Positions 1-64,000 of a stretch of DNA of 64,000 nucleotides are shown here, in pieces; within the stretch, counting starts at the first letter, position 1, and each line of letters opens with the position of its first letter. This stretch comes from an uncultured Candidatus Rokubacteria bacterium (GTDB taxonomy: Bacteria; Methylomirabilota; Methylomirabilia; Rokubacteriales; CSP1-6), in NCBI GenBank assembly GCA_963771355.1, contig CAVYTA010000005.1, positions 416,001-480,000 of the forward strand, written 5' to 3'. The notes under the pieces are model-generated. The model made no database searches and had not been told where the DNA came from. It worked only from the letters and a program-made list of their open reading frames with translations. The position numbers and the translations under genes are program-made.

Positions 1-651
1 GAGACGGGGGTGGAGTACTACACCTTCACCACCAACGATCTGACCTCGGTCATCCTCAAGCTGAAGGGCCAGAACCCTGACATCCTGCACCATATTGCCC
101 GTAATCAAGACGCGATTCTGTTTTGGCGCCAGGCGCGCGAGCAGAACTTCGAGGTGAAGGCGGTGGTGCACGCCGGCGCCACCGGGTACGGCTCGCCGGA
201 CTTCGGCAAGGCGTTCGGCAACGACGCCAACGGCCCCTTCGCGCTGATTGAGCCGGGGCCGGGCTTCGTCATCGAGAAGCTGCGGCCGGAAGGGCAGCGT
301 ATCGAGCGCGCGTACCGCGAGGCGGTGAAGGCCAAGACCGGCGCGGAAATTGCGGGCGGCCATCAGCTCTCGGGCGGCGGCCTATGGATCCTCAAGCTCG
401 TGCTCGACGCCGCCAAGACCGACGACCTCGACAAGTTCCGCGCCGCCGTCATGGCGCTGGACATGCCCACCGGCACCGGTCTGAACGGCTGGGGCGTGAA
501 GTTCGACGAGTACGGCCAGAACTCCAACCCGCGCGTGCAACACTACATGCTGCAGTGGCAGAACGGGGCGCTCGTCACCGTGTGGCCCGAGGAGTTCACC
601 ACCATGCGCGCGAAGTGGATCCCGCTCGGCGCGTGGGACCAGCGGAAGTAG
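1..651 (+). CDS. Branched-chain amino acid-type ABC transporter substrate-binding protein (5'-truncated)
   Basis: PBP1/LivJ-like C-terminal half (ILKLKGQNPDIL, GVKFDEYGQN, LQWQNG..VTVWP); followed by livHMGF; the frame is open to the window edge. Confidence 0.9.
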   Translation, partial: ETGVEYYTFTTNDLTSVILKLKGQNPDILHHIARNQDAILFWRQAREQNFEVKAVVHAGATGYGSPDFGKAFGNDANGPFALIEPGPGFVIEKLRPEGQRIERAYREAVKAKTGAEIAGGHQLSGGGLWILKLVLDAAKTDDLDKFRAAVMALDMPTGTGLNGWGVKFDEYGQNSNPRVQHYMLQWQNGALVTVWPEEFTTMRAKWIPLGAWDQRK

Positions 652-680
652 CGATCGGCTCCTTCGCCGGCATGGGCGTT

Positions 681-707
681 GACGCCCCGGGCCGCTCCCG
701 GGGCGTC
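681..707 (+). other. Intergenic stem-loop after the SBP gene (mRNA stabiliser/attenuator-like)
   Basis: Perfect 11-bp inverted repeat GACGCCCCGGG / CCCGGGGCGTC with a 5-nt loop. Confidence 0.6.
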
Positions 708-738
708 GCGCGTTCTTCCGGCCGCCCCGCCATCTGAC

Positions 739-1620
739 GTGCACGCGATTCCCCAGCTCGCCGTCTCCACCCTCCTGCTGGGCGGGGTCTACGCGCTCAT
801 TGCCGTGGGTCTGACGCTCATCTTCGGGGTGATGCGCGTGGTGAACTTCGCCCATGGCGAGTTCCTCATGCTGGCGATGTATCTCGCGTTCTGGACCTTC
901 GCGCTGCTCCAGCTCGACCCCTACGTGACGCTCGTGCTGGGGCTGCCGCTGGTTTTCGCGATCGGCCTGGCGAGCTATCAGATCGTCATGCGGCCGGTGA
1001 TCCACGCCTCCCACAACGTGCAGGTGTTCACCACGGTGGGGCTCTCCATCGCGCTGCAGAACGTCGCCCTGGTTCTCTGGACGGCGGACGCCCAGTTCAT
1101 CCGCACCTCCTACTACGCGGTGGTGGTGCGCCTCGGCAGCGCCGCGTTCAACCTCGCGCAGCTCGTCGCCTTCGTGGTCGCGGTGCTCGCCACCGCGGCG
1201 CTATTCGCTTTTCTCCGCTGGTCCTACACGGGCAAGGTCATGCGGGCGACCGCGCAGGACCGGCAGGCGGCCTCCCTCATGGGGATCGACACCGGCCGCG
1301 TGTACTCGCTGACGTGGGCGGTGGGCGTGACCTGCGTCGGCGTGGCCGGGATGCTCCTCGCGCCGATCTATCCCGTGTACCCCACCGTGGGCCTCCAGTT
1401 CGTCCTCATCGCCTACGTGGCGGTGGTGCTTGGCGGGCTCGGCGACATGGCGGGCGCGCTCATCGCCAGCCTGATCGTGGCCACGGTGGAGATCGTGGGC
1501 TCCTACCTGATCGGCACCGCGTGGAAGGAGGTCCTCTACCTCCTCCTCTTCATCGGGATCCTCGTGGTGCGCCCCGCCGGCCTCTTCGGCCAGCGCGGCG
1601 CCGAGGTGATCGGCACGTGA
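739..1620 (+). CDS. livH: Branched-chain amino acid ABC permease LivH
   Basis: GLTLIFGVMRVVNFAHGE and GKVMRATAQD motifs; GTG start at 739 chosen. Confidence 0.9.
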   Translation: MHAIPQLAVSTLLLGGVYALIAVGLTLIFGVMRVVNFAHGEFLMLAMYLAFWTFALLQLDPYVTLVLGLPLVFAIGLASYQIVMRPVIHASHNVQVFTTVGLSIALQNVALVLWTADAQFIRTSYYAVVVRLGSAAFNLAQLVAFVVAVLATAALFAFLRWSYTGKVMRATAQDRQAASLMGIDTGRVYSLTWAVGVTCVGVAGMLLAPIYPVYPTVGLQFVLIAYVAVVLGGLGDMAGALIASLIVATVEIVGSYLIGTAWKEVLYLLLFIGILVVRPAGLFGQRGAEVIGT

Positions 1621-2603
1621 GGGACGCGCTCGGCGGCGTGGGGCCGGCGGTCGCTTTCTTTGGCGTCGCCGCGCTGGTGCCCCTCGTCGTGCGCGACGCG
1701 TTCTTCCTCGACGGGCTGGTCCTCATCCTGCTGTGGGGGGCGGCGGCGTCGGCGTGGAACGTGGCCGGCGGCTATGCCGGTCAGGTGTCGCTCGGACACT
1801 CCGTCTTCTTCGGCCTGGGCGCCTACTCCGCCGCGCTGCTCGGCACCAAGTGGAATCTTTCGCCGTGGATCGCTCTCGTCGTGGGCGCGACCCTGGCCAC
1901 CCTCGTCGGGTTCGTTATTGGATTCCTCAGCAATCGCCTGCGCGGCCCGTACTTCGTCCTCGCGACCATCGCCTTCTCCCAGGTCTTCCTGATCGCCGGC
2001 AGCCGGTGGCGGGGCTTCACCTCCGGTTCCGAGGGCATTCCCGTTCCCTTCCGTCCCGGCTTCTGGACGCTCGGCCTCGCGGACAAGCGCGCGTGGGTCT
2101 ACCTGATCCTCCTCCTCGCCGTGGGCGTCTATCTCGTTCAGCTCTATCTCGAGCGGTCGCGCCGCGGCTATCAGCTCGCCGCCGTGCGCGAGGACGAGGA
2201 CGCCGCCCTGTCCCTGGGGGTGCCGGCGCGCCGGCTCAAGGTCGCCGCCATCGTGGCCAGCGCGGCCCTCACCGCGACCTGCGGGACCCTGTGGGCCCAA
2301 TACGTGGGCTTTGTCGATCCCTTCTACGTGTTCTCGGTGGATCTCTCGATTCGCTTCGCGCTCGCCGCCGTCACCGGCGGTATCGGCACCGCGCTCGGCC
2401 CCTTCCTGGGGGCCGCCCTCATCACCACACTGGAGACCTATCTCCGGGCCCACTTCGGCGGCATCGGCGCCGGGCTGGTGGGGATCTACCTGATCATCTA
2501 CGGCGTGGCCCTGATCCTGATGATGCGCTTCGCGCCGCAGGGGCTACTTCCCTGGCTCGGGCGGTGGCGGCGTCGGCGCCCGGCCGCGAGCGTCGCGTCA
2601 TGA
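1617..2603 (+). CDS. livM: Branched-chain amino acid ABC permease LivM
   Basis: WNVAGGYAGQVSLGH, RLRGPYFVLAT, AVREDEDAA motifs; GTGA overlap with livH. Confidence 0.9.
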   Translation: MRDALGGVGPAVAFFGVAALVPLVVRDAFFLDGLVLILLWGAAASAWNVAGGYAGQVSLGHSVFFGLGAYSAALLGTKWNLSPWIALVVGATLATLVGFVIGFLSNRLRGPYFVLATIAFSQVFLIAGSRWRGFTSGSEGIPVPFRPGFWTLGLADKRAWVYLILLLAVGVYLVQLYLERSRRGYQLAAVREDEDAALSLGVPARRLKVAAIVASAALTATCGTLWAQYVGFVDPFYVFSVDLSIRFALAAVTGGIGTALGPFLGAALITTLETYLRAHFGGIGAGLVGIYLIIYGVALILMMRFAPQGLLPWLGRWRRRRPAASVAS

Positions 2604-3322
2604 GCCGGCTCTCGGTGGCCGGCGTCACCAAGCGGTTCGGCGGCATCACCGCGAATAGAGAAGTCTCGTTCGAGGTGGCGCCGGGGGAGCTGGTGGGGAT
2701 CATCGGACCGAACGGATCGGGCAAATCGACGCTCTTCGAGATCATCAGCGGGTTCTACCACCCCGACGCGGGCGAGGTGCGCCTGGACGGACAACGCCTC
2801 ACCGGGCTCTCGCCGGACCGCGTATGTCGCCTCGGCATCGCGCGTACGTTTCAGAAGCTGCGGCCGTTCGCGGGGATGAGCGTGGTCGACAACGTGATGG
2901 TGGGCGCGCTCACGCGCACCCGCGACGTGCGGCACGCCCGCACGCGGGCCCATGCCCTGCTCGAGCGGGTGGGGCTCGCGGAGAAGGCGCTGGCTCATGC
3001 GGGCACGCTCTCCACCGGCCAGCGCAAGCGCCTGGAGTTGGCGCGGGCCCTCGCCACCGAGCCGCGCGTGCTGCTGCTCGACGAGGTGACCGGCGGGGTG
3101 GATCAGCGGAGCATTCCCGGCCTGGTCCAGCTCGTGCGCGACCTCCATCGGGATGGGCTGACCCTGCTCGTGATCGAGCACAACATGCGCGTCATCACCG
3201 CCGTCGCGCAGCGCATCGTGGCGCTCTTCCTCGGCGAGAAGATCGCCGACGGCGCCCCCGACGTGGTCACACGGGACCGCCGGGTCATCGAGGCCTACCT
3301 CGGCGCGGCCTACACTCGATGA
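2600..3322 (+). CDS. livG: ABC ATP-binding protein LivG
   Basis: Walker A GPNGSGKS, LLLDE, IEH, C-terminal VIEAYLG; ATGA overlap. Confidence 0.9.
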   Translation: MSRLSVAGVTKRFGGITANREVSFEVAPGELVGIIGPNGSGKSTLFEIISGFYHPDAGEVRLDGQRLTGLSPDRVCRLGIARTFQKLRPFAGMSVVDNVMVGALTRTRDVRHARTRAHALLERVGLAEKALAHAGTLSTGQRKRLELARALATEPRVLLLDEVTGGVDQRSIPGLVQLVRDLHRDGLTLLVIEHNMRVITAVAQRIVALFLGEKIADGAPDVVTRDRRVIEAYLGAAYTR

Positions 3323-4047
3323 GCGCGCCGCTGCTCGCCGTGGAGGGCCTCGACGTCGCCTACGGCGACTTCCAGGTGCTGTGGCAGGCCGCGCTGGAGG
3401 TGGGCGAGGGGGAGATCGTGGCCGTGCTCGGGCCCAACGGCGCCGGCAAGTCCACGCTGATGAACACCATCTCCGGGCTCATCGCGCCGCGCGCCGGCCG
3501 CATCACCTTCCGCGGCAAGCGGATCGAGGGCTTGCCCGCGCACCGGACGGTGGGCGAGGGCCTGGCGCACGTGCTGGAGCGCCGGCGCCTCTTCCCATTC
3601 CTCACCGTGCTCGACAACGTGCTCCTCGGCGCCCACAATCCGGCGGCGCGTCCGCACCGCGACGAGAGCCTCGCGCGCGTCGAGCGCCTCTTCCCGATGA
3701 TCCCGGCCCGGCGCGGCCAGCTCGCCCACTCGCTCTCGGGGGGCGAGCAGCAGATGGTGGCGATCGCGCGCGGGCTCATGGCGCGGCCGCGGCTCCTCAT
3801 GATCGACGAGCCGTTCCTGGGGCTGGCCCCGCGTGTCGTCGAGGAGCTGGGCGCTCTCATGCGGCGCATCCGAGACGAGCAGGGGATCGGCATCGTCTTC
3901 ATCGAGCAGAACGTGGAGCTGGCGCTCCGGCTGGCTGACCGCGGCTATGTCCTGGAGTCCGGGCGCACCATCCTTCACGGCGCGTCCGAGGAGCTGCTCC
4001 GGTCCGCCGAGGTCAAACGCATATTTCTGGGTGACGTTTCTCTCTGA
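3319..4047 (+). CDS. livF: ABC ATP-binding protein LivF
   Basis: GPNGAGKS, LSGGEQQM, IEQN; ATGA overlap. Confidence 0.9.
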   Translation: MSAPLLAVEGLDVAYGDFQVLWQAALEVGEGEIVAVLGPNGAGKSTLMNTISGLIAPRAGRITFRGKRIEGLPAHRTVGEGLAHVLERRRLFPFLTVLDNVLLGAHNPAARPHRDESLARVERLFPMIPARRGQLAHSLSGGEQQMVAIARGLMARPRLLMIDEPFLGLAPRVVEELGALMRRIRDEQGIGIVFIEQNVELALRLADRGYVLESGRTILHGASEELLRSAEVKRIFLGDVSL

Positions 4048-4109
4048 CGGGAGGAATCCCCAAAACAATACGGTTGCGCCCATCGAATACGCGGAGTATG
4101 GTGCTTTCC

Positions 4110-4397
4110 ATGAGCCGCCGGTTGCTGCTCAGCTTCGTCCTCGTTGCGAGCCTGCTGTCGCTGCGCTCCCTCGTGCTCGCGTCCGGGTTCGAGCAGACCT
4201 GGATCCCGGGTATGTACGACGCCGGTGACCTGGACGACGCCTTCGCGCTCTCCAACTTCAAGGCGCTCGGAGCTCCCGCGGCGCCCAGCGTGGACGCGTC
4301 CGCCCTCGTCGTCGCGCAGGTCGAGTCCGCCGCACCCGACGCGACGCACAGTCGCGCCGTCCGCACCGCTTCCAGCCGCGCCCCGCCTCTGTCCTAG
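4110..4397 (+). CDS. Small signal-peptide ORF with C-terminal RAPP motif (putative ribosome-arrest leader peptide)
   Basis: MSRRLLLSFVLVASLLSL signal, WIPGMYDAGDLDD acidic motif, Ala/Pro/Ser-rich linker, ends SSRAPPLS*; alternative start at 4098. Confidence 0.7.
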   Translation: MSRRLLLSFVLVASLLSLRSLVLASGFEQTWIPGMYDAGDLDDAFALSNFKALGAPAAPSVDASALVVAQVESAAPDATHSRAVRTASSRAPPLS

Positions 4398-4489
4398 CTT
4401 TCCCGATGGGCCGGCCGCGGTAGACTCGCGGCCCTCGCCGACCTCGGGTCCGCGAGATTTGCTCACCCGTCAACTCCGGGAGGCACCGC

Positions 4490-4759
4490 ATGCGTCATCT
4501 GGCTTGCTGTCTGGCCTTGCTCGCGAGTCTCGCGCTCGTCGGGAGCCCGGTCGTCGAGGCCGTCGATTCCGCCATGAAGGGGACCGTAAAGGAAGTGCAT
4601 ACCGCCATCGGGATGGTCATCCTCGAGGACGGCACCGAGCTGCGTGTCATGAGCGGCGAGCTCATGGCGAAGATCCGCGAGGGCGACAAGATCGAGGTGA
4701 TCTTCGAGGAAAAGGACGGCCAAAAGGTCGTCAGTGCCGTCGAGGTCACCGGGCAATAG
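4490..4759 (+). CDS. Small secreted beta-barrel/OB-fold protein (DUF1344/CusF-like)
   Basis: GGAGG RBS; signal peptide; KGTVKEV..VILEDG..IREGDKIEVIFEEKDG..VV pattern. Confidence 0.7.
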   Translation: MRHLACCLALLASLALVGSPVVEAVDSAMKGTVKEVHTAIGMVILEDGTELRVMSGELMAKIREGDKIEVIFEEKDGQKVVSAVEVTGQ

Positions 4760-4775
4760 CCCGGCCCTCGGTGGG

Positions 4776-4832
4776 CCGCGTCGGTCGGGGCGACGGGTTG
4801 ATCCGGGCCGTCGTTTCGGCCGGCGCGGTTTT
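4776..4832 (+). terminator. Intrinsic terminator-like hairpin
   Basis: 21-bp stem (4776-4796/4808-4828, 5 G-U pairs) followed by TTTT. Confidence 0.65.
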
Positions 4833-4900
4833 CATGATTCGTAACTGATCCGGGTGGCAGGAAGTCGAGTTGGGCGAGTGTGGGCTCGTTCAGCTCGATG

Positions 4901-4948
4901 CGCGTCGGCGGCGCTGTGGACCGGCGCCGCCGGCGCGGTTCTTTTTTT
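4901..4948 (+). terminator. Intrinsic terminator
   Basis: 16-bp stem (4901-4916/4922-4937) followed by GTTCTTTTTTT. Confidence 0.75.
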
Positions 4949-5027
4949 CGCGCCCCGCCGCTACGCGCCCCGCCGCCTGAGCGTTCCGGTATACTCGGGC
5001 CTAGAGGTTCTCAAGGAGGTTCCGGCA

Positions 5028-5531
5028 ATGGCGACGGCGACGGTGAACGGGCTCAAGGCCAAGTCCGACGCAGCATGGGCCAATATCAACAAGCAGCTCC
5101 AGGGCATGGAGCCGTTCCTCGACAAGTCCGACGCCCCCGGTGAGTGGACCACGCGGCAGGTGATCTGCCACCTCCTCTTCGAGCCCGGCTGGGACCCCGT
5201 CGCCCTCCTCAAGAGCTTCTCGACCTCGAACCTGCCGGTGGTGGAGATCACCAGCGTGTCCGACACCAGCGGCTCCCGTCAGACGGCGTCGCTCAAGCAG
5301 CTCCTGGACAGCCTCGACGCCCAGCGCAAGGCCATCTGGGGATATCTCGAGGGGCTCTCCGACGCCGACCTCAAGCGCAAGGCGCGCATCCCGCTGTTCA
5401 AGGAGCTCATGGGGAACGAGGAAGTGCCCATCCCCGTGTATGTCGGTGCGCTCTTCGACTATCACTGGAACGATCACGCCGGCCAGCTCGCCAAGATCCG
5501 CAAGGCGGCCGGGCTACCCGACGCCAGGTAG
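5028..5531 (+). CDS. DinB/YfiT-like family protein
   Basis: AAGGAGG RBS, TATACT -10 at 4990; EWTTRQVICHL and HWNDHAGQL His motifs. Confidence 0.8.
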   Translation: MATATVNGLKAKSDAAWANINKQLQGMEPFLDKSDAPGEWTTRQVICHLLFEPGWDPVALLKSFSTSNLPVVEITSVSDTSGSRQTASLKQLLDSLDAQRKAIWGYLEGLSDADLKRKARIPLFKELMGNEEVPIPVYVGALFDYHWNDHAGQLAKIRKAAGLPDAR

Positions 5532-5543
5532 GGGCTGCGCTCG

Positions 5544-5891
5544 ATGGCCCGGGTGGACTGGAGCTATCATCGGAAGGGCTGAATGACCTGCGGTAAGACG
5601 CAGGGGTTCCTTGCGAAAGCGAAGATCGACACGGCCGAGCAGGTCGACGCCAAGAAGGTGCGGATGGGTCCGGAGCAGGCGCTCGGCCTGCTCAAGGAAG
5701 TCGACGAGCTTTACGTGGCCAAGGGCGCCAAGGTGGTCCACCTCGACCTGAAGAGGGACCGGCCGGAGCGGGCCACGCTGCTGGGTCTCCTCCTCGGCCC
5801 CTCGGGTAATCTCCGCGCCCCCACCCTGCGCAAGGGCCGCACCCTCCTCGTCGGCTTCAACGAGCCGACCTACAAGGCAGTGCTGAGATAG
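5544..5891 (+). CDS. ArsC/Spx-like thioredoxin-fold selenoprotein (UxxC)
   Basis: ATG 5544 reads MARVDWSYHRKG-TGA(5580)-MTCGKT in frame with ORF 5583..5891; ArsC-like GNLRAPTL..LLVGFN; SECIS-like hairpin downstream. Confidence 0.8.
5599..5615 (+). promoter_or_regulatory. Candidate bacterial SECIS element
   Basis: CGCAGG-GGTTC-CTTGCG hairpin with a G-initial loop 22 nt after the TGA; alternative hairpin CCTGCG-GTAAGA-CGCAGG at 5587-5604. Confidence 0.55.
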
Positions 5892-6700
5892 TGGCGGACC
5901 CCGCTGCCGCGGCGCCCGCGGCCCCCAGCCCCGGCGAGGTCTACGAGCGCGAGATGGTCCCCGGCCTGTTCGGGCCCTGGGCGGCGGATCTCGTCGAGCG
6001 CGCGGCCCCCGCGACGGGGACACGCGTCCTCGACGTGGCGTGCGGCACGGGCGTGGTCACGCGCCTCCTGCCGCCGCGGGTGGGAGCCACGGGGCGGGTA
6101 GTCGGTCTCGACCTCAATCCCGGCATGCTCGCGGCGGCGCGCACGGCGACGGCGGGCGCGCCCGTCGAATGGCTCGAGGGCAGCGCCCAGGCGGTGCCGC
6201 TCCCCGACGGCGCCTTCGATCTCGTGCTCTGCCAGCAGGGGCTGCAGTTCTTCCCGGACAAGGCCGCCGCGCTCCGCGAGATGCACCGCGTGCTCACGCC
6301 CGGCGGCCGGCTTTTCATCGCGGTGTGGAAGTCGAGCGCGCACTGCCCGGGCTTCGCCGCCCTCGAGCGGGCCCTGGCGAAATACGTGGGCGCGGACGCG
6401 GCCAAGTTGCCGCCCTTCTCGTTCGGCGACCGCGCGGCCCTCCGTGGCGTCATCGCGGGCGCCGGCTTTCGCGACCTGGTCATCCGGGCGGAGGTGAAGA
6501 TGACGCGCTTTCCCTCGCCCGAGGCCTTTTTCAGGGCCATCACCGCGGGCGCCCCCGCCATGCTGGGGCTGCTCGGGCAGCTGACAGAGCCGCAGCGGCG
6601 CGAGCTGATCTCCGAGATCAACGAGACCTTGGCGCCGCACCTCGACGACACCGGGCTGGCATTTCCCCAGCCTGCTCACCTGGCTACCGCCCGCAAGTGA
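5891..6700 (+). CDS. Class I SAM-dependent methyltransferase (UbiE-like)
   Basis: VLDVACGTG motif I, FDLVLCQQGLQFF, HRVLTPGG; start overlaps the upstream stop. Confidence 0.9.
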   Translation: MADPAAAAPAAPSPGEVYEREMVPGLFGPWAADLVERAAPATGTRVLDVACGTGVVTRLLPPRVGATGRVVGLDLNPGMLAAARTATAGAPVEWLEGSAQAVPLPDGAFDLVLCQQGLQFFPDKAAALREMHRVLTPGGRLFIAVWKSSAHCPGFAALERALAKYVGADAAKLPPFSFGDRAALRGVIAGAGFRDLVIRAEVKMTRFPSPEAFFRAITAGAPAMLGLLGQLTEPQRRELISEINETLAPHLDDTGLAFPQPAHLATARK

Positions 6701-6706
6701 CCATCG

Positions 6707-6715
6707 TGCTAGAGT
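6707..6715 (+). promoter_or_regulatory. Extended -10 promoter for the glmS leader
   Basis: TGcTAGAGT (TGn + TAnnnT); predicted TSS near 6722. Confidence 0.5.
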
Positions 6716-6780
6716 CGAAGCACGGAAAGGAGGGCGTCGAGGAGCGGATCCGAACGGGATAGAGGGGTCGTGAAGCACAC

Positions 6781-6926
6781 AGCGCCTGATCCGATCCGCG
6801 CGAGGTTCGCGCGGGCGGATGACGAGGAAGGGACCGATCGAGTCATTCGGCGGATGGTCCCTCGGCCGGCACGGTCGTGATGGGTGGAGCAAACCAGCGC
6901 GGTGACGCGCTGACAAACGCCACCCA
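6781..6926 (+). ncRNA. glmS ribozyme (GlcN6P-activated self-cleaving riboswitch)
   Basis: Conserved blocks in order: A^GCGCC (cleavage 6781/6782), P1 hairpin, GACGAGG, ATCGAG, TTCGGCGGATG, P3, AAACC-AGCGC-GGTGAC-GCGCTG-ACAAA P4 domain; upstream of glmS. Confidence 0.93.
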
Positions 6927-7097
6927 GCGTGTACGCGAGTCGCTCCGACCCGCGTGACTGACGTCACCCCTCCTCTCTCTGCGTCAGCGAGGTCACGGTT
7001 CTCGCCAACGGGCGATCTTCGCGCGCTCAGGCGGGCACCGACATGCCGCGCCGGCACGCGCTCGGGAGCCGTGGGCAGGGTGCTCGCGGTGGCGCCG

Positions 7098-7136
7098 GAT
7101 CGCCTCGCGCCGCCTCCTCCGGGAGGGATGGCGATC
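7098..7136 (+). promoter_or_regulatory. RBS-sequestering hairpin of glmS
   Basis: GATCGCC(7098-7104)/GGCGATC(7130-7136) and CCTCC(7113-7117)/GGAGG(7122-7126), immediately before ATG 7137. Confidence 0.65.
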
Positions 7137-8915
7137 ATGTGCGGGATCTTCGGTTACGTGGGCAGCGACGGAGAGGCCGCCGGCATCGTGCTGCGAGGCC
7201 TGCGACGGCTCGAGTATCGGGGCTATGACTCGTGGGGCATCGCGGTCGCCACCGGCCGGACCGTGGTGGTCGACAAGCGCGTCGGCAAGATCGGCGAGGC
7301 GGTGGCCAGCCTGCCGAGCAGCCGCTTCGGCATCGGGCACACGCGCTGGGCGACTCACGGGGGGGTCACGGTGCCCAATTCGCACCCGCACCTCGACTGC
7401 AGCGGACGCCTCGCGCTCGTCCACAACGGCATTGTCTCGAACTACGGGGAGCTCCGGCAGCGGCTGGGGCGGGCCGGTCACCGCTTCCGGTCGGAGACCG
7501 ATACCGAGGTCGTGGCGCACCTCATCGAGGAACATCTGGCCGACACGCCGGCGGGGCCCGAGCAGCTCGCCCGCGCCACCATGGCCGCGTTCCGCCACCT
7601 GCACGGGCTGAACGCGATCGCGGTGCTCGATGGGGAGAAGGGCCAGCTCGCCGCCGCGAAGAGCGGCTCGCCGCTGGTGCTGGGCTGGAGCGACGGAGGG
7701 CATCTGCTGGCCTCCGACCAGGGCGCGATCCTCGAGCGCACCCGCCGGGTGACGTTCGTCGAGGACGGTCAAGCCGCGCTGGTGACGGCGGAGGGGCACC
7801 GCCTCTTCGACGTGGTCACCGGGCGCGAGCTCCAGCCCAAGGTCATGGAGCTCGACGGCGAGGCCAGCGCCAGCGACCGCGCGGGCCATCCGGATTTCAT
7901 GACCAAGGAAACGTACGAGCAGCCGGCGGTGCTGCGTCGGCTCGCGGGTCCCGGCGCCGATCACGCGCGTCGTCTCGCCGGTCATCTGGCCGGCGCGCGC
8001 GACGTGGTCGCGGTCGGTTGCGGCACCGCCGGCTATGCGGCGCTGGCCGCCCAGTACCTGCTCGGGTCCATCGCCGGCCGGCGCGTCTCGGCGGTGGCCG
8101 GATCGGAGTTCAGCCATCTCGCCCCGTTCCTGGGGGCCGGCTCGCTCGTGCTGGCGTTCTCCCAGAGCGGGGAGACGATCGACGTGATCGAGGCCGCCCA
8201 GGCGGCGAAGGCGCGGGGAGCCCGGGTGGTGGCCATCGTCAACGTGGAGGGCTCGTCGCTCTGGCGCCTGGCCGACGACGCGATCCCGCTCGGGGCCGGG
8301 CCCGAGCAATGCGTGCTGTCCACCAAGAGCTTCACCGCCAAGCTCGCCCTCCTCGTGCTGACCGGCTACGCCGTGGCCGGACGGCCCGAGGAGGGGCAGG
8401 CGCTGGTGGCGGCCGCCGCCGACGAGGTGGAGCGGTTTCTCGGCGACGATCGGCGGGCGCTCATCGGTCAGATCGCCGAGGCCATCCAGGATCGCGCGCA
8501 CCTCTTCGCCATCGGGCGGGGATCGAGCTATCCGCTCGCGCTGGAGACGGCCCTGAAGGTGAAGGAGGTGAGCTACATGCACGCAGAGGGCTTCGCCGGC
8601 GGCGAGCTGAAGCACGGGGTCATCGCCCTCATCGAGCCGGGCACGCCCTGCATCGCCCTGGCGCCGTGCGACACCACCCGCGACGATGTGCTCGGCGGCG
8701 CGATGCAGGTAAAGGCGCGCGGGGCCCGCGTCATCGGCGTTTCCCCGGCGCCGCACGAGGCCTTCGACCACCATGTTCGCGTGGCCGACCTGGGGCCGGC
8801 GACCGCCATCGTCAACGCGATCCCGGCCCAGCTCCTGGGCTACGACCTCGCGCGCCTCCGCGGCCACGATCCCGACAAGCCACGGAATCTGGCCAAGAGC
8901 GTCACCGTGAAGTAG
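7137..8915 (+). CDS. glmS: Glutamine--fructose-6-phosphate aminotransferase (isomerizing)
   Basis: MCGIFG N-terminal nucleophile, LEYRGYDS, GHTRWATHG, SQSGET, C-terminal PRNLAKSVT. Confidence 0.97.
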   Translation: MCGIFGYVGSDGEAAGIVLRGLRRLEYRGYDSWGIAVATGRTVVVDKRVGKIGEAVASLPSSRFGIGHTRWATHGGVTVPNSHPHLDCSGRLALVHNGIVSNYGELRQRLGRAGHRFRSETDTEVVAHLIEEHLADTPAGPEQLARATMAAFRHLHGLNAIAVLDGEKGQLAAAKSGSPLVLGWSDGGHLLASDQGAILERTRRVTFVEDGQAALVTAEGHRLFDVVTGRELQPKVMELDGEASASDRAGHPDFMTKETYEQPAVLRRLAGPGADHARRLAGHLAGARDVVAVGCGTAGYAALAAQYLLGSIAGRRVSAVAGSEFSHLAPFLGAGSLVLAFSQSGETIDVIEAAQAAKARGARVVAIVNVEGSSLWRLADDAIPLGAGPEQCVLSTKSFTAKLALLVLTGYAVAGRPEEGQALVAAAADEVERFLGDDRRALIGQIAEAIQDRAHLFAIGRGSSYPLALETALKVKEVSYMHAEGFAGGELKHGVIALIEPGTPCIALAPCDTTRDDVLGGAMQVKARGARVIGVSPAPHEAFDHHVRVADLGPATAIVNAIPAQLLGYDLARLRGHDPDKPRNLAKSVTVK

Positions 8916-8931
8916 CGCCCGAGAGCCGGTG

Positions 8932-11900
8932 TCACGGCGAGCCACGACCTTTTCCGCGGGCGCGCTCCACGCGGGCAAGCTGGTCGAGATCGCCCAGCGC
9001 CTCCAGGACGTGCATGCCGGCCTCGAGCTCGCTCTGATCGCCGGTGAGGAGCGCCCGCTCGCAGCGAACCCGCGCGGCGTAAGGCACCGCACCGGTCTCT
9101 TCGAAGATCCCGAGGGCGCGCGTCAGCTCGGCGGTGTCTCGCATCGAGATGCCGAGCGCCCGTCGGGCCTGCGCCTCGAGCAGCTTCAGGCTGTCGGCGG
9201 CGGCACTGGTCACGATCCGCTGGATCGCCTCGGGGGCGAGCGATCGGTCGAGGTCGGAATACAGCGAGAGCGTGCGCTCGACGAGCTGCTGCCGCGCGCG
9301 CGGGATCGTGCCGAACCCTCCGATGACTTCTGCCTCCAGCGCTTCGATGTCTCCGCGGCCATACGGGCGCAGGCGCCCAAATAGGGAGTCGGCGGCAAAG
9401 TGTTTCAGGATCTCATCGAGCACCGCCCGATACCGGTCAACGAGCTGGGTGTCGTGACGGGCCCGCCCGACATCCAGGGCGGCGATGAAGCCATGGACGC
9501 AGTAGGCCGCCGGGATGAGTCCGCCTTCGGCCCAGATCTTCCGGGCGTGCTCGGCGACGGCGAGCGCCTCGTCCCACCGCCCGAGGAGCGTCAGGGCGTA
9601 CGCCCGCCAGGCCGCGGAGTGGAGCCCCCACCAGTGCACCTGGCCGGATTGAAAGAGACCCAGCGCGGAGGCGGTCGAGCGATCCGCCTGGGCGAGATCG
9701 CCCAGGAGGGCCGACGCCCACGCCACCATGGTATGGGCGTCGAGGCGTTCATGGAGATCCAGGCGATCCTCGAAGGCGAGGCGCTGCTGGGCAAACTGTC
9801 GGGACTGCGCGAACGCCCCGCGCGCTTTCGCGCAACTGGTGAGCGCGTCGAGCGCGGCGCTGCGGAGCCGGGGATCGTCGAGGCGCTCGGCAATCGCCAG
9901 GCCGCGTCCCGTACTCGCCTCGGCTTCGGCGATGTCCGCCGCCGTGGCCTGCGCCCCTCGCCAGAACGGATAGAACCCGTCCGCGATCAGGAAGCTCGCA
10001 ATGGCCTGCTCATCACGGGCCCGGGAGACGAGCGTCCGGCCATCCGTGCGGAGTCGCTGGATCTCCTCCTCGGACGGGCGGTTCCCCACCGTCCCCTGAA
10101 ACCGTGTGTACCGGGTGAGGAGGCTGCCCAGGACGCGCAGCTCCTGGTCGATCGGCCGGCCTAGCTCCCGGCAGAGGCGAAGCGCAACCCGGGAGGCCTC
10201 CGCCCCTTCGTCTCCCCCCGACACGTCACCGAGGCGCTCTTGCAGCTCCGGGAGATCGTCGGAGGCCGCCAGCTCGATGGCCGCGCGCAGGTGGCGGGCC
10301 GCTTCGGCGGTGGCGGCGCCGGCCGCGGCGACGTCGGCCGCGCGCTTGAGCCAGCTCACTGCCCTTCGCCGGATCTCGACCACGTCGAGCTGCGCGATCT
10401 TGGTCACGCTGGTGAGCGTGGCGGCTTCACGAAAGTGATAGGCGATCAGCTCGGCGAGCGCGTCCTCTTGCCCGCCGGCGCGGGCTTCGAGCCGGCGCGC
10501 GGCGGCGGCGTGCAAGTTCGCTCGTTCTGCGCGAAGCAGCGTCTGATAGGCCACCTCTCGGATCAGAATGTGGCGGAAGGCGAAGCTGTCTCCGGCCGAT
10601 GGCCGGATGAGATCCTTCTGGATAAGACGATCCAGCAGCGAGTCGGTATGGGATGCCAGATCCGGTCCGAGGGCGGCGATTCCGTCCGCGCGGAACGCCC
10701 GCCCGAATACCGCGCCGAGCTGCAAGACTCGCCTCTCCTCGGGCTCCAGGAGGTCGAGTCGGGCCAGGATGGTCGCCTGAATCGTGTCGGGGAGGGTCGC
10801 GAGCGTCTGCTCGAGGGCCGCGTCGTCGTTCAGCGAGAGGACGCGTTCCGTGATCGACTGGACAATCTCCGCCGCGAAGAAGGGGTTGCCTTCGGCGCGG
10901 ACCACGACACGCTCGACGATCTGCGGGGCACTCGAGCCGATCCGGTCGCGAACCAGTTGCGCGACCGAGTCGTCGCTGAGCGGCTCCAGGGACATGGAGA
11001 CGTAGTTCCGCCGGCCTCCTCCCCATCCCGGGCGCCGATCGAGCAGCTCCGGACGGGTCAGGGCGACCATCAGCACTGCCGCATCGCCTCGGGGCTGCAC
11101 GATGACCTCCACGAGATCGAGGAGGCTGTCACTCGACCAGTGCAGATCTTCGAATACCAGGACGAGCGGCGACCGTCGCGCCGCCACCTCGACGGCCGTG
11201 CGCCACGCGGCAAAAAGCGCGGTCCGGTCGATCACCTCCGGTTCACCGGCGCCGATGGTCGCGGCGAGGAGGTCGGCCACCCGCTCGGGCGATTCGACGC
11301 CGCGGTCGTGAAGCCAGACCCGGATCTCCTCGCGCACGGTTTCCGGCGCCGCCTCGTCCTTCAAGCCGACCAGGCGGATCAGGAGGGCGCGAAGCGGCCA
11401 GTAGGTGACCCGCTGGCCGTAGGGAAGGCACTGGGCGATTGCCACCGTCGCGTCGGACGAGAGGGCGGGCAGCCGAAGCAGAAACTCTTCGACGAGGCGC
11501 GTCTTCCCGGCCCCCGCGGGGGCGACGAGGCTCACGAGAAATGGCCGGCGGTCGGTGAAGGCCCGCCGGGCGACGAGCTCGAGCTGCGCCAGGTCGTCAT
11601 CCCGGCCGATGAGCGGAAAGCGGGACCGCGTGACCTCGGCCGCCCGCCCGAGGAGGGGCAGCGCCTGGATCGGCAGCCGCTTTCCCTTGACGTCGATCTC
11701 GGTCGGCTTCCCCAGGTTGAACCGGTCTCGAGCAGCCCGGGCGGTCCGCTCGCCGCACAGGATGGACCACGGCTCGGCCGCCTGCTGCAGGCGCGCTGCA
11801 ATGTTCACCGCGTCGCCGGTGATCAGGAAGTCGCTTGACGCGTTGTCACGCGTGGCGACCACTTCGCCCGTGTTCACCCCGATTCGTACCGTGTGCTGGG

Positions 11901-12186
11901 GAGCGAGCTTCGGGTCCACCCGGACGCGGTCGCGGATCTCGAGCGCCGCCGACATCGCGCGCTGCGCATCGTCGCCGTGGGCGTGGGGCAGCCCGAAGAC
12001 GGCCATGACCGCGTCGCCGATGGACTTCTCGACGGTGCCGCCGTGCGTGCCGACCACCTCTCTCGCAATGTTGTAATAGCGCGTCTGGAGGGCTTGAACA
12101 TCCTCGGGATCACGCGCCTCGCCGAGCATGGTCGTGCCCGCGATGTCGGCGAACAGCACGGTGACGATGCGGCGCTCTTCGGCCAT
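8932..12186 (-). CDS. Class III adenylate/guanylate cyclase + STAND AAA ATPase + helical repeats
   Basis: VLFADIAG, VEKSIGDAVM, GDAVNIAARL; Walker A APAGAGKT, Walker B VFEDLHW; start MAEERR at 12186. Confidence 0.9.
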   Translation of the reverse strand: MAEERRIVTVLFADIAGTTMLGEARDPEDVQALQTRYYNIAREVVGTHGGTVEKSIGDAVMAVFGLPHAHGDDAQRAMSAALEIRDRVRVDPKLAPQHTVRIGVNTGEVVATRDNASSDFLITGDAVNIAARLQQAAEPWSILCGERTARAARDRFNLGKPTEIDVKGKRLPIQALPLLGRAAEVTRSRFPLIGRDDDLAQLELVARRAFTDRRPFLVSLVAPAGAGKTRLVEEFLLRLPALSSDATVAIAQCLPYGQRVTYWPLRALLIRLVGLKDEAAPETVREEIRVWLHDRGVESPERVADLLAATIGAGEPEVIDRTALFAAWRTAVEVAARRSPLVLVFEDLHWSSDSLLDLVEVIVQPRGDAAVLMVALTRPELLDRRPGWGGGRRNYVSMSLEPLSDDSVAQLVRDRIGSSAPQIVERVVVRAEGNPFFAAEIVQSITERVLSLNDDAALEQTLATLPDTIQATILARLDLLEPEERRVLQLGAVFGRAFRADGIAALGPDLASHTDSLLDRLIQKDLIRPSAGDSFAFRHILIREVAYQTLLRAERANLHAAAARRLEARAGGQEDALAELIAYHFREAATLTSVTKIAQLDVVEIRRRAVSWLKRAADVAAAGAATAEAARHLRAAIELAASDDLPELQERLGDVSGGDEGAEASRVALRLCRELGRPIDQELRVLGSLLTRYTRFQGTVGNRPSEEEIQRLRTDGRTLVSRARDEQAIASFLIADGFYPFWRGAQATAADIAEAEASTGRGLAIAERLDDPRLRSAALDALTSCAKARGAFAQSRQFAQQRLAFEDRLDLHERLDAHTMVAWASALLGDLAQADRSTASALGLFQSGQVHWWGLHSAAWRAYALTLLGRWDEALAVAEHARKIWAEGGLIPAAYCVHGFIAALDVGRARHDTQLVDRYRAVLDEILKHFAADSLFGRLRPYGRGDIEALEAEVIGGFGTIPRARQQLVERTLSLYSDLDRSLAPEAIQRIVTSAAADSLKLLEAQARRALGISMRDTAELTRALGIFEETGAVPYAARVRCERALLTGDQSELEAGMHVLEALGDLDQLARVERARGKGRGSP

Positions 12187-12193
12187 TCTGCGC

Positions 12194-15100
12194 TCAGAAG
12201 GCCGTGCGCTTGGCTTGCGCCAGGACCCGGTCGGTGTCGGCAACCAGAGGCCCGGCGCGGAGCGCGTCGAATGCTCTCCGAGCCTCGCCCAGGTGGGCGA
12301 CCGCCTCGTGAGGCCGACCCACCGCCACCAGGCAGCGGCCCGCCCCCAATGCCGCCTGCCCGTGCTCCAGGGCGAACCCGTAGCTCGCCCAGTGCGCCGC
12401 CACCTCGGCGTAGAGTGCGCTTGCCGCATCCGGGCGGCCTTGAGCTTCGGTGAGCACGGCACGGCCCGCGAGCACGGAGTATTGGTGGCGGGGCGCGCGG
12501 TGAGCGCTGCTGTCCAGCAGGCGTTCGGCGAGACGGATCGCGCCCGCCGCCACACTCACTCGGAGCGCCTCGGGCAGGTGACGGGCCCGAAAGACCGGGC
12601 GATCCCGAGTGATCTCCTCGATCTCCTCGATCAGCCGCACGGTCGTCACGTGGTTGCCGCGTGTGTGCTCGATGAGCGAGACGACGGCCACGGCGGGGAC
12701 GAGCACCTGGGGGTCCCGGATTTCCCGGGCGCGCGGCAGGAACTCCTCCGCGAGGACATGCGCCTGGCTCAGCTCCCCGCGGCACACCAAGACGTACGCC
12801 ATGTACGTCAGCGCGACGACGGTGACCTGACCCCCGCCCTGCCGCCGGTCCCTCTCGATCAAGTCGCCGGCGATGCGAAGCAGCTCGTCCCATCGCCCGA
12901 GATCGAACAGGGGCCAGAGCGTCTCCGCTTCGGCCCACATGACCGGAAGGGTGAGCCCCCGCCGCTCTCCAAACTCGATTCCCGCTCGCTTCACGTCGAG
13001 AGCCTGGGCGGGGCCCTCGACGACCCACACCCAGTCGCCGAGGTTTCCGTAGGACCGGATGGTTTCGTTCCCCAGGCCGAGATCCAGGCTGAGGCGAAGC
13101 GCTTCCCGGAGGTCGGCGAGGCCTCCGACCAGGTCGTCGAGCTGGCACCGCGCAAGGCCCCGGAGCTGACGCGCTCGGATGGCCTCGGCATCGAGCCCGA
13201 GGTCCTCGGCGAGGGCAAGGGCTTTCTCCGACCACACCGCGCAATCAGGAGAACGGTTGGCGACCATGTGGTCGGCCGCGCTATGCGTGTAGGCCAAGGC
13301 CAGCTCGCGTCCGGGCGGCTCGCGCTCGAGCAGCTCGATTGCCTGCGCGAGAAGCGCCCGCTTTCGGTCGGTCTCCCCCCGGAACCAGTACGTTCTGGCC
13401 AGTCGCACCATCGACTCGCCCGCGCCGAGGATCGCCCCCTGCGCGTGGAACTCGACGATCGCCTCCTCGAAGTCACGCTGGGCCTCGGACAGCCGGCCCC
13501 CGACGAGGGCGGCCTCGGCGGTCTTCCCGAGTAGCCTGGCCCGCTCGGGATGAAGCGGGGGAGAGAGCTTGAGCGCCTGCCGGTAGAAGGCCTCTGCCTT
13601 CCGGGCATCGAACTCGAGCGCTCGGTCGCCGGCCATGATCAGGTAGCGCCGGACCTGCGCCTCCAGCTCGTGCGTGTCATCATCCAGGCCGGCCGCCTTC
13701 GCAAGCTGAAGAGCCTGTCCGTAGTGGTGCGCGAGGATGTCGGCGTGGTCGGTCACGCGTTCGCCGGCCAGGCGCTCGATCCAGGCGGCCGCCGTCCGGT
13801 GCTTGCGCACCCGCGCCGCTCGGGGGATCTGCTGGTAGGCGACGTCGCGGATGAGCAGGTGCCGAAACGAATACTCCGCCTCACCCTTGACCGACGAGGT
13901 CCGAACGGGACGCAGGAGCTCCTTTCGGGCGACCATCTGCAACCCTTCTTCCACCACTCGCTCGTCGAGCCCGCTCATGAAGGCGAGCGCGCCCACCCAG
14001 AAGACGGTGCCCACGACGGCGGCGTCGTGGAGCAGCGCCTTCCGCTCAGCCGGGAGCGTGTCGAGACGGGCGGCGATCACGGCCTGGATGGTCTCGGGGA
14101 TCGGGATGGCGGCGCCGGCCGCAACCTGCATGGTCTGTCCCCGATGTTCGACGATCCCGCGGTCAGCGAGCATGCGAGCGAATTCCCCCGCGTAGAGCGG
14201 GTTTCCGCCGGCTCGCTCGAGCAGCGCGGTCTGCGTGTCATCCGGGAGCTCCACGCCGGGGAGGTGTGCGGCGATCAGCCGGCTCGTCTCTTCACGAGAG
14301 AGGGGGGCAAGCGAGATGGTGGTGGAGTCCCGCTTGCCGCCACCCCATCCGGGATGGCGCTCGAAGAGCTCAGGCCTGGTGGTGCAGACCACCAGGAACG
14401 GCAGACCCGCCGCCCAGTCCACGAGATACTCCACGAACTCGAGCAATGGCGCGCCGGCCCAGTGCACGTCCTCGAAGACCAGGACCAGCGGTTGGTCGTC
14501 CGCGACGGCCTCGAGGAAACGCCGCCAAGCGGCAAAGGATTCGGATCGCTCGGCCAGGCCCCCGGCGCCGGGGGTGCTCGCGCCGACCAGGAGGGCGAGG
14601 CGGGTCTTGAGCCAGTCTCGCTCGGTGGGATCTTCAATGATGGCCCCGATGGCCGCCGCGAGCTTGTCGGAGGCCTCGTGTGGACTGTCGGATTCCAGGA
14701 TTCCCGCCTGACTCTTGACGATCTCCCCCAGCGCCCAGAAGGTGATGCCCTCCCCATAGGGAAGGCATCGGCCTTGTCGCCAGCGCGCCCCCTGCGGCTG
14801 CCAGTCGACGAAGGCGCGGAACTCGCGGACCAGGCGACTTTTCCCGAGCCCCGGCTCGCCGGCCACCGTGATGAGCTGGGCCGAACCCTCTCGCGCGGCA
14901 CGAGCATAGAGGGCCTTCAGGAGGGCCAGCTCGTGGGTGCGGCCGATGAAGGGGGAGAGCGTCGCCTCGGCGGGATCGGCGCCGTATCGCCCGCGGGAGG
15001 CTTTGGCTCGCCACACCCGCATTGGCTCGACCTGCTCTTTGACCGAGACGGGATCGAGCGCCTCATAGTCCACCAGATGCCGGGTCGTCCGATAGGTGGC

Positions 15101-15547
15101 CTCGTCGACGACTACCGCTCCGACCGGGGCGATCGCCTGGAGGCGGGCCGCCGTGTTCACGACGTCGCCGGTCGCAACGCCCTCGCCTTCCACTCTCCTG
15201 GCCCCGCGCCCCACCACCGCTTCCCCGGTGGTGACGGCGGCCCGCAGGGCCAGCTCGAGCCCTGGCTCGGCTGCGTTCAGCTCCTGGACCGCCTCGACGA
15301 TGCGAAGGGCCGCCCGCACCGCTCGCTCGGCGTCGTCCTCATGGCCGACGGGCGCGCCGAAGGCGGCCATGACGGCGTCGCCGATGAACTTCTCCACGGT
15401 GCCGCCCCACCGCACGAGCTCTTGTCTCACGCAGGCGTAGTATGGCCGCAGCGTGCTTCGGATATCCTCGGGATCCGCTTGATCCGATCGCGCGACGAAC
15501 CCGACAAGGTCGACGCACAGGATGGACACGACTTTCCGCTCTTGCAT
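12194..15547 (-). CDS. Class III adenylate/guanylate cyclase + STAND AAA ATPase + TPR-like repeats
   Basis: LCVDLVGF, VEKFIGDAVM, GDVVNTAARL; GEPGLGKS, VFEDVHW; start uncertain (15547 or slightly upstream). Confidence 0.9.
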   Translation of the reverse strand: MQERKVVSILCVDLVGFVARSDQADPEDIRSTLRPYYACVRQELVRWGGTVEKFIGDAVMAAFGAPVGHEDDAERAVRAALRIVEAVQELNAAEPGLELALRAAVTTGEAVVGRGARRVEGEGVATGDVVNTAARLQAIAPVGAVVVDEATYRTTRHLVDYEALDPVSVKEQVEPMRVWRAKASRGRYGADPAEATLSPFIGRTHELALLKALYARAAREGSAQLITVAGEPGLGKSRLVREFRAFVDWQPQGARWRQGRCLPYGEGITFWALGEIVKSQAGILESDSPHEASDKLAAAIGAIIEDPTERDWLKTRLALLVGASTPGAGGLAERSESFAAWRRFLEAVADDQPLVLVFEDVHWAGAPLLEFVEYLVDWAAGLPFLVVCTTRPELFERHPGWGGGKRDSTTISLAPLSREETSRLIAAHLPGVELPDDTQTALLERAGGNPLYAGEFARMLADRGIVEHRGQTMQVAAGAAIPIPETIQAVIAARLDTLPAERKALLHDAAVVGTVFWVGALAFMSGLDERVVEEGLQMVARKELLRPVRTSSVKGEAEYSFRHLLIRDVAYQQIPRAARVRKHRTAAAWIERLAGERVTDHADILAHHYGQALQLAKAAGLDDDTHELEAQVRRYLIMAGDRALEFDARKAEAFYRQALKLSPPLHPERARLLGKTAEAALVGGRLSEAQRDFEEAIVEFHAQGAILGAGESMVRLARTYWFRGETDRKRALLAQAIELLEREPPGRELALAYTHSAADHMVANRSPDCAVWSEKALALAEDLGLDAEAIRARQLRGLARCQLDDLVGGLADLREALRLSLDLGLGNETIRSYGNLGDWVWVVEGPAQALDVKRAGIEFGERRGLTLPVMWAEAETLWPLFDLGRWDELLRIAGDLIERDRRQGGGQVTVVALTYMAYVLVCRGELSQAHVLAEEFLPRAREIRDPQVLVPAVAVVSLIEHTRGNHVTTVRLIEEIEEITRDRPVFRARHLPEALRVSVAAGAIRLAERLLDSSAHRAPRHQYSVLAGRAVLTEAQGRPDAASALYAEVAAHWASYGFALEHGQAALGAGRCLVAVGRPHEAVAHLGEARRAFDALRAGPLVADTDRVLAQAKRTAF

Positions 15548-15770
15548 CCGATCGGGAAGCGACGGCCCGGGCGCGACGTCACGGTGACGCTGAGGCTCGT
15601 TCAAGGCGCGCCCTCGCTCCCGACCGCCCGCACCTGCGCCTGCGCCCAGCCCTCCCGCGTCAACCGTTATCTCCTTGCCCCTGCTCGCGCGCCACGCTCG
15701 CACCCCGAGAAGGCGAAGTCAAGCGCCGGCAAGGGCGATGCCCCTTTGCCATCACCGGCGCCAGGCGCCA

Positions 15771-16316
15771 TCAAGTCTGGCGGCGTTCGTAAGGAATCGG
15801 CCCAGCGTACTCGACCTGGAGCGGCGCCCACCGATCGGCCCACCGGCGCGCGAGCGTGCCCGCGAGCTGCTGCAGGTGCAGCCGGTCGTGGGCCACCCAG
15901 CTCGCCAGAAGGTCGAGTCCGGAAAGGCGTCGGCCACTGGGCGTCTCGGCGGTTCCGAGCAAGCGATCAGGTTGCACGGAGTCGAGCAACTCGAGGCTGA
16001 TCATGCGCCGCGCCTGAAAGGCCGCCAACGCCTGCGACGGATTCGCCTGCTGATACTGCCGAGCCACCGCCAGCCGCTCCGGGTCGATGGGCTCGAACCG
16101 CGCTCCTCCCTCGAGGATGACTCGCAGGCGGGCGCCAAAGTCCTCCGTCTCCTCGTCCCGCAGGTGGCAGACGATCTCGACCGGCGCCCACTCGCCGGGC
16201 GCCGGTCGAGCCCTCCAGGTCGCCTCATCCAGCTCGCCCACCAGCAGCTCGAGCAGCGTGGAGAAGCGCGCCAGCTCGCGGCGCGTCTCGTTGAGCAGGT
16301 CACGAGCATCAGTCAT
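15771..16316 (-). CDS. DinB family protein
   Basis: EWAPVEIVCHLRDEE and AHDRLHLQQL; AAGGAG RBS. Confidence 0.85.
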   Translation of the reverse strand: MTDARDLLNETRRELARFSTLLELLVGELDEATWRARPAPGEWAPVEIVCHLRDEETEDFGARLRVILEGGARFEPIDPERLAVARQYQQANPSQALAAFQARRMISLELLDSVQPDRLLGTAETPSGRRLSGLDLLASWVAHDRLHLQQLAGTLARRWADRWAPLQVEYAGPIPYERRQT

Positions 16317-16345
16317 CGCCGGACTCCTTGCGCCCGCCGCTCCTA

Positions 16346-17481
16346 GTGTTCCGTATAGGAAGTCAGGTTAATATATGCCATGGCATTCTCCAAGGAGGGA
16401 ATCCATGGCCAATCACGTTCGTCCCATCGTCGTCAGCGCGGCCGATCGGCGTGAACTGGAGCGCCTGCAGCGGTCGCCCGCCGTGCGCGCCGGGCTCAAT
16501 CGGCGAGCGCGGGCGGTCCTGCTGATGGCCCAGGGCGTCGCGGGAGTGGAGATCGCCGCCCGGACCGGCTACACCGTGGTGCAAGTCGGCCGGCTGCGCC
16601 GTCGGTTCGCCGAGCACGGCGTGGCGGGCCTGGGTGACCGCCCCCGGTCGGGCCGGCCGCCGACCATCACCGCGCGGAAGCGGGCCCAGATCGTCGCGCT
16701 GACCCTGAAGCCGCCCGCCGCCGGCCTCACCCATTGGTCGACCCGGGATCTCGCCCGGCAGGCGGGTGTGTCCCACGGGACGGTGCACCGCCTCTGGCGC
16801 GCCCACGCCCTGAAGCCCCATCAAATCTCAACCTTCAAGTTCACCACCGACCCCGCGGCCGAGGACAAGATTTACGACGTCGTCGGCCTGTACCTGAATC
16901 CGCCGACGAATGCGGTGGTGGTGAGCCTCGACGAGAAAACCCAGATCCAGGCGCTGAGCCGCACCCAGCCGCTGCTGCCCTTGCGCCCGGGCCTGCCCGC
17001 TCGCCAGACGCACGACTATCAACGCAATGGCCTGACGAGCCTGTATGCGGCGCTGGAGATCGCCAGCGGCCGGGTGCTGGGCGAGTGCACGCCGCGGCAC
17101 ACGGCGGCCGACTTCTTGCGCTTCATGCAGCGCGTGGCCCGCCGGTACCGCGGCCGGGCGGTGCACGTGGTCCTGGACAACTCCTCGACGCACTCGACCC
17201 TGGCGGTGCAGCAGGGCTCGGCGCGATCGGAGATCCACTTTCACTTCACCCCGAAGGGCGCCTCGTGGCTCAACATGGTCGAGGCGTGGTTCGGGATCCT
17301 CACGCGCAAGTCGGTGCGACGGGGCTCGTTCGACACCGTGCGCGCCCTGATCCGTCACCTCCACGCCTACATCGCCGACTGGAATACGCATCCCACCCCG
17401 TTCGTGTGGACCAAAGACCCGGCGGCCATCGTCAAGAAGGCGCTCGGTCGTGGCCGTTAACATGACTTCACAGACGGAAAC
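16346..17481 (+). mobile_element. IS630-family insertion sequence
   Basis: Imperfect terminal inverted repeats TAGTGTTCCGTATAGGAAGTCAGGTTA versus rc TAGT-TTCCGTCTGTGAAGTCATGTTA; TA duplication (16344-45, 17482-83) within CTAG. Confidence 0.9.
16405..17460 (+). CDS. IS630 transposase
   Basis: HTH region (DRPRSGRP, HWSTR), DDE triad SLDEKT / VLDN / WLNMVE, PFVWT. Confidence 0.93.
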   Translation: MANHVRPIVVSAADRRELERLQRSPAVRAGLNRRARAVLLMAQGVAGVEIAARTGYTVVQVGRLRRRFAEHGVAGLGDRPRSGRPPTITARKRAQIVALTLKPPAAGLTHWSTRDLARQAGVSHGTVHRLWRAHALKPHQISTFKFTTDPAAEDKIYDVVGLYLNPPTNAVVVSLDEKTQIQALSRTQPLLPLRPGLPARQTHDYQRNGLTSLYAALEIASGRVLGECTPRHTAADFLRFMQRVARRYRGRAVHVVLDNSSTHSTLAVQQGSARSEIHFHFTPKGASWLNMVEAWFGILTRKSVRRGSFDTVRALIRHLHAYIADWNTHPTPFVWTKDPAAIVKKALGRGR

Positions 17482-18077
17482 TAGACGCCGGTGCCGAAGC
17501 CTCCCGCGCCGCGGACGGTGGTAGCCTCGCCGAAATGCCCCGCAGGGTGGAAGAGGGCGAGACCGCTCAGCACCGCCATCCGCGGCCGACCCGTGAAGGC
17601 CTGCACCACCGGCGGCGCAAAGGCGCCCTCGCCGGCGGCGCGCTCCACGGCCGACTGCTGGATCTGACCTTCCCAGTCCTGGGGCTGGAAGCCGCCGACC
17701 AGCTCGCGCGTGCGCTTGCCCACCGCGTCGCGATACTCGCGAAGCGCGTCGAGGTTGATGGATTGGCTGAGATCGCTGACCTCGGCGCTCTTCATGCCGA
17801 TCCCGAAGTCCTTCCGATTCACGCCGAGGCGCTTCATCCAGGCGTCGTCGAACACCTGGTCGCGTCCCGCGAGCACCGGGTTGAGGAAGATGTCCTCCGC
17901 CCGCGCGATATGCCACACGAGCCAGGCGATGGAGTTGAGATCCTCCCGGGGACGGACGCGCATCTGGGCGTCGGTGAGGCCGTTGAGCACCCGCTCGGCG
18001 GCCGAAAGCTTGTTGCCCCCGACGGCGACGGTGTGCACGGCACTGTGCTGGGCCAGGAACAGGTCCCGCATATCCAT
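17481..18077 (-). CDS. DinB family protein
   Basis: NSIAWLVWHIARAED and HPAGHFGE; GAGGAGG RBS; the stop codon is at the IS630 target CTAG. Confidence 0.85.
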   Translation of the reverse strand: MDMRDLFLAQHSAVHTVAVGGNKLSAAERVLNGLTDAQMRVRPREDLNSIAWLVWHIARAEDIFLNPVLAGRDQVFDDAWMKRLGVNRKDFGIGMKSAEVSDLSQSINLDALREYRDAVGKRTRELVGGFQPQDWEGQIQQSAVERAAGEGAFAPPVVQAFTGRPRMAVLSGLALFHPAGHFGEATTVRGAGGFGTGV

Positions 18078-18111
18078 GGTGATCCTCCTCGCGGGGTTAA
18101 CGTCCGAGCGC

Positions 18112-18140
18112 ACTATGCGGGCAGTCCCTCCGCGCGTCAA
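18112..18140 (-). promoter_or_regulatory. Sigma70-type promoter for the dinB genes
   Basis: TTGACG-17 nt-CATAGT on the minus strand. Confidence 0.55.
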
Positions 18141-18153
18141 GGGCGGGAGCCCC

Positions 18154-18281
18154 GCCGGGCGGTGAGAAGGGTCCAGATGCGAGGCGGCGCCCGACGGCCG
18201 CACGCGAAGGCGTACTTTCCGTACGCTGAGCGTGTGGCCGAGGGCGCCAACGACGCAGCTGGGTCCTAATCGCCGCCCGGC
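18154..18281. repeat. ~128-bp palindromic REP/MITE-like element
   Basis: Nested inverted repeats GCCGGGCGGTGA/TCGCCGCCCGGC, GGCGCCC/GGGCGCC, GGCCGCACGC/GCGTGTGGCC, GCGTAC/GTACGC forming one long hairpin. Confidence 0.75.
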
Positions 18282-19942
18282 TAGGCCTTGTCCAGCCAGA
18301 CCCGGTGCATGTCGGTGAGGCCGGCCGGGATCATCTGGAAGCCTTTCACGTACTTGTGGAAGACCTTCAGCTCGTTCATGTGGAGGAGGATGACCACCGG
18401 CGCGTCCTCGACGATGAGCCGCACCGCTTCCTCGTAGTACTTCTTGCGCTTCTTGAAGTCGTTCTCGGACCGCGCGCCCTCGACCATCTTGTCGAAGTCC
18501 GCGTTGACCCACTTGCCGGCGTTCCACGCCTCCGTGGAATGCAGCTCCGGGTAGAGCGTCTCGTCGGGGTCGAGGTCCGCGTCCCACTGTATCTGTACCA
18601 GGTCCCACTGCTTCTCCTGCAGCCACCGTCGCCGGAACGTGGGCGAGTCGGCCAGCTCGATGTTGACCTTGATGCCGATCTTGGCGAGCTGCGCCTGGAC
18701 CATCTCGGCCTGGCGCGGGTCAATGCCGGAATTGTTGGAGAGCAGCAGCACCTCCGCGCCGTTGGCGTACTTGGACTGCTTCACGAGCTGCTTGGCCTGC
18801 TCGAGGTCGAAGTACTGGCCGTTCTTCCCCGTCTCGAACGCGGGATCGTAGAAGCCGCCCATCGGAGGCGAGATCGGACCATGAGCAATGATGCCCTCGC
18901 CGAACTGGACCTTGGTCAGGAGCTCCTGGCGGTCCAGCGCGAACGTCACCGCCTTGCGGAGGTTCTTGTCCGAGAAGGGCTCCTTGGCCAGGTTCATGTG
19001 CATGCAGCGCCAGTTACCGCCCACCGCCGTGGACACGGTGAGCTTGGGATCCTTGCGGAGATCGGCCACGAACTGGGGCGCCACGTTGTTGATCCCGTCC
19101 ACCTCGCCGGTCTTGAGCGCGGCCACGAGAGTCGAGGGCTCGATGATGAACTTGAAGATCACCTTGTCGAGGTAGGGGAGCTTGCCGCCGGCGGCATCCG
19201 TCTCCCAGTAGTTCGGGAAGCGCTCGAGGGAAATGTAGTCCCCCTCCTTCCACTCCACGAACTTGAAGGGTCCGGTTCCCACCGGGCTGCGGCCGTAGGC
19301 CTTGCCTTTCTCCTTGACCGCGCGCGGCGAGAGGATGGTGGCGGCCCGGCCGGTGGAGCCGGTGAAGGCGACGCGGAGGAAGGGGTACGGCTTGGCGAAG
19401 GAGAGCTTGATGGTCTGCGGGTCGGGCGTCTCGATGGACTCGAGCAGGGCGAGCTTCCAGGCGTGGATCGGCGCCTGCTGCTTGTCTTTGACCCGCTCGA
19501 GGTTCCACTTGATGTCGGCGGACGTGCAGGGGTCGCCGTTGTGGAAGGTCACACCCTTGTTGAGGCGGAAGACGTGAACACGATCGCCCTGGACCTCCCA
19601 CTCGCGCGCAAGCTCCGGCTTGAAGTCCACGCTCTTGCCGTCGGTGGACGTGATCTTCAGGAGCCCGTTGTAGATGTTGTTGTGGATGGCGCACGCGGTG
19701 ATGAAGGTCGTGTTGTGGGCGTCGAGCGTGTCGATGTTCTGGAAGCTGCCGATCCGCATCGTGCCGCCCCGCTTGACCGCCTGCGCTTCCGCGGGCCCGG
19801 GCAACCCGGCCGAGAGCCCGGCGAGCCCCGCCGTGCCCACGCCCAGCGCCTGGAGCATCGCGCGGCGGGTGAGAGGGTCGTGGACCCAGGCGCCCTCGCG
19901 TAGCTCGCGGTTGACTTCCTCGAATCCATCGCGACTCTTCAT
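18281..19942 (-). CDS. Peptide/nickel ABC transporter substrate-binding protein (family 5, Tat signal)
   Basis: TRRAML Tat motif, [16 protein letters not shown]. Confidence 0.9.
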
Positions 19943-20955
19943 GTCGTTCCTCCTTCGGGGTAGAGGTGGCACGCCACGGCGTGGCCCGGCGCCGGCTCGC
20001 GGAGGGCCGGCTCGACCTCGTCGCAGTGTGCCATCCGGTGGGGACAGCGGCTCGCGAAGCGGCAGCCTCGCGGCAGGTCGATCGGGTTGGGGAGCTCGCC
20101 CTCGAGCAGCCGGGCGGGGTTGTCGAAGATCGACGTCTGGCCGTCACCCACCGCGGGAATGGCGGCCAGGAGCGCCTGGGTGTAGGGATGCAGCGGCTGC
20201 TTGAAGAGGGCGTCGGCGGGCGCCACCTCCACGAGCTTGCCCAGATACATCACGGCGACCCGATGGCTCACGAAGCGGATCACGCCGAGGTCGTGCGAGA
20301 CGAAGAGGTAGGCCAGCCCCAGGCGCTCGCGGAGATCCACCAGGAGGTTGAGGATCTGGGCGCGCACGGAGACGTCCAGCGCCGAGACCGCCTCGTCGGC
20401 GACCACTAGCCGCGGGCCGGCGGCGAGCGCGCGCGCGATGCCGACCCGCTGGCGCTGGCCGCCGGACAGCTCGTGCGGATAGCGCCGCGCGTACTCGGGC
20501 GAGAGCCCCACCATGTCGAGGAGAGCGCGGACGCGCACCTCGACCTCGTTTCCCTCGGCGATGCGGTGCACGCGGATGGGCTCGCCCACCATGGCGCCCA
20601 CCGTCATCCGCGGGTTGAGCGAGGAGTAAGGGTCCTGGAAGACGATCTGGGTCTTGCGGCGGAAGGGCAGGAGCCGGCTCGCGGGCAGGGCGGTGATGTC
20701 CTCGCCCTCGAAGACGATACGTCCGCGCGTGGGCTCGATGGCACGCAGCACGAGGCGGCCGGTGGTGGTCTTGCCGCAGCCCGACTCGCCGACCAGACCG
20801 AGGGTCTCGCCTGCCGCGACGTCGAAACTCACGCCGTCCACCGCATGGACGACGCGCGGGGGGACGCCGCGCCGCAGGACGGCGAGCGGGTTGGTGCGCA
20901 CGGGGAAATACTTGACGAGATCCTGGACCTCGAGGAGGGGGCGCGCTGCGCTCAC
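19939..20955 (-). CDS. Oligopeptide ABC ATP-binding protein (OppF/DppF-like)
   Basis: [28 protein letters not shown]. Confidence 0.9.
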
Positions 20956-21932
20956 GAGGCCCTCGCGACGTGGCAGGCCACGTCATGCTCGGCGCGAAGC
21001 GGGCCCAGGATCGGGGTCTCGATGGCGCAGCGCGGCTCGGCCACGGGACACCGCGGGTGGAAGCGGCAGCCCGGCGGCAGCGCCCGGAGCCCCGGCATGG
21101 TGCCGCCGATGGCGCCCAGCCGCCCATTGCCGTCCAAGCGCGGCAGGCACTCGATGAGCCCGCGGGTGTACGGGTGAGCGGGGGCCCGGAAGATTGCCGC
21201 CACGGAGGCCTGCTCGACCACGCGACCCGCGTACATCACCAGCACGCGATGACACATCTGGGAAATGATGCCGAGGTCGTGCGAGACCAGGAGCACGGCG
21301 ACTCCCAGCTCGCGGGCGAGCTGGCGGATGAGCGCGAGGACCTGGGCCTGGATGGTCACGTCGAGCGCGGTGGTGGGCTCGTCCGCGATGAGCAGGCTCG
21401 GCACGCAGGAGATGCCCATGCCGATCATCACCCGCTGCGCCATCCCCCCGCTGAACTGGTGGGGATAGTCGCGCGTCCGCGTCCGCGGCGAGGAGATCCC
21501 CACGCGGCCGAGGATCTCGACCACGCGCTCTCGCAGGACCGGCCGCGGCTCCGGCAGGTGCAGCGCCATCGCCTCGAGCATCTGGACGCCCACGCGGAAC
21601 ACCGGGTTCAGCGAGGCGCCCGGGTTCTGGAAGATCATGGCGATGTCCTTGCCGCGGATGTCGGCCAGCCTGTGCTCGTCGAGAGCGAGGAGGTTCTGTC
21701 CGTGGAACCACACCTCGCCGGTGACGCGGCCGGGAGGACAGCGGATCAAGCGCAGGATGGCCTCGGAGGTCAGCGACTTGCCCGCCCCCGACTCGCCGAC
21801 CAGCCCGACGATCTCCCCGCGCCCGATCTGGAAGCTCACGTCGTCCACGGCGCGCAGGGGCCCGTCCTCCGAGCTGAACTCGACGGTCAGCCCCCGCACG
21901 TCCAAAACCGGCTCGGCGCCTGTGGGGGTCAC
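20952..21932 (-). CDS. Oligopeptide ABC ATP-binding protein (OppD/DppD-like)
   Basis: [27 protein letters not shown] start at 21932. Confidence 0.9.
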
Positions 21933-21933
21933 G

Positions 21934-22869
21934 CTAGCGCCGCATGCGCGGGTCGAGGGTATCCCGCAGCCCGTCGCCCAGCAGATTGAGCGCCACGATG
22001 GCCAGCATGAGGGCGATGCCCGGGATGGTTGCCACATGCGGCGCCATCACGATGAAGGTCTGGCCCTCCGCGATCATGCGGCCCCAGGCCGGGGTAGGTG
22101 GGGGCGGGCCCAGGCCCAGGAAGGACAGCCCCGACTCGGTGATGATGGCGCCCGAGACGCGCAGCGCCCCCTGAACGATGATGGGCGCCAGCACATTGGG
22201 CAGAACATGCCGGAAGATGATGGTGAGGCTCCGCACCCCGGTGAGGCGGGCCGCCTCGATGTACGGCTCCTCCTTGACGGCGAGCACGTCGCCGCGCGTC
22301 ACCCGCGCGAAGGGCGCGATGAAGCCCACCGCCACTGCGATGATCACGTTCCTCACGCCGAAGCCCATCACCGCCATCATGGCGATGGCCAGGATGATGA
22401 TGGGGAAGGCGAAGAGCCCGTCCATCACCCGCATGATCACCACGTCCACGAGCCCGCCGTAGTAGCCCGAGATGAGCCCGAGCGTCACCCCGATGACCAT
22501 GGCGAGGAACACCGAGACGATGCCCACGATGAGCGCCACCCTGGCGCCGTAGATGATGCGGCTCATGATGTCGCGGCCGAAGCTGTCCGTGCCCGCCCAG
22601 TGGGCCATACTCGGGGGGTCCAGCGGCTTGCCCACGCCCTGCGCGAGCGGGTCGTACGGCGCGAGCACGGGGGCGAACACGGCCATCGCGATGATGGCCA
22701 GGAAGACCGCGAGCCCGAACACCGCGCCGGGGTTGCGGGCGAAGCGCCGCCACATGCGCCCGAGGACCACGCGCGTGCCGAGCGCCGCCTCCGGAGGGGC
22801 GCCGGGCGCGGGGACAATCAGGCCTTCGGGATCGAGGGGGAGACCGTCGGCGCCTAGAGGGCGAGCCAC
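21934..22869 (-). CDS. Peptide ABC permease (OppC/DppC-like)
   Basis: GTDSFGRDI, EAA loop YIEAARLTG, LSFLGLG. Confidence 0.9.
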   Translation of the reverse strand: MARPLGADGLPLDPEGLIVPAPGAPPEAALGTRVVLGRMWRRFARNPGAVFGLAVFLAIIAMAVFAPVLAPYDPLAQGVGKPLDPPSMAHWAGTDSFGRDIMSRIIYGARVALIVGIVSVFLAMVIGVTLGLISGYYGGLVDVVIMRVMDGLFAFPIIILAIAMMAVMGFGVRNVIIAVAVGFIAPFARVTRGDVLAVKEEPYIEAARLTGVRSLTIIFRHVLPNVLAPIIVQGALRVSGAIITESGLSFLGLGPPPPTPAWGRMIAEGQTFIVMAPHVATIPGIALMLAIVALNLLGDGLRDTLDPRMRR

Positions 22870-22873
22870 GCCG

Positions 22874-23818
22874 CTATGCCACCCGGATCCTCGGGTTGAG
22901 GAAGGCGTAGGTGAGATCCACCAGCAGGTTCACCACCACCACCGCGACGACGCCCACCAGGATGGCGCCCTGCACCACCGCGTAGTCCCGATTCAAGATG
23001 GCGGCGACGGACAGCCGTCCCATCCCCGGGATGGCGAACACCGTCTCCGTCAGCACGGCGCCGCCGAGCAGCGTCCCGAACTGGAGCCCGATCACCGTCA
23101 CCACCGGGATGAGGGCGTTGGCCATGGCGTGCTTGTACACGAGGGCAGCCTGGCGCACGCCGCGGGCCCGCGCGGCCTTGACGTAGTCCTGGTCGAGGAC
23201 CTCGAGCAGGCTCGAGCGGATGATGCGCGCCACCAGGCCGGAGAAAAAAGTCCCCAGGGTGAGCGCGGGAAGGACCAGGCGCCAGAGGCCCTGCTTGGGA
23301 TCCTCCCACGGGGCCACGTACCCCATGGCGGGGAACCACCCGAGGTAGACGCTGAAGATCCAGATGAGGATGATGCCCTTCCAGAAGGCCGGCATGGAGT
23401 AGACGAAGATGGCGAACCCCATGGAGCCGTAGTCCCACGCGGAGTCCTTCCGCATGGCGGCGATGATGCCCGAGGGCACCGCGATCAGGATACCCACGAT
23501 CACGCTGGCCACCACGAGGGTCAGGGTCGGGACGAAGGCCTCCAGCACGAGGCGGCTCACCCGCTCGTGGTTCAGGTAGGAATCACCGAGGTCACCCACC
23601 AGCACGCGGCCGACCCAGATGACGTACTGGGTAACGATGGACCGGTCGAACCCGAGCCGCGAGCGCAGCCGCTCGTAGGCGTCCTGGGTGAAGTCGTCCC
23701 CCAGCATCATGAGGACGGGGTCGCCCGGGATCATCCGCATGAGGGCAAAGATGATCACCGACACCGTGAAGAGCACGGCGAGCGTCTGCCCAAGACGAGA
23801 GAGGACGAATCGGACCAT
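22874..23818 (-). CDS. Peptide ABC permease (OppB/DppB-like)
   Basis: PGDP, DYVKAARARG, ETVFAIPGMG, LNPRIR. Confidence 0.9.
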   Translation of the reverse strand: MVRFVLSRLGQTLAVLFTVSVIIFALMRMIPGDPVLMMLGDDFTQDAYERLRSRLGFDRSIVTQYVIWVGRVLVGDLGDSYLNHERVSRLVLEAFVPTLTLVVASVIVGILIAVPSGIIAAMRKDSAWDYGSMGFAIFVYSMPAFWKGIILIWIFSVYLGWFPAMGYVAPWEDPKQGLWRLVLPALTLGTFFSGLVARIIRSSLLEVLDQDYVKAARARGVRQAALVYKHAMANALIPVVTVIGLQFGTLLGGAVLTETVFAIPGMGRLSVAAILNRDYAVVQGAILVGVVAVVVVNLLVDLTYAFLNPRIRVA

Positions 23819-23951
23819 ATGCCTCCACCGGCCGATCCCATCGAACCCGAGCGGCGGGAACCGGGGTCGCCTGCGACGCCGGCCCTTGAGTGGACGCGAG
23901 TATACCCGGGGGCAGGCTCCGAGGGAAGGTAGCGTTCTGCGGTCGTGTCGG

Positions 23952-25172
23952 TCAGGCGCTCGCCGGCCGCTCCGGCAGGCGGGCGAGCCGCGGTACCGGC
24001 GACCAGGTGATCACCAGCGCCTGCACCACGAAGCCCAGCGCGGCGAGGAGGATGGCGGCCTCGGGCCCGGACGCGGCGCCCACCGTGCCGCCGATGACCG
24101 CGCCGATTGGCCGCGCGCCGGCGGAGGCGGTCATGAAGAGCGCCGAGACCCGGCCGAGCAGCGCGTCCGGCGTCACCGTCTGGCGCAGCGTCGTCTGGCT
24201 GATGGTCCAGAGGATGGGCCCGGCGCCGAAGAGGAAGAAGGACGCGCCCAGTAGGAGCGGCGAGGGCACCCAGAGCGTGGTCACCATCACCGCCGCGGCC
24301 GCCACCGACACCAGGGGCCCCATCGCGATGGTGATGCCGATGGAGAAGGCCTGCATGAGTCGGGCGGCCAGCAGCGCGCCCACCAGCATCCCGATGCCGT
24401 AGGCGGCCAGCGTGGTGCCGATCGTGGAGGCAGTCATGCCGAGCACGTGCACGGCATACGGCACGTAGGCCGCCTGAAGGACGAACCATGAAAGGTTCCA
24501 GAAGACCGCCGTGAGGAGAATGGGCCGCAGGAACCGATGTGTCCAGGCAAAGCCCGCGCCCTCCTGGAGCTCGCGCGCGAAGTGTCGCGACGGCCGCGCG
24601 GCCCGTGCCGGCTCGGGCACGCCGACGAGCAGCACCACCGCCACGCCCGAGAGCACCGCGGCCAGCGTGAATGCCGGCGAGGCGCCCGCCCAGCCCACCA
24701 GCGCGCCCGCCAGGGCGGGCCCCGCCGCATACGCGACGCTGCGCGCCAGCTCGAGCCGGCCATTGGCGGCGGCCAGCGAGGCGCGCGGCACCAGGGCGGG
24801 CACGAGCGCGGGCGCCGCCACGCTGTAGACCACGGTGCCTGTCGCGGCGACGAAGCCGACGAGGGCCAGCAGCGGCACCGAGAGCCAGCCGAACGCCGCC
24901 AGCACCGGCAGGGCCAGGAGGGCCCCCGCGCGCGCGAGCTCGGCCGACACCATGAGGCCGCGGCGGGGGAGGCGATCCACGAGCACGCCGGCGGGAAAGG
25001 AGAGGAGCAGGAACGGCAGCGTCTGCGCCGCGGTCAGGAAGCCTGTCTCCCCCACGCCGGCGCCCAGCGCCAGCACCGCGACCATGGGCGCTGCGGCGAG
25101 GCTGAGCTGCTCGGCGGACTGGGCGACGAGATTGGACCAGGCCAGGCGCTGGAACGGCGCGGCGAGCGACAT
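23952..25172 (-). CDS. MFS transporter
   Basis: Motif A GVLVDRLPRR, about 12 hydrophobic segments, QTVTPDALLGRV; start MSLAAPF. Confidence 0.85.
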   Translation of the reverse strand: MSLAAPFQRLAWSNLVAQSAEQLSLAAAPMVAVLALGAGVGETGFLTAAQTLPFLLLSFPAGVLVDRLPRRGLMVSAELARAGALLALPVLAAFGWLSVPLLALVGFVAATGTVVYSVAAPALVPALVPRASLAAANGRLELARSVAYAAGPALAGALVGWAGASPAFTLAAVLSGVAVVLLVGVPEPARAARPSRHFARELQEGAGFAWTHRFLRPILLTAVFWNLSWFVLQAAYVPYAVHVLGMTASTIGTTLAAYGIGMLVGALLAARLMQAFSIGITIAMGPLVSVAAAAVMVTTLWVPSPLLLGASFFLFGAGPILWTISQTTLRQTVTPDALLGRVSALFMTASAGARPIGAVIGGTVGAASGPEAAILLAALGFVVQALVITWSPVPRLARLPERPASA

Positions 25173-25353
25173 CGGCGGCGAGCCTCCTCGGTGCGATCTG
25201 GGTGCGTCTGCCTGGGTATACGGGCGAGGAGGGGAGAAGGGGTGGAAGCGGAGGGTTTCCGCTCGCGTCAGGCACGGCGGAGCATCGCCCGCCGGTTGCT
25301 CGCGGCTACGCCTTGGTGCTACGCTCCGGCGCAAGCATGGGGCTCCGGCGCCG

Positions 25354-26958
25354 ATGACGCGTGTCCCGCTGACGGTCAAGATCGGCCTCGTCATCCTGGC
25401 CGTGCTCATCATCGGCTTCGGCGCCTCCACCGTGCTGACCATCCAGCAGGAATCGGCCCTCCTCGTCGACCAGAGCAAGCGGGCGGCGCGGCGCCTCACC
25501 GAAGCCCTCATCGCCAGCGTCGAGTCGGCCATGCTCCAGGAGCGGCCCGACGTCACCCGCATGCTGATCAGCGACCTCAAGAGCTCCAGCGCGGTGCCGG
25601 GGCTCGACATCTACCGGCGCAATGGCGTGGAGGCCTTCACCGACCTCGTCACGCTCCAGGAGGTGGAGAAGAACGCCGGGCTCGAGAAGGGCGTGTTCGA
25701 CTCCATCTCCAAGATGGCGCGCCCCGCCGGCCCCGCCATGACGGGATCCCTCTTCAAGGCGGCGGTGGAGACGCTCCAGACCCAGGAATCGCTGGAGCAG
25801 CGGGACGGCACCACCTTCTTCACCGTGCACCGGCCGGTGCTGAACCAGGAGAAGTGCCAGGGCTGCCACGGCGCCGACCACAAGGTGCGCGCGGTGGTGC
25901 GGGTTGCCACCAGCATGGAGCCCGTGTTCGCGGAGGTGCGCAAGCAGCGCAACCGCCAGATGCTGGTCGGCCTCCTCACCATCGTGGCCGCGGGCGGCGT
26001 GCTCTGGGTGGCCATGCGCCAGGTGGTGGTGAAGCCCATCCGCCAGGTGGCGGGGGTGGCTCGCCGCATCGGCGGGGGCGATTTCGCGGCACGCGTCAGC
26101 ACCAAGGGCTCGCGCGACGAGATCGGCGACCTGGGGGAGGCCATCAACGAGATGAGCGCGGGCCTGGGGCGCGCGCGGGACGAGCTGTCCACGCGCAACG
26201 CGGAGCTGGCCAGCACGCTCGAGAGCCTGCAGGCCTCGCGCCGCCAGGTGGAGCTGCTCCAGCAGCTCAAGGGGGAGCTCTCCAAGTTCGTTCCCGACGC
26301 GGTGAAGGCCTTGCTCGAGCGGAATCCCAACGCCACCGAGCTCGAGAAGCGCACGGAGGAGGTGTCCGTCCTCTTCCTGGACATCGCGGGGTACACCAAG
26401 CTCAGCGAGCAGATCCCGCCGGATCAGCTCAACAACCTGGTCCAGACCTACTTCTCCTCGTTCCTCGAGATCATCCGCGCGCACCACGGGGACGTGAACG
26501 AGACGGCGGGCGACGGCCTCATGGTGATCTTCCAGGGCGCGGGGGCCGGCGACAAGCGCGAGGCGGGCCGGCAGGACCACGCCCTCAACGCCACGCGGGC
26601 CGCCTTCGCCATCCGCCAGAAGACGATCGATCTCAACGAGGAGCACCGCGGGACGCTGCCCGCCATCGCGCTGCACATGGGCATCAACACCGGCGAGGCG
26701 CTGGTGGGCGCCACCAAGCTGGGCGGGGCCGGCGCCCAGCGCTGGACCTTCACCGCCACCGGCCCGGTGACCAATCAGGCCGCGCGCTTCGCGGGCTTCG
26801 CCCAGGGGGGCGAGGTCATCGTGGGCCCGCTCACCGCCGACCGCATCCGCGTCTCCGTGGTACTGGAGGCGCTCGGGCCCAAGAGCTTCAAGAACGTGTC
26901 CGAGCCGATTCCGGTCTTCCGCCTCATCCCGCCGGGCGTGTACGAGAAGATCGTGTAG
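25354..26958 (+). CDS. Membrane class III nucleotide cyclase with extracytoplasmic heme-c (CxxCH) sensor and HAMP domain
   Basis: TM - sensor with CQGCH - TM - HAMP (RDEIGDLGEAINEM) - FLDIAGYT, NETAGDG, TNQAAR. Confidence 0.85.
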   Translation: MTRVPLTVKIGLVILAVLIIGFGASTVLTIQQESALLVDQSKRAARRLTEALIASVESAMLQERPDVTRMLISDLKSSSAVPGLDIYRRNGVEAFTDLVTLQEVEKNAGLEKGVFDSISKMARPAGPAMTGSLFKAAVETLQTQESLEQRDGTTFFTVHRPVLNQEKCQGCHGADHKVRAVVRVATSMEPVFAEVRKQRNRQMLVGLLTIVAAGGVLWVAMRQVVVKPIRQVAGVARRIGGGDFAARVSTKGSRDEIGDLGEAINEMSAGLGRARDELSTRNAELASTLESLQASRRQVELLQQLKGELSKFVPDAVKALLERNPNATELEKRTEEVSVLFLDIAGYTKLSEQIPPDQLNNLVQTYFSSFLEIIRAHHGDVNETAGDGLMVIFQGAGAGDKREAGRQDHALNATRAAFAIRQKTIDLNEEHRGTLPAIALHMGINTGEALVGATKLGGAGAQRWTFTATGPVTNQAARFAGFAQGGEVIVGPLTADRIRVSVVLEALGPKSFKNVSEPIPVFRLIPPGVYEKIV

Positions 26959-26962
26959 GGAC

Positions 26963-28147
26963 CTAGGCGGCGACCTCGCGACCGAGATACTCGATGGCCC
27001 GCTGCGCGCCGCCGGCTCCGTGGGGAATGCGGAGCGCGATCAGCCCCATCTCCACCGCACCGAGCGCGCCGAGCACCATGGGCGCGTTGGTATGGCCCAT
27101 GTGGGCGATGCGGAAGGCCTTGCCCGAGAACGGGCCGATGCCGACGCCGAGGACGACACCGCACTGGTTACGGCAGTAGTCGAGCAGGGGCTGCGGATCG
27201 CGGTCCGGCATGAGCACACAGGTGATGGAATTGGCGCGCTCCGCGGGATGGGTGGCGTTCAAGGCGAGCGCGCCGCCCTCCGCCCATCGGCCCGCCGCCT
27301 GGCGCGTGGCTTCGGCCAGCAGGGCGTGACGCCGGGCGGCGTGCTCGAGGCCCTCCGCGAGCAGCAGGTCGAGCGCCTTGCGAAGCCCGAAGAGGAGATG
27401 CTGCGGCGGCGTCCCGCCGTACTTCTGGTAGTGCGCCTGGCCCTGCCGGAACGTCCAGTCCCAGTAGCGGGTGCGGAGGTCGGCCTTCTGGTGCGCGGCA
27501 TGCGCCCGCTCATTGGCCGCGACAAAGGCCAGGCCCGGCGGGGTCATGAGGCCCTTCTGGGAGCCGGACATGGTGACGTCGATGCGCCACGCGTCCATCT
27601 CGAACGGCATGCAGCCGAGCGAGGCCACCGCATCCACCATCAGGAGCGCGGGGTGCCGGGCCGCGTCCATGGCGGCGCGGATGGCGGGCAAGTCATTGGC
27701 GACGCCCGAGGCGGTGTCGATCTGCACCACCAGGACGGCCTTGATCTCGTGGCTGGCGTCGGCCTCGAGGCGCTGGCGCACGGCGTCCGGGTTCACCGCG
27801 CGCCGCGCGTCGCCCTTCAGGGATTCGACCTTCACGCCCATCATCTGCGCCATCTCGCCCCAGCCCGCCGCGAAGATGCCGCTTTCCAGCACGAGCACGG
27901 TCTCGCCGCGCGACAGCACATTGCTCAGCGCTGCTTCCCAGCCGCCGTGGCCATTGGCCGCGTAGATGTAGACGCGGCCCGCCGTGCGGAACACCTTCGG
28001 CAGATCGTCGTGGAGCGAGTGCGTGAGCCCGAGCATGTCGCCCGAGTAGATGTCGATGGCCGGCCGGTGCATGGCGGCCAGCACGGCATCCGGGATGGTG
28101 GTGGGTCCGGGAATGTGGAGGAACTCGCGGCCATTGGCGACGCTCAT
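26963..28147 (-). CDS. Class V aminotransferase (serine-glyoxylate/alanine-glyoxylate type)
   Basis: HIPGPT, VDAVASLG, SGSQKGLM PLP lysine, FRIAHMG. Confidence 0.9.
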   Translation of the reverse strand: MSVANGREFLHIPGPTTIPDAVLAAMHRPAIDIYSGDMLGLTHSLHDDLPKVFRTAGRVYIYAANGHGGWEAALSNVLSRGETVLVLESGIFAAGWGEMAQMMGVKVESLKGDARRAVNPDAVRQRLEADASHEIKAVLVVQIDTASGVANDLPAIRAAMDAARHPALLMVDAVASLGCMPFEMDAWRIDVTMSGSQKGLMTPPGLAFVAANERAHAAHQKADLRTRYWDWTFRQGQAHYQKYGGTPPQHLLFGLRKALDLLLAEGLEHAARRHALLAEATRQAAGRWAEGGALALNATHPAERANSITCVLMPDRDPQPLLDYCRNQCGVVLGVGIGPFSGKAFRIAHMGHTNAPMVLGALGAVEMGLIALRIPHGAGGAQRAIEYLGREVAA

Positions 28148-28260
28148 GAGCGCTCGTCTCCTGGTAGGGGGGTGGACATGGTGCCGCTATCATCCTGCCA
28201 GGGGGGCGGGACGAGGTCAATTTCGGGCAACGGGCGCCTCAACCGCGGGAATCAGGAGAC

Positions 28261-30588
28261 TCACCGCCGCGGACCCGGCCAGCGTCCGGTGGCCTGCAGG
28301 AGATCGAAGATCCGCGATGAGGTGACCGGCGGGCGATCCACCTCCACGCCGTAGTCGGCGAGCGCGTCCTCCGCCGCGTTGGCCACCGCGGCGGCGACGG
28401 GAATGACCCCGCTCTCGCCCACGCCCTTGATCCCCAGCGGGTTGATCGCCGACGGGAAATCGAGATGGACCACCTCCAGCGGAGGCATGTCCGCCGCGCG
28501 CGGCATCGGATAGTCCATGAGGGTGCCGGTGAGGAGCTGGCCCGCGTCGTCGTAGATCAGCGCCTCGCCGAGCGCGCTGCCGAGGCCCTGGGCGATGCCG
28601 CCGTGGAGCTGGCCCTCCACGATCACCGGGTTGATGGGGCGTCCGCAGTCGTGCATGGCGGCGAGCTTGAGCAGCGAGATCGCGCACGTGTCGAGATCGA
28701 TCTCGAGGACGATACCCTGCACGCCGAAGGCCCAGGTCACCGTGTCGGGATAGAAGAAGGCGCAGGCGCTGAGCCCCGGGCCGCCCGCCTCGGCCACCGC
28801 GCGGCTCCGCACCGCGGCGCGCGCGACCTGGCCGAGCGTCACGCTCTGGCCCGGCACGCCGCGGACGTGCACGCGCCCGTCGGCGAGCACGACGTCCTCC
28901 GGCGCGCACTCGAAGAGCTCGGCCCCCACCAGCCGCGCCTTCTGCGCCACCTGCGCGGCGGAGCGCTGCACTGCGGGCCCGCCCACCGCGGCCACGCGGC
29001 TGGCGATGGTCCCCATGCCGTAGCCCACGAGGCTGGTGTCGCCGCCCACCACCATGACCGATTCGAGCGGCACCGCCAGCTCATCGGCGGCGATCTGGGC
29101 GAGCGTGGTCTCGTGCCCCTGGCCCTGCGCGCAGACGCCCAGGTGCACGAACACGGTGCCGTCGGGGTCCACCCGGATGTCGGCGCCCTCGAAGGGCCCG
29201 AGGCCGGTGCCCTCGACGTAGGCGCAGAGGCCGATGCCGAGGGGCCGCGCGCTCCCGCGGCGCTTCGCCTGCTCCCGGCGCCACCCTGCGTAGTCGAGGG
29301 TCGCGAGCAGCCGATCGAAGGCGGCGGGGTAGTCGGCGGGATCGTAGATGATCGGCGCGCCGTCACGGTAGGTGAGGCCGGTGGGGCAGGGCATCTCGTC
29401 GGGGCGAATCAGGTTCATGCGGCGCAGCGCGGCCGGATCCATGCCGAGCCGCCGCGCCGCGCGGTCGAGCAGCCGATCCAGGACGAACGCGGCCTCGGGG
29501 CGCCCCGCCCCGCGGTATGCCGCCGCGAACGTCTTGTGGGTGAGCACGTTGCGCCCGACCCCGCGATAGTGCGGCACTCGATAGGGCCCCGGCAGGTGAT
29601 TGATCGTGTTGAGCGTGATGGCTTCACCCAGCGTGGGCGCGGCCCCGTGATCGCGCGTGAAGACGGTCTCGATCCCCACGATGCGGCCGTCGCGCTCGAG
29701 CCCGATCCGCGCCTCGTGGACCTGGTCGCGGTCGCCGGCGGCGGTGAGGCAGTGCTCGGTGCGGGTCTCCACCCACTTCACCGGACGGCCGAGGCGCCGG
29801 GCCACCACGGGGACGAGAATCTCCTCGGGGTAGACGTGGCCCTTGACGCCGAAGCCGCCGCCCACGTCGGGCACGATCACCCGGATGCGCTCCTCGGGCA
29901 GGCGGACCACCGGCGCGATGCCGCTGCGCACGGCGAACGGCACCTGGGTCGACGTCCACACCGTCAGGCCGCCGCTGATGGGATCGGGCGCGGCCAGCAC
30001 GCCGCGCGTCTCGAGCGGCATGCCCGCCACGCGCGGGTAGGCCAGGCGGGCGGAGACGACGACGGGCGCCGCGGCCAGCGCCTCCGCCGGGTTGCCCTTG
30101 GCGCTCGTGGACACGCCGGCCAGGTTGTCGGGCCACTCCTCGTTCACGCGCGGGGCCCCGGGCGCGGTGGCCGCCTCGGGCGAGATCGCGGCGGCCAGCG
30201 GCTCGTAGGTGACCGCCACCCGCTCGACGCCGTCGGCGGCCGCATACGGATCGCGCGCCACCACCACGGCCACCGCCTCGCCGACGTGACGCACCCGGTG
30301 GCCGGCCAGGATCGGATGGATGTAGGTCCGGCCCTTGGGCTCCGGCACGAGGGGCGGCACCGTGGCGGTCGCCAGCTCCGGCAGGTCGCCGAGCGTCCAC
30401 ACCACCACCACGCCGGGCAGCGCGCGCGCGGCCTCGGCGTCGACCCCCAGCACCCGCGCGTGGGCGTGCGGGCTCCGCACGACGGCCAGGTGGAGGAGGC
30501 CATCGAGCTGCAGGTCGTCGAGATAGCGGCCGTGGCCGGTGACGAAGCGGCCGTCTTCCTTCCGCTTCGGCGAGGCGCCGACCAGCAT
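28261..30588 (-). CDS. Xanthine dehydrogenase family molybdopterin-binding subunit (CoxL form II-like)
   Basis: VGGGFGVKG, AYRGAGR active-site loop, QGQGHET, GIKGVGESG. Confidence 0.9.
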   Translation of the reverse strand: MLVGASPKRKEDGRFVTGHGRYLDDLQLDGLLHLAVVRSPHAHARVLGVDAEAARALPGVVVVWTLGDLPELATATVPPLVPEPKGRTYIHPILAGHRVRHVGEAVAVVVARDPYAAADGVERVAVTYEPLAAAISPEAATAPGAPRVNEEWPDNLAGVSTSAKGNPAEALAAAPVVVSARLAYPRVAGMPLETRGVLAAPDPISGGLTVWTSTQVPFAVRSGIAPVVRLPEERIRVIVPDVGGGFGVKGHVYPEEILVPVVARRLGRPVKWVETRTEHCLTAAGDRDQVHEARIGLERDGRIVGIETVFTRDHGAAPTLGEAITLNTINHLPGPYRVPHYRGVGRNVLTHKTFAAAYRGAGRPEAAFVLDRLLDRAARRLGMDPAALRRMNLIRPDEMPCPTGLTYRDGAPIIYDPADYPAAFDRLLATLDYAGWRREQAKRRGSARPLGIGLCAYVEGTGLGPFEGADIRVDPDGTVFVHLGVCAQGQGHETTLAQIAADELAVPLESVMVVGGDTSLVGYGMGTIASRVAAVGGPAVQRSAAQVAQKARLVGAELFECAPEDVVLADGRVHVRGVPGQSVTLGQVARAAVRSRAVAEAGGPGLSACAFFYPDTVTWAFGVQGIVLEIDLDTCAISLLKLAAMHDCGRPINPVIVEGQLHGGIAQGLGSALGEALIYDDAGQLLTGTLMDYPMPRAADMPPLEVVHLDFPSAINPLGIKGVGESGVIPVAAAVANAAEDALADYGVEVDRPPVTSSRIFDLLQATGRWPGPRR

Positions 30589-30612
30589 CAGGGGGCGAAC
30601 CGGAGGCGCCGG

Positions 30613-31125
30613 CTAGCCGCGGGAGGGCGCCGCGCGGAGGTGCTCGTCGCGGCGGGACTGGAGATCGCCGTCGGTGTACGTCATGAGCTCGGGCTTGGCC
30701 TTGCCCAGCATCACCTGGAGATACGCCGGCTCGAGCCCCACGTTGGTGAAGCCGTGGATGACGTTGGCGGGGCACGAGATGCAGTCCCACCGGCCGAGCA
30801 CCGTCTCCGCGCGATTGCCGGCCCCGTCCTCGATGAACACCAGCACCTTGCCCTCGAGGATGAAGAAGGCCTCCTCGACCTCGTGGGTGTGCGGCGCGTT
30901 GCCCTGACCGGGCGGGACGAACATCACGGAGAGCGTGAAGTGCTGCGCCGGGATCACCGTGGCGTCGGTCTTGCCGGAGGCGCCGGAGCCGATGAAGCGG
31001 TGCTGCGCGCGCTTGAAGCCTTCCACGCGCGCGTCGGCGAAGGCATCCCAGTCGGCGCGGCGGTCGGTGAAGCGCGCCACGTGGGTGCGGAGCGTCTCGT
31101 CCAGGGACGGCGCGGTCTGGGTCAT
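30613..31125 (-). CDS. Cupin domain protein
   Basis: PHTHEVEEAFFILEG and PANVIHGFTN cupin motifs; GGGAGG RBS. Confidence 0.85.
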   Translation of the reverse strand: MTQTAPSLDETLRTHVARFTDRRADWDAFADARVEGFKRAQHRFIGSGASGKTDATVIPAQHFTLSVMFVPPGQGNAPHTHEVEEAFFILEGKVLVFIEDGAGNRAETVLGRWDCISCPANVIHGFTNVGLEPAYLQVMLGKAKPELMTYTDGDLQSRRDEHLRAAPSRG

Positions 31126-31979
31126 GTCGGTCTTCCTCCCGGGGGCCCCAGTCTAGTCGCTCCGCATCGGAGCCGCAAGACGCCGCGTCGCCTCAATCGA
31201 GGCAAAAGCCGCTTGCGCTCGGCGGGTGTCCAGGCCACGGGCTCCTGCACCGCACGCGCGCACCAGCTCCGAGCCGCCTCGCAGGCCCAGAGGAACGCCT
31301 CCTTGGCCGCGTCCAACCGGCCGGCCCGCGCATGGACCGTGCCCACGGCATAGCGCTGGAGACCGCAGAGGCCGCGGTCGGCGGCGCGGCACCGATGCTC
31401 GGCGAGCACGCGCGCCGCGTTTTCCTCCCGCCGCGTGGGCGGCGCGGCGGGCGAGCGCTCGGCGGACTCGAGGAGCGCGGTGGAGACCACGCCACAGGCG
31501 TCGTCATTCCCATTCCGGCAGGGTCGGAGTCGCGCATCGTCGGCCACGAGCCACACGATGGCCAGCACGAGCGCGGCGGCGAGGCCTCCGAGAGGAACGA
31601 GGTCGATCGCGCCGAAGGCGGGGGCGCTCCGGGCGCGGCGCAGGAGAAGGAAGAGCAGCACGACACCGGCCGCGGCGAGGGCGAAGTTCAGCAGGTAGAC
31701 GTGGGCGACGAGGCGGTCGTCCGCATGGTCACGCGCGCCGCTCCCGACGAAGAGCCGAGCCACCATCACGCCGATGACGACCAGGTAGGCACCCAGTCCC
31801 ACCCGCGCGAGGAGGTGGGCGGCGCGCGCGCGGAGGCCCAGGCCGGCCCCGATCCCGATGAGCAGGACGCCCAGGGCGAGAAACGGAGGCTCGCGCTCGA
31901 TCGACGCGTCCCCGGCCCACACGTAGCGAAGGCAGGCCAGGCCGGCCAGCACGAGGAGTGCGCTGACGAATAGGTGCAC
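31122..31979 (-). CDS. Membrane protein with Cys-rich helical-repeat C-terminus
   Basis: About 5 N-terminal TM segments, then C..G..AC / ACE...WC repeats; leaderless GTG 7 nt after GATAAT; 3' end uncertain. Confidence 0.55.
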   Translation of the reverse strand: MHLFVSALLVLAGLACLRYVWAGDASIEREPPFLALGVLLIGIGAGLGLRARAAHLLARVGLGAYLVVIGVMVARLFVGSGARDHADDRLVAHVYLLNFALAAAGVVLLFLLLRRARSAPAFGAIDLVPLGGLAAALVLAIVWLVADDARLRPCRNGNDDACGVVSTALLESAERSPAAPPTRREENAARVLAEHRCRAADRGLCGLQRYAVGTVHARAGRLDAAKEAFLWACEAARSWCARAVQEPVAWTPAERKRLLPRLRRRGVLRLRCGATRLGPPGGRPT

Positions 31980-32190
31980 CGGAGCGATTATCCCTTAGAG
32001 TTTTCGGCCAGGGTGCCCCTGTGTGCCTGGGCACCCTGGTGTCTGGGTTATCAGCTATTTAAAGCCTGGCCGGGTTCACCGGCACACGCCAGCCCACACC
32101 CAAATACAGCGCCAACGGGGCAAAATGGGGGCAGGAAATCTAACCAGCCTGGGCAAGGGGGGGCGTCGTCATAGGTCGAGTCGCGGGGTC

Positions 32191-32873
32191 ATGAGCGACG
32201 CGATATGGCTCTTCGGCCGGGGCGCCTCGATAGCGTGCGGCCTACCATGGGCGGTGCCGTTCACGGTCGACGCGCTCCCGCCTCGGGACGCGCGCGTGGC
32301 GGCCATTCGCGAAGGCATGCGCGCCGCCATGCACGGGCCGGGCGTTGACACGGCCCCCTATGTCACGCTCCTGGCCCTACTAGAAACGCGCACGTCGCCC
32401 GCGTGGCGCCATCTGTTCATGACGACCAATTGGGACACGCTCCTCGACGATGAAGTCGAAGCCAAATGCCCGGCAGTCGTCCCGCCGTGGCTCAAGTCGA
32501 CCTTCGTGTTTTCGACGTAGCGACATTCTTCTCGAAACGGATTCAGAGAGCGATCGCGCGAAGAGCCAGGAATATGAACAGGCGAAGGCTCACTTGAAGT
32601 GGACGGATGCCGTAGATTGTTGTCGGAATGTCGTTTCGGTGTGAAACGGATCGGGCCTTGCTGGATAGAGCTCAGGACCGTGAACAGTTGCCGATCGAGT
32701 GCGCGCGCTGGCTCGTCGTCGACTCCGACCCTTGCGGGCTACGTCGGGTGTCGGACAGGATTCAGTCGAGGTTCCCGGGCGCGGACGTGCGCGCGGTGGC
32801 GCGGGACTTCGCGTCGTGGGTCGAGAGCGGGTTGAGCGAATTACGCGCGGTCGGCATCCTGAATCCCGCCTAG
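32191..32873 (+). pseudogene. SIR2-like domain protein, frameshifted
   Basis: WLFGRGAS (GxGxS) and FMTTNWD (TTNxD) motifs, later IVVGMSF..D; spread over three frames and lacking the central His-Gly motif. Confidence 0.6.
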
Positions 32874-33054
32874 GGCGCCGCCGCTACTTCCGCCCGAGCC
32901 ACACCCACCAGAGCGAGCCGCCAATCGTCAGGAGCCCTAGCCAGAATTGGCGGAAGATCCCGGCGCCCGCGCGCAGTCTAGCCGCGCCGCGCGGCCATAG
33001 CGTTCTCAGACCGCCGCCGCGGCGGTAGGCGGGGCGGGAGGCTCAGTCCCGCGG

Positions 33055-33720
33055 TCAGCCTGCTGCGTTCGCAGCTTCCCGGCATGGGACCAGCTCGACC
33101 GTGTCGCCGACCCGGATCTCGCCCCCTCGAATCACGTGGCAGTTCAGCGCGAGCTCGCCTCCGAATTCCTTGACGATGTGTCTCAGCACCTTGGGGTCTT
33201 GCGCCAAGGTGTCGGGGTCGAACGTCGTCATGACGCACCTGCCCCGAAGGTCCTGCACGCCGATCAGGACCTCGCCTACGCGCAGGCAGTGGCCGGGCCA
33301 CGAGCGCTCGGCGAGACCTTCGACATCGCCGACGACGATGTTGGGCCTGAGTCGGCGGCCATCGTATCCGAACTGGGCGATTGCGCCATCGGTGGCGACG
33401 AGCAGGGGGAGCACATCGAACCGGTCGGCCGTCTCGTCGCGGACGAGTCGCGCCCCCTGGCCAACGATGCCCACGACACTCTGACGCGCCTGAGGGTGAG
33501 TCCACGGCGCGCCGTCCACCAGCGGTTCGCCGGAGTCGGCAAGGAAGGCGCGGTGACCGAGGAGCTGGGGATGCGTCCGCGCGGTGACGACACGACCGCG
33601 GACATCCTCGACGTGGACCACGCGGTCGCCCTCGATGCCGAGCGCGTCGAGTCGAGCGCCGTCCAGCCGCTCGCCGGCCATCGACTTCACCGGGTACCTC
33701 CAGAGCTCGACTATCTTCAT
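33055..33720 (-). CDS. MOSC domain-containing protein
   Basis: LWRYPVKSMAGE, RRLRPNIVV, RCVMTT, GEIRVGD. Confidence 0.9.
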   Translation of the reverse strand: MKIVELWRYPVKSMAGERLDGARLDALGIEGDRVVHVEDVRGRVVTARTHPQLLGHRAFLADSGEPLVDGAPWTHPQARQSVVGIVGQGARLVRDETADRFDVLPLLVATDGAIAQFGYDGRRLRPNIVVGDVEGLAERSWPGHCLRVGEVLIGVQDLRGRCVMTTFDPDTLAQDPKVLRHIVKEFGGELALNCHVIRGGEIRVGDTVELVPCREAANAAG

Positions 33721-33801
33721 ACTGGTTGGACGCTCGCGTAGGCCGGAAGGGTTCAAGCGATCGCCGGCGGAGCGGGAGGCGCCGCCGCGGGCCGGAGCGC
33801 G

Positions 33802-34115
33802 CCGTCTTGGCCATCCTGGCGGCCTGGAAGAGCCGGCGCGCCCTCGGCTGCGACTTCGTGTTTCATGATGGCGGCCGGAGCCACTCCTACGCCGGACTCT
33901 GGTCGGCCTGGACCCGCGCGTGTCGCGCGGCCAAGGTCGCCAATCTCAACCTGCACGATTTCCGCCGGGCCGCGTACGACGAGTGCTCGGCGGCTGGGCT
34001 CGACGTGCACGAGGCGATGGAATTGATCGGCCATCGCAACATCGCCACCGCCGCGACGGAGCCTCGCGCGGCTCGAACAGCATCGCGCACAGGTCAACGG
34101 CGCGGCGCCGCGTGA
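33802..34115 (+). pseudogene. Tyrosine recombinase C-terminal fragment
   Basis: WTRACRAAKV..LHDFRR (HxxR) and MELIGHR box; the catalytic Tyr region and N-terminus are absent. Confidence 0.75.
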
Positions 34116-34227
34116 TTATCCCCATAGGTCGGTCCGCAACAGGGGCAAAATGGGGGCAACGCCGCTCCGTAGTCAGACAAATTAATACGTTCCAGCCCCG
34201 ATAAGATTATCCCTTAGAGTCTCGCTG

Positions 34228-35271
34228 ATGCGTGCCATCTCCGTTGCCCTCGCTCTCTTCCTTGCCGCTTGCTCGGAGGCGCCGCCGCCGGTCACCGCGA
34301 TCCGGGTGCTCGAGGTCTCGGGTCTTCAGCCGGTGGTGAACGCCGTCGGGCTGAGCCCGGACGGCGGCCGCGTGGTCGTCGGTGATGTCGACGGCGAGCT
34401 GATCGCCCGTGAGGTGCCTACGGGCGCCGAGCGGTGGAAGATTCGCGTGCACTCGCGCGGGTCCGCGCGGCGTATCGACGGGGTGTTCTTCTCCCCCGAC
34501 GGGTCCTTGCTCGTCACGACGGGGCACGATGCCCGGACGCTCGAGGTCTGGGACGCGGCGACGGGGCGGGCCGCTGCGGTGCTCGACATCGGGAAGAGCC
34601 GCGGCGTCGCCTTCCACCCCACCGAGCGCATGCTCGCCGTCGCGGCGGCGGCCACCATCCACGTGGTGGACCTCGACCGCAAGGAGGTCGTCCGCACCCT
34701 GCCCAACGCGCACGCGGCCGACGCCGTCTACGCGATTGCCTTCTCCGCCGATGGGCAGGTGCTGGCGTCGATCTCCGACCAGGGGTCCTTCAAGCTCTGG
34801 AGCTGGCCGGCCCTCTTGCTTCGCTCCTCAATCACGATGTCGAGCGGGCTCGAGTCCATGGCCCCCGTCTCGCTCGCGCTGACCCGTCACGGCACACGCG
34901 CCGCCGCGAACGGCATCCTCGGCCGGGTGCACGTGGTGGACACCGCGAAGGGCCGCGAGGACCGCACCTTCGCCAACGCGCCCGAGGCACCGGGACACGC
35001 CATGCACGCGGAGCTGCGCTACTCGCTGGCGTTCACGGAGGACGGTGACTGGCTGTTCGCGCCTGATACGCACGACCGGGGCCTGCGTATCCTGCACGTG
35101 CCGAGCGGCAAGACGTATCCCGTGCTGCAGGGGGAGGGGCCCTTCTACAAGGCGGTGTCGCTCGCCTTGCCCGCGAGCATGGTCGCCTTCTTGCGGCCGG
35201 GAGACGGCCAGGGCCGCGGCCCCTACGGCCTGGAGGTGTGGCGCCTGACCTATCAGGGGAAGCCGCGATGA
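34228..35271 (+). CDS. WD40/beta-propeller lipoprotein
   Basis: Lipobox LAAC; repeats FSPDG..L.T.G.D..L.VWD, AFHP, AFSADG..LKLW. Confidence 0.8.
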   Translation: MRAISVALALFLAACSEAPPPVTAIRVLEVSGLQPVVNAVGLSPDGGRVVVGDVDGELIAREVPTGAERWKIRVHSRGSARRIDGVFFSPDGSLLVTTGHDARTLEVWDAATGRAAAVLDIGKSRGVAFHPTERMLAVAAAATIHVVDLDRKEVVRTLPNAHAADAVYAIAFSADGQVLASISDQGSFKLWSWPALLLRSSITMSSGLESMAPVSLALTRHGTRAAANGILGRVHVVDTAKGREDRTFANAPEAPGHAMHAELRYSLAFTEDGDWLFAPDTHDRGLRILHVPSGKTYPVLQGEGPFYKAVSLALPASMVAFLRPGDGQGRGPYGLEVWRLTYQGKPR

Positions 35272-35278
35272 GCCAGGA

Positions 35279-36373
35279 CTATGGCCGCGCGATCCGCCAG
35301 ACCTCGACGGCGTAGCTCAACCGGCCCTCGCTTGCCGACGGCGTGACCACCGCGAAGGCCGTCGCGTCGTCGGTGATGGCGACGGTCGCGTAGGCCTTCG
35401 GTCCCGAGGTCAGGAACCGCGACCTCTTGCGGGACACGTCGATGTGCCGCATGCCGTAGCGGTCGCCCGCAGGAGCGAGCAGCCCGCCGTCGCGCCCGAA
35501 TCGCAGCGAGCCGGGGGGCGGGCCGCCCGCCTCGCCGTCCGCGTGGTCGAACAGCGGCTTGCCGGTCGCCACGTCCCACACGTAGACCGTGCCTTCGATC
35601 GTGACGGCGGCCGCGCGCGAGCCATCGCTCGAGAGCGCGACCACCACCGCCCAGACCTCCGGAGGCTCGAGGCCACGCGGCAGCGGGCCCGGTCGCCGTG
35701 ATTTTCCGACCGAGAAGCTGCGCACCGGCGTCGCCGTCGCCGCGTCCCGCACCGTCACCTCGCCGTCGTGGCCCGCGGTCATCAGGCGCCCCCCGTCCGC
35801 GGACAGGTCGAAGGCCGTCAACACCTCGCGGTGCGGGTTCGGCACGCGCAACACCACCTGCATCGAGGCGACGTCGACGATCAGCGCCTCACTCTCGCAC
35901 AGCACGGCGAGGCGTGCCCCCGAGCCGTCGAAGCGCAGCGCGAGACTGCGGTCCATGGGCAGCGCCGCCGCCTCCGTCCACGCGCCCGGGCCGGCACGGT
36001 CGTCGGGCCGCCACAGCCGCAGCTTGCCCTCGCGATGGCGACCGAGCGATGCGAGCAGGCGGCCGTCGGGCGAGAACGCGAGGTCGACGACGGCCTGCCG
36101 GTAGTCGCCGAGGGACACCGGCGTCGGCTCTCCGGCCGTGGCCCACACCCGGATCTGCCCGCCGCGCTCGCCCGTGGCCACGAGCCCCGCGTCCGGGGCC
36201 AGCGCGAGGGAGTCGACCAGGCCGCGCGGGGAGTTCACCGCGTCGAGCGTCGCGATCCGCGTCGCCATCGGCGATCCCCCGGGCGCATCGCGGCTGCAGC
36301 CGACCAGGGCCATCCCGCCGATGACCAGGGCGAGGCATGTCTCGCGAAGCGGGGTGCGCCGCACGAGAAGCAT
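35279..36373 (-). CDS. WD40/beta-propeller lipoprotein
   Basis: Lipobox LVGC; repeats LAFSPDGRLLAS, GQIRVW, GTVYVWD. Confidence 0.8.
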   Translation of the reverse strand: MLLVRRTPLRETCLALVIGGMALVGCSRDAPGGSPMATRIATLDAVNSPRGLVDSLALAPDAGLVATGERGGQIRVWATAGEPTPVSLGDYRQAVVDLAFSPDGRLLASLGRHREGKLRLWRPDDRAGPGAWTEAAALPMDRSLALRFDGSGARLAVLCESEALIVDVASMQVVLRVPNPHREVLTAFDLSADGGRLMTAGHDGEVTVRDAATATPVRSFSVGKSRRPGPLPRGLEPPEVWAVVVALSSDGSRAAAVTIEGTVYVWDVATGKPLFDHADGEAGGPPPGSLRFGRDGGLLAPAGDRYGMRHIDVSRKRSRFLTSGPKAYATVAITDDATAFAVVTPSASEGRLSYAVEVWRIARP

Positions 36374-36382
36374 TCTAGGCGG

Positions 36383-37268
36383 CTACAACGCGTCGAGCAC
36401 GCGGGCGGCGAAGCGCCGCAGCTCGACCCGCTCGGCGCCGAGGGCCTCGAACTTGAGAATCATCGCCGTTCCGTGCCTGTGCGCGACCACGACGACGGTC
36501 CAGCCACTGGCGCCGGAAAAGGCGCCGGCGCCGAGCGCGGGCTCCTCCTCGAGCTGCATGCGGCGATTGGCGTCCGCCTCTCGCCGCGCGGCGTCGACAT
36601 AAGCGGGGCCGGCCGGGGAGGCGACGATCGTGAGGGAGATCGTCCTGGAGCCGTCGGTGCGATCCAGCGCGCAGCTCGAGCCGGGGGTGGACGCCCGGTG
36701 CGGCGCCGGCCGTGCCTGTGTCGGGCCGCCGAGCAGGCGGTCGACGCCGGCCCCGCGCAGGATGTCGCAGGGGTCGAGGGCGGCAGGGGTGGGAGTGGCA
36801 CGTGTCGGCGCGAGCGTCAGCACCACCAGCTTGCGCCGAGGACCGAAGTCCTCGGGACGGCGGTCGACGCCCGTCGTAGAAGGCCAGGCGCAGCTCGTCC
36901 CCCTGTCGCGCCCAGATGATCCAGAGCGGCCGCTCCCCGGGCGGGTCGAGCGGGGTGACGTGGAACGCCGGTGGCTCAGCGGTCGCGTCGAAGGACACCG
37001 CCGCGCGCAGGCGCTCGCCGGGCACGCTCTGCACGACGAGCTCGGCCCCGCGAAACGTCCAGGTGGCATTCAGCAGCTTGCCGTCCGCCCGCGCCACGCC
37101 GTTCACGGCCGCCTGCGCCACGGTCCAGGAGCCCTCGAGCGCGGTCACGCTGCTCGCGCGGGCCGGCCCGGCGCCGGCGGCGAGCCCGAAAGCCATCAGG
37201 ACGATGGCGCCGGCCGCGCTCCCTCCCCAGATGGAGATCAGACGCAGCGTGGGGCAGGCGGCCAGCAC
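36383..37268 (-). CDS. Secreted protein with TIGR03067-like domain (one frameshift near 36873)
   Basis: LEGSWTV..NG..WTFRG..D...PP.....IW...GDELRLAF, then RPEDF in the adjacent frame; start uncertain. Confidence 0.6.
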
Positions 37269-37280
37269 GCGGTCGCGGGC

Positions 37281-38453
37281 TCACTCGGCATCGGGCTTGT
37301 CCTTGTGCCCCTCGCTGGAGAGGCGCGCGTCGTCACCGAACCGGGCGGGATTGAACAGCGAGAGGTCCATCGAGGGCTTACCGTCCAGTATCCACTCGGC
37401 CACCATGCGGCCGGTCATGGGGGAATGCTGGAAGCCGTGGCCGCCGAAGCCGACGGCGAGGAAGAAGCCCTCCACGCCGGGGGCGGGGCCGAGAATGGCG
37501 TGGTCGTCGGGGGTGAGCGGACGCAGGCCGGCCCAGCCGCCCGCGATCTTCGCGCGCTCGATCATGGGCAGGCGATGCACGGCCTTGGTGACGGTCTCGT
37601 CGAGCTTGCCCCAGTCCATGGGCACGATCTGGTCCTGGCCGATGTCCTCGACGTCGCCGGGGCTCAGCAGCACTTGCTCCATCTCCTTGCGGAAGTAGAA
37701 GCCGCTCGCCGGGTCGGTCGTGAGCGGCACCGGCCCGGGCAGGTCGGGAAAGGGCTCCGTGAAGAAGATGTGGCGACGGCGGGGAAAGACCGGCACGGTG
37801 ACGCCGGCCAGGCGGCCCACCCGCGCGGCCGTGGGGCCGGCCGCATTGATGACCACCGGCGCGGCGAGCTCCCCTTGGGAGGTCCGGACACCGCGCACTT
37901 TACCGTCCGCCACATCGATGGCCATCACCTCGATGCCTTCCACGATGCGGGCCCCCAGCTCGCGGCCCCGCTTGGCGAAGCCCTGGGTCACCTCGGCAGG
38001 GCCGGCCAGGCCATCCTGGGGGCCCCAGACGGCGGCGATCAGATCATCCACGCGGAGGGCGGGCACGATGGCCTGGGCCTCGGTGGGCTTGATGACGCGG
38101 ACGTCGACGCCGAGGCGCCGCTGCAGCGCGATGCGCGTCTCGAAGCCGCGCAGATCCTTCTCGTCCGAGATGAGGAAGAGATAGCCGATCTGCTTGAAGC
38201 CGGGATCGACGCCGAACTCCTCGGAGAAATTCTGGAGCACGCGCAGGCTCTCCAGCGAGAAGCGGATCTCCGTCTCCGTCGAGAACTGGGCGCGGATCCC
38301 GCCCGCGGCCTTGCTGGTGGTGCCGCTGCCCACGGTCTCGCGCTCGAGGACGACGACATCGCGCTGGCCGCGGCGAGCGAGGTGATAGGCGATGCTGCAG
38401 CCGACCACGCCGCCGCCGATGATGACCACGCTGGCGGTCTTGGGGAGGTCCAC
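37281..38453 (-). CDS. FAD-dependent oxidoreductase (DAO/sarcosine oxidase beta family)
   Basis: IIGGGVVG, GTTSKAAGGIR, WAGLRPLTPD, GFGGHGFQHSP. Confidence 0.9.
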   Translation of the reverse strand: MDLPKTASVVIIGGGVVGCSIAYHLARRGQRDVVVLERETVGSGTTSKAAGGIRAQFSTETEIRFSLESLRVLQNFSEEFGVDPGFKQIGYLFLISDEKDLRGFETRIALQRRLGVDVRVIKPTEAQAIVPALRVDDLIAAVWGPQDGLAGPAEVTQGFAKRGRELGARIVEGIEVMAIDVADGKVRGVRTSQGELAAPVVINAAGPTAARVGRLAGVTVPVFPRRRHIFFTEPFPDLPGPVPLTTDPASGFYFRKEMEQVLLSPGDVEDIGQDQIVPMDWGKLDETVTKAVHRLPMIERAKIAGGWAGLRPLTPDDHAILGPAPGVEGFFLAVGFGGHGFQHSPMTGRMVAEWILDGKPSMDLSLFNPARFGDDARLSSEGHKDKPDAE

Positions 38454-38742
38454 GGCTAGCGGTCAACCAGACGCAGACCCAGCGCTTGAGGGGCCATGGT
38501 GATCGTGAGCTGAATCATGTTCCCCGCCTCGTGGAGTGGAAGACGTTCGTTCGCTTCTTCGCCGCCAGACTTCCCTTCCGGTGAGGATAGTACAGCGACG
38601 AATTTGACGCGCCGGCTTGTTCTGCCCCAACCTCCGGCCGGCCGCGGGCCATTTGACACCACGCCTCTTTCGTCCGATCCTCGGGGCGCATCGAGCCACT
38701 CGCGGGGCAGCTCATGTCCGGGTGTACGCAAGGAGACCGCGC

Positions 38743-40011
38743 ATGAAAAAGACAGTCGGCGCGTTCGTCGTTCTGTTCGCCACCGTTCTCGTGATCGGAG
38801 GGGCCTGGGCCCAATCGCTGCCGACGGCGAAGCCGGAACAGGTTGGAATGTCGTCCGAGCGTCTCGCCCGTCTCGGGCCGGCACTGAAAGGGCAGATCGC
38901 CAACGAGCGGTTCCCGGGCGCAGTGGTGCTCGTCGCGCGCAAGGGCAAGGTCGTGTATTTCGAGACCGTCGGCCAGCGTGATCCGGCAACGGCCGCGCCG
39001 ATGACGAAGGACGCGATCTTCAGGCTCTACTCGATGACGAAGCCGTTCACGTCGGTGGCGGCGATGATCCTCGCCGAGGAAGGCAAGCTCCTCCTCGCTG
39101 ATCCGGTGTCCAAATATCTCCCTGAGCTCGCGAACCTGCAGGTCGCGCTCATGGAGACGACGGACGGCCAGACGACGTACCGGCTTGTACCCGCCGAACG
39201 TCCGATCACGATACAGGACCTGTTGCGGCACACCTCCGGCTTCGCCTACGCGAACAACACGCTGAACGAGCAGGTGAAGGCGGCATACGGGACGATCGGC
39301 GTCGACTGGCGGGACGTGACGCCGACCGAGCAGATCCAGCGGCTGGCGCAGGCGCCCTTGGCCCACCACCCCGGCACGATGTGGGAATACAGCCTCTCCA
39401 CCGACGTGCTGGGCCGCGTGGTCGAGAAGGCTTCGGGGATGACGCTCAGCGCGTTGCTCACCGAGCGGCTCTTCGTGCCGCTCAAGATGGCCGACACCGC
39501 GTTCCTCGTCCCGAGGGAGAAGGTGGGGCGGCTCGCGCAGCCGTTCGCCATCGACAAGGCGACCGGTAAGCCGATCACGCTGCTCGACGTCACGGTCGCG
39601 CAGAAGAACGACGCCGGCGGCGCCGGCACCGCCGGGACGACCGGCGACTACGCGCGCTTCGTCCAGATGCTGGCTAACGGTGGTCAACTGGACGGTACCC
39701 GGCTCCTCGGCCGGGCGACGGTGAACTACATGACGTCGGATCACCTGGGCACGATCAAGCCGGCGATCGCGCTGCTCCAGCCCGGGTACGGGTTTGGGCT
39801 CGGTTTCGCGGTCCGCAAGGAGACCGGCGTGAACTCAGTCCCCGGTTCCGCGGGCGAATACAACTGGGGCGGCGCCGCGGGCACCGGGTTCTGGATCGAT
39901 CCGAAGGAAGCGCTCATCTGCGTGCTCATGACCCAGACAGTGCCGGGACCGGCGCAACGCTATGACCGCGCGCTGGTTCGGCATCTCGTATACCAGGCGA
40001 TAGTCGAGTAG
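38743..40011 (+). CDS. Serine hydrolase (beta-lactamase class C-like), secreted
   Basis: Signal peptide, YSMTK (SxxK), LLRHTSG, WEYS, WGGAAGT. Confidence 0.9.
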   Translation: MKKTVGAFVVLFATVLVIGGAWAQSLPTAKPEQVGMSSERLARLGPALKGQIANERFPGAVVLVARKGKVVYFETVGQRDPATAAPMTKDAIFRLYSMTKPFTSVAAMILAEEGKLLLADPVSKYLPELANLQVALMETTDGQTTYRLVPAERPITIQDLLRHTSGFAYANNTLNEQVKAAYGTIGVDWRDVTPTEQIQRLAQAPLAHHPGTMWEYSLSTDVLGRVVEKASGMTLSALLTERLFVPLKMADTAFLVPREKVGRLAQPFAIDKATGKPITLLDVTVAQKNDAGGAGTAGTTGDYARFVQMLANGGQLDGTRLLGRATVNYMTSDHLGTIKPAIALLQPGYGFGLGFAVRKETGVNSVPGSAGEYNWGGAAGTGFWIDPKEALICVLMTQTVPGPAQRYDRALVRHLVYQAIVE

Positions 40012-40039
40012 CACGCGACCAGAGGGGAGCGACGGGGGC

Positions 40040-42008
40040 TCAGATCGCCCGCGCCACGCGGGTGCCTTCGAGGATCGCCTGGTGGACGCCGCGGGGCGCC
40101 ACGCAATCGCCGATCGCGTGCAGGGCGCGCACCTTGCCTTTGAGAGCCCGGTAGAGGGCGTCGGTGGACCGACTGCCCATGGACAGTACCACCGTGTCGA
40201 CGGCCTCGAGCCGCCGCTCGGCCCGCGTGTACGTGTTGGCGACCACCACCGTCGAGCCCTCCACCGCGACCAGATCGGTGTGCGGGGTGAAGGTCACGCC
40301 CTTGGCGAAGAGCCGGGCGTACAGGGGCGCGATCGAGGTCACCCCCACGTCCTGGCCGGCGTAGAAGAGCCGCGAGATCACCTCGACGCGGCGGCCGCGG
40401 TCGAGAAGGTACTCGGCCGTGGACAGGCCCTGCTGCGTGTGCACGTCGTCCACCACGACCACCCGCTCGCCGACCTCGGCGCGATCGAGGAGGACGTCCC
40501 GGTCGGTCACCACGTGCTTGCCGTCGAGCCCGGGGAGGGCGGCGACATGGGGATGGGATCCGGTGGCGATGATGACGACCTCGGGTGCCTCGGCCAGGAC
40601 CGTGTCCACGCTCGCCTCCACCCGCAGCCGGCAGTCGACGCCGAGCTTGTCCACCTGCCGGGCCAGGAAACGGAGGATGCCGGCGTATTCGGCGCGCGCC
40701 GGCGCGCGGGCGGCGATCAGCACTTGCCCCCCGACCTCGGGCTCGCGCTCGAGGATGACCACGCGATGGCCACGGAGCGCGGCCATCCGGGCCGCCTCGA
40801 GCCCGGCGACGCCGGCACCGACCACGACGACGCGCCGGGAAACCGCCGCCGGGACCGGCTCGTCCAGCTCCGTTTCTCGGCCCGTTCCGGGGTTCTGGAT
40901 GCAGGTGACCGGCTTGCCCTGATAGATCCGGTCGATGCACCCCTCGTTGGCCCCGACACAGAGGCGCACGTCGTCGATCCGTCCCTCCCTGACCTTGCGC
41001 GGCAGGTCGGGATCGGCGATCAACGCGCGCGTCATCCCGACCAAGTCGATGGACCCATCGGCGAGGATCTGGTCGGCGTGGACGGGATCGACGATCCGGC
41101 CGGCGTGCAAGATCGGCATTCCGGGCACCGCCCGCCTTGATGGCCGCCGCGATCGGGAGAAAGACGCCCTGCGGCCAGGCCATGTTCGGCACGGCGGCGG
41201 CCTGCAGGGGCAGGGTGTGCGCGCCACCGCCGATGATCGAGAGAAAGTCCACGAGCCCGGAGGCGGCGAGCCGGCGGGCGATCTCCGCCATGTCGCTCGC
41301 CCCGAGGCCGCCGGCAGTCATCTCGTCGCCCGAGATCCGGGCCCCCACCACCCAGTCCTGCCCGACCTGACGCCGGATCTCGCGGAGCACCTCGAATCCG
41401 AAGCGCATGCGGTTCTCGAGGCTCCCGCCGTACTCGTCCGTCCGCTGGTTGAAGAGCGGCGACCAGAACTGATCCACGAGGTGGTTGTGGGCGAAGGACA
41501 GCTCCACCCCGTCCAGGCCGCCCTCGCGGCAGCGCCGCGTCGCGTCCCCGAACGCCCGCACCAGCATGGCGATCTGCTCGGGCTCGATCTCGTGGGGCAC
41601 TTCCCGGTGGACCTTCTCGGGAATCTGCGAGGGCGCCAGCAGCACGTGCCAGCTCTCGACGTCGGACTGGGACCTCCGTCCCATGTGCGTGAGCTGGCTC
41701 ATGATCCGGCAGTCGTGGCGGTGGACAGCCTCCGCGACGCCGCGATAGCCCGCGATGACAGAGTCGTCGTGGTTGGCGATCATGTTCCAGGCGCTCGCGG
41801 GCGAGGACGGGTGGACGCTGGTCGAGCCGCCGATGATCGTGAGGGCGGCGCCGCCGCGAGCCTTGGCTTCGTGGTAGGCGCGGAGGCGCGCGCCGGGCTT
41901 GCCGTCCTCCGCCATCGCCTCGGCGTGTCCGGTCGAGAAGATGCGGTTCTTGAGCGTGAGACCGCCCACCCGCAGCGGCGTGAACAGGTGGCGAAACTCG
42001 TGCGGCAT
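40040..42008 (-). CDS. NADH:flavin oxidoreductase (OYE/FadH-like), one frameshift near 41132
   Basis: LKNRIFST, RTDEYGGSLENR, then CVGANEGC, VVGAGVAG, IGDCVAPR in the adjacent frame. Confidence 0.85.
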
Positions 42009-42287
42009 GGGACCCTCCTTGACGGGCGCTCGACGCGAATGGCTTCCTCCGACGGCCTGAGCATGGACGGGAGCGGACTCCGCGTCAACGGCGGGGGCCC
42101 GTTGGGGCAATCGAGCAAGTGGGCGAGACCAGCCAGGTGCAAGAGCTCGCCCGCTCCCCGCGCTTGCCCACTCGCGATCTCCAGCCTGAGACTGTCCGCG
42201 CGCCATATTGCCCTGCTATGGGTACGTGGTCAAGAAGCGGCGGAAGGGTGGGGCTGCGGGCCCGGGGGGGCGCCCGCGCATCCAGAC

Positions 42288-42316
42288 TTGACGCCCATCA
42301 CCGCCCCGGCCATATT
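42288..42316 (+). promoter_or_regulatory. Sigma70-type promoter
   Basis: TTGACG-17 nt-CATATT, 18 nt before ATG 42335. Confidence 0.5.
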
Positions 42317-42334
42317 TCTTTCCACGAGCCGAGC

Positions 42335-43669
42335 ATGTCTTCACCGCCCAAGACCCAGTACACGAAGAGCGGCGATGTCCACATCGCCTATCAGGTGACG
42401 GGCGCCGGGCCGCTGGATCTCGTCTTTGTCCCTGGCTTCGTGTCCCACCTCGAATACCAGTGGGAGTATCCCGAGTCGGCTCGCTTCTTCGAGCGGCTGG
42501 CCTCTTTTTCCCGTCTCATTCGCTTCGACAAGCGCGGGACTGGACTGTCCGACCGGGTTGGCGGTATCCCGTCGCTCGAGCAGCGCATGGACGACGTGCG
42601 GGCGGTCATGGACGCGGTCGGCTCCGACCGGGCGGCTCTGTTCGGCATCTCCGAGGGGGGACCCATGTCGCTGCTCTTCGCCGCGACCTATCCCGCCCGC
42701 ACCGCGGCCCTCGTGATCTACGGCTCTTACGCCCGCCGGGCCTGGGCTGTCGATCATACCTTCGGGCGCACCGTCGAGGATATGGATCGAGTCTTGGACA
42801 CGATTGAGCGTGAATGGGGCGGACCCGTGGGGATGGACATCTGGGCGCCGAGCATGATCGGCGACGAGCGCCTCCGTCACTGGTGGGCCAACTATCTGCG
42901 CCTCGCCGCGAGCCCGGGCGCTGCGATGAACACCATGAGGATGAACATGGAGATCGACGTCCGGCACGTCCTGCCTTCAGTCCGGGTGCCGACGCTCATT
43001 GTCCATCGGACCGGGGATCGCCTCACATTCGTCGAACAGGGACGTTATCTTGCCGAACGCATTCCCGGCGCGCGGTTGGCCGAGCTGCCCGGCGATGATC
43101 ACATGCCATTTCTGGACAGCGATCAGATCATCGACGAGGTCGAGGAGTTTCTGACCGGCACCCGGCAGGTGGCCGAGACCGATCGCGTGCTGGCAACCGT
43201 GCTCTTCACTGACATCGCGGGCTCCACCGAGCGTGCGGCCGCACTCGGGGACCGGCGCTGGCGCGACGTGCTGGCCGGCTACTATGGGACGGCCCGCCGC
43301 GAGCTGGCCCGCTTTCGAGGGCGGGAAGTGGATACGGCGGGGGATGGTCTCTTTGCGGCCTTCGACGGTCCTGCCCGCGCGGTACGCTGTGCAGAAGCCA
43401 TCAGCGCCGGCGTTCGTTCCCTTGGTATCGAGGTGCGGGCGGGGTTGCACACGGGCGAGTGCGAGATGATTGGCGACAAGGTTGGCGGAATCGCCGTCCA
43501 CATCGGCGCCCGCGTGGCGTCCCTGGCTCGTCCCGGCGAAGTCCTCGTCTCGAACACCGTCAAGGATCTGGTCGCGGGCTCGGGCCTGACCTTCACCGAG
43601 CGCGGCGTGCACGCCCTCAAGGGCGTGCCGGGCGAGTGGCCTCTCTTTGCGGTGACGCAAGCCCGTTGA
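42335..43669 (+). CDS. Alpha/beta hydrolase-adenylate cyclase fusion (LipJ/Rv1900c-like)
   Basis: FDKRGTGLSD, GISEGG nucleophile elbow; VLFTDIAGST, DTAGDG, AVHIGAR. Confidence 0.9.
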   Translation: MSSPPKTQYTKSGDVHIAYQVTGAGPLDLVFVPGFVSHLEYQWEYPESARFFERLASFSRLIRFDKRGTGLSDRVGGIPSLEQRMDDVRAVMDAVGSDRAALFGISEGGPMSLLFAATYPARTAALVIYGSYARRAWAVDHTFGRTVEDMDRVLDTIEREWGGPVGMDIWAPSMIGDERLRHWWANYLRLAASPGAAMNTMRMNMEIDVRHVLPSVRVPTLIVHRTGDRLTFVEQGRYLAERIPGARLAELPGDDHMPFLDSDQIIDEVEEFLTGTRQVAETDRVLATVLFTDIAGSTERAAALGDRRWRDVLAGYYGTARRELARFRGREVDTAGDGLFAAFDGPARAVRCAEAISAGVRSLGIEVRAGLHTGECEMIGDKVGGIAVHIGARVASLARPGEVLVSNTVKDLVAGSGLTFTERGVHALKGVPGEWPLFAVTQAR

Positions 43670-43757
43670 GGAGATCGTCGTCTTGACCGGAGGTTGTGAG
43701 CTGCCATACACTTCGACCACGCAATGTGGCGCGACGTTGTACACCTGGGGAGGAATC

Positions 43758-44009
43758 ATGCCGCTCTATCTCGACGTGCATAACAAGATCGACGGGTTGA
43801 CCGGTGACGCGGTGAAGGGCGCACACGAAAAGGATTTGCAGGTCCAGCACAAGCACAACGTCAACTACATTCGCTACTGGTACGACGAGGGCACGGGCAA
43901 GGTGTTCTGCCTCGTGGAGGCTCCCAGCAAGGAGGCCGCGGAAGCCGTTCACCGCGAGGCTCACGGTCTTGTGGCCGACGAGATCATCGAGGTGAAGGAA
44001 GGCTCATAG
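43758..44009 (+). CDS. DUF4242 / SCO4226-like nickel-binding protein
   Basis: YLDVH, AHEKDL, YWYDE..GKVFCL, VHREAHG; own promoter-like TTGACC-18-TACACT at 43683-43712. Confidence 0.85.
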   Translation: MPLYLDVHNKIDGLTGDAVKGAHEKDLQVQHKHNVNYIRYWYDEGTGKVFCLVEAPSKEAAEAVHREAHGLVADEIIEVKEGS

Positions 44010-44033
44010 CGGCGCCCAGCACCGCTCGGTCCG

Positions 44034-47000
44034 ATGCTCTGCCCTCGCTGCCGGCAACCCAATCCGCCCGCGGCCAGGTTCTGCAGCAACTGCGGCGCCA
44101 ACCTCGCGGTGGCGTGCCCGGCGTGCGGGTCTGGCAACGCCCCGGGTAGCCGCTTCTGCAATGAGTGTGGTGAGGCGCTGAGCTCCCCGGCAGCGGCGCC
44201 GCGCGTCGCGCCGGAGTCGTACACGCCGAAGCACCTCGCCGCCCGCATCCTGACTTCCCGCGGCGCGCTGGAAGGCGAGCGCAAGCAGGTGACCGTTCTC
44301 TTCGCCGACCTCAAGGGATCCATGGAGCTGCTCGCCGAGCGTGACCCCGAGGAGGCGCGCCACCTGCTCGACCCCGTCCTGGAGCGCATGATGGAGGCCG
44401 TCCACCACTACGAAGGCACCGTCAACCAGGTCATGGGCGACGGCATCATGGCCCTCTTCGGCGCCCCGCTCGCCCACGAAGATCACGCGCTCCGCGCCTG
44501 CTACGCGGCTCTCCGCATGCAAGAGCGGGTGCGCCGCTACGGCGACGAGATGCAGCGTGCGCATGGCGTTCCCATCCAGATCCGGGTCGGCCTCAATTCC
44601 GGCGACGTGCTGGTGCGGGCGATCGGTAGCGACCTCCACATGGACTACTCCGCGGTGGGCCAGACCACCCACCTCGCCGCCCGCATGGAGCAGATGGCGA
44701 AGCCGGATTCGGTCCTGCTGACGGCCGCCACCCTCCGCCTCGTCGAGGGGCACGTCCGGGTGAAATCGCTCGGCCCCGTGGCCATCAAGGGGCTCGGCGA
44801 GCCCGTGGAAGTGCTCGAGCTTACCGGTCTCGCGGCGACGCGGACGCGTCTGCAGGTCGCCGCGGCCCGCGGGCTGACCCGCTTCGTCGGACGCGACGGG
44901 GAGCTGGAGCAGCTGCGCATCGCCCTCGAGCGGGCCCGCGCCGGCCATGGCCAGGTGGTTGCCATTGTCGGCGAGCCCGGCGTGGGCAAATCTCGGCTGG
45001 TCTGGGAGCTGGCTCACTCTCACCGGACGGCCGACTGGGTGGTGCTCGAGTCCAGCTCCGTCTCCTACGGCAAGGCGACGACCTTCCTGCCGGTGATCGA
45101 TCTCCTCCGCGCCTACTTCGGGGTCGAGGATCGGGACGATCCCCGACGCGTGCGCGAGAAGCTCATCGGCAAGCTCCTGGCGCTCGACGAGGCGCTCCGG
45201 CCCTCGGTTCCGGCGCTGGAGGCCGTCCTGGAGCTTCCGGTGGAGGACGCCGCATGGGCGAGCGTGGGCGCCGACCAGCGCCGGCGGCGCGTGATCGACG
45301 CCGTCAAACACGTGTTGCTGCGCGAGAGTCAAACGCAGCCCCTGCTGGTCATCTTCGAGGACCTCCACTGGGTCGATGGCGACACGCAGGCGCTGCTCGA
45401 CGCCCTCGTCGAGAGCGTGCCGTCGCACCGGCTGCTCTTGCTCGTCAACTACCGGCCCGAGTACCGGCATGGCTGGGGCGGCAAGAGCTACTACCAGCAG
45501 CTCCGTCTCGACCCGCTCGGGCCGGAAACCGCCGAGTCGCTCCTCGCCAGCCTTCTCGGCACGGACCCGACGCTGTCGTCGCTCAGGTCCGTCCTGATCG
45601 AGCGAGCGCAGGGGAACCCGCTCTTTCTCGAGGAGAGCGTACGCGCGCTGTCGGAGACGGGTGTCCTGGCCGGCGAGCGCGGCACCTACCGACTGGCGAG
45701 GTCCTTTCACGTCGCGCAGATGCCGGCCACCGTTCAGGCCATCCTTGCGGCGCGGATCGACCGCCTCCCGCCGGAGGACAAGGCGCTGCTCCAGACGGCA
45801 TCGGTCATCGGCAAGGACGTGCCCCTCACTCTGCTGCAGGCGATCACCGTCGTCCCCGAGAACGATCTCATGGCGACGCTCGAGCGATTGCAGTCCGCGG
45901 AGTTTCTTTATGAGACGCAGCTCTTGCCCGACGCCGAGTACACCTTCAAGCACGCCCTCACCCACGAGGTCGCCTATGCGAGCCTGGTGGGGGAGCGACG
46001 GCGCGCCCTGCACGCGAGCGTCGTCGACGCGATCGAACGCCTCTATCCCGATCGGCTGGCCGAGTATCACGACCGGCTGGTCCACCACTCCTTCCGGGGC
46101 GAGATCTGGAACAAGGCCCTTACCTACCTGAGAGAGCTGGGTGAGGTCCCGTCCGTGGCTGAGATCGACCAGGTGATCGGCATGGGTCCGGAGAACCCGG
46201 GCCAGCTCTGGTGGGCCGGCGAGCATGAGCGCGCGGTCAAGGCCGCCGAGCGGGACATGGCCGTCGGCGCCTCGTTCGGGAACTTCTCCATGCGAGTCGT
46301 GGCCGGCTGCCGCCTCGCTCAGGCTCACCACGCACTCGGCAAGTATGGGCGGGCGGTGGAGCTATTCCGCCAGACGGTCGGCCTCCCTCGAGGGAGACCT
46401 CGTCCACGAGCGCTTCGGCATGGCGGCTTTTCCATCGGTGTGGGCGCGCTCCTGGCTTGCCTGGTCCCTGGCGGAGCGTGGCGAGTTCGCCGAGGGCGCG
46501 GCCATCAGCGAGGAGGCCGTCGCGGATCGCCGAGTCGGGCGACCACCCCTACAGCCAGGTGCAGGCCGGCTTCGGGCTGGGGATGGTCTACGCGATCCAG
46601 GGTCGACCCGAGCTGGCGATCCCGGCCCTGGAGCAGGGGTTGGTCGTCGCGCGGCTCGAGAAGATCCACTTCCTGGTGCCCTTCATTACCGGGCCGCTCG
46701 GCGCCGTGTACGCCAGGGCGGGCGAGCTCGACCACGCGGTCACCATGCTGGAACAGACGGTCGAGCAAGCCGTCACGATGCGGCTCGTGGCCAACCACGC
46801 GCTCCGGCTGGTCTGGCTGGGCGAAGCCTATCTCCTCGCCGGCCGACCGGCCTCGGCCCTCGACGTGGCTCGCCGCGCCCTGCAGACCGCGGAGGAGCGG
46901 CACGAGAGCGGCCAGCGCGCGTACGCCCACCGGCTTCTCGGGGACATCGCCGCCAGTGCCAACGAATCGGACGCGGCGCAGGCGGCCTACCGCGAGGCGT

Positions 47001-47185
47001 TGGCGCTCAGCGAAGCCCTTGCGATGCGGCCCCTTGTCGCCCACGCTCATCATGGACTCGGAACCCTGGCGTACCGAACGGGAAGACCGGACGAGGCCAA
47101 GGCGAGCCTCGCCGTTGCCGCGACGATGTACCGCGAGATGGACATGCGCTTCTGGCTGGAGAAAGTGGAAGCACGATTGAGGTGA
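44034..47185 (+). CDS. Double zinc ribbon + class III cyclase + STAND AAA + TPR protein (frameshifts near 46381 and 46523)
   Basis: CxxC x4, LFADLKGS, GEPGVGKS, FEDLHW; TPR region continues in two further frames to REMDMRFWL. Confidence 0.85.
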
Positions 47186-47211
47186 GCCCGGGTATGGTCT
47201 GCTCCTGATCC

Positions 47212-48402
47212 ATGAAGGTGCTCGTGCTCAATGCGGGGAGCTCCTCACTCAAGCTCCGGCTCTTCGACCTCACCGGTGCTGCGTCCCCAGTCCGGGCGCT
47301 CGCTCGCGGCGCGATCGAGCGCATCGGCGGGCAGGGGACGGCGACGTTCGAGGCGGAGGGCGGGCCGTCTCGGAGCGAGACCGTGGAAGCTCCCGATCAC
47401 GCCGACGCGGTCCAACGAGCGCTCGACTGGGTGCGGTCCCTTGGCCAGGGGGGGATCGACGCCGTCGGCCACCGGGTCGTTCATGGCGGGGAGCGGTTCA
47501 CGGCACCCGCCCGCATCGACGATGAGGTGGTGAGCGCGGTCGAGGCGCTCGAGGAGCTCGCGCCGCTCCACAACCGGCCGAGCCTCGAGGCCGTCGGCGC
47601 GTGCCGGCGTATTCTCGGACCCTCGGTGCCGATGGTGGCGGTCTTCGACACCGCGTTTCACGCGACGCTGCCCGAGCACGCGCGCCGGTACGCGATCCCC
47701 TGGGACCTCGCGTCGAAGCACGGGATCCGGCGCTACGGATTCCACGGTACCTCGTACCGCTCGGTGCTCTCCCGCTACGCCGAGCTCACGGGCACGCCGG
47801 CCGAGCGGGCGACGCTCGTCGCACTCCATCTCGGGGCCGGCTGCTCCGCGGCGGCCATCCGGGCCGGACAGTCCGTCGACACCTCGATGGGCCTCACGCC
47901 GCTCGAGGGCCTGGTGATGGGCACGCGCGCCGGAGACCTTGATCCCGCGATCGTGAGCTACCTGGCGCGCGCCGAGCGCACGTCCGCGGACGAGGTCGTG
48001 CAATGGCTGAACGAGCGGTCCGGCTTGCTCGGGATCTCCGGCCGGAGCCGCGACGTGCGGGACCTCGCGTCGAGCGACGATCCGCGGGCGCGACTCGCCG
48101 TCCAGATGTTCTGCTACCGTGCCCGCAAGTACCTCGGCGCCTACCTGGCCGCGCTCGGGGGCGCCTCGGCGGTCGTGTTCACCGGGGGTATCGGCGAGCA
48201 CTCCCCCGAGGTACGGGCGGAGATCTGCCGCGGCATGGAGTGGTGCGGGCTTGCGATCGACGCCGAGCGGAACCGGGCCACGGTTGGTCGCCAGGCGGCG
48301 ATCGGCGCCGTCGGCGCCCGCATCGGCGCCTTCGTGATCCCGACCGACGAGGAGATCGTCATCGCCCGCGATACGGTTGCACTGCTGGAAGGAACGGGGT
48401 GA
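47212..48402 (+). CDS. ackA: Acetate kinase
   Basis: VLNAGSSSLK, GHRVVHGG, APLHN, FDTAFH, FTGGIGE, IPTDEE. Confidence 0.95.
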   Translation: MKVLVLNAGSSSLKLRLFDLTGAASPVRALARGAIERIGGQGTATFEAEGGPSRSETVEAPDHADAVQRALDWVRSLGQGGIDAVGHRVVHGGERFTAPARIDDEVVSAVEALEELAPLHNRPSLEAVGACRRILGPSVPMVAVFDTAFHATLPEHARRYAIPWDLASKHGIRRYGFHGTSYRSVLSRYAELTGTPAERATLVALHLGAGCSAAAIRAGQSVDTSMGLTPLEGLVMGTRAGDLDPAIVSYLARAERTSADEVVQWLNERSGLLGISGRSRDVRDLASSDDPRARLAVQMFCYRARKYLGAYLAALGGASAVVFTGGIGEHSPEVRAEICRGMEWCGLAIDAERNRATVGRQAAIGAVGARIGAFVIPTDEEIVIARDTVALLEGTG

Positions 48403-48412
48403 GCATGACCTC

Positions 48413-50893
48413 ATGACGAACGAGCCGCGTCACCGGCCGCTGCGCCCGCAGTGGGCCGAAGAGCCGGGATTCGCCCGCTGGGCGGGAGGTTATGGCGTCA
48501 TCCGCCACCGCGAGCCCACGCAGACCCGTATCCACCAGATGGCCACGATGCTGGCGGCGGGCGGGGGGCCCGGCGACGGCGTCAATCTCTACGAGCTGCT
48601 CCACGCCCTCGATCGCCTGGCGAGCGCAGGAATGTGGCTGGTGGCCCACCAGACCTACGCCCGCAGCGTCTACCTCGATGGCCGGGCCCTCGAGCCGGCC
48701 GATTTCAAGACTCGACCCGACGGGCACACGGGCGGTGCGCTGAACATGGTGCCCGCCTACGCCGCGTACCTCGCCGCCAATGCCCTGAGCGGGCTCACGC
48801 GCGGATGGCTGATGGGGCAGGGACATTGCGTGGCCGCGATCGATGCTCTCAACGTGCTGGTCGGGAACATGACGCCGGCCCACGCGGCCCGCTATGCCGT
48901 GACCGACGAAGGGCTCACGCGGTACGTGCGGGACTTCTACTCCTACCGGGTGGGGCCGGACGGGCGTCCGGAGTCGCCGCTCGGAAGCCACGTCAATGCG
49001 CACACCGCCGGCGGGCTCGCCGAGGGTGGCTATCTGGGCTTCGCCGAGCTGCAGTGGGTGCATATGCCTCTGCCGGGCGAGCGGCTGGTCGTGTTCCTGT
49101 CCGACGGTGCCTTCGAGGAGCAGCGCGGGAGCGACTGGGCGCCCCGCTGGTGGCGAGCGGAGGACTCCGGCCTGGTGATCCCCATCATGATTCAGAACGG
49201 CCGCCGCATCGACCAGCGCACGACCATGTCGCAGCAGGGGGGCGCCGCCTGGCTGGTCCGCCATCTGCGTCTGAATGGGTTCGATCCGATCGTGTTCGAC
49301 GGCCGCGATCCGGCGGCGTTCGTGTGGGCGATCTTCGAGATCGAGCGGCGACTGGAGCGTCTGGCGGAAGAGATCAGGGATGGCAAGCGCCGGTATCCGG
49401 TCCCGCTCCCGTACGGCATTGCGGTGGCGCCGAAGGGCTATGGCTTCCCCGGCGCGGGAACCAACCTGGCCCACAACCTGCCCCTCATGGCGAACCCGCG
49501 CACCGACCGCGACGCGGCCGGACGCTTCAACCGCGGCGCCCGGCGGCTCTGGGTGGCGGCCGAGGACCTCGAGCCGGCGCGGGAGAAGTTGCAGCAGCAT
49601 CGCGTCTCCGGCCGGCCGCCCGAGCGTGACCATCCGCTGGCGCACCGCGACGTCCAGCTCCGCGAGATGCCGGCGCCCCCCTACCGCGAAGTCCCCGCCC
49701 TCGACCGCGCCGATCCGCGGCGCTGGACGACGGCCTCGCCGATGGCGGCCGTCGACCGGACCTTCGCGGCGATCGTGCGCGCCAACCCCCACCTCCGGCC
49801 GCGCGTCGGGAACCCGGACGAGATGCGCTCGAACCGGCTCCTGGAGACCCTCGATCTCCTCAAATTCCGCGTGACGGAGCCCGAGTCGAGCGTGCCGGAA
49901 TCCATCCATGGCGCGGTGATCACGGCGCTGAACGAGGAGGCGGTGGCGAGCGCCGCGCTCGCGAACAAGGGCGGCATCAACCTGGTCCACACCTACGAAG
50001 CGTTCGGCACGAAGATGCACGGCGCGTTCCGCCAGGAGATCGTCTTCGCGAACCACTGCGCGGAGGCCGGCCGCCCGCCACAGTGGCTCTCCATCCCGCT
50101 GATCCTCACCTCCCACACGTGGGAGAACGCGAAGAACGAGCAGTCCCACCAGGACCCGAGCATGTGCGAAGCGATGCTCGGCGAGCTCTCGCCCGTGTCC
50201 CGGGTGCTCTGCCCGGCGGATTTCAACACGGCGGCCGCGGTGATGGAGGCGGTCTACCGGACCCACGGCCAGATCTGGACGATCGTGGTCTCGAAGGGCG
50301 AGACCATTCCCGATCTGTTCCCGGTGGAGGAGGCGCAGCGGCTGATGGTCCAGGGCGGCGCCCGGCTCGACTGGGCCGGTCATCGGGCCGACCGGGCAGA
50401 AATCACGCTGGTCGCGATCGGCGCCTACCAGCTCGGCGAGGTGCTCCGGGCAGGACGCCGTCTCACCGAGCGCGGGATCCCGCACACCGTCGTCTATCTC
50501 CTCGAGCCCGGACGGTTCCGCGCCCCGCGCACCGCGGCCGAGGCGGCGCATCAGGCTCCGGACGCCGTGCGCCAGGCCCTCTTCCCGGACACGGTGTCGC
50601 GGCTTGTTCTCGTGACGCACACGCGCCCGGAGCCGATGCGCGGGCTCCTCGCCCCGTTTCACGGCCGCGGGCCGACGGCCGCCCTCGGCTACGTGAGCGC
50701 GGGGGGCACCTACGACACGCCCGGTCTCCTCTTCGCCAACCGCTCGACCTGGGCGCACTGCGTCGCGGAGGCAGCGCGGCTCCTCGAGCTGCCGCGGGCG
50801 CGACTCCTCGACGAACCGGAGATCCAGGTGCTGGACGGAACGCGGAGTCCCCATGGCGTGATCCTTCCCGACGTTCCGGACGGAAGGGGGTAG
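48413..50893 (+). CDS. Phosphoketolase (XFP)-family TPP enzyme, divergent
   Basis: GHTGG, GQGH, EGGYLG, SDGAFE, NPDEMRSN, SHQDP; adjacent to ackA. Confidence 0.8.
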   Translation: MTNEPRHRPLRPQWAEEPGFARWAGGYGVIRHREPTQTRIHQMATMLAAGGGPGDGVNLYELLHALDRLASAGMWLVAHQTYARSVYLDGRALEPADFKTRPDGHTGGALNMVPAYAAYLAANALSGLTRGWLMGQGHCVAAIDALNVLVGNMTPAHAARYAVTDEGLTRYVRDFYSYRVGPDGRPESPLGSHVNAHTAGGLAEGGYLGFAELQWVHMPLPGERLVVFLSDGAFEEQRGSDWAPRWWRAEDSGLVIPIMIQNGRRIDQRTTMSQQGGAAWLVRHLRLNGFDPIVFDGRDPAAFVWAIFEIERRLERLAEEIRDGKRRYPVPLPYGIAVAPKGYGFPGAGTNLAHNLPLMANPRTDRDAAGRFNRGARRLWVAAEDLEPAREKLQQHRVSGRPPERDHPLAHRDVQLREMPAPPYREVPALDRADPRRWTTASPMAAVDRTFAAIVRANPHLRPRVGNPDEMRSNRLLETLDLLKFRVTEPESSVPESIHGAVITALNEEAVASAALANKGGINLVHTYEAFGTKMHGAFRQEIVFANHCAEAGRPPQWLSIPLILTSHTWENAKNEQSHQDPSMCEAMLGELSPVSRVLCPADFNTAAAVMEAVYRTHGQIWTIVVSKGETIPDLFPVEEAQRLMVQGGARLDWAGHRADRAEITLVAIGAYQLGEVLRAGRRLTERGIPHTVVYLLEPGRFRAPRTAAEAAHQAPDAVRQALFPDTVSRLVLVTHTRPEPMRGLLAPFHGRGPTAALGYVSAGGTYDTPGLLFANRSTWAHCVAEAARLLELPRARLLDEPEIQVLDGTRSPHGVILPDVPDGRG

Positions 50894-50921
50894 CTTGGCC
50901 AGCGGACCGGGCGAGCGATGG

Positions 50922-52055
50922 TTACACGTCGATCACATACAGCTCATCCGTCGAGAACTTCGGCGAGATGAGCTCCGGGCCGTCACGCCGGACCACGACC
51001 ATATCTTGCAGGTGCCAGGACCCATGGTGAGGCTCGATCGCCAGCACCATGCCCTCCTCGAGCGGTGTATTTCGACCAGGCGTGACGATCGGTTCTTGCT
51101 GATGGAACCACGGCCCGACGCCGTGGCCAAAAATCGAGGACGTGTACTTGATCCCGTGCTTGCTTCCCTCGTGGATCACGAGCTGATAGATGTCTTTGGC
51201 GAGGGCGCCGGGCCGGCAGGCGTCGATCGTCTTGCGGTGAATGTCGAGGGTTATGGCGTACTGGCGCTGTTGCTCGGCGGTTGGCCGCCCCAGAATCGCC
51301 ATTCGTGATTGGTGCCCCGGATAGCCGTTCAGGTAGGCGATGTAGTCCGTTCTCACGAGGTCACCCTTGTTGAACGTCGCGTCGCCCTCGCCGCCATACA
51401 GAACTGGGTTGCGGCTCGTATTCAAGATCCCGTGAGCCCATCCGGCGCCGCGACGGATACAGCTCCCGACGATCCGACTGTGAACGTCGCGCTCCGTCTC
51501 GCCGTTCCGAATGGTCGGGAACACCTCTGCGTATGCGTCATCCAGGAGATCGGCACCGCGACGCAGTAGAGCGATCTCGCCGGGCGTCTTGATCCACCGC
51601 ACCTTCTCCAGCATGTCGGAACAGTCCGTCATCCTCAGCGCCGGCAACAGCTTCTGAACCTCTTCCCAGTGCAGCGCGCTGACATAGTCCTTCTCGAAGC
51701 CGACCTGCTCGCGGTCCATCCCGAGGCTCTTCAGCACCCGGCTCAGGCAGGTGTACGCGGACTCGACGTAGGCTTCGTACAGCTCGATACGCGTGACGGC
51801 GGCGTCACGCTTGGTCACGCCGGCGTTGCTGTAGTCGCACACGATGACCGGCTCGCCGTGGCGGGGCCAGACGAGCAAGAGGCCGCGCACCGAACCGGTG
51901 AGATCAAGGTGACGAGACAGCGTGCCCGGGTAGGCGATGCCCGCCAGGTACGTGACGTTGATGCCGGACCGCACGACCACCGCGGCCAGCCGTTCCTTGT
52001 CCATGAAGCGGTGGAGCCGGTCGACGTTCGCGATCTGTTGACGACTCTCCGCCAT
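50922..52055 (-). CDS. M24 family (Xaa-Pro peptidase/creatinase-like) hydrolase
   Basis: RWIKTPGEI, GHGVG, GMVLAIEP. Confidence 0.85.
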   Translation of the reverse strand: MAESRQQIANVDRLHRFMDKERLAAVVVRSGINVTYLAGIAYPGTLSRHLDLTGSVRGLLLVWPRHGEPVIVCDYSNAGVTKRDAAVTRIELYEAYVESAYTCLSRVLKSLGMDREQVGFEKDYVSALHWEEVQKLLPALRMTDCSDMLEKVRWIKTPGEIALLRRGADLLDDAYAEVFPTIRNGETERDVHSRIVGSCIRRGAGWAHGILNTSRNPVLYGGEGDATFNKGDLVRTDYIAYLNGYPGHQSRMAILGRPTAEQQRQYAITLDIHRKTIDACRPGALAKDIYQLVIHEGSKHGIKYTSSIFGHGVGPWFHQQEPIVTPGRNTPLEEGMVLAIEPHHGSWHLQDMVVVRRDGPELISPKFSTDELYVIDV

Positions 52056-52084
52056 TGCTTCCTCCCTTGGCCCGACGCTTCAGC

Positions 52085-52906
52085 TCAGACTTCGAGGCTG
52101 GAGTCGAGAGCGTCGCGCAGTCGGTCTGCGACGACATTCAGTGATAGTACGGTGATGGAGACCGCCAGTCCGGGACACGTGGCCAGCCACCATGCGCTCG
52201 CCACATAGGCCCGGCCATCGGCCAGCATCGAACCCCAGCTCGGATACGGTGGCCGGATGCCGAGCCCGAGGAAGCTCAAGGCCGACTCCAGGAGCATCAT
52301 GCGGCCTATTTCAAGGGCAGTGAGGATGACGAGCGAGGGGACGACGTTGGGCAAGAGATGCCGAACGATGATGCGAAGGTTGCTTCCTCCCAGGGATCGG
52401 CACGCGACGACAAACTCGCGGCTGCGAAGGGAGAGCACCTCGGCCCGGACGACGCGTGCGTACACGACCCATCCGGTGATCGTCAGGACGATGATGATGT
52501 TGGCCAGGCTCGGCCCATAGATGCCGACGATGGCGAGGGCCAAGAGCATGAAGGGCATTGAAAGCTGGATGTCGACCAACCGCATCAGGAGGGCATCGGC
52601 GGCCCCGCCGTAGTAGCCGCCGACCAGCGCAACCACCAGGCCCAGAGTCGCCGAGACGGCGACGGCCAGCCCCCCGACCGCCAGGGCGATGCGGGCGCCG
52701 TAGACCAGGCGAGCGAGAACGTCACGGCCCAGATGGTCCGTGCCAAGTATGTGTGCCGATGACCCGCCCGGCATGAACATCGGGGGTTGGAGTCGATCGA
52801 TGACGTTTTGCTCCAGGGGGTCATACGGGACGACGAGCGGAGCCGCGATCCCCGCCACCACGACGAGCGTGGTGACCAGTACCGCGAGCAGGAGGGCGAG
52901 GCTCAT
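52085..52906 (-). CDS. Peptide ABC permease (DppC-like)
   Basis: LGTDHLGRD, EFVVACRSLG, LSFLGLG. Confidence 0.9.
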   Translation of the reverse strand: MSLALLLAVLVTTLVVVAGIAAPLVVPYDPLEQNVIDRLQPPMFMPGGSSAHILGTDHLGRDVLARLVYGARIALAVGGLAVAVSATLGLVVALVGGYYGGAADALLMRLVDIQLSMPFMLLALAIVGIYGPSLANIIIVLTITGWVVYARVVRAEVLSLRSREFVVACRSLGGSNLRIIVRHLLPNVVPSLVILTALEIGRMMLLESALSFLGLGIRPPYPSWGSMLADGRAYVASAWWLATCPGLAVSITVLSLNVVADRLRDALDSSLEV

Positions 52907-52910
52907 ACCG

Positions 52911-53831
52911 TTACCCGAGCTCGATCCGGGGATCGATCCAGCGATACAGCACGTCGACGATGAGATTCAGAGAGACGAAGATGGCGGACACCAGCAAGAC
53001 AATGGTCTGGACAACGGGATAGTCGCGCCCGTAGATCGCATCGACCGCCAGGCGCCCGAGTCCAGGCCAGGCAAAGATGGTCTCCGTGATGACGGTGCCG
53101 CCCAGCAGCGTGCCGAATTCGATCCCGACAATGGTAATGATCGGCAAGCCGGCGTTCTTCAGCGCGTGCTTCAAGACCACACTGGTCACGGGAAGGCCCT
53201 TGGCCTCCGCCGTGCGGATGTAGTCACTCTTGAGTACTTCGAGCATTCCGGAGCGGGTCAACCGCGCGATACGCGCGATGAAGAAGGCCGACAGAGTCAC
53301 CGCGGGGAGGACGAGGTGAGCCAGAGTGCCGTAGCCGAATGCGGGCAGCAGGCGCCACTGCACGGAGACGAGCAGGATCAGCATCACCCCTAGCCAGTAG
53401 CTGGGCATGGACTGGCCGAGCACCACCGCGGTCATCGTGAGCCGGTCGATGAGGGAGTTGCGCCGTAGCGCCGAGACGATGCCGGCGGGCAGGGCGACGG
53501 CGAGGGTCAACAGCATGGCGGCACTGGCAAGGAGCACGGTGGCCGGGAGCCGGCGGGTGACGACGTCCAGGACCGGCTCCTGAAACTTGATAGACACCCC
53601 GAAGTCGCCCCGCAGCGCGCTCACCAGGAATCGTCTGTATTGCTGAATGAGCGGGTCCTCGAAGCCAAACTGACGCCGCACCCGGGCGATATCCTCCTGG
53701 GTGGCGTCCTGAGGCAGGAACAGCAAGACCGGGTCTCCCGTCATCCGGACCAGCGAGAAGACGACCATGGAGATGACGACGAGCGTGATCGCCGCGTAGA
53801 TCAGACGGCGGACAAGCCAGCTCGTCGTCAT
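52911..53831 (-). CDS. Peptide ABC permease (DppB-like)
   Basis: DYIRTAEAKG, ETIFAWPGLG, IDPRI. Confidence 0.9.
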   Translation of the reverse strand: MTTSWLVRRLIYAAITLVVISMVVFSLVRMTGDPVLLFLPQDATQEDIARVRRQFGFEDPLIQQYRRFLVSALRGDFGVSIKFQEPVLDVVTRRLPATVLLASAAMLLTLAVALPAGIVSALRRNSLIDRLTMTAVVLGQSMPSYWLGVMLILLVSVQWRLLPAFGYGTLAHLVLPAVTLSAFFIARIARLTRSGMLEVLKSDYIRTAEAKGLPVTSVVLKHALKNAGLPIITIVGIEFGTLLGGTVITETIFAWPGLGRLAVDAIYGRDYPVVQTIVLLVSAIFVSLNLIVDVLYRWIDPRIELG

Positions 53832-53850
53832 TGCCCCAGATGGACTTCGG

Positions 53851-55404
53851 TTACTTCCGCTCCGCCTCGTACAGCAAGATCATCTCGCCGATCGCCGGAT
53901 TCCAGACGACGTTCTGGCGCACCGCGAAGATGGAGTTCGTCTGGTGTGCGGGCAAGAGGGGAGCCTGGTCGATCGCGAGGGCCTGCGCTTTCGCGTACAG
54001 GGCCTTTCGCGCCTCGGGATCGCTGACCTCACGCGCCCGATCCAGCAGCCCGTCGAACTCCTTGTTGTCGAACCAGCTGAACGGCGACTGCGAGTGCAAT
54101 TGGAAGAACATCGTGTCCCCGACGTCGAACCGTCCTCCACCGCCCCAGCCGATCATGCCGAGATCGTACGACTTCTTGTCTCTCATCGCGGTGAGCCAGG
54201 CCCCGTACTCGCCCGGGCTGAGCTTCACGCGGACGCCGAGCTTGCCGAACTGCTGCGCGACGTACTCCGCCACCGACTCGCCCATCAGGTAGCGGCCTCC
54301 GGTGGGAAAGATGAAGAGCAGCTCCGGGATTCCTTGGCCATTGGCATGGCCGGCCTCGCTGAGCAGCTTCTTGGCGCGGTCGAGGTTGGGCTTGTGAAGG
54401 GCGAGATTCGGATTGAACCCGAACGCGCGCGGATCGAGCGGCAGGGCCCGCTGCACGCCATGCCCTCGCAGGAGCCGCTTCACCACCAGGTCCATATCGA
54501 TCGCCAGCCCGAGGGCCTGACGAACGCGCACATCGGCCAGCGGGCCACCGCGCGTGGTATTGATCTGGACGTGGGGTGGCATCCCATCGACGTCCGTCTC
54601 GGCGATGCGCACGTTGGCGTCGCGCTTGATGGTGTCGATCGTGTCCGGAGGAACGGCGGCGATGATGTCGGCCTGGCCGGTCAGGATGGCGGAGACACGA
54701 GTCGACGCCTCCGGAATCGCCTGGAAGACGACGGTCTTGATCTTCGGTGCCCCGCGCCAGTAGTCCTTATTGGCCTCGAGCTCCACCGACTCGCCTTTCG
54801 ACCACTTGACCACGCGATACGGGCCGGTGCCGACAGGGTTGGCCGCGAAGTGCTGATCGCCCTTCTCGCGTACGTATTTCGGGGGCAGCATCGAGATCGT
54901 GCCGGTGAATCCGGGCGTGGTGAAGCGCTCCGGAAGCATGGGCATCGGCCTTTTCGTGATGATGTTGACGGTGTACGGATCCACGATCTCGACGCGGTCG
55001 ATGAGGACGTTCAGTCCCCGAGACGGGGACTTCTGCTCGGGGTTCAGCACCCGGTCGACACTGAACTTGACCGCATCCGCGTTGAACTCTTCGCCGTTGT
55101 GGAACTTCACGCCTCGCCGCAGCTTGAATTGCCAGGTGGTGTCGTTGAGGAGGCGGTAGGATTCGGCGAGCCCGGGGCCGTAGCCGAAGGTCTTCATGTC
55201 CCGGAAGAGCAGCGTCTCGAACGTGTTGCGGGCGATGTTCCAGGTCGGCAGCGAAGCGCTCATTTGCGGATCGAGCGTCTCGGGATCCGCGGCCGTTCCC
55301 ACCACGATGCGCCCGGCCGGTTCGGCGGCCTCGATCGGCGCGCCTGAAGGGATGAGTACGGCGAGCATGACGATAGCCAGGAGGCACAACCTTCGCGATG
55401 CCAT
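53851..55404 (-). CDS. Family 5 ABC substrate-binding protein
   Basis: Signal peptide, LRRGVKFHNG, PVGTGPY; AAAGGAGA RBS. Confidence 0.9.
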   Translation of the reverse strand: MASRRLCLLAIVMLAVLIPSGAPIEAAEPAGRIVVGTAADPETLDPQMSASLPTWNIARNTFETLLFRDMKTFGYGPGLAESYRLLNDTTWQFKLRRGVKFHNGEEFNADAVKFSVDRVLNPEQKSPSRGLNVLIDRVEIVDPYTVNIITKRPMPMLPERFTTPGFTGTISMLPPKYVREKGDQHFAANPVGTGPYRVVKWSKGESVELEANKDYWRGAPKIKTVVFQAIPEASTRVSAILTGQADIIAAVPPDTIDTIKRDANVRIAETDVDGMPPHVQINTTRGGPLADVRVRQALGLAIDMDLVVKRLLRGHGVQRALPLDPRAFGFNPNLALHKPNLDRAKKLLSEAGHANGQGIPELLFIFPTGGRYLMGESVAEYVAQQFGKLGVRVKLSPGEYGAWLTAMRDKKSYDLGMIGWGGGGRFDVGDTMFFQLHSQSPFSWFDNKEFDGLLDRAREVSDPEARKALYAKAQALAIDQAPLLPAHQTNSIFAVRQNVVWNPAIGEMILLYEAERK

Positions 55405-55449
55405 GACAGACTCTCCTTTTGGCGGGACGTGGGCGGTCGGCACTAGCGA

Positions 55450-55842
55450 CTAAACAACCGCGATCGCCTCGATCTCGATGAGCCAGTCCGGATGGGCGAG
55501 CGCGCAGACTTGCACGAGGGTCGAGGCCGGCGACCGCTTCCCAAAAAATTGCTCCCGGATGGCCGCGTAGTCCGGGCGATAGCGCATGTCGGTGACATAA
55601 GTATTCAATCGCAGGACGTTCTGCAGCGTGCCTCCTTGCGATTCGACCATGGTCTTGATCATGCCCATGACTTCCCGCGCCTGGGCCTTGAAGTCGCGGG
55701 GGTGCGCCACGCCGCCGTCCTTGTCGTACGACACCTGCCCGGACAGAACCAGGATGGTCTGGCCGCCGGTCACTTTGACGCCCTGGCTGTAGACGCGTGG
55801 ATCGTACACGCCCGGTGCGCAGAAGGGTTCGATGGTCGCCAC
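55450..55842 (-). CDS. Rid (YjgF/YER057c/UK114) family protein
   Basis: YSQGV, LSGQV, PASTLVQV, LIEIEAIA. Confidence 0.85.
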   Translation of the reverse strand: MATIEPFCAPGVYDPRVYSQGVKVTGGQTILVLSGQVSYDKDGGVAHPRDFKAQAREVMGMIKTMVESQGGTLQNVLRLNTYVTDMRYRPDYAAIREQFFGKRSPASTLVQVCALAHPDWLIEIEAIAVV

Positions 55843-55871
55843 GCGAGGTCCCCTTTTCGGTAGGCTGCTGG

Positions 55872-56600
55872 TTAGGGTTTGATATTGAGCAAGCGCGCCA
55901 GATTCCCGCCGAGAACCAGCTCGAGGTCGCTATCCTTGCGCGCGGCCTTCTTGATCTTCAGCACCTCGACGTCGAAGTCTCCCCACGGCGCATCGCTTCC
56001 GAAGATGTACTTTTCGGCCCCGATGTCGTCGATGCCGTCCGCGATCCCGGCGGGGAGGAGGCAGGTGGTTTCGATGAAGAGGTTCGGCCGGGTCTGGCTG
56101 GCTCGGACCGCCTCCGCTCGCGACCACATGAACCCGCCGTGGGCCATGATGAGGTTGACGGTGCGGAATCGATCGGCCATCTCGGCAAACGCATACACCG
56201 TGTTGTACACGTTGTCCGCGAGGCCGTGACAGAGGATCGGGATCTGATATCGCTGGCAGACCTCGAAGAGCGGGTCGACGATCTTGAAGTTGTTGAGGTG
56301 GAACCCATCGGCGAACGGATGGAGCTTCAGGCCCTTGAAGCCCTTGCGGGTGATGAGCTGCTCGAGCTGGTCCGCCGCGCCGGGGACCTTGGGATTGATG
56401 AAGGCAAACGGGATGAGCTCATCGCCACCTTGCACTGACTGCGAGACGTAGTCATTGTCCTGCACGTCGTAGAAGGAGAAGACGCAGCAGCGTGCGATGT
56501 CCGATGCCGTCATTCGGGTGAGGAGATTCGCCCGCGTGAATTCGGCAGCCCGATATGCGTAATTGGGTTTTCCAACGTGCGCGTGGACGTCGAGAATCAT
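55872..56600 (-). CDS. Amidohydrolase family 2 protein
   Basis: DVHAH, GLKLHP, LCHG, MAHGG, FGSDAP. Confidence 0.88.
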   Translation of the reverse strand: MILDVHAHVGKPNYAYRAAEFTRANLLTRMTASDIARCCVFSFYDVQDNDYVSQSVQGGDELIPFAFINPKVPGAADQLEQLITRKGFKGLKLHPFADGFHLNNFKIVDPLFEVCQRYQIPILCHGLADNVYNTVYAFAEMADRFRTVNLIMAHGGFMWSRAEAVRASQTRPNLFIETTCLLPAGIADGIDDIGAEKYIFGSDAPWGDFDVEVLKIKKAARKDSDLELVLGGNLARLLNIKP

Positions 56601-56803
56601 CGCGGCCTCCCATCGTCAGACCGGAGGGACTACGGCTGAGCAATTGACTACGGTGCACGGCGCGGTCAAGTGGAGACGCCCGCAAGCGGGCGCATGGTAG
56701 CACGCAGCTATGACGAGGGCGAGGGGAAACAACCCAAAGCGGAGGAGCAATGCGTCCCGTAGGCCCCCGCGGTCCGTTCGGGTCTCGCCCCGTGTCGGCG
56801 TCG

Positions 56804-58738
56804 TCAGGCGGGCACGAGCACCTGGACCTCGTTCGCCTTCAGAGCCACGGCGAGCGCAGCGGTGTGGCCCGTCGTGATCTGACCCTCGTGGTGAAACCGC
56901 GCCGCCGGGAGCACGGCGACGGTGGCCTTACCGCTGGTGCCGTGGTTGCTGTACGCGATCCTCAGCTCGCGCGCCGCCGGGTTCAGGTCCCGGTCGATCA
57001 CGACCAAGCCCGAGAAGCTGCGGCCGGCGGTGTTCGCCACGACGAGAACCTCGCGGTCGACCAGGATGCGCGAGAAGGCCACCACGCCGCCTTGGCCCAA
57101 CGAGTGGCCGAAGTCGACGCCGTTGCCCGAGACCTCGCGGAAGTACAGTCGGCCGTAGGCGAGCGGCGGCTCGTCCTGCCGGAGCCGGGCCAGCGCCTCG
57201 ATGGCGCGGAACGTCGGGTGCGTGACGTCGAAGGCGGTCGGCGCCTTGCCCCAGAGCGCCTCCCGGCTGGACTCGTTCGCGCTCAGGTCGGGGTTTCCGG
57301 CCTCGTTCACCGTTCCCGGGAGCCCCTGCTCGGTGCCGTAGTAGACGCACGGGATGCCCTGGAGGGTGAAGAGCAGCGTCACCGCCAGGGTCACCTGGTC
57401 GGGCGGTGTGTCCGGGTGCTGGATCCGCTCCTTCTGGTCGTGGTTGTCCAGGAAGCTCACGAAGAACCGCCCCGCTTCACCGTGGGAGCTGAGCAGCTCC
57501 TGCTCCTGCTGCTTGCGGTCGAGAAACACGCGTTGAACGGCGCGGACGTCCGTCATTCCCTTGGCGACGGCGGGCAACGTATGGAACAGGGGGAAATCGA
57601 GGGCGGCGTCGATGCCAAACCCGTCTCCGGACCCGCCGTTGCGCCCGATGAACTGCGCGATGGTGGCCTCGTCGTCATAGACCTCGCCGAAGACGAAGAA
57701 ATTCTTCTTCCCCACGCTCAGCGCGAACTCGCGCATCGCGTTGCCGAAGACCTCGATCGTCTCGGGGTCGACGTACTTGACGGTGTCGACGCGGAAGCCG
57801 TCGATGTCGTACCGAGCGACCAGGTACTGATGGATGCGGATGAGGATCGACAGCACGGGATGCACGCCGTACTTCCCACGCAGGCTCTCCTGGCCCGGGA
57901 TCCCCGCCTCGTACTCGACGACCAGCTGGCGCATGTCGCCGAAATCACCGCGGACGAACCCGCGACCGTCCGGGTCGTCGGTCAGCTTGCTCCCGCGCCG
58001 GCGGAAGAAGACATGCTCCTGGAGATCGGCCGGCCAGACGGCGTCGTCTGGTGAGAGCTGCGCGGGCTCGGGCAGGCCCGCGTCCGTCCACTCGCTGCGC
58101 GGCGTCCCGTGTCCATCCACCCACTGGACGGAGGGCTCGCTGCCGAGCGGACCGTCCATCACGGCCGGATCGCCGAAGACCGAGACGACGCCCGCGGGCC
58201 TGACGTAGTCGAACACGCGCCCGGAATGATTCAGGACGATATCGAGGACGATGAACATGCCGCGGGCGTGCGCCTCGTCGACGAGCTCGCCGAGCTCCCG
58301 CTCGGCGGTGGCCGCCGTCCCGTCCGAGGCGAACCGCTCGTCCACCGTCAGGAAGTCCTGGGCCCCGTAGCCGTGATAGTTGAAGCGGGTGAGCGGCGCG
58401 GAGTTCTTCAGGACCGGTGAGAGCCAGATCGCCTTGACGCCCAGCCGCTCGAGGTAGGGGAGCTGAGCCTGGACGCCCTTGAGCGTGCCGCCCTGGCGGA
58501 AGTCGAACCGCTGGTTCCACGCGCCTCGAGGCGGCTGCGTCGGGTGGTTGAAGCGGTCGACGAGCAGGAAGTACATCCAGCAGTCGCGCCAGTCTCCGGG
58601 AGAGGGGAAGGGCGACGGAATCGTCCGCGGCTGGCCGTCCACGGTGACCGTCTTGGTCCGCCGCTGGCGCGCGCCGGCCTGGGCATCCAGGATTGCCTGG
58701 GAAACCATCGGGCTGGAGATCGAGGCCTTCTGGGGCAT
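56804..58738 (-). CDS. GH13 alpha-amylase family glycoside hydrolase
   Basis: DIVLNH, GFRVDTVKY, FGEVY, FLDNHD catalytic regions; GGAGG RBS before ATG 58738. Confidence 0.9.
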   Translation of the reverse strand: MPQKASISSPMVSQAILDAQAGARQRRTKTVTVDGQPRTIPSPFPSPGDWRDCWMYFLLVDRFNHPTQPPRGAWNQRFDFRQGGTLKGVQAQLPYLERLGVKAIWLSPVLKNSAPLTRFNYHGYGAQDFLTVDERFASDGTAATAERELGELVDEAHARGMFIVLDIVLNHSGRVFDYVRPAGVVSVFGDPAVMDGPLGSEPSVQWVDGHGTPRSEWTDAGLPEPAQLSPDDAVWPADLQEHVFFRRRGSKLTDDPDGRGFVRGDFGDMRQLVVEYEAGIPGQESLRGKYGVHPVLSILIRIHQYLVARYDIDGFRVDTVKYVDPETIEVFGNAMREFALSVGKKNFFVFGEVYDDEATIAQFIGRNGGSGDGFGIDAALDFPLFHTLPAVAKGMTDVRAVQRVFLDRKQQEQELLSSHGEAGRFFVSFLDNHDQKERIQHPDTPPDQVTLAVTLLFTLQGIPCVYYGTEQGLPGTVNEAGNPDLSANESSREALWGKAPTAFDVTHPTFRAIEALARLRQDEPPLAYGRLYFREVSGNGVDFGHSLGQGGVVAFSRILVDREVLVVANTAGRSFSGLVVIDRDLNPAARELRIAYSNHGTSGKATVAVLPAARFHHEGQITTGHTAALAVALKANEVQVLVPA

Positions 58739-58802
58739 GGGACACCTCCGCAGACTCTTGCTTCGGATCGGCGCACGACCAGGCGCGAAAAAAGCTCCCC
58801 GA

Positions 58803-59303
58803 TCAGAGGGTACGCACCGGCTCGCCGCGGAACCCTTTCGCCGCGGCGATGGTGAGCGCGATGAACAGCGCCAGCACGACGAGCTGCGTGACCACAAAGG
58901 GCAGCTCGGTCTGGTTGGGCGCCAGCGCGGTCAGCGCGGGCACCTTCTGAAAGGCCTGGACGACCCCGACGAAGACGTTGAGGTAGAGGGCGACCGCGGC
59001 GCAGATGACGTAGACGCGGCGCCACGCGCCGGCGAGGTGAAAGGCGTAGCGCGCCACGATCGCCACCGCCAGCACCACCAGCGAGACGATGCCCACCTTG
59101 TGTGCGGGCAACAGGCGGTCAAACGGAAAAGCGAATCCGGTCACGCAGGTGGCCACCGTGGTGACCAGGAACAGCAGCGTCCAGCCGCCGCGCTCTTTTC
59201 CGGTGAGGAAACCGAACATCACCACGAGCCCGGAGCCGATGCCGATCAAGCTCAACACGGTGTGCACGGTCGTGAACGTCGATTCCGACAGTCCCCAGAT
59301 CAT
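58803..59303 (-). CDS. Small integral membrane protein
   Basis: About 5 TM segments; HT.LSL.GI, VQAFQKVP.L..LAP; GGGAGG RBS. Confidence 0.7.
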   Translation of the reverse strand: MIWGLSESTFTTVHTVLSLIGIGSGLVVMFGFLTGKERGGWTLLFLVTTVATCVTGFAFPFDRLLPAHKVGIVSLVVLAVAIVARYAFHLAGAWRRVYVICAAVALYLNVFVGVVQAFQKVPALTALAPNQTELPFVVTQLVVLALFIALTIAAAKGFRGEPVRTL

Positions 59304-59335
59304 GAGGCGCCGCCCTCCCGAACGTGTGCGGCCAG

Positions 59336-59368
59336 TCAGGCCTTGAGGAACGCTAGCAGATCCGCGTT
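59336..59368 (-). pseudogene. 3'-terminal remnant of a non-heme chloroperoxidase-type alpha/beta hydrolase
   Basis: Minus strand reads NADLLAFLKA*, the typical C-terminus of that family, with no gene upstream. Confidence 0.5.
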
Positions 59369-59501
59369 GGCGTCCTCGGTTGGATGTTAGCTGCGTCGCC
59401 CGACGGGTTCGAGGATCTGCCCGGGAGGCCTTTCCGTCAAGTTCGGGCAGGGGCGTGATCGGCTCGGTACGAGAAGGTCGTGTAGTACGATCTGGGCGCG
59501 C

Positions 59502-60368
59502 ATGGCTGAATCAGACAAGAACGCCGACTATTTCCTCCTGTTCTACGGGGTCGGCATGACCGCCATCCTGACGGGCGGCATCGCCGGAATCGCCACGCAG
59601 GACGACCGCTACTTCAAGGGCGTCGCCATCGCCGTGGGCGTCGTGCTCCTCGCGGCGTGGCTGATCTTGCCCGCCCGCGTGTCCGGGAAGCTGGCCGCCG
59701 GCTACGCGGGCTTCGGCTTGTTCTGCTTCGCACTTGTCCTCTTCTTCGCCCTCCATGCGCCGGGCCTCCTCGCCTACATGCTCTCCAAGCAGCTGGTCGA
59801 GAGCATGCCGCGCAGCGTGCAGATGGTGACGCTGCTCCTCTGGCTGGTGGCACTGGGCGCCGTCTCCGTGCTGCTCTACTGGCGCGAGGCGCGACGCCGG
59901 GCGCGGGCCTGGCTCGAGCGCTGGAGCCCGGTGCGGGTCCGGCTCGGCCCGCCGGGCCGGCTGCCCCTCTGGGGGGCCATCGCGCTCTACATCAACTTCG
60001 TTCTCATCGCGATGGGCTGCTTCGCCGCGTTCGGCTTCCTGCTGCACACCGCCGCCCCGCCGCTGTTTCTCCCCGGCTCCCACACGGAAGTGAACCACGG
60101 CGCGCTGGCGGACTTCTTCCTCTGGCATTTGCTCGACGCGATTCCGGGTCTGAAGGTGAACGAGACGCTGCGCTGGGCGGCGCCCTTCACCTATGAGCGC
60201 GCGAGTGCCGGCTGGCTCCTGCTGCTTTTCAAGGTAATGGTGATCGTCCCCGCGGTGGCGGGGATCGGGCGGTATCTGAAGGATGAGGATCCGCCCAAGG
60301 ACCGTCCCTCGGCCGTGGAGGACGCAGCGCCCGTGCGAGCGCCGGCTCGAGCTCGACCCTATAAGTAA
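59502..60368 (+). CDS. Hypothetical membrane protein
   Basis: About 6 TM segments; GC3-rich coding pattern. Confidence 0.65.
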   Translation: MAESDKNADYFLLFYGVGMTAILTGGIAGIATQDDRYFKGVAIAVGVVLLAAWLILPARVSGKLAAGYAGFGLFCFALVLFFALHAPGLLAYMLSKQLVESMPRSVQMVTLLLWLVALGAVSVLLYWREARRRARAWLERWSPVRVRLGPPGRLPLWGAIALYINFVLIAMGCFAAFGFLLHTAAPPLFLPGSHTEVNHGALADFFLWHLLDAIPGLKVNETLRWAAPFTYERASAGWLLLLFKVMVIVPAVAGIGRYLKDEDPPKDRPSAVEDAAPVRAPARARPYK

Positions 60369-60454
60369 CGCCACTGTTCACCTTGCCTTGCGCGTCCGCA
60401 AGGTTACGGTGAACTCACGCGAAACCCGATCTACTGGAACGACAGGAGAGGCCC

Positions 60455-61025
60455 ATGACGACTGTCGCGACCGACGGACGTTCTCGTGCTCGGCGGCGCT
60501 GGCCGCCGCGATCTTGGCGTACGTGGCCGGCGACGGCCGAGGCCGTCGAAGTGGGCCAGAAGGCGCCCAACTTCGACCTCCCGCGACACGGCGGCAAGAT
60601 CAGCCTCGCCCAGCTGCGCGGCAAGCCGGTACTGCTAGAGTTCTACGGCGCGACTTCTCGCCGGTCTGAGCGGACAACCTGTCGGCCAGGAAGGTCGACT
60701 TCGAAAAGCTGCAGGCCCTCGGCGTGCAGGTGCTCGGCATCAGTACGAATCACACCTTCTCCCAGAAGGCCTTCGCGGACTCGCTCAAGCTGCCTACCCC
60801 CTGCTGAGCGATGAGACCATGGCCGTGACCAAGAGCTACAAGGTCGTGTATGGACACACGCCGGGCAAGACCGACTACCGCACATGAAGGACAAGATCGC
60901 GAAGCGGTACCTCTTCCTGATCGATCGCGACGGGATCGTGCGCGGCAAGTGGCTCGGCGAGGACCTGGCGGTCTTTCCCACGAGGTCGTGGTGAAGGCGG
61001 CGCGCGACCTGGTCGCCGGCGCTAG
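60455..61025 (+). CDS. AhpC/TSA peroxiredoxin-like selenoprotein (several apparent indel errors)
   Basis: AVEVGQKAPNFDLP..ISLAQLRGKPVLLEFY, DFSPV-TGA(60667)-ADNL, VQVLGIS..H.FSQKAFA, LFLIDRDGIVR; 3' end approximate. Confidence 0.75.
60681..60699 (+). promoter_or_regulatory. Candidate bacterial SECIS element
   Basis: GTCGGCC-AGGAA-GGTCGAC 7-bp hairpin; the loop starts 18 nt after the TGA and has G at loop position 2. Confidence 0.6.
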
Positions 61026-61032
61026 CGGCACC

Positions 61033-62013
61033 GTGCCGGGTCGCGCTTGCCGGTCGCCGGCCACCTCGCCTGATCGGGTTGATCGCGATCGCGGCGTGGC
61101 TTCCCCCGTCGGCGTGGGCCAGGCTAATCGGCAGATCCGGATCGGCGCGCTCACGGCCTCCTGGGGACCCACGCCGGAATCGTCGGCCTCCGAGCGGGAC
61201 TGATCGAGCGTGGGTACCGCGAGCCGGAGGACTTCGTCATCGGGGTCCGCTTCACCAGGGCGACTGAGCGCACTACTGACGGCCGCACGCGAGCTGGTGG
61301 AGCAGAAGGTGGACATCCTGGTGGTCGGGACCCGGGCGGAGGCGCGCGCCGCCCAGGAGATCACCTCGCAGATCCCCATCGTCCTGATCGGCGGAGGCGA
61401 TCCCGTGGTCCAGGGGCTAGCCAAGAGCTTTGCGAGGCCCGGTGGCAACCTCACGGGCGTCGTCAACCAGGACGAGCTGGCGCCCAAGCGCCTCGAGATC
61501 TTCCGCGGCCTCGTGCCGGGGCTCAAGCGGGTGCTCTTCGTTCACGATTCTTCGAACCCGTATACGGCGCCCGAGGTGGCGGGCTATCGCGACGGCGCAC
61601 GCCGGCTGGGGCTGACGCTCGTGGAGCGACCGGTCGGCACCCGAGACGAGGCACGCGCGGCGTTGGCCGGGCTGCGCCGACGCGAGGTGGACGGGATCGT
61701 GGCGCCATGGGAGATGAGCTTCAATATTCCCGGCTTCGTCCTCGAAGCGGCCGAGCGGCTGTCCATCCCGGCCATGTTCCCGGAGGTGATCTATGTGGAG
61801 CAGGGCGGCCTGGCGAGCTACAGCCCCGATCATCACGAGTCGGGTCGCCAGGCCGCGCGGCTCGTGGACAAGATCGTACGCGGCACTCCGCCGGGCGAGA
61901 TCCCCATCGAGATGGACAACCGCATCCACCTCGCCGTGAACCTCAAGGTGGCCCGTGCCATTGGTCTCCGCGTGTCCCCCGAGATGCTATGCGCTCAACC
62001 GGAATCGCAGTAG
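61033..62013 (+). CDS. ABC_sub_bind-type substrate-binding protein (frameshifted 5' part)
   Basis: IPIV..GGDPV.QGL.KSFARPGGNLTGV, KRLE, GGLASY, AARLVDKI.RG..PGEIPIE, VNLKVARAIG; start approximate. Confidence 0.75.
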
Positions 62014-62029
62014 GCCTCACCGCAGCGGG

Positions 62030-63114
<1,085 letters not shown>

Positions 63115-63264
63115 GTCATGCTCCTGTCCGGAGGATCGGTGAAGGTGGCGGCCGACTCGGGGCCGGCCTCTCGGTGTCTTCGGCGCTCAGGGTCGTCGGG
63201 CGCCATGATACCGCCTTTGGGTCGGCGTCCGCTCCCCCCTTCTGAGCGGCTCCGGATGCCCGGC

Positions 63265-64000
63265 TGTCGTTGATACGTGATTTGGCCGCAACTATTTGAC
63301 ACCGTGATTTGACCGCTCGTGAGGGTGGCGCGACACCGCGGGTCAACGTGGAAGCCCGGAGCGCCGCGTTGGGGCGGGGGCCGCTATACCCCCCTTGGCC
63401 GAAACGGGCCGATTTGATCTCATGCCGCGTCGGAGCTGACCGTGTGGCCGCGGGCATCGAACAGGCCGAGGCGGCGGGACCCAAGCCATACGGAGTGGCG
63501 GGCATCGAGGTGACGACGGACGACCACGCGGAGCCCCGCGCAGGTGCGGCGGCCGGCTTGCTTGGCCAGCTGCAAGACCACGCCGTCGAGGACCACCGTG
63601 TTGTCGCGGCCGACCACCCGCTCGTCCTGCTGACAGAGGATCTGCTCGAGATCCACGCGGCCCAGCGGCACGAAGGCCGGGGCCGGATCCCCGGGTGGCC
63701 GGCTGAACTCCGCGTTGAAGTCGGGCAAGAACCGGTCACGCAGGTACCGGTTGGCCGCGGCCACCGTCGTGATGCCCGCCACGCGCAGCTCGTTGACCAG
63801 CCGCCCCTGCAAGGTGCCATTCATCCGCTCGCTGCGGCCGCGGGCCTGGGGCGAGTAACCCAGGATGTGCTCGATGCCGAGCTGGGCGAGAGCGCGTCCA
63901 ACCTGGGTCAGCTTGGTGCGATCGGCCTTCCCGCCGGCGACCGGGGTGTGGGCGGCCCAGTGGGCCCGGTCGGTATACAACGCCATCGGCAGCCCCCACG
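63265..64000 (-). mobile_element. ISNCY/IS1202-like insertion sequence, right part
   Basis: Terminus TGT at 63265 with subterminal direct repeats CGTGATTTG(G/A)CCGC at 63276 and 63303; transposase runs off the window. Confidence 0.75.
63420..64000 (-). CDS. ISNCY-family DDE transposase (5'-truncated)
   Basis: ALYTDR, TQVGRAL.QLGI, SPQARGRSER..GTLQGRL..ELR..GI. Confidence 0.88.
   Translation of the reverse strand, partial: WGLPMALYTDRAHWAAHTPVAGGKADRTKLTQVGRALAQLGIEHILGYSPQARGRSERMNGTLQGRLVNELRVAGITTVAAANRYLRDRFLPDFNAEFSRPPGDPAPAFVPLGRVDLEQILCQQDERVVGRDNTVVLDGVVLQLAKQAGRRTCAGLRVVVRRHLDARHSVWLGSRRLGLFDARGHTVSSDAA

Follow-up and report, generated by a model that had tools for sequence, protein, structure and literature searches.

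A predicted exported arrest leader with an aspartate patch upstream of diverse envelope-type genes in Rokubacteria

On the evidence of sequence comparison, a small open reading frame in the 64,000-nucleotide stretch of Rokubacteria DNA analysed here (the window) probably encodes an exported arrest leader that controls the next gene. Judged from homologue and profile searches, the reading frame (P0001; 4110-4397, +; ATG at 4110, TAG at 4395-4397) is real, far beyond chance, because in 26 of its 27 close homologues RAPP is likewise followed by two final residues; the 27th is a 55-residue fragment. If it is such a leader, the chance that its cue is a cation or a proton falls a little short of even. 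The known nascent-chain sensors of outside ligands, CruR and CutF, use cysteines for copper in the excerpts of the literature drawn on here. With more than 2,000 clusters, CruR-like geometry and an aspartate-only site, the family of the leader makes it possible to ask directly if the cue of an arrest peptide can be a hard cation, pH or the membrane potential, and it is a natural counterpart to engineered acidic pulling constructs.

The original prediction described a reading frame of about 95 residues with a signal segment, an acidic motif and RAPP before the stop, and each of these lies where it was placed. The product has 95 residues, of which residues 1-24 (4110-4181, +) form a predicted cleavable signal peptide; the call was made from hydropathy and the A-x-A pattern. 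A hydrophobic core precedes the predicted cleavage site, and the family pattern of A-x-A then S reads V-L-A then S in the window peptide. Among 239 dereplicated members, alanine stands at position -3 in 90% and at -1 in 91%. The aspartate motif, W31-I-P-G-M-Y-D37-A-G-D40-L-D42-D43 (WIPGMYDAGDLDD), occupies residues 31-43 (4200-4238, +) and was delimited by conservation across the same 239 members. RAPP, the predicted arrest motif (4377-4388, +), is followed by L-S-TAG and so ends two codons before the stop. In the AlphaFold model of the leader, residues 2-24 are helical and confidence is low beyond the signal helix (pLDDT 56-58 over the aspartate motif), so that the fold of the motif is not resolved. 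A Tat signal was considered on account of an N-terminal RR pair and rejected: a TatFind-like pattern occurs in only 9 of 190 members and in none of 10 leaders chosen by a TatA-like downstream pattern. Upstream of the leader, a branched-chain-type ABC transporter operon (10-4047) ends 63 nt before it, and the upstream neighbours vary among close relatives.

The leader profile collects 2,115 clusters at 50% identity (E<=0.001; the best 150 of the 2,115 are listed) and 1,210 at E<=1e-10. No Pfam or NCBIfam family model matches any of the 26 members scanned, and the proposal that this is an uncharacterised family stands in that sense, for what is a large family. A search with the single leader sequence found matches in 35 of 61 related genomes. 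A 26-row profile matched 78 of 170 genomes of the phylum, including 65/107 and 12/15 in two families and 0/47 in nine other families. The family appears to be largely confined to Rokubacteria: of 77 loci from genomes of all species, sorted by title, 63 carry the name Rokubacteria or Methylomirabilota/Methylomirabilia and 14 carry another. There are at least 1-14 matches per genome, scoring having been limited to 29 candidates in each; the genome of the window has a single copy. In a protein atlas built on language-model features, the neighbours of the leader are unnamed Rokuibacteriota/Methylomirabilota clusters, and the nearest named clusters, which serve as leads only, are a DUF2946-named one (PF20558) at 0.92 and then SecM_small at 0.91 with 116 shared features. 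A PDB sequence search with the N-terminal leader profile returned signal-peptide-like noise only, and a metagenome scan for the leader gave one locus.

Conservation of RAPP among homologues, on which the original prediction depended, is high by two measures. Among 163 members found with a model that contained RAPP, and hence biased towards it, RxPP is present in 158, absent in three and cut off in two; the sequence G-x-aromatic-D lies 56-59 residues before the arginine in 153 of the 158, and a tail of two residues follows RxPP in 107 of them. Because that set was biased, a search was run with a 50-column N-terminal model lacking the RAPP columns; it matched 82 of 151 genomes, and only members new to the analysis were fetched (n=53). 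RxPP occurs in 46 of these 53, where six-frame translation gives a background of 2.5% for a 30-position window: 29 are RAPP, eight RSPP, seven RGPP and one RDPP, and one scored as RLPP also ends in RGPP. The remaining seven comprise five with RASP or RAAP and two with early stops. In the 239 dereplicated members, all chosen to have RxPP, RAPP, RGPP, RSPP and RDPP number 203, 14, 20 and 2, respectively, and there is synonymous variation at all four RAPP codons across the family. A subgroup (L212, L215, L217, L228 and L229) has RASP or RAAP at unchanged spacing, which may be either an arrest variant or a decayed one.

The motif that sits at a fixed distance from RAPP is unusual in its composition. 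The statistics given here refer to the 239 members, dereplicated at 60% and all selected for RxPP. The family consensus is A-x-A, then S-P-P-D-P-[TS]-W-[IVL]-x-G-hydrophobic-[YWF]-D-[DNG]-[AG]-D-[YFH]-D-D-V-V, and its core, W-x-x-G-x-[YWF]-D-x-x-D-x-D-D, lies 56-59 residues before RxPP. The tryptophan is conserved in 91% of members, the glycine in 100% and the four aspartates in 98, 95, 99 and 86%. The distance from the glycine to the arginine is 57-58 residues in 221 of the 239, the linker being conserved in length but having no conserved sequence. In the window peptide there are 46 residues between D43 and R90, against 45 in CruR, and CxxC is found near the motif in 0 of the 239 members; the description of the motif as acidic and not of the CxxC type is thus borne out. 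Aspartate, glutamate and asparagine occur in the motif in the ratio 1084:9:77 and in the linker in the ratio 381:359:43. Since glutamate is nearly excluded and asparagine is the main substitute, a stereospecific site or a particular turn geometry seems to be favoured over bulk charge, and the same bias would favour a hard cation over pure charge pulling. Similar carboxylate/amide loops are binding sites for Ca2+ or Mg2+. Asx-turns, or a protein partner that recognises the patch, could also lie behind the preference for aspartate. A lanthanide, raised as a cue by the original prediction, was dropped from consideration: no downstream gene scanned indicates it, and a PQQ-dehydrogenase-like ORF elsewhere in the genome is unlinked.

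Small secretory uORFs ending in RAPP or RGPP before diverse genes are an established class in the sections of Fujiwara et al. 2025 (PMC12992588) drawn on here, and the leader falls within it, having fewer than 300 residues, a predicted localization signal, a C-terminal RAPP and a co-oriented downstream gene. The signal, as called by hydropathy and the A-x-A pattern, lies about 68 residues from the arrest site, the criterion of the class being more than 30. The same sections report that glycine, serine or aspartate at the second position of RAPP keeps full or partial arrest in ApdA/ApdP mutagenesis, and that 7/7 such proteins from Streptomyces lividans, and CruR, stalled in vitro. Arrest of the ribosome at the RAPP of the leader is, by analogy, likely, because RxPP is conserved, its variants are arrest-competent in ApdA and ApdP, and the S. 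lividans proteins and CruR stalled. At least one protein with the motif of the leader family, PYM39766.1, is in the source list of Fig. 4B of that paper. The main text mentions neither Methylomirabilota nor Rokubacteria, and its sections 7, 13 and 14 contain no aspartate motif, leaderless promoter or multi-copy expansion, the sensor motifs of section 14 being of Cys/His type. We found no paper that describes the leader family, in a literature search that took in part of the supplementary data of PMC12992588.

The closest parallel in function would be CruR (Bp2923) of Bordetella pertussis, of the DUF2946 family (PF11162), which according to excerpts of PMC9426467 likewise has an export signal and, some 45 residues ahead of its C-terminal RAPP, a conserved motif; the 45 residues between its CxxC and RAPP are conserved and are required for regulation. 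In both, the spacing is fixed within one or two residues, the peptide is the first gene of its unit and a long spacer follows. Unlike CruR, the leader family has an aspartate-only patch in place of CxxC, gives no match to PF11162 at E<=1 in 26 members, is 95-100 residues long rather than 145, and has no TonB or copper-homeostasis target among 83 downstream ORFs scanned (CusA/CzcA-type RND genes follow in 8/190 cases); its predicted output is unmasking of a Shine-Dalgarno (SD) sequence, as opposed to Rho termination in CruR. CutF of Rhodobacter capsulatus, in the portion of bioRxiv 10.1101/2025.02.05.636593 available, is, as is proposed for the leader, a secreted nascent sensor whose stall melts a stem that hides the next SD, but it relies on CxxxC and an EF-P-dependent PPP and its ligand promotes the stall, whereas the leader family has RAPP and no Cys motif. 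SecM, ApdA, ApdP, the RQH family and SecM_small (PF10818) resemble the leader in having a signal and a RAPP-like motif, and perhaps in stall-on control through a stem (PMC10987492, in part). They differ in lying upstream of secA or secDF and in having variable spacers between signal and arrest motif, as against a fixed one with a conserved internal motif; no secA, secDF or yidC target occurs among the 83 downstream ORFs, and TatA follows in 11/190. By analogy, then, the leader would work like CruR and CutF, yet it lacks their CxxC and Pfam signatures, and it does not appear to be a sec-linked member of the RQH family.

How a stall might be read out was addressed in the original prediction, which had the SD of the downstream gene (GGAGG, 4479-4483, +) pair with either of two upstream sites and close a multi-hairpin stem that a stalled ribosome would melt. 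The complementarity is present. GCCTCT on the Pro/Leu codons (4385-4390, +), the candidate anti-SD, can form six pairs with 4479-4484, compared with eight in close relatives, the helix being shorter in the window because CTG replaces the CTC found in three close relatives; GCTTTCC (4397-4403, +) is a second SD-complementary site. ViennaRNA nevertheless gives p<0.05 for pairing with the Pro codons in the window and about 0.06 for GCTTTCC, and the SD is predicted in a weak local hairpin, not in the anti-SD helix. The 92-nt spacer between leader and target contains nested hairpins (4413-4433 and 4434-4456, within 4406-4470, +; similar hairpins occur in L002 and L003), and the centroid fold does include 4406-4410/4466-4470 and 4413-4420/4426-4433, but shuffled versions of the region fold just as well (z +0.32, z -0.33). 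In orthologues from the genus, the SD is predicted to pair with the Pro/Leu codons in 6/7 (p 0.66-1.0).

Across the family the signal is clearer. The first Pro codon of RAPP is CCT in 64/190 members, the figure for Pro-Pro pairs across the genome being 9.3%. Between the Arg codon and 15 nt past the stop, 121/190 members have anti-SD words, as compared with 19-61 in five shifted windows. Pairing of the SD with the stretch of 21 nt that starts at the Arg codon is predicted in 33/114 loci, against 5/150 ordinary gene pairs and 13/114 shuffles. The pairing signal peaks on the Pro codons of RAPP, and this apparent anti-SD bias is new relative to the earlier reading. The melting of a stem by a stalled ribosome thus has a predicted stall-on geometry family-wide, but the SD helix is not the dominant predicted fold in the window, and an anti-SD helix is predicted in only 33-43 of 114 family loci. 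It counts against a switch that blocking the ribosome footprint gives a median gain in opening of the ribosome-binding site of 1.1 kcal/mol (41/118 above 2, seven below -2). Locus-specific covariation between anti-SD and SD was not borne out, since the gap of 0.4 kcal/mol between own and swapped partners was equalled by a control segment; partner-swap permutations gave 64/5000, and 6/5000 for 62 dereplicated loci, but the own partner beat the mean swap in only 55/113.

The leader is likely to be translated from a leaderless mRNA and to head its own transcript. A predicted -10 box, TATGGT (4097-4102, +), lies 7 nt before the ATG and 17 nt after a predicted -35 box, TTGCGC (4074-4079, +), and most of 60 family examples have TTG some 17 nt upstream of the -10 box. 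TANNNT occurs 4-11 nt before the start in 63/159 members, against 15/1539 shifted controls, and in 59 of the 63 at 7-10 nt. A sigma-70 scan of the window missed this promoter because its consensus was strict; the box was found by family comparison, and the predicted promoter was not part of the original prediction. RNA contigs from four runs of four studies, which come without strand or level, may derive from DNA and were selected for holding the window stretch, cover 4153-4854, and one of them (4315-4591) bridges leader, spacer and target; their absence over the flanks (3908-4138 and 4909-5524) is not informative. In three studies they end at 4841-4854, near the first of three strong hairpins ending in a U-tract (4773-4949, +; z -7.1, with terminator-like matches), which is a weak hint of a 3' end. 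These hairpins are likely to be the 3' end of the leader-target unit. The region 4760-4950 is 76-93% identical in six genomes of the same genus, with a near-invariant core of 45 nt; full-length hairpins were found nowhere outside the genus among 61 genomes searched, and Rfam gave only a sub-threshold match (20 bits against 79). The hairpins are kept where the target gene upstream of them has decayed, and could also be a 3'-derived small RNA. After the terminator, a conserved TATACT -10-like box (4993-4998) precedes a DinB-superfamily gene (5029-5531), which suggests that this gene has its own promoter.

The target in the window is a small predicted secreted protein of 89 residues (P0002; 4490-4759, +), DUF1344-like, whose AlphaFold model (pLDDT 94.5) points to an OB-fold like those of PilY2, SilF and CusF; its best matches are PilY2 (Z 10.9, rmsd 1.4 over 64) and SilF (Z 9.3, rmsd 1.4 over 62). 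The DUF1344/CusF label is below both Pfam cut-offs for the window protein, including that of PF11604, and orthologues are above the cut-off for DUF1344. The metal site of CusF and SilF is made of conserved His/Met/Met, and no His or Met is conserved in P0002 and its kin (14 homologues). The CusF-like label that the original prediction gave to the target therefore does not extend to the ligands: the fold is an OB-fold without conserved CusF-type ligands. The gene is intact in 4/7 genus orthologues and internally deleted in 3/7 (L002, L005 and L007), in which the promoter pattern, leader, SD pairing and 3' hairpins are all kept. The bond between leader and target is therefore loose at this locus, and the deletions count against a tight link. 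They appear to represent at least two separate events.

Elsewhere in the family, the downstream genes seem to be diverse genes of envelope type with no fixed neighbour. A confident SD and ORF lie within 300 nt of the leader in 125/190 cases, the co-oriented gene being at a median of 118 nt, and an N-terminal hydrophobic segment is found in 67/125 first downstream genes as against 271/2013 genes of the genome. The catalogue of downstream genes that the original prediction had proposed labels 142 of the 190 (45 are unlabelled and three too short), with heuristic gene calls and among kin that are not independent. The commonest target (17/190) is a secreted protein of about 420 residues, of which the members scanned matched nothing in Pfam or NCBIfam (L031, L033, L034 and relatives); it is followed by DUF1344 (15), TatA (11), nucleotidyltransferases (9), CusA/CzcA RND proteins (8), ArnT-like proteins (8), asparagine-synthase-type amidotransferases (8), response regulators (6) and HpnI (5). 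There are also several other families of small secreted proteins, and CNNM, prepilin and MarR are among the targets seen once. The family protein PYM39766.1 precedes an efflux adaptor gene. Of the 83 downstream ORFs that were scanned, none belongs to a SecA, SecDF, YidC, TonB-receptor, copper-chaperone or oxidase family by these searches. In other bacteria, genes of the ArnT type and those for hopanoid modification respond to low Mg2+ or to acid; TatA, regulators and metal efflux pumps among the targets show no one obvious cation logic.

From these elements a mechanism can be proposed, in which a stall at RAPP would free the next SD and the aspartate patch would read an outside divalent cation (Ca2+/Mg2+) or a proton, with release on binding; we hold it tentatively, its chance being distinctly below even. 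The leaderless mRNA would be translated and the signal peptide would take the ribosome to SecYEG. The stall would then place the two Pro codons in the P site and the A site, the arrangement shown for ApdA, ApdP and CruR. In the window peptide the aspartates are 57, 54, 52 and 51 residues from the A-site Pro (about two more in most members), and the stalled chain would thus put them at or just past the translocon exit; the CxxC of CruR is at 50-53. The stalled ribosome would cover the anti-SD and turn the next gene on, and the patch would set how long the stall lasts. Once a cation bound, the patch would fold and so draw the chain out of the stall, after which the anti-SD would re-pair and the gene go off; conversely, if the cation were absent or the pH low, the stall would persist and the gene stay on. 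The direction of this last step, release on cation binding, is the weakest part of the proposal. Promoter, leader and spacer together would form a portable, riboswitch-like cassette before many different envelope genes. The fullest version, a lineage-wide portable 'peptide riboswitch' in which an all-aspartate site at the translocon exit reads periplasmic Ca2+/Mg2+ or protons and which has been copied before dozens of unrelated envelope genes, we consider somewhat unlikely. If it were true, Rokubacteria would have a cation or acid-stress regulon built of nascent chains and not of a transcription factor, RAPP peptides would be seen to sense hard cations as well as copper at thiol/His sites, and a hypothetical protein that is common in an abundant, uncultured lineage of soil would gain a role, the genes behind it being marked as one co-regulated envelope set.

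The geometry of the patch fits both a ligand site and a voltage handle, because its distance from the arrest site is close both to that of the CxxC of CruR and to that of an engineered D5 stretch. It is therefore conceivable, if unlikely, that the arrest leader senses the force of export or the membrane potential. The proton-motive force would then pull the acidic patch and the short hydrophobic helix after it through SecYEG, so that a lack of energy or a blocked export path would lengthen the stall and induce envelope genes. The D5 stretch undergoes a potential-dependent pull about 50 residues from the end of the arrest peptide (bioRxiv 10.1101/310698, PMC6028853, in part), and hydrophobic segments pull from about 45 residues (excerpts of PMC7886326). 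The family consensus has V-V-x-x-I directly after the aspartates, and the great diversity of targets, TatA among them, would fit this reading. An electrophoretic pull, however, should treat glutamate as it does aspartate, which the motif plainly does not, its main substitute being the neutral asparagine; the tryptophan, glycine and aromatic residue are near-invariant as well; the patch, at 51-57 residues or about two more, is somewhat past the D5 peak; and the Sec components SecA, SecDF and YidC are missing from the 83 downstream ORFs. The same conservation of non-acidic residues (S-P-P-D-P-x-W, glycine, aromatic) is what one would expect if the Trp-Gly-aromatic-Asp motif were a docking site for a periplasmic or translocon-associated puller protein whose availability is the cue. 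Elements in the spacer regulate SecM and VemP (PMC10987492, in part), and restriction of the leader to two families of one order would suit a lineage-specific partner, but no such partner came to light and the leader has no constant genetic companion; we judge docking to be quite improbable.

It is more doubtful still that the stall acts on transcription or RNA fate and not on access to the SD, shielding a C-rich Rho site as CruR does (PMC9426467, in part), with an output that may include the structured RNA at 4773-4949. CruR-like control through Rho is conceivable because the region of the leader stop is C-rich, C being about twice as frequent as G from 36 nt before to 12 nt after it, and leader and 3' hairpins persist together where the target has decayed. 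This richness comes in part from Pro, Ser and Arg codons, though, the Pro codons are precisely where the anti-SD signal has its maximum, and an RNA output would have to reckon with full-length hairpins confined to one genus in the 61 genomes. The survival of an intact leader beside a deleted target (3/7), with its own predicted promoter and no fixed neighbour, would also be explained if the product were a free secreted peptide in which RAPP paces export or is vestigial and the next gene is not controlled at all. We regard this as very improbable, for RAPP is strongly excluded from ordinary proteins (PMC12992588, in part), the codons of the motif carry an anti-SD bias with predicted SD pairing, a co-oriented envelope gene stands close behind, and the linker is conserved in length and not in sequence. 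Control of the next gene by an exported arrest leader, with a cation or proton as its possible cue, is the reading that we prefer.

Some further arrangements of the leader were observed. Divergent back-to-back pairs a few hundred bases apart occur at L187, L199, G125:C36, G137:C3 and G159:C74, and L160 has a tandem pair in which each leader has its own small secreted gene. The genome of the window also contains two more signal-bearing ORFs that end in RAPP (G000:C6:1464178-1464564, +, and G000:C7:384957-385523, +). These have no aspartate patch and carry the His-rich motifs HVH...GLYNEQH and HSVHH...C...H, and they are likely to belong to other leader families.

Follow-up and report, generated by a model that had tools for sequence, protein, structure and literature searches.

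The glmS ribozyme is the textbook example of a riboswitch without an expression platform. In the portions of the sources consulted (PMC2258182, PMC5473149, PMC3997798), control of glmS is described as cleavage and decay, with no expression platform being involved. The locus analysed here, a ribozyme-led glmS gene in a 64,000-nucleotide stretch of DNA from an uncultured Candidatus Rokubacteria bacterium (the window, from whose first letter all positions are counted), raises the question whether the strand that is cut off by the ribozyme might itself act as such a platform. A reading of the DNA made beforehand (the sequence-only reading) had proposed that the intact RNA keeps the Shine-Dalgarno sequence (SD) open by pairing of its 5' strand with the anti-SD strand, and that self-cleavage detaches this strand so that a hairpin closes over the SD, which would be a translational OFF switch independent of RNase J.

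The ribozyme and its locus

RF00234 was the sole Rfam family matched in the window, and the match, which covers the full model, bore out the glmS ribozyme that had been named beforehand (Table 1). Cutting presumably takes place between 6781 and 6782, a placement taken from established knowledge of glmS ribozymes. The conserved cut-site and core sequences (A-1, G1 and the P2.1/P2.2 core) match here and were present in 58/58 related leaders, partly by construction of the pattern used for their selection. GlcN6P-dependent self-cleavage is a putative activity of this ribozyme.

The gene upstream of the leader, which encodes a SAM-dependent methyltransferase, stops 6 nt before an extended -10 element, so that read-through into the leader is possible; a scan for a terminator-like site at the end of this gene found none. 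Downstream of the core, a hairpin was predicted that is absent from several relatives (e.g. L015, L026, L155 and L020), and a function of this hairpin as a pause or timing element would be speculative. The 3' end of the genome's 16S rRNA was found and carries CCTCC. Folding further predicted the local hairpin in which the SD had been proposed to be locked.

Table 1. Features of the glmS leader and its surroundings, in window coordinates
Feature	Position	Strand	Basis or remark
Methyltransferase gene (SAM-dependent), upstream neighbour	5891..6700	+	ORF; Pfam Methyltransf_11, E 4e-27
Extended -10 (TGnTAnnnT), TGCTAGAGT	6707..6715	+	predicted start near 6720-6723
5' block 1 (SD-like purine block and GC block), anti-anti-SD strand of helix A	6723..6752	+	
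5' block 2, strand of helix B pairing with the CU tract 3' of the ribozyme	6756..6768	+	folding
glmS ribozyme (RF00234)	6770..6936	+	87.8 bits against a gathering threshold of 37, E 7.1e-19, model 1-167
Self-cleavage site A-1/G1 (A6781/G6782)	6781..6782	+	sequence, Rfam alignment
Optional hairpin directly 3' of the core	6934..6956	+	folding; missing in several relatives
CU tract, 3' strand of helix B	6966..6977	+	alternative partners: block 1 or SD
Variable insertion domain, self-contained hairpins	6981..7095	+	
Anti-SD strand	7096..7121	+	partner 6723-6752 (ON) or 7122-7136 (OFF)
OFF hairpin over the SD through the last base before the ATG	7098..7136	+	predicted, -19.7 kcal/mol
Shine-Dalgarno GGAGG	7122..7126	+	sequence
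glmS, 592 aa, MCG start, ATG 7137-7139	7137..8915	+	Pfam GATase, SIS

Long-range helices in the window

Block 1 and the anti-SD strand can form a long-range helix (helix A) with 23 possible pairs and -32.4 kcal/mol. The complementary blocks claimed beforehand, about 24 bp with bulges, pair as named, namely 6747-6752/7096-7101, 6738-6742/7103-7107, 6734-6736/7108-7110 and 6729-6733/7113-7117; 6723-6726/7118-7121 pair in addition. For the anti-SD strand, helix A competes with the OFF hairpin. A second helix of 11 pairs (helix B, 6756-6768/6966-6977), which the sequence-only reading had missed, is nested within helix A, and with both helices formed the ribozyme would thus be a loop on a stalk built from its own cleavable leader. 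Unconstrained folding of the whole leader missed the ON fold and gave a wrong structure for the ribozyme core; in later folds an 8-N linker therefore stood in for the core.

Taken alone, the window gave mixed results. Against shuffled 5' strands, neither the duplex (z -0.56, 29/100 as good) nor the ensemble binding (17/100 as good) was significant, whereas none of 60 upstream regions of ordinary genes paired as well as the window's 5' strand, and the 23 pairs before the SD exceeded the maximum of 21 seen in 15 shuffles. Chance complementarity had been named as a caveat from the start; that helix A lies above chance follows from its conservation in 58 related leaders, and not from the window tests alone.

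Conservation of the pairing in related leaders

A total of 186 loci was collected, of which 169 carried the ribozyme; the 147 whose leader was complete fell into 65 clusters at 90% identity, and after removal of 7 outgroups 58 leaders were retained. Excluded were 22 incomplete loci, the selection pattern failed to pick up L022 and L028, and metagenome loci without taxonomy were grouped by likeness and tree. As the leaders are kin, plain counts among them overstate.

When the 5' block and the 3' block were aligned independently, their consensuses turned out to be mutual reverse complements. Cognate duplexes were stronger than non-cognate ones (mean -43.2 vs -39.7 in 65 leaders; 0/20000 permutations), and 54 of the 58 leaders were stronger than the mean of their own shuffles (mean z -2.13). 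With the transcript ended before the SD, at least 15 pairs with the 32 nt directly preceding the SD were formed in 53/58 leaders vs 50% of shuffles, showing that the complementarity of the 5' strand to the anti-SD strand is conserved in the relatives; for spacers of at least 120 nt the corresponding values were 19/22 leaders and 29% of shuffles. Although the spacer between core and ATG ranges from 52 to 226 nt among relatives, the median partner offset shifted steadily from -17 to -41 along block 1. Among upstream regions of ordinary genes, a median of 2.5% was as good as block 1. At full length, helix A was still formed in 41/58 leaders.

Outside the set, L022 showed pairing as well (z -2.2, 6/200 shuffles), and three other left-out leaders were weaker (z -0.3 to -1.3). 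Beyond the lineage, two of 13 leaders from Chloroflexota or other sources reached z < -1.64, namely L040 from a deltaproteobacterial record (z -3.5) and L203 from a Chloroflexota-phylum genome (z -2.3), and none of five leaders from viral contigs did so.

Promoter and transcription start

The extended -10 element, which had been placed by eye of sequence at 6707-6715, is present and conserved upstream of the pairing block: TGnTA was found 55-125 nt ahead of the cut in 44/57 leaders, compared with 1/56 in a control region further upstream. The position of the motif before the pairing block matches the requirement of the switch model. A scan for sigma-70 sites with two hexamers returned none. 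Two transcript contigs (6703-6885 and 6704-6840), obtained from 8 RNA runs that were covered as contigs only, cross both the promoter and the cut site and may for this reason represent DNA or read-through; the contigs from these runs gave no start-site or cut evidence. The possibility that a leader peptide is encoded after the 5' SD-like block was considered and rejected (start codon in 10/58 leaders, lengths 2-55).

Tests for co-evolution of the 5' strand with the anti-SD strand

For a swap test, a tree was built from the core and coding sequence, and 5' strands were exchanged within 29 disjoint sister pairs. Exchange made binding weaker in 20 pairs and stronger in 8, with one tie (sign p 0.018, Wilcoxon 0.006), a result seen with two interdependent energy measures. 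Control swaps of far-upstream and coding segments were null, and narrower swap windows yielded p values of 0.12 and 0.17. By part, block 1 as a whole gave 20 vs 8; the signal resided in its SD-like half (21 vs 6, p 0.003), and the GC half showed none (13 vs 11). That the SD-like half co-evolves with its partner is more than a free ribosome-binding decoy would need. For helix B, swaps were balanced (13 vs 14), and the shuffle and swap tests were null.

RNAalifold was applied to two alignments made without structural guidance. From alignment A1 (28 rows), the core of helix A and a short SD hairpin were found unaided; from A2 (17 rows), helix B was found and helix A was not. For structures that were chosen after the alignments had been viewed, helix A as named was 86% paired in A1, with 5 two-sided cells and 1/500 shuffles, which represent only two or three events, compared with 23-57% in slid-register controls; in A2 the first register, with the middle block out of register, was 48.8% paired (494/500 shuffles), and after the middle-block helix had been dropped and helix B added 90% was paired (0/500 shuffles). 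A tree-aware G-test on the independently aligned 5' and 3' blocks revealed no significant pair among 6256 column pairs (best E 3.2). These comparisons give modest support for a co-evolution of the 5' strand with the anti-SD strand that appears real at the level of the helix, as seen in the swaps, and not at that of the single pair. No covariation was detected for the OFF hairpin in the relatives (199/500 shuffles; swaps null), which speaks against the SD hairpin as the switch partner that it had been taken for.

Accessibility of the Shine-Dalgarno sequence

The cost of opening positions -16 to +5 was calculated with the linker in place of the ribozyme core. On average it amounted to 10.5 kcal/mol in uncut and 14.2 kcal/mol in cut leaders, and to 12.3 kcal/mol with shuffled 5' strands, which thus give about half of the mean opening gain. 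The real 5' strand was better than the shuffle mean in 45/58 leaders and better than all 20 shuffles in 14. Relative to 250 ordinary genes of the genome, the medians lay at the 46th percentile uncut and at the 81st percentile cut. In the window itself, opening cost 12.4 kcal/mol uncut, 14.1 kcal/mol cut and 14.3 kcal/mol with shuffled strands; the expected fall of SD access upon cutting is therefore predicted on average, and the gain predicted for the window is small.

In forced folds of the window, the predicted ON minus OFF energy was between -1.0 and +0.9 kcal/mol. The anti-SD strand has two mutually exclusive predicted pairings that are close in energy, as is the case in a riboswitch platform. 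Helix A is predicted to be dominant at transcript lengths of 7112-7132, and from 7134 onwards the SD hairpin takes over at equilibrium. In the full-length equilibrium fold of the window the SD hairpin is closed even when the RNA is uncut, which speaks against the open SD that had been postulated for the intact RNA. The OFF hairpin is barely stronger than in ordinary genes (-6.8 vs -5.5, or -5.8 when GC-matched) and is the weak part of the model. In the cut window RNA, the SD was predicted to be able to pair with the CU tract instead, so that closure need not rely on one fixed hairpin.

Proposed mechanism

The best reading of this leader, which we regard as somewhat more probable than improbable, is a cleavage-gated translational OFF switch that would operate beside decay by RNase J. 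In the uncut RNA, the SD-like 5' strand would pair with the anti-SD strand and thereby keep the ribosome site open; according to the folding predictions, the tethered 5' strand would capture the anti-SD strand during transcription, before the SD is made, and leave the SD free. At high GlcN6P, the ribozyme would cut co-transcriptionally, before the anti-SD strand and perhaps even before the CU tract. Upon loss of the 5' piece, the SD would pair with the anti-SD strand or the CU tract and translation would drop. The 5'-OH end created by cutting would also be open to RNase J. Decay by this nuclease may add to the repression, as may the action of Rho on RNA that is not being translated.

The cut 5' piece is predicted to remain hybridised in trans, with -14.6 kcal/mol in the window and a mean of -14.8 kcal/mol, and binding stronger than -10 kcal/mol was predicted in 46/58 leaders. 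Simple detachment of the strand after cutting, as originally envisaged, is thus unlikely once the clamp has formed, and a cut made at that stage would not of itself set the 5' piece free. Since the cut piece would stay bound, the switch is probably mainly kinetic and would act during transcription. The B. subtilis glmS ribozyme cuts during transcription, even before it has been completed, as described in the part of the source consulted (PMC10810187); by this precedent, an early cut would prevent the clamp and an uncut RNA would allow the clamp to form before the SD.

The genome encodes an intact RNase J (570 bits vs a cut-off of 400, motifs present), as well as RNase E/G and Rho, and RNase J was above the cut-off in 163/183 genomes of the order. 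The proposed independence from RNase J is therefore not borne out, and absence of this nuclease was rejected. As RNase J is present, no extra switch is needed, which is a point against it. Overall, the pairing, the promoter and the predicted change in access of the original proposal found support, the first two being conserved in relatives; RNase J independence and simple detachment did not, and the OFF hairpin showed no covariation. A bolder version, to which we give slightly less than an even chance, would hold that GlcN6P-triggered cutting alone silences translation throughout the lineage without any nuclease, the 5' product being an SD mimic that needs to be attached during transcription so as to capture the anti-SD strand.

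Alternative explanations

That the leader is instead a stabiliser of the 5' end is unlikely in our judgement, if the most serious of the alternatives. As long as the mRNA is uncut, the leader would shield it from RNase J or RNase E, acting as a double-stranded clamp at the 5' terminus or, alternatively, as a STAB-SD to which a 30S subunit binds; cutting would bypass this protection, and repression would occur by decay alone, as in Bacillus. Both RNase J and RNase E/G are encoded, helix A begins a few bases from the predicted start and the OFF hairpin lacks covariation, all of which fits a stabiliser. In 43/58 leaders the 5' block is moreover predicted to be a better binder of the 16S tail than the true SD; a start codon comes after it in just 10/58, and it has SD-like counterparts 5' of the cut in most Chloroflexota and viral-contig glmS leaders without a long-range pairing signal. 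However, a STAB-SD needs to be single-stranded, and block 1 is predicted to be mostly paired (0.5-0.8) except for two A residues; a protective stem would not need a partner 300 nt away that always ends beside the SD. This fixed placement, together with the co-evolution of the block with the anti-SD strand (21 vs 6), argues that a STAB-SD would not explain everything. A constitutive scaffold would account for the fact that the position next to the SD is conserved; in such a scaffold, the long-range helices would serve only to prevent misfolding of the GC-rich leader against the ribosome site or the core and would persist after cutting, regulation being by decay. The predicted trans binding of the cut piece (about -15 kcal/mol) and the lack of visible co-evolution of the OFF hairpin agree with such a scaffold, which we nevertheless consider rather improbable: the ON and OFF folds of the window have almost the same energy, the isolated 3' piece is predicted to be more closed than ordinary genes (81st percentile), and cutting during transcription would precede formation of the clamp.

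Least probable, and by our estimate very improbable, is that GC-rich sequence with a purine skew is complementary by chance, and that this complementarity was passed down from a single ancestor without having a function. An anti-SD will pair with any SD-like block, the kinship of the leaders inflates counts, two of four tests on the window alone were not significant and significant column pairs were absent. Nevertheless, the pairing outlasts large turnover of sequence and spacer length, independent swaps favor the cognate partner and control swaps do not, and the pairing recurs in L040 and L203 (z -3.5 and -2.3).

Relation to known systems

With B. subtilis glmS, the locus shares the ribozyme family (RF00234), the position in the 5' leader, the cut-site sequence and the presence of RNase J. 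It differs in its host, a Rokubacteriales bacterium, in that the ribozyme leads an extra glmS copy, and in that the strand lost by cleavage is the pairing partner of the sequence preceding the SD, whereas in the B. subtilis sources, as far as consulted, no platform is described. The canonical description of a ribozyme without an expression platform does not fit this leader, in which a long-range pairing with the sequence that precedes the SD is conserved.

In engineered aptazymes, cutting releases an anti-RBS strand and changes access to the SD, according to the portions consulted of PMC8496063 and PMC5052635. The synthetic RBS switches of this type covered there (Ogawa and Maeda; Hartig group; twister-based) likewise use self-cleavage to separate a pairing strand. 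In their basic design, as given in those portions, the anti-RBS is released and translation turned ON, whereas here an anti-anti-SD strand is released and translation would be turned OFF; the duplex is also much longer here (23 + 11 pairs). STAB-SD is described as a 5' stabiliser of Bacillus thuringiensis cry3A mRNA in the part of PMC4113751 consulted, and is likewise an SD-like block in a 5' leader, without a start codon and in a cell with RNase J. As described in that part, it binds 30S as a single strand, in contrast to the block found here, which is predicted to be paired and co-evolves with a partner in the mRNA.

Translational riboswitches of the anti-SD/anti-anti-SD type also decide on SD access by mutually exclusive pairings. 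In the c-di-GMP-II riboswitch with its group I intron, translation is affected through access to the SD. This system is a natural ribozyme coupled to a ligand (PMC5052635, portion consulted). The switch proposed here would differ from these in being thrown by irreversible strand scission rather than by ligand-induced refolding or splicing. In the literature searched, beyond which an earlier mention is possible, neither a natural glmS leader acting as an anti-anti-SD platform nor such work on Rokubacteria was found. If the proposed reading is true, natural self-cleavage would gate translation directly, as synthetic aptazymes do, and in the bolder version given above the leader would be a natural counterpart of engineered aptazyme RBS switches with inverted logic. 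It would provide a ready, irreversible GlcN6P-responsive OFF switch that is testable in cell-free systems or in E. coli, and the 58 natural variants, with their wide range of spacers (52-226 nt), would be suited to a direct test of kinetic control.

glmS copies and distribution of the ribozyme

Three full glmS copies were found in the genome, and the ribozyme leads the most divergent one (TIGR01135: 570 bits vs 815.7 and 802 for the other two). In a quick, midpoint-rooted protein tree of 26 rows, from which no direction of transfer was read, the ribozyme-led GlmS proteins cluster with Chloroflexota GlmS and lie well apart from both ordinary copies. The ribozyme is patchy in its distribution, with matches in 24/183 genomes of the order Rokubacteriales, 21 of them strong, and the core pattern had no matches in 68 further genomes of the phylum. 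Within the bolder version given above, held at the same slightly less than even chance, the system would travel together with the additional glmS gene among Rokubacteriales, Chloroflexota and a deltaproteobacterium, and a platform made of the cleaved-off strand suggests how the ribozyme might stay useful when moving between phyla. GlmS requires an N-terminal cysteine. As the MCG start is moreover common to all relatives, an in-frame GTG upstream at 6954 was rejected as the start of glmS.

Distribution and integrity of the ribozyme-glmS cassette

The source genome of the window (G000) encodes three full-length glmS genes, and only the divergent copy is preceded by the ribozyme. This ribozyme-led copy clusters with GlmS of Chloroflexota. 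The genomes G003, G069 and G045 each likewise have an ordinary full-length glmS gene in addition to the ribozyme-led one. Taken together, the three copies of the source genome, the Chloroflexota grouping and the additional ordinary copies suggest horizontal movement of the ribozyme-glmS cassette.

Several loci appear broken or interrupted. In the leader L022 (G152, contig C12, near 239352), the long-range pairing between the 5' strand and the anti-SD strand is very clean, and the downstream glmS reading frame is shifted within its first codons, reflecting either an assembly error or a broken gene. At L095, L099 and L146 the leader is intact and the initial MC runs on into a short frame that does not encode GlmS; at L118 and L151 unrelated sequence truncates the ribozyme inside P4; these five loci are apparently decayed or interrupted copies.

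At another locus, L094, the gene behind the same ribozyme and leader is of the LysE translocator type (Pfam LysE, E 2.1e-23) and not glmS. This arrangement was seen on one contig only and may represent a gene replacement or a misassembly.

Coordinates of glmS copies, the L094 locus and neighboring reading frames
Feature	Location	Strand	Remark
glmS copy 1, full-length	G000 C6:751422-753254
glmS copy 2, full-length	G000 C7:132228-134060
glmS copy 3, full-length	window 7137-8915	+	divergent, ribozyme-led
L094 ribozyme	JACXTT010091776.1, near 701-727	-
L094 gene	JACXTT010091776.1, 520-2	-	LysE-type
Small ORF	window 5583-5891 (listed); about 5544-5891 (extended)	+	in-frame TGA upstream of listed start
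Two long ORFs	window 8932-15703	-	1207 aa and 1169 aa; immediately downstream of glmS

Leaders of other phyla

In other phyla, glmS leaders (L192-L207) commonly carry purine-rich SD-like blocks ahead of the cut site, including leaders without detected long-range pairing. Such a block may be a general, so far unnoticed stabilizer feature of glmS leaders. In the ribozyme-bearing and perhaps incomplete Chloroflexia assembly G253, which carries leader L045, no RNase J match above the cut-off was obtained (best 20 bits).

Neighboring reading frames

The small ORF upstream of the ribozyme continues 5' past the TGA to a likely start, and the extended frame would contain a U-x-x-C motif if the TGA encoded selenocysteine. 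Judged by eye from their sequences, the two long ORFs look like putative adenylate/guanylate cyclase plus ATPase proteins.
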